From Octopus vulgaris (taxonomy: Eukaryota), in contig OX597822.1 of NCBI GenBank assembly GCA_951406725.2, positions 59,830,001 through 59,894,000 on the forward strand: DNA of 64,000 bases, written 5' to 3'. Below are positions 1 through 64,000 of this stretch, piece after piece (position 1 is the stretch's first letter; each line of letters begins with the position of its first letter). The notes beneath the pieces were generated by a model. That model was not told the origin of the DNA, did no database searches, and saw only the letters and a program-made list of their open reading frames with translations. Made by a program: the position numbers and the translations under genes.

Positions 1-109
1 ATCATCATCATATGAAAACTCACACCATATTTTGCGGGATATGATGGAAAGTGTCAGCTGTTCACAGCCAGCAGACTAAGACGACACTATTATTATCATT
101 ATTATTATA

Positions 110-197
<88 letters not shown>

Positions 198-980
198 TTG
201 AATGTGAGAGCAACCTACGCCATCAAAACGACGTGGGCACAAATATACAAGGCCCAACATACCTATCGTGACTACCCATCTGATAAATGTACACCAGAGA
301 AATGCATCACGACCATATATGCGCGACATATGACATCATACCAAAATAAACAGCACATGTATATCCAGTTAGAATTTTCTTAAAGTTTGAGTAGTCCATC
401 CCTCTCAGAAGGTGCTTCATTAAGGGTTGTTTAAGAATGATGAACAAAACAGCAATGTTTCCGGAGGTAAATTATTCAAACCCCAGATATTCTCTCTCAA
501 CACATGGCTATGATGCTGCCCCATAACTCCTACTCGTGATCAGAGATGCACATGTCGTCAGCCATTATGGAACATGTTCAACTGGTTATTGTCAAGCAAC
601 TGAGGAGCAAATCTCTGGTATTGAGCAGAATATTTGCTGTAGCCTATATTTTACACAAAGACATGTCCATGTTGACATTTCAAATAAGTTAAGATGAAAA
701 ACCATGAGAATTACTGCCTGATATTGCATCAGAGCAGTTGAACTCCTAGAAAAAAACTTTTGTTTCTCGGAGGAAATCAAAACACGTCTAATGCTTACGA
801 AACAGGTAGGATGTCACAAACCGTTAACAACAAAAAATACGAAGTAGGAGTACAGGAATATAAACTATTTTTTCGAACAGCCAAGGACATAAATGGAAAA
901 CAAGACAAACAACAAAAAGAACGACACTTCATACGTTGTTGACTGTTTTCTTCTCCCGTATTTCGAGTATTTCACACTGC

Positions 981-1032
<52 letters not shown>

Positions 1033-1080
1033 GTTTGGTTTGCAAGATTCTTTATATGAGTTCGTGCGTTAAAGCAAATT

Positions 1081-1248
1081 CTGTTGTGTCTGGGGAGAGT
1101 CATTTTCCTTTTGTGCCTTTCAAAACTATTGAAAAGGTTGCAAGACGCAACGAAAATTTTAGAAAAATAAGAAAAAAGCGGAAATTTTACCGGTGAGTCT
1201 GTTACATTATAAGGCACAAAAAGAAAATGCCTCTCTCCGGACAGAACA

Positions 1249-1249
<1 letters not shown>
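1081..1249. repeat. Short foldback/MITE-like element with ~43-bp imperfect inverted repeats
   Basis: ctgttgtgtctggggagagtcattttccttttgtgcctt vs reverse complement of aaggcacaaaaagaaaatgcctctctccggacagaacag. Confidence 0.6.
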
Positions 1250-1307
<58 letters not shown>

Positions 1308-1599
1308 TATACATACATATACACAAACATTCACATACATATATATATATATATACATACACGTATATACATATATATAGATATCTGTTCGATTTATTTT
1401 ACTATAAAATAAATTATATGTAGGATATACACGATCCTATATTAAAGAATGCCTTCAGTCATGAATGACCATGGGATTGCACTTAGAAAGTTACCTTCCG
1501 AGGCACAAGTCCAGCCTTTCCTTTCCTTTCCACGTCACCGATGTTATCCAAGGGAAAGGCTAAGGCCAATATAGCTTGGCACCAGTGACTTTGAGATTC

Positions 1600-2107
1600 A
1601 GTTGCGACCCATGGCTCGCCACTTCATCCTACCTGGATATCACCTCAACACTATCCACACCGCCCTTGCCAAAGTACGTTCCGTCGACTGTGCATCTGAT
1701 CTCCCCCCGCACCCGCCCCGCCGTCACCCGTCTCCCGTTTCCCCTCACCTACCACTCCACCACCCTACCTCTCCAACGCACCATCCTTCGAACCTTCCGG
1801 GGACTCCAGTCCGAACCTCCCATTTTGCACATCTTCCCTAATCGACCCCTCGCCTCCATCAAACGAGCCTCTTCCCAAACCCATTCTCCCAACTCAGCTC
1901 GTTCCCCTGCTCCTGCTCACGCTGCCGCATTTGCCCTTATATCTCCAACACGACCCTCCTCACAGGCCCCCATCATCGACCCAATCCTATCACTGCCTCC
2001 TTGACCTGCACTTCTAACAATGTCATCCACTACATCTACTGCTCCCTCTGCCCTTCTCTATACATCGGTCAAACAGGACGCCTCTTGGCCGACTGGTTCG
2101 CGGAAAA
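1600..2107 (+). mobile_element. Penelope-like retroelement fragment (C-terminal linker and GIY-YIG endonuclease)
   Basis: RLPFPLTYH...IFPNRPL, then TCTSNNVIHYIYCSLCPSLYIGQTGRLLADWFAE; frameshifted. Confidence 0.8.
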
Positions 2108-2222
2108 CTTCATTAAATGTTCATACAGCTCCTGATGCTGTATGAACATTTAATGTGGTTTTGAGTCAAGTTTTGGCTGCTATTTCCAGCGTGGAGGTAT
2201 CTCTTAGATACCCTAAATTATA

Positions 2223-2640
<418 letters not shown>

Positions 2641-2726
2641 ATAACCTTATATTTTCAGTGATCTATACTTTTTACAATAGTATTTATATCCAGTAGAATA
2701 TATACCTATTAACCTCTGTTTTTCAG

Positions 2727-2894
2727 AAATTTACTATTTCTTTTACTACAAAAGACAACCAGGAGTTGATGGATCAATATGATTACAACAGCAGATATAA
2801 TATGCCCCACAAGAGCATCGAAGAAGCCAGTTATCAAATGGTGACTACGCCTGGGCAATATGGAACTGGTAGTCAACTGACATATCAAATACGA
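2727..2894 (+). CDS. Gene A exon: C-terminal half of C2/MNNL domain
   Basis: tttcag|[20 protein letters not shown]...SQLTYQIR|gtaagt, 168 nt, phase 0-0; same length as 48792-48959. Confidence 0.85.
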
Positions 2895-5800
2895 GTAAGT
2901 CTTTAAGTTATGAACTGTTTTGAAATTATCTTGAAATTTCTTGCCCTCCTTTTATTGATCAGTGCGTATCATTCGCATCACTCAAATTTGTATTCTTGTT
3001 GCTTTTTATTGCTGCTTGCATTGCGGACACTGTTAGCCTCTGCTCGGAGACATTGATAAACCCAATGTTACTGATCAAACCTTTGGTCCTCCATTTCTGA
3101 TCTTCAGTTCATGAATGTATTCTAGGACCTACTTGTATATGTATCAGGCAGCAGTTGGCGTGCAGTTGGAATAATGGTTGAGTGACAGTGAAATTATCTG
3201 GTATTTATTTTTCTGTCCAATCTGCTCTTGAATTAGATATCACTCACACCTCTAGCGATGCAAAAATTGTGCAATAAACATGTTTATCCTCAATACGATC
3301 TATATACGACCAAAATAGCATAAATCTTTAAACGTTCCATTTGCTAAAGTCTTAGAATATTTGTGTAATTGTTTTATTTCAGACTTACTGCAGCCAAGGC
3401 TATTACGGTCCTAGCTGCGCGGTGAGATGTGAAATTCCCATCATTGAGCAAGTCAGGTTTATGTGTAATAACAACGGTAAAAGAGTCTGCAAGCCTGGTT
3501 TCTCTGGTTCGTTCTGTAACCTCAATGGTAATTATAGATTATTTCTGTCTCTTTACATCATGAAGTTTAATCTCGCCTCGATCAGTTTCGCCTTTTAAAT
3601 TCCTGAGTCCGATGAATTATGGTACGGTTCAATAATAGCTTGTCAATGACGTGCATCTAATTGCCATCTGCTTAAACGAAATGCGTATCTTGATATTTAT
3701 CGGAAACAGGAATTAAATATTCACTGGATTTGCGGAAATAACACATCGAGTATATGAAGAGATTTTATTTCACACAATTGTACAGCTTCACACCTTTTAA
3801 CGATGAATATACACTTAGTATGATTCATAGATGGCGTTTGTAATTTAAGGCATACACAGAGCCTCGTTTCCATTTTTAGTTTATCAATCCGAGAAAAAGT
3901 AGAAAACAATACAAATTGGTTTCGGCGAAATTTGAGAGAAGCCACGGTACAATATCTAATTAGATACGCTACTGTTTGTGCCACTCCAGTGGCACAAACA
4001 TACAAATACTAACAATACAATATTATAGAACATAAGTATTAGTAAGAGTTAGAAGTATGAGATTGCAATAGAAAATAAGGAGTCGCTATAATGAGTCGAC
4101 TCTTTGTTCTCTGGCGAAGTTGGTTCACTTCCCTCAATCTTTAGTGCCTGGAGGAAAGCACTTAGTATCTCAAAATATTATGCTTTATTACCCTCTCTTA
4201 TAATACATATCGCCTTGAATAATCAATAGCAGCCAAAAACATAATTTTGAATAATATAATTTTGATAAGATTTTTATGACGTATAAATACTAAACTGTTT
4301 CTAAAACTTTTTACACTCTATTCATACGATTTAGCCATCAATGTCTCAATATCTTGAATTTGTTCCCTTACATTCTAAATTCCCGATAATCCAAAACAGC
4401 CATTAATGAATAAAAATATTAAATCAATCAACCAATTACCTCTTTTTTTTCTCCCATACATCCTATAATTATTCGTGACTTTTTCAAATAAACTTAAATC
4501 TATGTGGGACTTGCTCTTTTGAAAAGAATGTCTCTTTAAGCTGTAGTCATTCGTTATTATTACAGGGCTCCACGCTGGACGAAATACTTAACGGTATTTT
4601 GCCTGTCAAAAAGGCGGCGAGCTGGCAGAAACGTTAGCACGCCGGGCGAAATGCTTAGCGGTATTTCGTCTGCGTTACGTTGTGAGTTCGAATTCCGCCG
4701 AGGTCGACTTTGCCCTTCATCCTTTCGGGGTCGATAAATTAAGTACCAGTTACCGACTTAATACCTATGTCTGTCCTTGTTTGTACCCTCTGTGTTTAGC
4801 CCCTTGTGGGTAATAAAGAAATTCCACCGAGGTCGGCTTTACATTTCATCCTTTCGGTGTCGATTAAATACGTACCGGTTATGCACTGGGGTCGATGTTA
4901 TCGACTTAAATCCTCATCCTCAAAAATATTTCAGGCCTTGTGCCTACAGAAGAAAGGACTATTACTGGGTCCCTGCTCCTAACGGCAGAAAGCTACACCA
5001 TCACATAATACATATTTACAGCGAGGCATTCAAATGAGAGTTGAATATCTTTGTCATTATTCTCAATGTAGCGCTAGTGATAATAATTGATGCTTTGACG
5101 CTTTCAACTCTAGACTGACATGGTGTCGACTCGACTGATGACAGCACAGAAATCTCTGCTAAAACTCATCAACAAATATTAACAAATTGTCTTTCTGTGA
5201 GATTGTAAATACATTGCTGTAATTAGTATATTTGATTCACTTACCTTTTATCGAATTTCATTATTTACTTTGAAAAAAATGTGTGTAAATGATATGTATC
5301 GTCAACATTTTTTTCAGCTGATGTATGTCGTAGCTCACCCTGTAAAAATGGTGCGACTTGTACTGTGCAAGGTTCTATGTTTAAGTGCTACTGCATCCCA
5401 GGATACACAGGACAATATTGTAATAAAGGTATTTATTTTTTTCTTATTAACTTGTAAACTTTATTTGAAACAATTCGTGAAACTGTATAATCCCAGCAAT
5501 CGCAAAATTATCAATGTGTATTTTATTTTAGCTATAACAATGTTGTTAATTGAAGCTATTTCATAGAATAAACTCTTTTTAACGTGGAAATGTTTAACAT
5601 ATGTACACTCAGATTTACACTTTTAAATACATTATATATTTAATATTACATGCCCTCTGGTTCTACATATATACCACCTGCTTGTGTGTTATATACCTCC
5701 TCAAAAATATTCCAAATAATGACTGCAGATTATTTTGGTCATTTCCTTGACTGGACAATAATAATTTATTGTGAGTGATAAATCAAAAGCTTATCATAGT

Positions 5801-8800
5801 TGAGTTGTTAAGCTATTACTCTAGCTAAAAGTTAATATCTAGTACTAGTTTGATTATTAAAAATAAATAGAATTAAACATTTAGGTGTAGATATGATCGA
5901 ACGGTCGAACAATTTGTTGTTAGCTACATGTTGGGCAATAGTCAACAAGATATTAACAATAGGCCCTTAAAAAACTAACAATGAAGACATGCACGATATT
6001 GCAATAACTCTGGTGTTGTTCCAAATTAAAATGAGTTTTCAAAGCAAAGATTAACGAAGTGAAAGAATGGGTTAATATTAATTTATCTTAGGCATCGACG
6101 AATGCAGTCTGACGACAACTCCTTGCTTAAATGGTGGTACGTGCGTTGACGGTATTGGTAACTATTCCTGTATGTGTCCGAGTGGTTACAGTGGATTCAG
6201 ATGTGAATTTGGTAAGAATGAAGTATTTCTATTTCAATTTACATTATTATGATAAAGTATTGCAAACGTTTCATCAAATGTAAGTATTACAAGCGATTTA
6301 GTCATCAAGCTCCATTGGAAACTGAGAAATAATAACGGCCACTAAAGATGTCTAGTTATAAAAAAAAATGTTGGTATACATTGAATTCTTTTGTCTACAG
6401 AAACTATCTTATTTTATTGTAAAAACCAATCTTAGCTGGTTCTTTATTACGACTCATTAATTTACTAACTTAATTTCATTTAATCCGATGTAATACATTC
6501 TAATTTTCTTAACATGATATACTATTTAATATATTCTCATATAGATATATTATTCATTTAATAAATATATTTTGCCATATCCTTGTAACATAGCATATCC
6601 TTGCCGATTCCTTGTTGTATTCCTTATTGAAATATCCCGCCAATTATTTACATTATTTACATCTGATGGATGTTTGTCCTCATCTTGTTTGTTGTTAACA
6701 CAAAGTTTCGATTGATATACCCTCCAGCCTTCATCAGGTGTCTTGGGGAAATTTCGAACCTGATGAAGGCTGGAGGACAGCCGAAACGTTGTGTTAACAA
6801 CAAACAAGATGAGGACAAATATCTGTCAAATGTAAATAATGTACATAATTCTCTTTCTCTTAAATATAGAACTGTATAATCCCACAGCATTAGTAATAAA
6901 AATATGTGACAGACTATATTGATTTCAAATTATGGCACAAGGCCAGTAAGTTCGAGGAAGCGGGTAAGTCAATTAAATCGGCCCCAGTATTCGACCTCGA
7001 AAGGAATGAAAGGCTAAGTCGATCATGGCGGAATTTGAATTCAGAACGGAAAGACGGACGAAATGTCTATTTCTTTATTACCCACAAGGGGCTAAACACA
7101 GAGAAGACAAACAAGGACAGCCAAACGGATTAAGTCGATTATATCGATCCCAGTGCGTAACTGGTACTTATCTAATCGACCCCGAAAGGATGAAAAGCAA
7201 AGTCGACCTCAGCAGAATTTGAACTCAGAACGTAACGGCAGACGAAATACGGCTACGCATTTCGCCCGGCGTGCTAACATTTCTGCTAGCTCGCCGCCTT
7301 TCTGCGACTGACTACATTTGTTTTATTGATAACTAATCTCCCTATATACCCACTTCTCTTGAACAAGCCAACAAAATGTGTAGCGCCCATACATGTCTAA
7401 ATGCCGATCCATGCACTAATCTCGCCAAGGACTTCTAGTGTCGCTACAATGTGGGATTTTAACGGCAAGCGATGTGAACTTCATAATATATTCTTTTATT
7501 TTATATATTAGTAAAACATGAAGTTAGAAATAGATACTCAGCTGGTAAAATGGAATATGGAATATCCCAAGAATTTTCAATAAAATCTCATTGGAAATAT
7601 ACAAGATGATTTTTTCTTTATAAATTTCTTATAAATATGTTAACCATTTTTAATTATTTGTTGGAAGACGAATGCTAGAGCTACACGGCCATCTCAGTTT
7701 TGAAGAATGGAATAAAGAATAGTGTTGTTAACGTGAAATTTTGATAGTAGGAAGTGAGCTAAATGTAGACTTAATATAGATTTAAGGGATAGGAACGTGG
7801 TCTTTTTAATAACTACAATTTATGCTCAGTGGGGCTTTAACGAAGAGAAACAGAGTGAGACAGGAAAATAAAGATGTGTATAACGTATTGATGTGAGTGG
7901 GGCAAGGTTCAACTGGAAGTTCTGAACAGCAGAACTTCAATATTTCAGCTACAGAAAAGAAAAGAACAGAAAGCAGAATCAGTGCTAAGATGAAGAGTTT
8001 TAATTTATGTGGAATACACCATTCAGACGCCCAAAGAAGTCAGAAATCAAAGGAAAACTATCAAACCGGTTATAGCAGAGATATTCAATTTTAGATGATA
8101 TTTGGGTCAGATATTGACAAATTACTATCAGGAAATATAACCTATATTTACATGAAATTAATACCAAATTAGTATGGTAACTTGCCACTTAAGAGTCTAT
8201 TAGGAAAATCAAACACAGAAAGCGAAAAGAAGGTCTGAAAGCAAAATAATCAACAGACAGAAGCACATTTTCGATGGTTCATTTCGCATGCTATGGTTTT
8301 CAGTTCTCGGTATCAAACAAACAAAATAAAGCTTCTAAATACTGTATAATATTATATTTTCTCTAGGTATAAATTACTGTGATGCACAACCGTGCTACAA
8401 TGGAGGCACATGCACTTCGAATCTTAATGGTTATATCTGCAACTGTATGAATGGGTTTACAGGCAAACAGTGTCAAAAAAGTGAGTTATTTATTAAATTT
8501 TATGAGCTAAGATTTTCGTTCGGTAGGAGGAAATAAAGGCAAAAAACTTTGCGATAATTCAGTTGGTATAATGTTTCCTTTAATAAAAGCATAAAAAAAA
8601 TTGAGACGGCATCAAGTTGCTTGCTTTGTAAAAAAGAAATATATTTACCTCTGAAGACTGTGATTGACTTCCGCACAAAAGCCTTATTTACACACAACCT
8701 TAGTAATTCCTTTTATTATTAACAGAAATGTCGTTAGCTTTTCGATAGTGACATGAAGCATACTATACTTCTTAAGAACCCCATACTCTGGAACAACGCA

Positions 8801-11800
8801 CAGCTTAAAACTTCACTCTCTAAAAATAATGCACTTACAGTTACGCAGATCAATGCTTCATTCCAAAAACTGGTTTTCTTTTCTAAACCGTAAAATAATT
8901 CTGCCTTCCTCATCGGCTTTCCATACCGAGTTTGATACAATACTCTCTTAAATATCTTGATAGCATCCAATAAAAATTGCTCACCTAACAACAATCTTTA
9001 CTTATTAAATTTTCTAGTCTTTATCTATCTTTCAATGACCACCTTACTCTGACTGTTATAAAGGTGAAGAAGAAAACAGAATGAATCAAATTAACATTTC
9101 ATTAGTCAGAGGCCAAACAAGTCAATGAATAGAGAAAACAATTCCTTCTGTTTTAAACTTTCTAGCCCTTTGCAATCTCCACTTGAGCACATTTATGCAG
9201 GTCTCTTTGTCTCTTTCTCTCTCTCTTTTTCTCACTTAGACTTCTCGGTTTAGATATTGCTTCCAATCCTTTCTCTTTCTCTTACTGGGGATCCTTTCTG
9301 TTTGGCTGCGACTTTTTAATTTCTTAAATTTTTTTCCAATTGATTTCATATTCGGTATGTTGGTGTAGTTTTGTATGATTGTCATTTTCGCCATAAATTA
9401 ACAAGTAAAGATTTAATAGCTTTTAAATTTTCCAAATTTAGGGTACTTTTAGTTGATCGAAAGCCACAGACATAGAGGAACCTGTTTCCATAGTAATAAG
9501 CCAAGCTGTTGCCAAACCGCTTACCCACGTGGTCATTTTTCGCATATTAAATGCTCAAAACACATGAGATATAAGATAGTTGTGAGATGTGCTGAAAATG
9601 ATAGCTAAATATGCCTTAAATCACGCATTAATATTTGGCGGGGTGTATAATTCTATGAATTCCCGTGTGTAAATTCTAAACCATTTAAAAATTATGAGGG
9701 TTTATATGGCAGGCGTAAAATAGAATTCCGCCAATATTTCATTTGTTTACAGCTGACAAACCCTGTTGGATAGCTTCCAAACACTGTTGTCTGACTGTGT
9801 AAAAATGATCAAACTCTGCATCGCTTTTAAAACAATTTTTCTGGAAAAGTGAATTAGCTCCTGAGATTCAACGTGGAAAATTACATCAATACACCAAATT
9901 TTAAAATTTTCCTTAAACTTTAAAATTTCATCAAATGCAGCCAAACTGAAAAGATCCGCTACCTGTATTAACATCCTCTAACTGTATCCGTTAACATAAA
10001 AATAATAGAAAAGGTTAGAGGCCTGTTCTCTCTGAAAGCAACAACATATTGTGACGATAGAGTATCAAGATATTTCTTAAGTTCTCAGAATTTTGTAACC
10101 TGATATCTAGTCTTCATTTATAGTCATGAAGCTTCACTGTAACTGCTTCAGTTTGAATTATTGTATGTCACTACTACAGAATTAGATAACCCAGTCAGTT
10201 ATAATTAGTAGCAGCACGGAAAAATGGAGTATTTTGTTCGTGTTGGAATCTAGTCTTTTTATGGGTGACCATTTATATTTTATCTTTTAAAGTTTATTTG
10301 TTCCAGTCTTTAGAATGTGGCCATGTACCTCGAGGCATGTGGGACCGCCTCAGGGAATTTTAGTCGAATTAATTGATCCAAATACTTATTTTATTTTTAA
10401 GCCTATTGGTCTCTTTTGCCGAACCTCAAGGTTACGGGAATTTAAACACACTAATACCGGTTGTCAACCGGTGGTGAGGGACTAACAGATACAAACACAT
10501 ACATACACACACATACGATGACCTTCCTTAAGTTTCTTTTCAGTTTCTACAAAATCCACTTAAAAGGCTTTCGTGGGCCCGAGGCTATAGTAGAAGACTC
10601 TTACCCAACATGCCATGCAAGTAGGACTGAATCCAGAACCATGTGGTTGGGAAGCAAACTTCTTACCACCACCACCGTTACAAAAGGTGTAGGAATTAAA
10701 TAGCTTGACTCCCTTCTTGGACTAAACCAATGCAATTATTTCCTATTAAGAGATAACCTCATAGCGCGATACCGATTTAAAATAAAGGAAAGCGAAAAAC
10801 TTAATATATTTTGAAATACTCATTTTATTTCTTGGAACATCACTAAATGTTTGTCTATTTTTCTAGAGATGCGACCATGCTTCTTCGAAAAAGAGCCATG
10901 TTTCAATGGAGGTACATGTATCAATCGCGTCAATGATTTCATTTGCCAATGTCCCACTGGATTTACCGGAAACAGATGTCAAAGTGGTAACTGAGAGCTT
11001 TAACAATATTATTTACACACAGTTTTTTTAGGAAGACGTAATATAACTCGATTCTAGTAATTTAGAGAGAAGGTCGTTTCTGAATTTTACACTATCTAAT
11101 TCTAAGAGAAAAAAATTGGTTGATTTTTCTTTTGATTAAGAAGCACGTGAGATTTAATTCAATATATGTCATCTGTTCTCATACTCAAGGCGAATTCGAC
11201 GTGTTTACCATCAGCTTATAATAAAATTGAGCGCTGTAACCTGATTTTCAAAGGAAAATTAGACGCACATGAGGCAATAAAATTTCATAAGAATCTTCAG
11301 AACAAAACTTTCACTTAGAACACTTCGTGTTAACTTACAAAGTGTATATAACAACTTTAGGTAAAAAGGTCCGAAAGTGCTTTAATTTTTGTCTGTTTAA
11401 TTGTGCTCACATCTTTAACAAGAACTTAAGGAAATATAGTCACACGACTACTCTTAGATAATTAGTTGACAGTCATCGACGATAATATAGGTTTAAAATT
11501 TTGGCACAACATCAACAATTTCAGGGGAGGGGATAAGTCAATTACATCGATCCCAGTGCTTAACTGGTACTTATTTTATTGATCCTGAAACGATGAAAGG
11601 CAAAGTCGACTCCGGCGGAACTGAGAATGTGAAAACGGACGAAATACTGCTTGATATTTTGCCCGGCATGCTAACGATACTTCAGCTCGCCGCCTTAAAT
11701 GGTATTAACATTATAGCTGATTGTAAGGCAGCGAAGTGGCAGGCTCCTTAGAACACGGGAAAAATGCTTAGCGGCATTTCATCCGTTTTTACGTTCTGAG

Positions 11801-14800
11801 TTCAAATTCCGCTGAGGTTGAATTTGCCCATCATCATTTCGGGATCGATAAAATAAGTACCAGCTGAGCACTGGAGTCGATGCATTCGCCTTACTACCTC
11901 CTCTAAGACTGCTGGCCTTGTGCCAAAATTTGAATCCAATATTAATACTTCATTTCTATAATATTAATAGAATAGTAATAACTCTAATTTTAGTACAGCT
12001 ATAAAATTGCTTTCAAATTTTGACACAAAGCCAGCAATTTCGGGGGTGGGGTTAAGTCAATTACATCAACCCCAGTGTTCAAATGGTGAATGTTTTATCG
12101 AACTCAAATGGATGAAGGAGTAAGTCGACCGTGGCGGAATTTGAACTCAGAAGTAAAAACGGAAGAAATACTGCTCATCATTTTGCGCGACGCAGTAACG
12201 ATTTTCAGCTCCCCGCCTTAATAATATAACCATAATATTAATACAACTTTATTTATATTACCAATTGACGCTATATCAAGCATATTTGAATTTAATATGT
12301 TTTTAACGTTTTATTGATATGTGCGTTAAGTTAGTAGTTTTACATGAGATGATATGAGTTTTGCATTGACAGTTTTACTTTGGCTTCTGATATATCACTC
12401 AGTAAAAATTATATTGAGGCATAACTATGCTAACTTAACATTCGAGTTTTGATTCATTCAAAATGAAAAAAATCACGTTCACTTGCAACTCATTTACAAA
12501 ATTAAGTCTTTTTGTAATGGTACTTTAATAACTCTCATAAAACAGTTTTTATTTCCTAACAATTTTATTTGATCACCTGCTAATTTATTCTTTTTCTATT
12601 TTTTGCTTTTGAAACTAGTTCTTTCAGCATGTTCTTCAATAACTTGCCTCAACGGTGGCACATGTGTGAATTCGGGTACCTCATTTGTATGCCAATGTCC
12701 TCCTAACTTTTACGGTAATCTTTGTCAAATTGAAGATAAATGTCGGACAGTGACTTGCCTAAACGGTGGTCGATGTGTTACAGCTAACATGGTTGCGAAA
12801 TGTAATTGCCCATCTGGATTTACTGGTCCACGATGTGGAATTTCCATTAATTCCTGTCAACCCTCACCGTGTCAAAATGGAGGAACATGCTATCCAAATG
12901 GAATTCAATTCACTTGTCTTTGCCCTGTTGGATTCACAGGACAACGATGTGACCAACGAATTTGCCCACCAAATATTTGTCAAAATGGTGGAACTTGTCA
13001 GATGATAAACAATCAAATCACTTGCCTATGCCGCAGTGGATATTACGGAGACAGGTGCCGGATGACGAACCATTGCAATCCACAATGTCAAAATGGAGGA
13101 ATTTGTGACGCAGTCACACGAAGATGTAATTGCCCTCAAGGATTTTTAGGAATAGATTGTTCAAGTAGAGATGCTTGTGGTTCTAATCCAAATTTCTGTG
13201 AAAATGGTGGAACTTGTCAGATGATAAACAATCAAATTAACTGCCTATGCCGCAGTGGATTTTACGGAGACAGGTGCCGGATGACGAACCAATGCAATCC
13301 ACAATGTCAAAATGGAGGAATTTGTGACGTAGTCACACGAAGATGTAATTGCCCTCAAGGATTTTTAGGAATAGATTGTTCAAGTAGAGATGCTTGTGGT
13401 TCTAATCCAAATTTCTGTCAAAATGGTGGAACATGTCAGGTGGTAAACAATCAAATTAACTGCATATGTCCAACTGGCTTTTACGGAAATATATGCCAGT
13501 TTCCAAGTCCATGCTTTCCAAAATGTCAAAATGGTGGAACATGTAACTTAAACACAAGAATATGCGACTGTCCTCCAGAATTTGGGGGTCGAGATTGTAC
13601 GATTAGAAATCCTTGTGCTTCAAAACCATGTTTGAATAATGGACAATGTTATGTACAAGAGTCATATAATTACACCTGTACATGTACCTCTGGATATACT
13701 GGAAAAAATTGTGAGAGTTTGGTAACGGTTTGTGCAACAAACCCCTGTTTAAATGGTGGACAATGCTTTCCTATGGGCAGCAACTTTGTTTGTGCTTGTC
13801 GACAAGGCTGGACTGGACAGAGATGCGAATTTCAAAGTGATCCATGTAATCCGAAACCTTGTCTTAACAACGGCGGCTGTACCAGATATGGAACGAATGA
13901 CTTCACTTGTTCTTGCATTAATGGATGGTCTGGTAAGATTTGTGATCAAAAGAATCCAGCTGTGAATTGCCTAACAAACCCTTGTCGTAACGGAGGAACA
14001 TGCCTTTATAATGCCAACCCAGTCACTTGCAAATGCCCATCTGGTTTTGATGGGAATTACTGCGAAGGTTAGTATAACTTTTGAATGTTTCATAATTTGA
14101 TGCAGGATGGTGTGTGATTTAAGACCCGATTCAATCAAAATCCAAATATTACTTCAATTCCAAGTTGCAGCCCCCCCCCCCCTCCCCTTCGCTTCACTTA
14201 TGTCGTTTGTATCGTTCGGAAAATTTACCGTGCCCTGTTGCTATCATTCTTTCTAATCAAAAAATTAACTTCAAACTTATATTCCAAAAGCATGTAACTT
14301 TAATGTGTTGATAAGCTTGTTCGATATTTCAAATTTAGATTCCTTCAATGAATTTCCTTCAGAGTTCTAAAACAAAACAAAAATTCCTTTCCACCATTCT
14401 CAAGGATTGATTCGAACAAAAAAAGAAAGGTCTTATAAAATAGATTATATTTATTTTATCGTAAATACACTAACTTTTCATATACAAATAACTTTAACAT
14501 TTTATCTCCCTTTAACGTTAATGTATAAAAATTCTTTAAGCAAGAATGGTACAAGGTATGGAAACAGATATGCCAAATTAAATGAGTATCAACACTCTAA
14601 TTAAAAATCATACGCTATGAGGAAAATACTACATTAGCTCCATGACAGTATTTTAATCATTTTATAAAGAACGGGAGACAACTCAAATTGTGTTTAGATA
14701 TTGCTATCGCACCATAGACTTCAGAACAACTTTGAGTTTGGAGTACGAGATGAATTAAAGGTATTAGTAGACGGAAATATTTCCCTCAATCCATAATAGT

Positions 14801-15812
14801 TTCAAACACAATTTCAGTGTAAAAAGAGTGTGTTTTAGGAGTGCCATTGAGTATATTTAGAGTGCCATTGAGTTAATTAAAGATATATTTATGTGTATGT
14901 GTGTGAGTGTATACATATATACGCACATATATGCACATATAAATACACAAAAATACATACGTACAGATATACACACATACATATACATATATATGAAAAT
15001 CCCACATTCAGCTAAAATCTAAGTAAGCAATATTTCATGGGAAAATCACTGCATTTTATTGATTTTTGGTCAAAACGCAATAAATCCAAGCTGTCCATCA
15101 TACAAGGGTATTCATTAAAGTTTGACATTGTGAATAAGTAATTTGGGGCAGTAGGTAGATCACACATACGCACACACACACACACACGTACACACACGCT
15201 AACACACTGGTTAGAGCAACCGGTCATGCAGATACAATCATACAGGCATTTGTACACAAGATAGTGTACATCACACACAAACACATGCTTGCAGACACAC
15301 ACACACACACACACACACACAGTGCAAAAATTGTGGAAAATACAAAAACCAGACAGATTTACACAAACATTATGTAAGACAACATTGCACACACACACAC
15401 GCGCACCCTTTTTTGCTCTCATGCACATGCGCGCGCACACACACACACACACACTACACACGTGTGATGCCGCACGGTTATACACACACATACACACACA
15501 CATACGCAGAACGCAGATTGTGGACAATGGAGCAACGAGACAGGTTAACACATATATTATGCAATACAACATTGCACACATCCACACACACACTCGCTCT
15601 TTTCTCTCTCATGCACACGCTCAACACAGACATATACATACTCACGTCACATACGCGTCATGCCGGGCGCTCACACACACACACACACGCGCGCGCAGAA
15701 TGCAGATTGGGGGCAATGGAGCAAATAGACGGATTTACACACACATTATGTAATACAACATTGCACATAAACACACACACACCCACACACGCTCTTTTTT
15801 CTCGCATGCACA

Positions 15813-15856
<44 letters not shown>

Positions 15857-16729
15857 CATATATATACACACACCAATACCACACACGCGCCGTACCGTGC
15901 GCTCATGCACACACACACTCACACATACTTTACTTTTGTTTTAGCCATCAACTGTTTAACGATATATAGGTCAACTTAGAATATTAACGCTTACGATTAC
16001 ATTCATATGCAAGGGTTAATAAAAAAAAATCCTGTTTCTTTACTGAAAATAAATAAATGCACTCTTTATAAAGCCTAGCCAGGCTCATGGGCCCGGTTTC
16101 CCAGTTTCTATGAGGTATGTGTTCTCCAGCTGGACGGTACGCCAGTCTATCGCAGCGTTACTCATTTTTGCCAACTGAGTGGACAGGAGCAACGTGAAAT
16201 GAAGTGTTTTGCTCAAGAACACAACGCGTCGCCCGGTCTTGGAATCGAAGCCACTATCTTACGATCATGGTGCTGACACCCTGACCACTAGCCACGCGCC
16301 TCCAGGTGCTTCTTTACTTACCGTTTTCAATATTCTACTGTAATATTCAAATTTGGCTCGACTTTTGACTGAACTCCCACATGTATGTAATGATTTCATG
16401 AACATGCAATGTTGGACAAATCGCGCACTCTGATTGGCCAGTTGGATATATTTCGCTCTGTGACGAAAGAGTTCATTGCGTTTTACGAAAGAGGTTACTT
16501 TTTAACACGAAAAAGCTGGAGATATGATTCGTAGAGCAAAAAACTAATTGTGTAGTAAAGTTCCCATTTCCATGGACAATAGATTAATAACAACTTCTAC
16601 AAAAACATTATTTTGGTGCCTATTGCATTTTGCAATCAATCTTTTCATATATACACATACATACATACATACATACATACATACATACATACATACATAC
16701 ATGCATGCATGCATGCATACATACATACA

Positions 16730-16762
<33 letters not shown>

Positions 16763-16928
16763 GCATACATACATACATACACACACACGCACACACACAC
16801 ACAAGCATATATATATACACATATGTAACAATTGTAGGCAATGTTAATTAATAAATCAATTTTATCCATTGAATCTCTCTGTTTTCTTACTTAATAATAC
16901 TTCATATATGTATATGTTTGTGTATGTG

Positions 16929-16960
<32 letters not shown>

Positions 16961-17011
16961 TATATATACATATATGCATATCAATAATATATATATATGT
17001 ATGTATGTATA

Positions 17012-17047
<36 letters not shown>

Positions 17048-17199
17048 CGTACGTACGTACGTATGTATATGTATCTATATAAATGTATATAGATATATTT
17101 ATACACACAACACACATGGCCACGCGCATACAGACACACACGCATATACATATATATATATACATATATGCATATCAATAATATATATATGTATGTATG

Positions 17200-17287
<88 letters not shown>

Positions 17288-18239
17288 TGTACGTACGTAT
17301 GTATATGTATCTATATAAATGTATATACATATATTTATACACGCAACACACATGGCCACGCGCATACAGACACACACGCATATACATGGGAATGCAGAAA
17401 ATTTCTTGGTTTTAAATGTTGCAACAGGCCTCGTTGGCAGCCCAACGATCCCAGTTCTTTTACTGAGCATAAAAAAAACTGAAGGCCTGCTGCAATAAAT
17501 GTGTAAATCCTCCTGTGTTTTCTTTTACTCCCAAACCAGGAAATTTTTAACACCCCCTTGTATATGCAATTTATAAAATGTTAATACGTAGAGTGGAGGC
17601 GGGTGGCTAGTGGTTAGGGTGTCAGCACCATGATCGTAAGATTGTGGTTTCGATTCCTGGACCGGGCGACATGTGTTCTTGAGCAAAACACTTCATTTCA
17701 CGTTGCTCCTGTCCACTCAGCTGGCAAAAATGAGTAACGCTGCGATAGACTGGTGTCCCGTTCAACTGGGGAACACATACGCCATAGAAACTGGGAAACC
17801 GGGTCCATGAGCCTGACTATGCTTTAAAAAAGGGCGCATTTATTTTATTTAAATACGTAGAACATAACATCTTAAACAATTGCTAAAATAGTGCTTGTAT
17901 TTTTCTTATTCTTTTGCAGTTATCATCTCCCAAACGAGTAAGTACTGAAACTTTATTCATTCTTGCATTTCCTATTTGATAATATATCTACTGAATCCGA
18001 TTAGTGGTTTTAATTTTTATTTTTTTAATTGTCTCAGACATTAGACTTCGGCTATGCTGTGGCACCGCCTTGAAGAATATTAGTCTGAGGAATCGACTCC
18101 AGGAGTTATATTTTTTTAAAGCGTAGTAATCATTCTACCGGGTTCTTTTGCCGAACGGCTAAGTTACGAGGATGTAAACACAGCAGCGGTCGTCAAGAAA
18201 TGCTGGTGGTGGACAAACACAGACACAAAGACAACTATG

Positions 18240-18310
<71 letters not shown>

Positions 18311-19987
18311 TACCAAATCCAGTTACACAGCTATGACGGATTTGATCGGTCCGATGCTATAGTACAAAATATTTGCCGAATGTGCCACGCACTAAACTAG
18401 GAAACGTGTGGTTAGGAAGCAAACTTCTTATCACACCACCACGCTAGCGCCTGTAAACTAAACAACACAAGGAATTTTGTCCATTGCTGTAACCAGTTCT
18501 GCCAGTCCTCCACTTAAGCATTTGTTAAAATTTCTAAAATTTATTCTTATCATTTTATCCTCCATTTCTCAAAGAGATTATACCGCCTAAATAATCATAT
18601 ATATATGGGTTTCATTTTCCATTTCTTGGGCGGGGACAGAAAAAAAGAACGTAGCTCGTGGTCATTTAAGCTGCCCTTCTTTGTGCGAGTAGTGAGGCAA
18701 CAGACAATGGGGTTTGTTCGATAAATGTAAAACATTTCAGGTTTATATCATGAGGGCAGTTAACTTTGATAACTTTTATAGGTCTTACCAGTATAGGCCC
18801 AGGCCATGTCTAACTTAATAGCACCACCTGGCGAAATATTTTAGTCATATATGGAGCACCATGAACCACTCTAGCAAAGAGTTATTATTGTTGGAGACAT
18901 ATCCGGCTGTAGGAGGTTGGTCCGGGATTTTTTGAAGAAACTTGTCCAGTGAACTTTTGAATTTGATGAAATCCTTTTCCGTTATGACGTATATTGGTAT
19001 GGTATTAAAAAGAACTTAACCGGTTAAGGCAAAGCAGTTGTGGCGTAATGTTGTTATTTGTCCTGAGTTCGATTTTTGTAGTGGGCGGATAGCACGGAGG
19101 CCAAGTCTTGGGTGGATTTCATAATTGATGCCAACATCATTGGTGCAATATTGATGGAATATTTTCCACATCACACATATGATGTAGCGATCCCGGCGAC
19201 GTTGGAGAAAGTAGAGATTAAGTGTTTTTAGTTGACCCCAATAATCATAGGCTGTCATGCCGTCTATCTTTCTTGTTATTGACCTCTGGAGTGCTCCCAC
19301 TTTCATAATGAGTTCCTTCGTGTGGGGAGAACACAGTGGGTAACAATATTCAAGGTGGGATCGGGGAAAAGTAGAGTAAAGAAGGATGGGCATCACTAGA
19401 CCGGAAAGTTCTTAGAATCCAGGAGCATATCTTGCAGGCCAAGTCAACCTTGCTGTTTACGTGGGAACTCCAGCTTAGATTGTTGTTAACAATTACTCAT
19501 AGAACACTGGTGTTATTGGATGTGTTGTGTGGACGCCCCCAGACGATGTAGTAGACTAGCCCAATACGTAGATATAGAGGGAGAAGTCTAGACGTCGTAG
19601 AAGAGTAGCGGTGAGAGCACCGCAGAGTAGCGTAGTAGAGGTCATCCGAACGTGCGACATAACAGGATGACACTAGGAAGTCACCCGAGGGAAGGGCATA
19701 TGTTTCAGAGTATCCAAATGCTTCATTCAACAGCATGTGGACTAACTGATTTTCAGAATACAAGGCTGCAACAGTATTTACTCATATCTAATCCTAATCA
19801 CGTATTGGAAATGTTAGTTCCTACACTACGTGAAAATGCAGCAAAACAGTTCTACCAGCATGAAACCCAAGGTTTGGATGGAGTGCTGGCAGTAATTTAG
19901 ACAATATACGTGTTTTTGTTTGTGTGTGTGTGCGTGCATGTGTGTGTGTGTGTGTGTGTGGTGGGGTGTTTGTGTGTGTGGGGTGTG

Positions 19988-20037
<50 letters not shown>

Positions 20038-20464
20038 TCTGTGTGTGTGTGTGTTTGTGTATCTGATAGAGAAAGAGAGAGAGTTTATCCTTAGCATTTA
20101 TAAATGTAAATGGTGCGGCTGAATTGTTTTACCTAAGTGAAAAAATATCGAACATTTCAACAAGGATCTACAAGTGTGTGACTGGCCACTCAAAGCCAAC
20201 TGCCATAAATAAAAAAAGTTAGAGGTTCCTGACAGCAAAGCAGATCGATGAATAATTTTCAAGATTGGATTTACAGACTTGCTATGTAGTCAGTCTCTTT
20301 TAATTATATAAAAGTAATGATTTAAATATGCTTGAATAATCGTCGGTTTAAAAAGATGTATGATTTAAGTAGTCAGTCAATAAAATGTGTCAATGTGCTT
20401 CTATCCATATGTGTCTGTGTAACGTGTGTGTATATGTGTATGTGTATGCACATATGTATGTATG

Positions 20465-20516
<52 letters not shown>

Positions 20517-20856
20517 CGTGTATGTCTATGTGTATGTATGTATATTATGTATATATATACGCACACATGCATACATGTATACATATATATTCACATACAT
20601 ATATACATGTATATGCATATACATATATACATATATATATTGTGTTTATATATATATTTCTTTATTTTCTTTTTCAATAGACTTCACGTGTCCTCAGGCA
20701 TCCGGTCTTTTCCCTGACCCACAAAGCTGCAGACATTTTTACCAGTGCGATTGGAACCTTTCCTACAGAAAAGATTGTCCTGGAAACTTGCATTTCAACA
20801 AGAATCTACAAGTGTGTGACTGGCCACTCAAAGCCAACTGCCAGATTGGAAAATAA
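2727..20856 (+). CDS. Gene A (5'-incomplete): C2/MNNL-DSL-17xEGF-chitin-binding (CBM14) protein, presumed secreted. Exons 2727-2894, 3383-3527, 5318-5428, 6092-6211, 8367-8480, 10867-10986, 12619-14067, 17920-17937, 20681-20856
   Basis: All exons bounded by AG/GT with compatible phases; the joined 2421 nt are open to TAA (806 aa visible). Exon-by-exon homology to gene B. Equivalents of gene B exons 1-3 are presumably upstream of the window. Confidence 0.88.
3383..3527 (+). CDS. Gene A exon: DSL domain
   Basis: [48 protein letters not shown]; DSL cysteine pattern with CxxxYYGxxC; AG/GT ends. Confidence 0.88.
4572..4962 (+). mobile_element. tRNA-derived SINE family 1 (composite copy)
   Basis: A-box tggcagaaacgttag, B-box gttcgaattcc, core gaggtcgactttgcc-ttcatcctttcggggtcgataaattaagtacc; flanked by imperfect TSD tacagggctcc/tactgggtccc. 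Confidence 0.85.
5318..5428 (+). CDS. Gene A exon: EGF1
   Basis: [36 protein letters not shown], phase 1-1, 111 nt. Confidence 0.9.
6092..6211 (+). CDS. Gene A exon: EGF2 (calcium-binding-like)
   Basis: [39 protein letters not shown], phase 1-1, 120 nt. Confidence 0.9.
6642..6850. repeat. ~209-bp foldback hairpin containing hammerhead-ribozyme core motifs (probably Penelope pLTR-derived)
   Basis: Arms are near reverse complements; CTGATGA...GAAAC occurs on both strands. Confidence 0.75.
6925..7300 (-). mobile_element. SINE family 1 (two abutting/nested copies)
   Basis: Reverse complement of the 4613 element. Confidence 0.85.
7368..7482 (+). pseudogene. Dead EGF pseudo-exon in a gene A intron
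   Basis: [36 protein letters not shown]; in-frame TAG at 7436-7438, 1-nt frameshift, donor reads ataat instead of gtaa. Confidence 0.7.
8367..8480 (+). CDS. Gene A exon: EGF3
   Basis: [37 protein letters not shown]|gtgagt, 114 nt. Confidence 0.9.
10290..10677 (-). mobile_element. tRNA-derived SINE family 3; also ~18030-18450(-), 28652-28905(+), 31583-31716(+), 59523-59700(-)
   Basis: Recurring head gtggtaagaagcttgcttcccaaccacatgg...gggttcagtcc...gggcaagtgtcttcta. Confidence 0.75.
10867..10986 (+). CDS. Gene A exon: EGF4
   Basis: [39 protein letters not shown]|gtaac, 120 nt. Confidence 0.88.
11495..12218. mobile_element. Cluster of three SINE family 1 copies (-, +, -)
   Basis: ~11495-11695(-), ~11727-11935(+), ~12015-12218(-). 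Confidence 0.8.
12619..14067 (+). CDS. Gene A large exon: 13 tandem EGF repeats
   Basis: ORF 12603-14072; acceptor at 12619 or the in-frame alternative 12628; donor gaag|gttagt. Confidence 0.93.
16053..16305 (-). mobile_element. tRNA-derived SINE family 2; also 17593-17846(+), 22022-22328(-), 46704-46960(+)
   Basis: Head gtggctagtggttagggtgtcag...ggtttcgattcc; body ttcttgagcaaaacactt...gctgcgatagactgg; tail aaaagggcgcat(ttta)n. Confidence 0.82.
17920..17937 (+). CDS. Gene A 18-nt micro-exon linker (VIISQT)
   Basis: ttattcttttgcag|ttatcatctcccaaacga|gtaagtac; same flanks and length as 54926-54943. Confidence 0.75.
18780..19500 (-). mobile_element. CR1/L2-like LINE 3' RT fragment
   Basis: [20 protein letters not shown]...LQRSITRKI...LQRRRDRY. 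Confidence 0.8.
20153..20212 (+). pseudogene. Partial duplicate of the 3' part of the gene A CBM14 exon
   Basis: 53 bp matching 20791-20843 with one mismatch; reads [19 protein letters not shown]. Confidence 0.85.
20681..20856 (+). CDS. Gene A terminal exon: chitin-binding type-2 (CBM14/peritrophin-A) domain
   Basis: [57 protein letters not shown]; C-x12-C-x5-C-x9-C-x12-C-x7-C with aromatic residues; AATAAA at 20959. Confidence 0.9.
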
Positions 20857-20989
20857 ATACACCTAAAATGAACTTCTATAATCCCCACTGTTTCCTAAAA
20901 ATCAAGACTGAATTTTCATTTCACCATACGATGATAATTTTTAATTTGAGAATATATTAATAAATATTTGTTTTCTACTACAATCACTT

Positions 20990-21066
<77 letters not shown>

Positions 21067-22349
21067 CATTGTTTATATATAAATGATTTTGTCTAAATAA
21101 TTTAAAATGCTTTTCCTGTGATTCTAGAATAAAAATAACGCATGCATAATTTTCTGTCATGATAATTCTTTCGGAAACATTTGCAAGAAATATATATATA
21201 TAAAATTGTGAAAATCAAATACGTATTTAACGTATTTAACAGAGCCTTCTTCAGATCAGACTAATCATTATTGCAATCAAAACGAAATAAAGAAATTATC
21301 AGAATAGTTTTATAAGCATGTCTTTGTTTCTTTTCATTTCTCCCATCAATCCCATTCAATTTGTATTGTGCGCGAGCGAGTGTGTGTATGGGTTCTCCAG
21401 GCGTGTAACAAACACATACTCATCAAATATAGTAATTATAAATCACAGATACAAGATGAAATATCTCTTACTTACAGCATACCCATTCATGGAAAATCAG
21501 TGTTTCATCCAGAACACATATTTTCCCTCTTCAATACATCAAATATTGTGTAAGATACTTCAAATAAATATACAAGCAATTTTCTAACCATGATGCAACT
21601 ATTAATAGCTTATTACAAGGGAACCTACCTTGTAATAGAAGTACCTTCTTGATGGTACTTCTATTACTAGAAGTACCTTCTAGAGGGTACTTCCAGCTAC
21701 CAGATTTAGCAGCCAAATTTCCCATATTACACCCCACTACGTAAAAAAAGGACATATTGAATAACGTTGTTTTTGACACGCATTGCCTGCGAGAGGGAAA
21801 TGATGATCGTGGCTGGAATGTGGAAACATTTTGGCTTACGTCGAGATTTCTTAGTATGTAAATAAGTTTGCACATTTGCCACCTGGACATGGCAACATTG
21901 CCACAGCATCTGTTTAGAGTCATTTTATGATGAGTTCTTGTAAGCCTCTGTGCATGTATTTAGGTATGTATGAATGTAGGGGTTATATTTTATATAATAT
22001 ATAATATTTATTTATTTTTTATTTATGCGCCCTTTTCAAGCCTAGCCAGACTCATGGGCCCGGTTTCCCGGTTTCTGTGGCGTATGTGTTCCTCCTGCTG
22101 GACGGGACGCCAGTCCATCGCAGCGTTACTCAAGAAACAGGAAGAAAGAGTGAGAGAAAATTGGGGCGAAAGAGTACAACAGGGGTCACCACCATCCCCT
22201 GCTGGAGCCTCGTGGAGCTTTAGATGTTTTCGCTCAATAAACACACACAACGCCCAGTCTGGGAATCAAAACCGCGATCCTCCGACCGCGAGTCCGCTGC
22301 CCTAACCACTGGGCCATGGCGCCTCCACATATAATATAATATTATATTA

Positions 22350-22922
22350 TATATAATGCGAGCAAAAGCCCCACCCCCGTCCAATTGACGGTGCTGTGTT
22401 GTCAAACATTTAAACCAAATTTTCTCAAACCAACTTGTCCGAACGTCCCATAGGCCTCCCTTTTGAGAAACACTGATTTAACCTAAATTTGAGACACCAG
22501 CAAAAGAAGAAATAACGATAGACTTTTTTTCTATTCCGAAGAAAAACGATTTTATTCACACAAATATGCAACCGAAGAGTTTAAAGTATCAGTAGTGATA
22601 AGGCTGTTGACTGGGAGAACACAAACATGGTTTAAACAGTAAGCTTCGCAGGAAAGAAACGTGCCTTTAAGCAGTACAAAAAATGGAAGGTGCAGTTATG
22701 TACAGTTTGACGGAAGAAAAGCAGGACAAAAACGATGCACTTTCCCATGGCATTATCGATCGCATTCTCACCTGGAATCGAATTTTGTAATTTTTTTCAA
22801 GACTTATACACGCCCTGATACCGTCGGTATCTACATATCAAATTTGAGCGCAATCGGATGGAGGATGCCCGAGATCCTAGAAGACACACACACAGAGACG
22901 GAATGGATTTTATATAATAGAT
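22350..22922 (-). mobile_element. Non-autonomous Helitron-like element
   Basis: Minus strand starts atctattatataaaatcc, then (TG)n and ccgattgcgctcaaatttgatatg, a layout shared with the 38515 element. Confidence 0.45.
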
Positions 22923-23439
22923 ATGTAAGTATCTATGTATAGAAAGAAAGAAAGAAAAGAAAATAGAGAGAGAGATTCACACACACATACACATGTATAT
23001 GTATATTCATGCATACATATTTGTATAAACACAAAAATTTATAACATTATATAAAACTCAGAAATTTCACAACTTGAAGAATTTTGCACACAGCTCGGAG
23101 TCAGCTATTACGAATGCGGAGAGCAAAATACAATTTGAAAAACAGAAGACAGAGATTATCAATGCAATGTCAAAAATTCATTTACTACAGCCGCTTTAAT
23201 AACTCATACGTATCTTAACAGGTATATTATTGTTTGGCAATATAAATTATACAGAACGAGAGAATCACGTTTTCACGGATATTTTTGGTAATTTAAAGAT
23301 CATTAGACGTGAGTCTAAATGAAAATATATGAAGAGATTTTAATGATACTTATGCTTTCATAGTCGTTGGAATGAATGAGTTACATTTTCCATTGGATTG
23401 TAGAACTTCAACTGAACAATATCTATTTCTTTAATACCC

Positions 23440-23758
23440 ACTTATTTAATCGACCCCGAAAGGATAAAAGGCAAAGTCGACCTCGGCGAAATTTGAACTC
23501 AGAACGTAGCGGCAGACGAAATGCCTATTTCTTTACTACCCACAAGGGGCTAAACACAGAGGGGACAAACAAGGACAGACAAACATATTAAGTCGGTTAT
23601 ATCGACCATAGTGCGTAACTGTTACTTAATTTATCGACCTCGAAAGGATGAAAGGCAAAGTCGACCTCGGTGGAATTTGAACTCTGAAGTTAACGGCAGA
23701 CGAAATACGGCTACGCATTTCGCCCGGTGTGCTAACGTTTCTGCCAGCTCGCCGCCTT
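23440..23758 (-). mobile_element. SINE family 1; further copies ~25436-25580(-), 37118-37348(+), 37760-37979(-), 43948-44167(+), 49065-49211(-), 54480-54665(-)
   Basis: Same A/B boxes and core as the 4613 copy. Confidence 0.85.
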
Positions 23759-23886
23759 TCAACTGAGCAATATCTGAAAGCTAAAAACACACATGCTCAT
23801 TGAACAATACTCTTATTCCTTATTTGCAGTTAAGTGAGCTAGACCATTTGATACTTAGGGGGTAACAAGGCATAAACATTATCCTC

Positions 23887-24345
23887 TTTTTTTTTTGTCT
23901 TACAATTATTGTAAAACATATTTATTTTATTAGAACATTTAAATACAAAGAAACAGGAGAGAAAGAAAAGAAAGAAAAGGAAAAAAAGATGGCGGAGTAA
24001 GGCAGCGGAAGATGGAAGGGGCAATGGGTCACTTATCTCAGAACAAATGGTGTGGTCAGCCTTATTCCACAGTTACCGCGGAGAATGTTCGGCGACATTC
24101 GTTGTAGCAGCCACTCCACTTCACGGAGTTCATTTCTCCGACATCCCACAGTTATCTCTATTTTACGGAAGAAATCGGTAGTACGGGGTCCTAGAACATC
24201 TGACGTCTCGACGGCGACCGGCACAAACGGATAGCAGCCGGCTAGGTCCTTGTATTTATTGATTTTTATCTCCTCTGCATTACGGGCAGCGACACCCGGT
24301 TTTACAGACGATGTAGTAAGGTTGGATCTGGAGAACACGTCGCTG
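23887..24345 (-). mobile_element. 3' end of a non-LTR element with restriction-like endonuclease (CRE-like), with poly(A) tail
   Basis: AARNAEEIKINKYKDL...FVPVAVETSDVLG...LLQRMSPNILRGN; AATAAA and A-run downstream on the minus strand. Confidence 0.7.
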
Positions 24346-25049
24346 CACTTCGCGTCCCAGACCAGAGATCAGCCTCTCTATATTATCTTTTTAATTAGAT
24401 TTAACACAGAAAATCAATCATATACTCGCTCTCATTTAAGTAATCCATATGTGCCACATTTCATTTTATTATATCATATAAGTCGTGAATTCATAATCCA
24501 AATCGAAAATGTTGCAGTTTGTTCCTAAAAATACTATCCTCAACAACGCAAGTCAAAGAAGGAATATCTATGCAGTCAATAGACACGTTAAAAATGGAAG
24601 TCACATCTCCCTCTAATCAAAACACTGTACATGTTAAATAAAGATCCGTTGAACATGTTTATTGCCGATATAAAAAAGCTGTGAGCTATTCATATGTGGA
24701 AGAATTTGAAGGTAGGTTTGTATGATCAAACTGGCCTTAGGTTAAATTGTAATAATATTTATCCTATAGCCAAATTAGCGTCGTCTTTGGAAATTTCATG
24801 AAGGCGAGGAGAGAAATTCTATAAAGTGGTTTTTAAAAAAAGCTTATAGAATAAAATTAGTCTCATGAGTTTAAGATGCCTATTACTAATGAAAGTTTCA
24901 TATTAGAAAGCATGAAAAAAATATAAAAACGAATACTTGTAAGATTATCTAACATTCGTTTCCTGTTACGTTAGTATAACTACAATATTTGATAGGTTCT
25001 AATAAGTGGTCATTCAGCTTGAGAGGTTACTGCTTTTATTCTAATTTGT

Positions 25050-25099
<50 letters not shown>

Positions 25100-26187
25100 C
25101 ATACATATTTCGCTTACCAAAAGCGATATCAATAACCTGGTGTTAGAACTCAATATACATACATATATATATATATATATACTTCATAGAAAAGTGTTAG
25201 TCGAGTACAGAGCGTGATAAGAGATTATGCAGATAACAATGGAACAAATTATGTAATACACTTAATTAAGTAACGGATTTTTCTGCTATAAGATGCAATA
25301 TACTCATAGCTGAGTACTTGTCTATTACCTTGCAGCTTCGTTGGACCTTCAAATATACATATTGTTGAAGAATCTAGAAATGTTTGGGAAACAATGAATC
25401 TCGAAGCAGCTGAAGCTATACATAATGATTTCATATTTTGGCACAAGGCCAGTAATTTAGGGGTAGGGGGGTAAGTCGATTACGTCGACCCCAAGACTCA
25501 ACTGGTACTTATTTTATCGACTCCAAAATGATGAAATGCAAAGTTGCCATCGGCGGAATTTGAACTCAAAACGCAAAAGCCGGAGAATTGCTATACACGT
25601 TAGATAAAAAAAAAAGGTGAAAGCTGACCTAAGACAGAAACCAAATTTCTTGTAAACATGACAGCCATTCTGCCAGTGGACCAAAGCTGCCCTGGAGATT
25701 TCGGGATCCATTTTAGAAACTTTATTCTAATCAGCGAGAGTTGCATATTATTGGCGTAATAAGAATTTAGAAAGTTCGAGAACGCCGTAGATATTCTTAG
25801 ACCTGTTGGTGTCCATCCCACTCCATGTCTGCCTACAATCGATTCCTTCCTGACAAAAACATGTTAGGAAAACATTAGTAATCAACACATTAATCTAACG
25901 CCCAAAATCTGCACCAAGCTAACAGATTAATGACGGGACAACTTAACATAGCAGAATGCTAAAATATACAAATAACAAATGCTGCTCACAAAAATTCTTC
26001 TTTGACCGCTGAATGAAAAGTACTTAGCAGAAAAAGAATTCTAATTCCGAGGGATTAATATTAACATGAACAAAATACAATCTCATTGATTCTACTTACG
26101 ATAAAAAAGAAACAAACAGGCGACAGATTATATGTAAATCTACCGTAAAAATAGTGATTTACGCTCACTGAGAAATGAACCAACTAT

Positions 26188-26530
26188 TTAGTTAGGTTAA
26201 GTTAGTTAAGTTAATTTTTTGGCACAAAAAGCAAAAAGCAAGGTCATGTAGGGGGACATGGAGTTATGTAAAGGGTGGTGTTCATGCAAAGAGTTCAGGC
26301 TATTTCTGGTTAAGAGAGACTTTGAACCGAGCGGTCGTCGGTATCTTCACTATCTCGTCCGGCAGCTTATTCAACGGATCCGCAACCCGGACAGAGAAAG
26401 CCCCTCTCCTTCGAATGAGATGAAATCGTCGCAGATTGAGCTTTTCGGAGTGACCCCGCAACCGACGCTCTGGAGCAGGAGTGAAGAACAGCTCTTTCGA
26501 GAGGTTACACTTTCCGCTTATGATATTTAG
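26188..26530 (-). mobile_element. CR1/L2-like LINE extreme 3' end with (TAAC)n tail
   Basis: RLRGHSEKL...RRRGAFSVRVADPLNKLPDEIV...FKVSL. Confidence 0.75.
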
Positions 26531-29371
26531 TTCCTTTCATCTGGTAGAGATATAAAAGGAAACAATATTAATTCCCGGATGTTATAACGTCCACCTTCTT
26601 CTCCTTTTCTTTCTTTCTCTGTCGTACTTTTAATTATAACTATATTCTAATCACATGAGTAATATTTGTGATAGTTAAGATAATTAGATAAACAGAAATT
26701 AGATAAAAAGAAAGAAAGAAAAAAAGGAGAAAGAAAGAAAGGAAGGAAGAAAAGAAAGGCACTGTGGAACAGGACACCCAGTAACTGAAGCTTTCTTTAA
26801 TCAATGGAATAATTTATTTTACCAATGTCTAGTTCTTTGTAGAAATATCAAAAGCTTGGCAAAGCCAAAAACAAACACAAAATCACAAGAAGTGTATGAA
26901 TAAATTGTGACATTTTGACTGAGCTCTGAGTGTCATATCTAAGAAATTCCTCGACAGGTCAGCCTGTATGTATTACGATCGTCCAAGTTTAGATTAGTAA
27001 GCTGAATGCAAACGTTATTTTTCACTGGATTTTCTTACTTCATGTGTGAAGTTTTCTTTAACTATCCTCAGTGTTATTGTTTAATATTGAACTCTAAAAT
27101 CACTGAGTTTAAGTATCTGAACACTTTACTGGGTACTACTGTTGTTGGCGTTTAGAGAAATGTACAGATGATACTTTAGTGGAAGAAATGAAAGTTTAAT
27201 TGACAGAGGTCGTCCTTTTATGACCAAAGTTGTTCTGGAAAAGACGCTTTTCTTGTAAATGTTTTCTCGTTTTCGTAAAATAAGGTGAAAGTACGCCATA
27301 AGAATGATAATTACTTCCGCTACACAAAGATATATCAACCACAAATCAACATTGGTTTAATCTAGCACCTTCTATTGACATATCTCATGTTATTACACTT
27401 TGAGAGACAATTTTTACATCTATCTCCCTAACTTATATCTGATATCAAGACAACTCTCTCTTGAATAATAATAATATTTCCAGTTATTATGATTTAATGT
27501 CTTTTACTCATATATTTAAATCTATCTCATCTTTCTATTAATCTCCAGAGACATCCAACCACAATCATCTATTTGAGAATATTGGTGCAAAATTGAAGAC
27601 TTTTCTCTTAAGTCATCGGGCTTCGTGCCTTTAATATCCACAACTCTCTTTGACGTTCACACTATTTCCACATTGACGCTGCTTCCACAGGAGCAAAATA
27701 ATTTAAACTCTTCAATTGGCTGCACCATTAAGAATCCATTAATATCCTCACCTACTCGTATCCTTGACAGATTCACCAACTTACAAACACTGTAATCTCT
27801 TGTTTACAAAAGCCTGATTTCTTTCTATCGCAATTTCTGACCCTCATAGGATCATATGATTAATACTTTCTAATGAAAGTGACTTTCTCCAGTCAATCAT
27901 ACTAATCGTTTTATTGAACCATACTACCTAATACCTTAGTACTTTAAGTCAGCTCATTAGTTACAGATGTTACATCTGCCCTATCAGATCGTTTACATAA
28001 CATCCGCATCTCTGAGTGGTCACTTGCAGCAAGAGCACTAACTGTGATACGCTGTGATGACTGCTTCACAGGTTAATAATCACAAGAGTAAAATGTCTCC
28101 AGATATAACACATCGAGTAAGTATTTACCTATGAACCTATAACCGGATTTGCTTTAGAGCCACTTCGACCCCTTCTTCAGATCTTTCACCTTGACCATTC
28201 CTTTACTCCTCATCAAGCGATGAATAACCCTTGCCCAAATCCATCTGATTCATCCACGTTTTCTTTTCTTACTTCAGGGAACCTTAAGTACACTTAATCC
28301 TTCCTCTCTAAAAAAAACTTACAGGATTTCCTTCACTACTTACTCTTTCCCGTCACATATCTAATGAGAATATCTATAGCGTTAAGTTGGCCTATTTAGG
28401 AAAGCCTTTTAATGTTATGATCGCTTCCGATTCTATTCTTCCTTCTCTTTTACCTTATTGAACTAGTAAAACATATCGATCATGCAGTACATTGGTAACC
28501 ACTGTTGTTATTATAAATAACTAATTGAGCTAAGTAATACCAGGTCTGTATGATATGAGATGTTGGCTATCCCTGTACCTCAAATCTTCTCATAAGCTAA
28601 GAGAAATCAGCAAAAAGACGAAATAATAGTAGAACGAATAGTAGAACAGAAGACGTAGCTATGTAGTAAGAAGCTTGCTTCCCAACCACATGGCACCGGG
28701 TTCAGTCCTGTTGCGTGGCACCTCGGGCAAGTGTCTTCTACTATAGCGTCAGGCTGACCAAAGCCCGCCGTATGTGTCTTTGTGTCTGTATTTGTCTTCC
28801 CATCACCGCTTGATAACAAGTGTTGATGTGTTTATGTTCCCGCGGCTTGTCAGGTCAGCAAAATAGACCGATAGAATAAGTACTAGGCTTTACAAAAGAA
28901 ATAAGTCCGCATGGTGGCAAATGATTAAAACATGGCAAATGATTAAAACAAATAAATAATACAACTTCTGAACCAATCAATATTATTCGTTGGTTTTTTC
29001 TTTTTGTTTTTTTTCTAAAAGCTTAATCGTGTTTTACAACCTTCTGTCCCTCTGTATGAGAGACAAAGAGAACTCATGCCATCAAACAGCACACATTTGA
29101 TCACTACAAACAAATTATCGGTGCAGACTGTTCAATAAACAGTTGCAGAATCATTACCTCTCATTTATGACAAGAGAGTCCACTTATATCAATATGCATG
29201 TATGTATATATATATATACATATATATATATGCATGTGTACCGTTGGCGATTTTATTTCCTCTGTCTTCCCTTCTCTGGATCTTTCCTGAGCGTCCAATA
29301 ATACTATATTTGTTCCACATCCTCGCGTTGTTGTGTTTTTTTTTTGTGCTTTCTTGTTTGGATTAACTATG

Positions 29372-29448
<77 letters not shown>

Positions 29449-29463
29449 ATATATATAAATATA

Positions 29464-29495
<32 letters not shown>

Positions 29496-29498
<3 letters not shown>

Positions 29499-30930
29499 TT
29501 GCGGTCAAAATGTTCAGAACGGCATTGTTTTCGCCAGAAAAGTAGGTATAAATTTTTATCAAAGTTGTTTTATATTCTATAATTTTCACAGACAATAAAT
29601 ACAATATTAATTGTTATTGTCTGAGATTTTGCTGTAATTTGAGAGGATGGATAATACAAAAGTTATGGATGATTTAGTGATTTACTGCAAAACCCATGGC
29701 GGCCAAAATGATCAGAACGGTTGCTTTTACTCCGTATTTTAGTATATTTAACCGGCGAACTCTAATGTTTTGAATTTGTTTACGTGATGGTTGGTTCGTT
29801 TACTAAACATTAGTAAGAATATCTGCAGTGTACTTTGTTAATATAATGCCACTTACTCCGTTACCAATTCATCAGCAGATTATTAAGCTTCGAAAGAAGG
29901 ATAATTTAAGTATTGGGCCTATTGCAAAGATTGTTAACAAGTCAAAAAGTGTTGTTCACGGTATTCTTAAGGTCTTCGATGATTGTGGTTCGAGTGAAGC
30001 AAGAAAGTCTACAGGAAGGCCAAGAAAAAGGACCAAGAGAGAAGATCGTGCTATGGTAAAGTTGGTTAAAAAGGACAGATTTAAAACTGCTGCTTCTGTT
30101 TCTCGGGAAATGAGCATTGTACTGAAGAAAACGTTATCTCGAAAAACTGTGTCTCATCGTTTAGTTGAACCTAACCTACAAGCAAGATCACCTGCAGTGA
30201 AGCCACTGATCAGCTCCAAAAATAAAAAGTGTCGACTTACCTTTGCAATCGAACATGTGTTGTGGTCTCGAGAAAAATGGCAAATGGTGCATTTCAGTGA
30301 TGATTCTAAGTTTATGTTATTTGGCTCAGATGGGAAAAGGTACGTTCGTTGAAAAGTAGGTGAAAAATTGTCGCCTAAATGCCTTAAGACTAGTGTTAAA
30401 TTCGGTGGAAGAAGTGTCATGGTTTGGGGGATGATATCTGGAGATGGTGTGGGCTCTTTGGTGCGATTACACGGAAAGGTAAATGCAGGAGTTTATAAAC
30501 AACTTGAAAAAGATCATGTCTTGCCTGTGCTGAGAAATTCAACTTAGCGACCACCCATATTCATGCAGGACAATGCCCCATGTCACAAGGCTAAGGTGGT
30601 CATGAACTTCCTCAAGGCTGAAAAGGTTATTATTATGGATTGGCCTGCTCAAAGCCCAGATCTCAATCCTATTGAAAATGTGTGGAATATTCTAGGAGAA
30701 CGTTCGAAAGCCAGAAATCCTAAAATAAGCGAGCAATTATGGAATGCCCTTCAGGAAGAATGGAATAAGATCACCTAGCAAAAAATTGAAAATTTAATTT
30801 CCTCATGCAGTTGAAGATGTCAAAGTGTGATTGAAGCTAAAGGGCTTCACACTAAATATTAAATAATTCCAGTATTCTCTGTCATTTTTGATTATTTTGT
30901 TATTTTTTCAACCGTTCTGATAATTTGTCG
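29496..30930 (+). mobile_element. Tc1-family IR/DR-type DNA transposon, right end truncated
   Basis: TA|cagttgcggtcaaaatgttcagaacgg left end; inner direct repeat at ~29701; inverted copy of it at 30909-30930. Confidence 0.88.
29846..30862 (+). pseudogene. Tc1 DD34E transposase pseudogene (338 codons, 4 premature stops, no frameshift)
   Basis: GRPRK, FSDDSKF, VMVWG, QDNAPCH...SPDLNPIE (34 aa between D and E), GLHTKY*; stops at 30350, 30545, 30776, 30812. Confidence 0.92.
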
Positions 30931-31237
30931 TGAACGAAGGGGGTTTCAGTATAATTAGCACATGCAATTATACCTTGGCAAAAGACACCACTACCTCGCA
31001 TTTCTATTTTTCCCCATCTGTAAATATGTTGATGTATGCTTATTCAAGAAATCAAGGTGTTTTCTTATTTGTAGAAAGATACTTTTATGTGAAAACGCAT
31101 TCTTTCATTTAAAAGTAACTCAAGCAGGTCAATAGTAGTATTTAAAAAAATGGGAGCATTTATTATAAGTCATTGCAAGCGCAATCACACAGGCATGCAC
31201 ACTGATACACGCACACGCGCACACACACATGCACGCA

Positions 31238-31302
<65 letters not shown>

Positions 31303-32427
31303 GGTTGAAATATATAAAAAAACATAAGAGAAGACAGATTTATGAACGACAAACAAGTGTATTAGTTTGACGGTCGGGAAAATGAAGTCTTTTAAGTTTC
31401 GAGTCTACACTCTTCATCAGAAAGGAATAAGAGAAAATAAACTGAGAATGAAAGAAAACTGGTAGATTTCAGATGCGTATGTATGTATGTATGTATGTAT
31501 GTATGTATGTATGTATGTATGTATGTATTAAGAAGGATGGAGATATCGAGAAACAAAGTGAAAGAGAGAGAATATCCTAATGCTAGGCTGTGTGGTAAGT
31601 AGCTTGCTTACGAACCACATGGGTCTGGGTTCAGTCCCATTGCGTGGCACTTTGGGCAAGTGTCTTCTAGTATAGCCTCGGGCCGACCAAAACCTTGTGA
31701 GTAGATTTGGTAGAGTAAAAGAGTAAATAGTATGACTAAAACGATAAAACAAACCTAGTTTGTCACTTGTTTCAATATTATTATTGATTTAAATTCTTTT
31801 CGTTAACATCTCTTCCGTTTACCCCTTTCTTTCATCACATTGACTGGAAATTTCATAAGTTCAATTAACTTTAATGTAACTCAGTGTATAGATATTTTTG
31901 CCACTAAGTGTCAAGCAACATGTACAATATATTGTGACTGTGTTTGTTAGTTGTGGGAGTGCCTGACATTTCTAAAACAATCACGTCAACAAAACAAAAT
32001 TGATATTCTTTAATATTTGTCAAAGACTTGGTTGTTCCAGTAGCCTCCCACTTAATGAACATATTTTAGTAAGCATGACATGAATACGGAACCAGCAAGA
32101 TCGAGTGATCAAGGTACCTGTCGATAGAAACAAAATTACGAATGTGATCAGATAGGTGACAGAAAGGTAGCATTTGATCACCGAAAATACAAACTGGCTC
32201 TTTTTTTATCAATTAAAAGAAGTTTATAAAACGTTGATTTGCACTTTGGGAATTGTAAACTGTTCATCATAGATAGCAAATATATTTGAGAATATAGAAA
32301 ACAAAATATACTTTGATGTCCATTCTCGATTAGAGCCCTCTTTTACATTTAATAAATGTCTACTATTTCAGAATAATGAATGGACGGCACAATCTTTCGT
32401 TAATTTGGAGTCAGGGCCTCCTAAATG

Positions 32428-32538
<111 letters not shown>

Positions 32539-33407
32539 AAAAACACGACTTTTCTTTCTTAGACGAAGGGCAGTAGAGCTTACTAATCTCCTCTAGGAAG
32601 TTGTGTTTTAAGTTATCTGTCACGTTGACTTCATCATTTCCCTCAGATTATAGATTTTTACCCAATCCCATATTTGGCATCTTATTTTACAATTGGTAAT
32701 CACTTTTATTTTTGTTTCTGACAAATTAATTTGATTACCACATCAATAAAAATTTCTGAATATGTTACTTTTAAAATAAAATTCAGTTTATTTCATTCTT
32801 TATTATTAGCATTTCTTGGGAAATAAATTCAAAGGTAAGACATTAAAAAAGGTCTTAGATAAATAACAATTTGGGCGTTTCTTTGCAAATATTCAATTAG
32901 TAACACGTTTCTTTTATTGATTCAATTTTTTGTATCTTACAACAGAAAAATCCTGCTGTTTTCTAATCTCAAGTCCATATTATAAACAATAACATGCTTT
33001 AATTTACCTTTAAAAATGCCATTAACATTTTTGTTGCACTACGTTAGTGATCTATAATTAGCTTCCGCAAAAGACCAGAATGAAAGGGTGAAGCACGAGT
33101 TGTATACTGACAAGACTTATGAGTCAATAACACATTGTTCCTATATTTTATTTCTCATTAACAGCTTAACTATTAATTGATTAATCAATTAATAATTATT
33201 TTTTAAATAACAGCTTCACATACTGTTCTCATCCATAGAAAAGATGTCTGAAATCGGGAAAAGTCATCTGCTGATCCCTTCCAACATATGCATGCATACT
33301 TATACAAGCATATATATGTATATGTATGTGTGTGCGTGTGTGTGCATGTGTATGTGTATGTGCGTATATCTTTTTTTTAATATGTGCATATGTATATATT
33401 TTTTCTG

Positions 33408-35824
33408 TGTGGGTGGGGGCGTAGATGAGTCCCATTAGCCGTGGTGAAGGCAACTCTTTTAGGAGAAGGAGACTCTGACATGAAACCAGGCCATGGTAAT
33501 GACAGACCCTTAATTGGCTGCTCTATCAAAGCCATGACTGTTGATGGGAGCAGACTGGGCTCCTGTTTTAAAATGAAGCCTTCGTTAGGACAACCAGTAT
33601 AGGAGAATAAAACTCTGGATTCAAATGGGCTTACCACTGCTAGCTTGCAGTCTCCTTTTGATGAAAAGCCTAGAAGGTACTCCGATATAAAACCTGCAGT
33701 CAACTTAGTACTAGTCATCTTGCTTTGCTTGTCACTGGCTGGAATCTACTATTTTGATCCAAAGAGCGGCAAAAGTGTTGCACAAGGGTTTGTCACTGAA
33801 ATCCAATGATAAAACATCATAATCATACAATCATCACTTTTTAAAAGTCGTATGGTGATAGAGACGTGGCAACGTATGCAGATTTGACCGGTTGGAAGCA
33901 TATAGTTACAAATCTGCACATGAAGCGGCAGGGTTCTTACTTTAACATCGCCAACATGTTTTCATGGACAGGAACTGTTTTCGATGGTGAATCTTGTATC
34001 TCAGTCGCCCTTTTAAAGAGAACACTGCTCACCTGGATATACTGGGAAGGTGCTAGAAAACGTGCACTAAAAATTGTCTGTACTTTCTCTACTGATTAGT
34101 TCACTGCGGTAAACGGAGGTTCAATTCAGCAGGAATAAACAAAGAATTGATATAAACAATGATAACAAGTATGCAAGGAATAATGTTTCTCTTAACCTAG
34201 TCTGCTGGAATGTGAGAACCCTTTTAGATCGAGCACATAGCCCTGAAAGAAGAACAGTCCTAGTAGCTAAGGAGCTAAGGTGTCTTAATGTTGATATTGC
34301 AGATCCTTCTGAAACAAGTTGTTCAGATAAAGATCATCTTGCCGAAAGAGCAGCAAGTTTCACATTATTCTGGGTTGGAAAACCGACGGGTTAGAAATAC
34401 GAAGATGGCTTTGGGTTTGCAATTAGAAGTGATTTGCTAAAAGACCTAGAACAACCTCAAAGCATAGATAAACGCATAATGAAACTCCGGATTCCTCTTT
34501 CTTGTGGACGTTTTGTAACTGTTTTCTCTATTTATGCTCCTACACTTTCAGCTAGTGAGGGAAATATCCATGCATTTTATGATGAGCTTAGAAGAAGCAT
34601 TCCATCAGTCTTTTTGAATGAGAAGTTGGTTGTGCTAGATGACTTTAATGCATGTATAGGTAGAGACTATGGTACTTAGAGTGTACCTGGATATTGAGGA
34701 ATAGGAAAGGTGAACAACAATGTGTTGCATCTGCTACAAATATGCTCTGAGCCAAGGTCATAGGTTGAAGCATAAACTTACCTGGATTCTACCAAAATCA
34801 AAGCTAGGTTACATGATCGACTTTATATTAACTCGGAAAGCTGGCTTACAAGATTTGTGCAGTCTCAGAGTACTGCGAGGTGCTGATTGTGATACTGATC
34901 ACAAAATGGTTAGGGCCAAGTTCAAGTTCAGAGTCCGCAAAAAATTTCGTAGTGCAGGTATACGTGTACCAAACAGAATTGATGTAGAGCAACCAAAACA
35001 GCCACAAGGTTTGCAGTTACTTTAGGAGTGATGCAGCAATGTCCATTTTGAAGGTTCATGGCAATCTTTTCGGGGTGGAAATATGACGCGTTCTAGCTTA
35101 ATTGAACAACATGTTATCTTGGCTCCAATGAGATTGACTGGACGGGTTATTAGAATGAAAGACGAGCGATTGCCAAAGCGTCTTTTTATGGTGAGCTCAA
35201 CTCTGGAAAGCGACCACAACATAAGCCGAGGAAAAAGTATAAAGACAGCGTGGAGGAAAACCTGAAGAAACTAGATATGAACAAAAGTGATTGGAAAAAT
35301 GATGCTCTAGATCGGAACAAGCGGAGTTGTGCTGTTATGAGTGGTTGCAATGCCTGGGAGGAAAAGGTGATTCAGCACTCTGAGCTTAAAAGGTGCCGTC
35401 GCAAAGGAATAATTGGAGCTGTAATCAACTCTGAATGTGGGACATGTATTATATGTGATCGTTTTCGTTTGTCAAAAGCAGGATACATGAATTATATGAA
35501 GTCACATGAAAATCGAAATGCCAAGATAGGTAATAATCTTGTGTCATATGTCACAAAACTTGTAAGACATTATCTGAACTTCAAAGACATACGGTAGTTC
35601 ACAAAAACATACCATCTGAATCAGATTCCAAAGGACAAAGATATAGAAGAAACAAATAATATCTGTCACTTGTGTTTTAAACCCTCTCAGTCAGCAGCTG
35701 ATATTAAATGTCATCTGAGGGCTAGGCTCATCAACGGAGTGATTGTGCTGTGTGATGGCGTGTGGTGTATGTCGATGGGACAGCTGTCATCTGTGATGAT
35801 AAAGCCATCATCATATCATCATCA
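33408..35824 (+). mobile_element. Internally deleted RTE-clade LINE (AP endonuclease plus C-terminus with C2H2-like fingers, (ATC)n tail)
   Basis: WNVRTLLDR..PERRTVLVAKEL..NVDIA..SET; IYAPT; DFNA; IDFIL; DTDH; jumps at ~35020 to RMKDERLPKRLF. Confidence 0.82.
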
Positions 35825-36129
35825 TATATATATAGGTGTACTTCATTATTAAAGCTGCAAAATCATCACAAAAAATCACAAAAACTGCAACTTAGAATTT
35901 CACGCTTCCGTTCATCCGGCTGTTGTGATCCATAATGCAATTCACATTGACAGATAAACATTTGAATTTGAAGGATAAATATCGAGATGTATAAAATCGA
36001 AGAAAACCTTACGTCAAAAGAAATTTCTAGTTTAAAAGGAAAACATATATATCCAGAGTAAATTAATTAATGGTAAATAAGTTTAATTAATATAAATGTA
36101 AGTCTAGAGTAAAGATTGTTTGCCAACAT

Positions 36130-36690
36130 AACATGGCAGTTCTGGTTTAGGACGAATGTTGCTGTAATTTAGCCCGAGCTAGCTATACGGCACGATCTGA
36201 GTTCTTATATTTTCGAACAAGGGCATTTAACACCCCTACTCAGCTCAAAACAATATCTGTGTATTGCGATTTCCAGGTTATTTCCCTTCATCAACACAGA
36301 ATAACTGTTCGGCTAGAGGTGACGCTGCCAAATTCCTGTTCGAAATATATAGTTTTCAAAGTGACAACTCGTCACCATCGACAGTTCAGATGTAGATATT
36401 ATCCTGCATGCCAGGAGATATTGCCTCTTTTATGACGATTCCGCTTGATGTAAACAGAACAAGGACTCTTTATTTGATGGGCCAATGGGTTCGTACGATG
36501 GGGCGGAATTATATATTCATATAGGAGCTTATATTTCACACAACCTACATCTGAAATTCCCTTTTATTGATGCAGGATTATACAGGGATACCGGTCTTAT
36601 AGTCACCTGTAATATGAACGGCCATGACTTAGATAGACTTAAGATGAAGGTAAAACAAAAAAATAGCGGCTTATACACCGGAAAATAATT
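36130..36690. mobile_element. Penelope-like RT fragment (+) with adjacent inverted pLTR-like segment
   Basis: FDGPMGSYDGAEL...GLYRDTGL resembles the Penelope-type RT motif; hammerhead motif at 36256-36300(-). Confidence 0.7.
36256..36300 (-). ncRNA. Minimal type-I hammerhead ribozyme-like motif (C3U variant)
   Basis: tctgtg-TTGATGA-agggaaataacctg-GAAAT-cgca-ATA^cacaga; 6-bp stem I, NUH triplet. Confidence 0.6.
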
Positions 36691-38420
36691 GTAATTGTAG
36701 TGGCAGTGACAAGTTCAGTGCAGACTAGAAAGGAAGAAAGGCGAAAGTTGACATCGACTTTGCTCGATGTACGAATAGAACACAGTGGTGACATTTAGTA
36801 GAGATGACCCGGAAGTTGTTCCTCTTCGATTTCTATTACAAACAGCAGTAGCTTTCTTCAACTGAATACAGGTCGTTGATTGCTTGAAAATACCCAAATA
36901 CGACAACTTTAACATGAAATAACTTCTGAAATACGAAATTTCGTCAAAAACGTTCAGAGCAAACCGTGTTCTACGTGAGAAATTCTACCAGTATTCGAAG
37001 TTTCAAACTATTTAGTTAAAAATATTAATTAAAAATCAGCGATTGAGATGGAATAGATCCTAGAACCTTTAACGAGGTAGACAAAATGTTTAATGATATT
37101 TCGCTAATAGTTGAGAAGGGGTGAGTTGGCAGAAACGTTAGTACGCCGGGTGAAATGCTTAGCAGTTTTTCGTCTGCCGCTGCGTTCTGAGTTCAAATTC
37201 CGCCGAGGCCGACTTTGCCTTTCATCCTTTCGGGGTCGATAAATTAAGTACCATTTACGCACTGGGGTCGATATAATCGACTTAATCCGTTTGTCTGTCC
37301 TTGTTTGTCCTCTCTGTGTTTAGCCCCTTGTGGGTGGTAAAGAAATAGATATTTCGCTAATAGCTGAGTCCAGATTTAAATTCTGCCGAAGACGCCTTTG
37401 CCTTTATTCCGTATAAAAATTACTCATATTACATATTACATAAAATAGTGTTTTTAGTACTTTAAATTTAATTTTATTTTATAATTGATTTTCATTTAGC
37501 TCCATTTAATCGACACCTCTGAAATCGCATTGCTTCATTCCTTTCTTCCAACAGTTTTTATATTTATATTCAACACACCAGACTTGCAGTTGTGTTAATA
37601 TATATGCATGCATATATATGCATGCATGCATGTATGTATGTATGCGTTTATATGTATATATGTATATATATATATGTATATACACGTGTGTATATGTTTA
37701 TATATATATATACGTGTCTACATGTGTGTGTTATGTATATATATATATATGTATTTATAATTTCTTTATTGCCCACAACGGGCTAAATATAGAGGAGACA
37801 AACAAAGACAGACAAAGATCACATCGACCCCAGTGCGTAACTGGTACTTAATTTATCGACCCCGAAAGGATGAAAGACAAAGTCAACCTCGGCGGAATTT
37901 AAACTCAGAACGTAACGGCAGACGAAATAACGCTAAGCATTTCACCCGGCGTGCTAACGTTTCTGACAGCTCGCCGCTTTCATATGCATGTATTTATGCG
38001 GGTAAGTTTATGCACGTCTATCAATATGCGTGTGCATATGGGCAACAGTATACACAATGGTGGCATTGTATATTTTCTTTCCTTTCTCTTTCCCTTTTCG
38101 ATACTCTTATGAACGATACTGTGTCAAAATTCAAATATTTTTCTATTATCTCTTCTTCCCACCTCAGCACCACACATTTGATTCTTCCTGTTCTTTCTTT
38201 TCTTTTCTTCTTTCTTTAACTAGCAACGGCAAATGTGTGTCAGAAGCGCATTATGTATATAGTGTGAGTATTAACACATACGCACGGAGACGTATTTTGT
38301 ATATATCTATGTGTAGATATATATGTATACATTAGTGTATGTATATATATATGTAGGTCCCGGGTTGAGTCGGGGTTAACCACAGTAAATAAGGTACTCA
38401 ATACATAGCAGAGTAAATTA

Positions 38421-38508
38421 ATTTATTTTATAGAAGGAGCTTCTACAGGACTAGAACTGTTTCATTTGAATGAAACAGTTCTAGTCCTGTAGAAGGTCCT
38501 TCTATAAA

Positions 38509-38514
<6 letters not shown>
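38421..38514. repeat. Near-perfect 94-bp palindrome (46-bp arms, 2-nt loop, 1 mismatch)
   Basis: Read directly from the sequence. Confidence 0.9.
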
Positions 38515-38552
<38 letters not shown>

Positions 38553-38909
38553 GGCAGTTTGTCTGTGCGTGTTTCTGTGTGTCTGTTTGCTTGTACCCTC
38601 ACCCTGACCACGGCTTTCAACCGATTCTGATGAAACTTAACACACACATAGCCCAATGTCATAATTCAAAACTAACGCAGCGAAAATTTTGAAAAGTTCC
38701 CCCAGTTCTGAAAAAAATCGATAAATTCGACATGGGGTCGAGAATCAGAAACACAAACCGCAAACTGTCTAGGGGACGCAACTCCACCTTTTTTTACTCT
38801 CAAAAAAAATTTACCATCATTTTTTGCTATTTTTTGGCTATAACTCTCTAAAAATGCTTTATATTTATTTCCCTTACAAACCTGAGCAACGCCGGGCGAT
38901 ACTGCTAGT
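38515..38909 (+). mobile_element. Non-autonomous Helitron-like element
   Basis: (TA)n-aaacggcagtttgtctgt start; 3' GC-rich hairpin cctgagcaacgccggg followed by CTAG-T. Confidence 0.65.
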
Positions 38910-39199
38910 ATATATATATATATACAATGAAGGCGATTGGCTCACTGGTTAGAACGTCGAGTTTACGATCGTGAGGTTCATTTCACGTTGCTCCAGTTCA
39001 CTCAGTTGCGACGTCACAGGTGCCAACCTGTATCGGCCTTTGCCTTTCCCTTGGATGACATCAGTGGCGTGGAGAGGGGAGACCGGTATGCAGGGGCGAC
39101 TGCTGCTCTTCCATAAGCAAACTTACCCGGAATTGTGCCCGGGAGGGTAACTTCCTAGGTGCAATCCTATGGTCAGTCATGACCGAAGGGCGTCTCAGC

Positions 39200-39276
<77 letters not shown>

Positions 39277-39577
39277 TATGTTTGCTTGTATGTATGCTTC
39301 ACATTTCATATATGTATATGTGTGAGAGAATGAGAGAGAAAGAGATAAAGAGGGAGATTGAGAGAGAGAAAGAGAGAAAGGGGGAATATGTATGTATTTG
39401 ATGAGGAAAACGAAATATGGATTTGCCATAAATCTTTATTCAACGATACAATCGTTCCGACCCATCTTGCATGAGATGTCCCTTTGTATTAAAAAAGCGT
39501 ACTTGTTTATCGATCGAATATTTTTGTTGCAGACATTGAGATGACTTAAATCACACTCCACCACAATTTTACTATTT

Positions 39578-40390
39578 ACTAGCTTAAGGTGACCCGCTCT
39601 ACGCGCGGGTGAGGGTGTGGTTGTTACTTTCTGTTGCTTCCTTTCTGTTTCTTATTGCCACATTCTCCCTCTTTGTTTTTCTCTCCTTTCTCTCTCACTT
39701 TCCCACTCTCTTACTTTTCCTTTCTCTCGGACTCTCCCTCGCTTTCTCTTACTTTCTATCTTCCTCTATCTCTCTCTCCCATTTATAAAAAAACAAAAGA
39801 TCTTGAGTAAGTTGAGAAAAAAAATATTTTGAAAGATCAATCATAAATATCAGCAGTGACAGCGGAAAGCACACTTGCCTTTTGTACGTGCCACTATTTC
39901 AGCGATTAAAAATAAGGATAAAAAGGATTTCTTTGTTAAATTTAGTACTTATTTTGGGAATTTTTCGACGATTGACCATGCAAATGAAAGCTCTAAACAC
40001 GGACTACATGCAGCTGTAAATTTCTTTCAGAAAAAATGAAAACTGTGAACAATGAAAAATAAAAGGTAAAAATACGTAAAAATAAGAAATATTTTCAACT
40101 TCAAAAATCTTGCCTTAATTTTCAAAATTTCGAACCCATTTTCCGCGCTTAAATTACAAATCCGCTTCCACTTTATCATGTTGAAAATTTGATTGAAATC
40201 GGACAAAAGGTGTCCAATCTAGGCCCCCCCAAATGTCCCCAAAAATCAATAAAATCCCCGTTTTCACAGCAAAGCAACCACTGAAGTGCCCAAAAAGTCT
40301 CCCAATCAATTTCTCACCTCAAGTTACCCCCTCCTGTAAACTTTAATCCCCTTCTAGCCCCATTATTTATTGACATCAATGATGCGGCGA
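39578..40390 (-). mobile_element. Helitron-like element (3' end at 39578; 5' limit uncertain)
   Basis: Minus strand ends cccgcgcgtagagcgggtcaccttaagCTAGt (hairpin plus CTAG). Confidence 0.55.
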
Positions 40391-41489
40391 GATATAATGC
40401 ATTTAGAAAGTTGTAAAAGCAATTTATATATTTTTATTCAAATCTCTGTGTTTTATTTGTTGTTCATTTGATATAGTAAATTCATTTTAAGCTTATTTTT
40501 TTAATATCTGAACTTCGTTTGAACATATAAATTTGATTAGCATAAAATTTTACTTATGTGATAGGGTCCGGAAAAGCACCATAAGCAATACTAACATGCT
40601 CCTTAAGAACCAACAAATGTTAGTTTATACCCCTCACATTTTTAAGACAAACAAGACCCCTGCCCGCACCTAATGAAGTCTAATTTACGCACGTTGGTTA
40701 AAATCTGTAAGGTTGCTTCTGTGTCAATTCATAACATAAAAATTGAACACTGCTAACGCCTCATTAATTCATTAGTACAACTATTTTCCAAGAATGCGTC
40801 ATGTATGTACATTGGTGTATCCGAATTAATAAAACTCTTACTAATACTACCTATATGCACAGCATCACCGTCGAAGGCTGAAGAACAAATGTTGCTGATG
40901 AAATCTCAAAACTGGTCCAGCTGATCCCATTTCCTCTCTCTACAGTAAGGTTGTATAAAACGACAGTTGTTAACAATTGTCCAGTTTATTTCGCAATGAC
41001 TCATTTACTCATTAATTGTTGACTAAAATTTATAGTTTTTTAAAAATTTTGTTTAGTACACTTTAACATCAAAAAGAACGTTCCTAAAACGTCAGTAATA
41101 CATATAGCACAGAGAGAGGGAGAGAGAGAGAGAGCGGGGGGAAAGGAGAGAGAGAGACAGATAGATAGACAGACAAATAAAGAGAGATAGTGGGGGTGCA
41201 TCGGATAGAATGCCTTCCAGATATTTGTTCCAAATCTCTTAGTTTTGTCTTCGAATCCAGCTGAAAGCAACATCGATTTTATTTAAACAGGTAACAGTCC
41301 CGTACACTTGATAGGTAGAATTATTAGTGTGTCAGACAAGATGCGGCCTTGCGCTATCTGCGTTCTGATGTTAACGGCTACCACAATACGGGTGCCAAGG
41401 TGACGGAACGTTGCATTTCTTTTGGAAAACATCGGTAGCGTGGAGGAAGGCTTTGCATGCATGGGTCACTATTAGTTTAATACTAATGA

Positions 41490-42120
41490 TAATAATTTAT
41501 TTTATTCGCCACAAAGTCGGTACTCGCAGAATCAATTTTTGAAAGAAAAAAAAGCAAGTATGGAAAACAACAGTCTAAAAAAATGCATTTGATCAAGTGA
41601 CAAACATCTGCGACCAATAAAGGAAACGCAAGGACCTAAAAATATCCTGACACTAAGGAGCAAGTTCTTTCTCTACCGGTGGTGTCTTTCTCTACCACAA
41701 GAGCAAGCAGACAATTTGCCCATTTACTTGGACCATTCTAGACACTCTAACCCACTTTTCAGCAAATTCACTGGGGTGCAATATTTTGTTCACCGTATCT
41801 CCTTCTTCAAGTAGTACTCGAAAATGTTCATGAGGATTTTCATGAGGAAAGTTCCTGTCTTCAATATTATCAATCCTGTCAGCATAAAGTCTGTCTCACC
41901 ACAACTACTTAACAGAGGAGAACTTCCTGCTCTTCACAAATAAAGCGTCCAAGCATTGCTGTCTCAGGATGAAGATAATAATGCTCGGACACCAAACGAG
42001 TAAAAGAATGGTTTCGTCGATCTGGGTGCATCGTGGACAGGCTTTGTTGGAAACAATTTCGTACTTTATTCTGACCCGGTACAGCTGAGCCAGATATCTC
42101 CAAAGGTTGTCTATATTTCT
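41490..42120 (-). mobile_element. Old, decayed Tx1/L1-like LINE 3' end
   Basis: cttcaagtagtactcgaaaatgttcatgag resembles the 62062 region; remnant ETAMLGRF. Confidence 0.4.
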
Positions 42121-42594
42121 GGAATCAAAATTCTCTTCAATAAACTGTTCAACAACAACAAAATAAATATTGTATAATTATAATTACTTATTTCTAATAT
42201 GCTTTTTATATTTACTCTAAAAGCATAAATGATTTGTTCGCCTACGTTCATTTTGTTTACATTAAAAGTATAAAACTCCTACATATTTAGAAATTACTCT
42301 GTTACTAGACTTTACAACAGTAAAATTTATTTTTAATCATTTCCTATCCTCACCTTCATCCCTGTTTTTGCAACTGTTGTTGTTGTCGTCAACGTCGTCG
42401 TCGCCCTTATTGTTGTTATCCTTTTCCTCACTATCCCCTCTATCCCCCATGCTTACCAATATGATCCCTGTCTGGTACAGTTAGAAAAACAAATATCTAC
42501 AGATCCATTTTCATTGGTCATCTGGCGCAACATTCAAACCCGTGCAATTGTGTGTAAACTTTGGGATACGCTATTGTTCCCACTGACCATATCC

Positions 42595-42602
42595 TATAAA
42601 TA
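42595..42602 (+). promoter_or_regulatory. Candidate TATA box of gene B
   Basis: cc-TATAAATA-ctggg about 230 nt upstream of the ATG at 42827, in non-repetitive sequence. Confidence 0.45.
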
Positions 42603-42826
42603 CTGGGCTTTCTCACGTTGCCTCCCAAAATTGCCTTGTTTGTTCACCGGACTTATTCAGAGAATTCAGTGAGTTCATTTTCACACCGGAGCTCCCTGTG
42701 AGTTTAAGTCGCTGTTCAATACGTCGACTAGCGTCGCCTTTGCAAGGACGAGGGGACTAGTGATAATTATACATACACTGTATATATCTAAAAGCTCATA
42801 AGACAATTCTGAATAAGGCAATCAGC

Positions 42827-56646
<13,820 letters not shown>

Positions 56647-59600
56647 ACAAGGAAACAGAATTTCTATTATTCCAAATAATTTCCCCTGTAGTATGAGAAT
56701 ATGAAGAATCCATTGTACCATATGATAATGACGGTTTTAATTTGCACATATACTAATGAATATTGGTTTTCTGCAGCGATTATTTTCTTTCTAAACATAC
56801 ACATATATATGTTTCATCTTTAATGTATTAATATTCCTGTCTAATTCATATGCTTTATCCTGTGGTTCTTTGTCACAATTCTTCTGGAAGCGTTTGCAAC
56901 CAAATTTATGCACTACATATCCAATAAATGAAACAACAGAACCCATTTCAGATTAGATGAATTAATATTGCTATGAAAATGAAATAAACAAATTACCAGG
57001 CTAATTTTAACAGTATGTCTTTGTTTTTCTTGCTTTTTTGCCTTTATTTCTCTTTACATATTTTCCCATCCTTTCCAATCAAGTTTTCTTTGTTGTTTCT
57101 TCAGACATGTCTCTGTCACATAAATATCAGAACCAGTGCTGAGATCACACGATGATATGCATTTTGAACACAGTTATCTATATTTTTTCTGAATAAACTT
57201 TAATATACTATACAGATAGATTTAAATATATAAGCATGATTTTGCATCCACCACCATACAACAAAGAAGCTCCCACTGTTAGGCACTAAATCTTTCTCAA
57301 ATTACTTTATTCAATACGTAAAAACGCTTACTGAACAATGCAGTCTAGTCTTAGATATGCATTGTCTTAACAAAGAAATTGTCAAGTGTAGCTGGAATGT
57401 TTTTAGTTATAGGTCTGCTAGATAAGGACTGACTTGAGGTTACATAACCACAACAGGACAATTTGCTTTTGCTTATGAAGAAGCTTTTGCTGTTCATTGT
57501 GTTTTACGATTTTTGTAAAGGACAGTAGTTACCTTATTGATTACTGTCTATAAAATGTAAAATCTATGTTATCAATGTCCAGCAGCAGTTAATCAATTGC
57601 ACATTATAAGATGGAATCTTTAGTAATGATACAATTTCTATAAGAGACATTACCAGCTGGAAAACAAGCTTTTAGATTGATAACGACATGTTTCAGGAAA
57701 ACTTTCCTAAAACGGGTACCTTGGAGAATTTACCACTGTTGGCACCAGAATATAGACAGTCTGATTATTTTTATGACAAAAATTCAAAAAGTGTAGTGAT
57801 ATTCTATTTCAAAAAGTGTAGTGATATTAATTCAAATTAATGTTTTTCCAGCTTCCATTGATCATTCGGTCGATTGATCACTGGATGAATGAATGAATGG
57901 ATGGAAAGAGGAGGAGGTGATTGGGGAGAGGAAGGATGAACACGTACATTCGTACATACAAATATGAATGGATGGATAAATATATGCATTCATGCATACA
58001 TATGAATGTATGCATGCATTCATATAGAAAGGATAAATAAACAACACATAACAACCAATAGTTTTCAAACTTAAATTTATTTCACTTCAAGAGAACATAA
58101 ATTGGCATATTTGATGCATTTGAGAAAAACAATTTCAGTTGGATATCGTAAAAATAGTTCAATTTATATATCAACAACCTGAAAATTACCTGTTTTATTT
58201 TACTTCAAATAATTTCAAGTGAACTTGAATTATTTACTGATTTATTATTTGCTTTTCACTGATGAGGAATAGACATTTTAGAACTGGACTTTGTACATAC
58301 ACGGGTTACAGATTTGGTTGTACTTTCAAGATCATTATCTACAAAAGAATTTAGATTTTTAAAGTTCTTATAAAATAAATCTAATTTGTTTAGTTCATTG
58401 CATTCAGAGTACTCTGTCAAATGTAATGTTTATTCATATTACTTAGAATTAATCACGTATTATAAGTCTCACGTAAATCGGACAACTGGTTGCTGAGATA
58501 TTACGGGTTTTCGGGGTAAAACGGTACATAATAGGAAAATACTCCGAAAATAGCTTAACCCTGAAAGAGAAGAAACTCTAACCTTTCGAATAGACACAGT
58601 GACTTGACAACGAGAAAATACGACTTGTTTTTTATAGTAAATGTTTCTATTTTCGCTTTTGGTAAATACAATATCTTAATCATTTAGAAATATTCTTAAG
58701 CGAATATGATTTCAAAAATGTGTCTTGCTTGAACAATATGTATTTATATTTTAGCTTTCTTTCAACAGACAGTATTTTAATGATTTCTAAAATTATTTTC
58801 AAATAAATACCATTTCAAAATATTTTTGGCATATTTAAAGAATATTTTAAAGTGAAAATGGCTTTAAAAATACGGTAAATATTTCGTAAAAGACCCGTTC
58901 GTAACCTCGGTGTGAAATAATTTTTTCCATAGGTTATTTTCGAGTGCATTCAACGTATCTCACCTCCAAAGATTTGGCTGCTATTCCTAGCAAGCCCTGC
59001 TAACACGTAAAGGACCCGAAATACCAGTTATGTGGTAGCAGGGCATGCAAGAAATAACAGCCAAATTTTGTTCTTTTCTGAGGAAAGAAGCCGTTTCGCT
59101 GATGCTTTCAACGAAGTTGACATTGAAATCACGCGAAATAACCTGGAAAAGAAAAACAAAACACGAAACAAAACTCAGTTGTTAGGAAAATCAGACTTAC
59201 CCAGTGACCCAAGCAATTCACTACCGGTGACCCGACGGGTCACCGGTCGTGAAGTAGTCGATAAAGATGAAGACATCAGAATATAACTAGTCAGGTTTAA
59301 TCAAAACCTAGAAATTTATCCTGTAGTCATTATTATATAAAATTTTCAGGTCTAACATATTCTGCAGTATATGATAAGGCCCCTCTGTTGTAGCATTATC
59401 TGCAAGAAACAGCTGCAAAAGTCATCTTTCAATCACAAATTAACTAGAAAATATGAAACATCATTAAGGTGGGTTCATCTATATGACAACAGAGAAATAA
59501 ACCAACAACATGTCATATATCTTTTACTTGTTTCACTCATTTGACTGAGGACATGGTGCACTGCCTAGAAGTGTTTCGTCAAACAAATCATCTCCAGTAC

Positions 59601-59983
59601 ATTTTAAAGGTTAGAACGTATTCTTTATTGGTCTTTTGCTTAACTGTTAGGTTACAGGGATGTAAACAAACCATCACAGGTTCTCAGACAGTGTGGTTGG
59701 GTGGAGTAGATGAAGAAAGACTGATAAAATATATTGGCAAGAAATCTTGAAATAAAATTGAATAACACACGCACAGAAGCACACGCGCGCACACTCACAA
59801 ACAACCATACACGCCCACACGCGACACGTATGCACGCACATACACATGCAGACACGCACACACACGCAAAGACACACACACAAGCACACACACAAGCACA
59901 CACGCATACACACACACATACACACACACACACACACACATACATACATACATACATACATACATACATACATACATACATAC

Positions 59984-60014
<31 letters not shown>

Positions 60015-60987
60015 CAGTCAGGTGACTGGTACATGTTTTCTAAATAATTTTTCCTGATTGTAATTGAGGTTGCTAATAAATAATAATGGATAATATTTGG
60101 ACTTTAACAATCAATATCCTTCCTTCTGTTGTATTGCAAGTCAACTGTCTTCTAACACTGTCTTAATTAAGTAATTTTCAATTTTCAAAAACTGATGTTT
60201 AAGATGGTTTAAAATGAATCATGAATAATTTCAAAAGTGTCTTCTCTTTAACTGCACGGTACGGAAATATATCAGTAAGAGAGCCACTCCAGAAGTTCGT
60301 GAAGAAACTATAATATTTTGCGTTGATTTTGTTGATTTATTCGAGTTTCGGTAATTTCGTCCTATGTGTCATTTTTCCGTGATCCTCCTTCATTTAACAT
60401 AGATATCTTAAATATTTGCTGCATTTCTGATCTTCCTGATGTCTAAATTAGGATATTGATGTGTATGAGTTTGTTTTCAAATGTAATTCTGGAGAACTGA
60501 AGAGGCACGTTTACTTGAACTTGGGTTACTCATTTTGCCCCAGCTAAATTTATCTATGATGTGCTCAAAGAGAACGGTGATAATTTTCTGAAATTTTGGT
60601 CATATTATTTTATGATGCTTTTAATGCATTTTGGGAAGATCATTTGCTTAGCTGATATTGTTTTTGCAAGGTTGTGAACAGTTGTAAAAAATACGTCTTC
60701 TTAAAGTCAATCATGCAGTAAAAATCCCTCATTGTGCACCACCCATGCCTGTTGAAAACGAAAACTATTTATAAATTTCCTTTAAAACAAGTTAAGTACA
60801 ACAATTCATTTTCTTTCTATTTGTGATAAATTTACATCTTTTAATAGAACATACATACGTGTTAACTATATACCAAAAATGTTGGAATCTGGCTCCCTCC
60901 TCAGTGGAAAATTTATAAAAATTAAAGAATAGAAGAGACATACATATATACATTCATAAGGAAAGAGTGACAGAGAGAGGGAGTGCG

Positions 60988-61080
<93 letters not shown>

Positions 61081-61407
61081 GTGTGTTCGGTGAGAGCAAG
61101 CTAAACAGTGACTGAACGCATCTGCTGTGTCAGTTGATTTGTGAATTTCCACGCTCTTCATTCAGGACAAACAATCGATTAAAAGAATGAGTTCTCAAAT
61201 GGTATGAAAATCTGAAAGGATTGAGAGGAAACAATTGAAGTGGACAGGGTCTGAGTCATTTAATTTAATTGTGTATTGGGAAAGAGATCGAGTTAAAAAA
61301 AAAAAAAACATAGGCAGGTAGATGCATAGACAGAGAGAGAGAGAGATAGGCTGACTGACACACAGACAGGTAGATAGATAGATAGAAAGATAGATAGATA
61401 GATAGAT

Positions 61408-61457
<50 letters not shown>

Positions 61458-61484
61458 TAGATAGATCGATAGATAGATAGATAA

Positions 61485-63042
61485 GTTTCTTTATTGGCCA
61501 CACAGGGCTGCACACAGATGGGACAAGTTACAAGGTAGAGCTTTTCTTTTGGGGGATGAAGAAAACAAACAAAAAAAAGGGGGTGGCGTAGGTTTTCGAT
61601 CAAGAGGGATCGTAAAAGGGAAGAAAAGAACAAAGAAAAATAAATAAATAAATAAAATAAAAAATAAAAAGAATAAAAAAAAAGGAAAAGGAAAAGGAAC
61701 AAGAGAAAAGAGAAATGAAAAAAGAAGAAAAAAGGGGAAAAAAAGGGGAAGAGGAAAAAAAAGAACGATCAATAGGAATCGTGTATCACAGTGTTATGAT
61801 ATATGGTTTAAAGGGGAAAGCAAGTAAGGTTTATCCGTGGGAAGAAAAGCCTACGAAAAAGACCACGGTAACCTTGGTCAATATTGTTATATGTTACCAC
61901 ATTTGTTTGCAAGTGGGTAACCCTCTCTTTTCAATTTCTGGGTTCATAGGATTATGCTCAAGGTGGCTTCGTCATTCATACGTGCCATCCTTGCTACATT
62001 CACCCATCTTTTTTTAAAACATTCGCTAGACAAAACTTGCCTCTCTACTCTCACTTTCCTCTTCAAGTGATACTTGAAGAAGTTGATGAGAGATTGACCA
62101 GAGAGGAAAGTGTTTGTCTCTAATCCTTTAGGCGCGTCCACCAGATACATTCTTTCGCCATAGCCACAAGTATGATAAAAATAGCTCTTCCTTCTCGTTT
62201 GAAGGAAGGAGGCGTGACGATATTAACGATAGACTCGGCTGATAAACCGACACTTCCCACACGTGACAGCAGTCGTTCGACATAAGCCCACAGGTCGGAG
62301 ATTGTTGGACACTGCACGATTGCGTGCAGAACGGTTTCTTCACTCTGCCCGCATCTCGGGCAGATCGGCCCCGTGTTTCTCGAGCCATGCCTATAGAGCT
62401 TTTCCCGAACGGGTAGCGCTTCCCGGTAGCACCACCAGGCCAGGGATGTCTGGAAGTTGTCCATAGGTCCCGGCCCGAAAGTCATTTCAAACAGGTGGGT
62501 CAGGTATTCCTCGTCGACGCCCAGGTTTACCCCAAGATCGTCGTCGTACCTCCCCTCCACTAATCCCCTGTAGAATGCTTTGGTTGTGTTGAAGTTACTC
62601 AAGGTCGTCCCGGGACGGCAGAGTTGCTTGAGAGCAACGCGACACTCGCGATGCCATTCGCACTTCCTCGGCTTCTTTTTGATCCACGACTGCAGTTCGG
62701 TCATGGAGACGAGCTGCGGGAATGCGTGCCTCACATACGGCGACCACACCTGTTCACCGTCGTCTACATAGAGCCGGAGATGTCGCAGTCTCAGCGCGTG
62801 TCTGTGCATCATCAACCACGGCATGCCCAGCCCTCCTTTTAACGGGTGTTGACAGCAAATGGATCGCCTGACCATCGGGACGCATCCTTTCCACAAGAAG
62901 CGGAAGAGAATGCGTTCTAGTTTGGTGATGGTAGGGTCGGGACAAGGTACGACGGTCAGGCGGTAGTAGATGATGGACGCGATGTACGTGTTCGCCACCT
63001 CCGCCCGACCTTTTAGGGACAGTTTCCTCTCGGCCCATTGCC

Positions 63043-63043
<1 letters not shown>
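61485..63043 (-). mobile_element. Tx1/L1-clade LINE, 5'-truncated copy 1
   Basis: W..RKLSLKGRAEVANTYIAS...FLWKG...GGLGMP...CPRC...ETVLHAIVQCP (L1/Tx1 ORF2 C-terminus with CCHC-type finger); both ends in (GATA)n. Confidence 0.88.
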
Positions 63044-63115
<72 letters not shown>

Positions 63116-63116
63116 T

Positions 63117-63585
63117 GTTTCTTTATTAGCCACACAGGGCTGCACACAGACGGGACACATTACAAAGTAGAGCTTTTCTTATCTTGGAGAAAAAAAAGTG
63201 GGGTAGGTTTTCGATCGTAAGAGGGAAAGAAGAAAAAAAAATGAAAATAAACAAAAGAAAAGAAAAAAGGGAAGAAAAAAGAAAGGAAAAAAGGAAGAAA
63301 AAAACGGTCAATAGGGATCGTGTATCACAGTGTCATGATGTACGGTGTAAGGGGGGAAACAGATAAGGTTTATCTGTTGGAAGAAAAGCCTACGGAAAAG
63401 ACCACGGTAACCTCGGTCAAAATTGTTACATGTTACCACACTTGTTTGCTAGTGGGTAACCCTCTGTTTTCAATTTCTGGGTTCATAGTATTATGCTCAA
63501 GGTGGCTTCGTCATTCATACGTGCCATCCTTGCTACATTCACCCATCTTTTTTTTTAAACATTCGCTAGACAAAACTTGCCTCTA
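63117..63585 (-). mobile_element. Tx1/L1-clade LINE, 5'-truncated copy 2
   Basis: Near-identical to the 3' part of copy 1; (GATA)n on both sides. Confidence 0.85.
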
Positions 63586-63614
63586 TAGATAGATATATAT
63601 ATATAGAGATAGAC

Positions 63615-63669
<55 letters not shown>

Positions 63670-63686
63670 GATAGATAGATAGATAT

Positions 63687-64000
63687 GTTTCTTTATTAGC
63701 CACACAGGGCTGCACACAGACAGAACAAATTACAAGGTAGAGCTTTTCTTTTGGGGGTAAAAAAAAAGGGGGTTGGTTTTCGATCAAAAGGGATCGTAAA
63801 AGGAAAGAAAGAGGACAAAAAAAGGGGAGGATTTAAAAAAATAAAAAATTTAAAAATAAAGGGGGAGAGGGAAAAAAAAGAAAAAAGAAAAGGGGAGAGG
63901 AAAAAAGTTGATCAATAGGGATCGTAATCACAGAAATGTCAATATGAAGTGTACAGGGGAGGACAGGTGAGGTTTACCCGTGGAAAGAAAAGCCTACGGA
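63687..64000 (-). mobile_element. Tx1/L1-clade LINE copy 3 (continues past the window end)
   Basis: Same 3' end ctgtgtgcagccctgtgtggctaataaagaaac followed by (TATC)n. Confidence 0.85.

Follow-up and report, generated by a model that had tools for sequence, protein, structure and literature searches.

One EGF exon diverges between near-identical introns in a tandem octopus gene array with a Notch-ligand-like head

Results

The window analysed here, a 64,000-nt stretch of Octopus vulgaris DNA, contains the 3' part of one gene (A) and the whole of a second (B), members of a tandem array of seven Octopus copies (A–G) covering about 260 kb, with none elsewhere according to searches of the species' own genome (Table 1). 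In both genes the frames are open and AG/GT sites are present at all exons, and the exon order is signal-peptide-like, three C2 (MNNL), DSL, single-EGF exons, long multi-EGF exon, linker and CBM14. The signal-peptide exon and the first two C2 exons of A fall outside the window, 14.1, 8.5 and 0.4 kb before its start. Copies D, E and F have open exons with intact splice sites from the start exon to the long EGF exon. Copy C has one frameshift, in the assembly, in its repeat-rich long exon, and in copy G the first C2 exon is frameshifted and the donor site following EGF1 reads GA. A search for further donor copies gave eight genome matches, all inside the array and none outside it.

Table 1 Exons and aligned tracts of genes A and B (window positions) and EGF1 exon starts of the remaining copies (C9 positions)
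Feature	Position	Strand	Remark
A last C2 (MNNL-like) exon	2727..2894	+	AG/GT sites, open frame
A DSL exon	3383..3527	+	Paralogue of the B exon matching PF01414
Sole long A–B alignable tract including introns	4963..6349	+	228/1142 intron sites differ
A EGF1 exon (exon of the initial annotation)	5318..5428	+	
A EGF2 exon	6092..6211	+	
A EGF3 exon	8367..8480	+	No match in copies B–G
A EGF4 exon	10867..10986	+	No match in copies B–G
A long multi-EGF exon	12619..14067	+	Internal 219-nt repeats
A 18-nt linker exon	17920..17937	+	
A CBM14 exon and stop	20681..20856	+	
B start and signal-peptide-like exon	42827..42883	+	N-terminal helix in model of relative
B first C2 exon	43409..43598	+	PF07657 MNNL, E 3.6e-05, above cut-off
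B second C2 exon	45974..46056	+	
B last C2 exon	48792..48959	+	
B/E/F tract, 97-98% identical	49214..53011	+	66/3200 intron sites variable
B DSL exon	49364..49508	+	PF01414, E 1.6e-11
B EGF1 exon, the divergence island	50302..50412	+	
B EGF2 exon	51103..51222	+	2/120 variable among B, E and F
B long multi-EGF exon	52808..53809	+	Second island against E and F
B 18-nt linker exon	54926..54943	+	
B CBM14 exon and stop	56471..56646	+	PF01607, E 8.1e-14
Copy C EGF1 exon start	C9:59915394		
Copy D EGF1 exon start	C9:59946916		
Copy E EGF1 exon start	C9:59986518		
Copy F EGF1 exon start	C9:60032453		
Copy G EGF1 exon start	C9:60067241		

Exon content differs among the copies. The long EGF exon measures 219 nt in E, 675 in F, 1002 in B (where it includes one irregular EGF), 1227 in D, 1449 in A and about 2540 in C, differences that are largely the gain or loss of a 219-nt unit, so that the rod between head and CBM14 is strongly unequal among copies. 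An internal stretch of about 2.8 kb is duplicated in copy G (C9:60070921-60073700), giving it a second EGF2 exon, and copies C and G have a second, partial signal-peptide exon 3' of the first C2 exon, about 1.5 kb past the start exon. The intron between EGF2 and EGF3 of A contains a decayed exon of EGF type, interrupted by stops and a frameshift (window 7365-7490), and a 53-nt duplicate of part of the A CBM14 exon, 98% identical, lies about 0.6 kb upstream of its source (window 20153-20205). Several public O. vulgaris models of the array, which carry the name of Notch homologues, are out of frame or fuse two copies.

The encoded head combines C2, DSL and EGF domains, as found by Pfam, by phmmer (to DLL1, residues 26-254) and by fold, and the same head is present in the Notch ligands (Delta/DLL1/DLL4, Serrate/Jagged and molluscan Delta2). 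The predicted structure of an O. sinensis relative (mean pLDDT 85.5) matches the heads of Jagged-1 (4cc0, E 6.6e-17) and DLL4; its C2 domain fold also matches C2 proteins of the tardigrade Mn-dependent peroxidase kind (7dbu, 7df2, 7dbt; E 9e-08 to 1e-06; ranks 25-28). In true Notch ligands, residues of the DSL motif contact Notch and EGF1-2 take part in receptor binding. Unlike these ligands, the array proteins have no membrane helix (top 19-residue hydropathy 0.52-1.08 in six family proteins, compared with 2.7-3.4 in membrane-type relatives), and the gene ends in CBM14 without a transmembrane helix or cytoplasmic tail. The conserved DSL motif (FCRPRDD-FGH; for the DSL domain of B, the Delta motif FCRPRDDAFGHF) is replaced in the alignment of a relative to DLL1, and EGF1 is an ordinary EGF, given that the Delta/Jagged-type family PF21700 is not among the six families matching EGF1 or EGF2. 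Identity with molluscan Delta2 was rejected, as octopus Delta1, Delta2 and Jagged are other accessions in Table S2 of PMC8166818. In squid, an unspecified 'Delta-like protein D' is mentioned in the available parts of PMC5385879.

Relatives found by two word-index searches were Octopus proteins only (10 of 287 and 7 of 81 candidates). Across representatives, a HMMER search returned mainly EGF-repeat proteins, and the family CBM profile had no match at E<0.01 among 155 further proteins; one Pfam scan says nothing on CBM14, since at its threshold even two family controls gave none. In the literature searched, mostly openly accessible papers, no paper on the family was found, and octopus proteome tables could list the proteins.

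The initial annotation compared A with B and read exons more diverged than the neighbouring intron as accelerated evolution of a toxin or immune type. Its counts were reproduced: the EGF1 exons differ at 32/111 nt (5318-5428 against 50302-50412), including the swap of TVQ for VSM, the last C2 exons at 59/168 nt (28/56 amino acids identical) and the first 190 nt or so of the intron after EGF1 at 28/189 positions (given as about 29), while CBM14 is identical at 44/57 amino acids. The observation holds in part, and the contrast built on these counts is less strong than claimed. No other part of the alignable non-coding tract is as conserved as the cited intron stretch; the tract differs at 84/354 sites upstream of EGF1 (23.7%), at 118/650 over the whole EGF1–EGF2 intron and at 228/1142 in total (20.0%). 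Against all alignable intron the excess is weak in EGF1 (p=0.036) and absent in EGF2 (29/120, p=0.28). GC content accounts for only part of the EGF1 excess (p=0.044 when allowed for; EGF2, p=0.31). For the C2 exon the comparison with intron is not valid, because this exon falls outside the aligned tract 4963-6349; the introns flanking the C2, DSL and CBM14 exons are alignable over 9-128 of 400 nt, those flanking EGF1 and EGF2 over 157-386 nt.

Between A and B, dN/dS is below 1 in all five exons (NG86: C2 0.60, DSL 0.42, EGF1 0.61, EGF2 0.50, CBM14 0.17; transition-corrected 0.23-0.77, with dS 0.43-0.74 and a CBM14 omega of 0.17-0.23), and accelerated evolution of this pair is not upheld. At four-fold sites 23/65 differ, compared with 20% in the aligned intron, so either the aligned intron tract postdates the split of the two genes or it evolves more slowly than silent sites. 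These differences fall at 16/29 sites in the three C2 exons and at 7/36 in DSL, EGF1, EGF2 and CBM14 together, and the excess in C2 means that the C2 exon predates the intron with which it had been contrasted. The nonsynonymous divergence pN is 0.27-0.28 in EGF1 and 0.32-0.33 in the C2 exon, compared with 0.20 in the aligned intron. However, EGF1 of A and C differs at only 24/111 nt (pN 0.16), so the reported excess comes from the B side only; A's own EGF1 is slow, 4/36 amino acids from an O. bimaculoides A-type protein. The annotation's caveat of a mosaic history or intron conversion was borne out for this pair, and the A–B pattern is mostly mosaic history combined with a chosen stretch of intron. 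More generally, homogenised introns and the choice of stretch can put exon divergence above intron divergence in a pair of old copies even where dN/dS does not exceed 1.

The array copies exchange DNA, as seen from chimeric blocks and discordant region trees. In most intron flanks, the 5' half of B has diverged from E and F by about 11-25%, whereas the 3' half shows 94-98% identity with both. Up to the second C2 exon there is almost no difference between E, F and C, with E and F differing at 56/5541 non-coding sites over the 5' half; the middle of G resembles C, and its CBM14 region resembles B. Introns of D are 8-17% apart from those of B, E and F. Trees from the EGF1 flanks, EGF1, EGF2, DSL and C2 have conflicting topologies, and short patches are common to different clades, such as G's DSL and EGF2, which are B-like when compared with C.

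A much stronger excess of exon over intron divergence is found in EGF1 when the copies outside the window are compared. Over a 3.8-kb tract B, E and F vary at 66/3200 intron sites, compared with 28/111 sites in EGF1 (p=1.7e-20); compared in pairs, their EGF1 exons differ at 16, 18 and 24 of 111 nt (14-22%), and the surrounding introns by only 1-2%. In 3/3 pairs the most divergent 111-nt segment begins 1-11 nt from the EGF1 exon start, the 100-nt flanks carry 1-4 differences on each side, and purely intronic segments of the same length reach at most 4-7. Parsimony, with ties broken towards synonymous, places 26 nonsynonymous and 4 synonymous changes in EGF1 among these three copies, where the intron rate predicts 1.6 and 0.6. 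All of these changes keep the frame and the six cysteines; a conserved EGF glycine is missing from EGF1 of B, D and F. At 18 of the 28 variable sites there is a letter that A, C, D and G all lack, so most changes are new mutations, and those at the remaining 10 could derive from sister copies. CpG decay was rejected as the main cause, with only 7/28 variable sites in CpG context. The selection reading, which fails for A against B, is thus supported for EGF1 among the younger copies by the exon-precise peak, by 26/30 changes being nonsynonymous and by the faster amino-acid change along the D/B/E/F lineage described below.

The other B/E/F exons vary at 2/120 (EGF2), 8/145 (DSL) and 21/201 sites (start of the long exon). 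Every significant island found lies in an exon. The long exon of B differs from E and F at 17/201 and 16/201 sites at its start, and from F at 38/424 at its end, against a background of 96/4298, giving islands in the B–F and B–E pairs. Between C and G the islands are DSL (9/139) and EGF2 (9/120), against 101/6110. No excess over flanks was seen for the C2 exons in E–F and C–G, for EGF1 in C–G or for CBM14 in 4/4 pairs.

Four sequencing runs, two guessed to be RNA (X9, X11) and two DNA, were placed on window positions 49300-51700. In the presumed RNA runs depth is about 290-2400 in exons compared with 0-46 in mainly intronic bins; the DSL–EGF1 spliced joint occurs in both and the EGF1–EGF2 joint in one. 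By their differences the spliced pieces are D-, A- and C-like, so they do not speak for transcription of B itself. The two DNA runs contain a 614-nt intron contig with three differences that stops within EGF1, a single base short of the first F-specific difference, as expected of several copies with a common intron that part at the exon. The letters private to B at 50304 and 50357 are in no contig among those listed for the two DNA runs, and some B differences may therefore be polymorphism or error.

O. bimaculoides has one A-type and one B-type protein, the latter with three isoforms sharing one EGF1. From this B-type protein EGF1 is 11-14 amino acids distant in D, B, E and F and 6 in C and G, and EGF2 is 12-14 distant in D, B, E and F, 4 in C and 8 in G; C2, DSL and CBM14 have no such gap. 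Relative-rate tests on EGF1 are significant for B (8:1, p=0.039) and F (8:0, p=0.008) and not for D and E. Compared at the protein level, the C-, D-, F- and G-type EGF1 (4/7 types) are identical in O. sinensis proteins, where the corresponding EGF2 is 1-4 amino acids apart; no A-, B- or E-type EGF1 was found among the O. sinensis proteins compared, the closest to the B and E types being 8 and 6 amino acids away. This suggests that EGF1 types predate the species split, and favours exons that resist homogenisation over a very recent burst.

Codon models, in our own implementation and with sites called by naive empirical Bayes, were applied to exons that recombine, which inflates branch, branch-site and site tests. 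A branch model of EGF1 and EGF2 gives an omega of 1.24-1.29 on the D/B/E/F lineage compared with 0.47-0.49 (p=0.024-0.037), and indicates faster amino-acid change in EGF1-2 on that lineage; the foreground omega does not differ from 1 (p=0.44-0.51). The branch-site test gives p=0.015-0.035; in both tests the foreground was picked once the data had been seen. Nonsynonymous against synonymous change in EGF1 gives p=0.07-0.09 for B, E and F, and p=0.19-0.23 with D added. M1a against M2a on EGF1 gives p=0.0046, 0.074, 0.099 and 0.48 under four settings. An omega above 1 in EGF1 is thus only weakly supported by the codon models. The recurrent candidate positions are 15, 16, 24, 26-28 and 33. Among young copies, dN/dS of C2 and DSL is at or below 1.

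Discussion

We consider it fairly probable that divergent selection on EGF1 counteracts homogenisation by gene conversion, in the manner of the primate opsins. What is observed is an array with a mosaic history, a peak that follows the exon edges, more amino-acid changes than the flanking introns would predict, and faster EGF1-2 change on the D/B/E/F lineage. The case for selection rests mainly on where the peak sits and how sharp it is, rather than on the codon tests. Selection likely keeps EGF1 different in each copy, which would probably give each copy a different binding partner. New EGF1 variants would arise mostly by point mutation and partly from short patches of sister copies, and conversions erasing them would be selected against while the rest of the gene is homogenised. 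The contrast between A and B may be an older, weaker trace of the same process.

The peak could also have formed without selection if there is little constraint on the EGF1 loops (omega near 1), the old paralogues diverged by drift, and conversion stalled at the mismatched exon or missed it by chance. The foreground omega that is not above 1, the model dependence of the site test, the lost glycine in B, D and F, the irregular EGF in the long exon of B, the two of seven copies (C and G) broken in the assembly and the conflicting region trees all fit such a patchwork, and EGF1 distances of 14-22% lie near B's old 5' intron distances to E and F (about 11-25%), so simple retention could account for them. 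We nevertheless regard it as unlikely, because the gap would have to coincide with the two edges of the exon on at least two independent occasions, and EGF2 and the introns were homogenised despite introns 8-17% apart between D and B/E/F; the 26/30 nonsynonymous changes and the EGF1 types unchanged in O. sinensis also speak against it. Conversion of exons only, from reverse-transcribed sister mRNA, would leave foreign patches without selection, and would explain why every significant island is exonic and why G has short B-like patches in DSL and EGF2 relative to C; the spliced forms seen at high contig depth also fit it. It is very unlikely, given that 18/28 EGF1 letters occur in no sister copy and the assembly has no extra copy, that such patches would bring the donors' synonymous differences, and that the A-to-G excess that edited octopus mRNA might import is not seen.

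Acceleration of the whole gene between A and B, in the manner of venom genes, is already largely refuted and highly improbable. It draws on pN above the aligned intron in EGF1 and C2, and is opposed by dN/dS below 1 in 5/5 exons, by the low CBM14 omega, by the EGF1 excess being on the B side only and by introns around the C2 exon that do not align. Just as improbable is an assembly artefact, with B, E and F being haplotypes or chimerically joined sequence and the exon differences between them errors. The frameshift in the repeat-rich exon of C and the two B-private letters missing from the listed DNA contigs point that way, but the F-, D-, C- and G-type EGF1 recur letter for letter in O. sinensis proteins, the intron contig of the two DNA runs ends in EGF1 before the first F-specific difference, and the EGF1 changes retain the frame and six cysteines.

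A narrow divergence peak at one exon, between near-identical introns, is described for primate red/green opsin exon 5, RHD/RHCE and Drosophila CG18281/CG17637, and is read there as selection against gene conversion (available parts of PMC3924837 and PMC2588116). Like these, the octopus copies arose by tandem duplication, have introns that are nearly identical and diverge in a narrow peak at a single exon; they differ in having at least four EGF1 types in seven copies rather than two, and in a cross-species sharing seen at the protein level. As an analogy, such a peak under conversion is closer than gene-wide acceleration of the venom type. Small serum proteins (SSPs) of Protobothrops, with KA/KS of 1.5-1.7 and an intron KN of 0.05-0.065 in the available parts of PMC6609765, and snake venom genes are likewise tandem, small, disulphide-rich secreted modules with coding divergence above intron divergence among young copies. 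In the octopus, however, the signal is limited to EGF1 (and EGF2 on one stem) rather than to the whole mature protein, and dN/dS between A and B is below 1. In MHC and R-gene patchwork families paralogues also share short exon patches and broken copies are retained (available part of PMC3924837); the octopus array is likened to them from the sequence of one assembly.

From the order of its domains, the protein is predicted to be secreted, with CBM14 tethering it to chitin and the EGF rod setting its reach, and the head of C2, DSL and EGF1-2 would bind a protein partner, with EGF1 tuning specificity. Defence against microbes or parasites on chitin-lined surfaces is a tentative setting; a role in matrix or adhesion seems rather doubtful, one in prey-directed saliva unlikely and one in reproduction more unlikely still. 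It is conceivable, if somewhat doubtful, that in the O. vulgaris/sinensis lineage a Notch-ligand head became a chitin-tethered recognition protein in seven copies, its EGF1 binding face diversifying under strong selection driven by an arms race against microbes, parasites or prey. If this were true, the array would be a new invertebrate family of variable recognition molecules on a Delta scaffold. Under divergent selection on EGF1, it would be an unusually sharp example, in a cephalopod, of divergence maintained against gene conversion. The peak narrows the likely specificity surface to a single domain of 36 residues, and within it to about seven positions, at which domain-swap and binding tests can be aimed.

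Two further stretches of the window lie beside the genes. Positions 29807-30860 hold a 181-aa transposase-like frame followed by stop-bearing pieces, by its motifs presumably a decayed Tc1/mariner-like element. Positions 61268-63589 are GC-rich, with a minus-strand frame at 62123-63178, and we take them to resemble the 3' end of a non-LTR retroelement; this stretch is bordered by a duplicated 280-nt block and GATA repeats.
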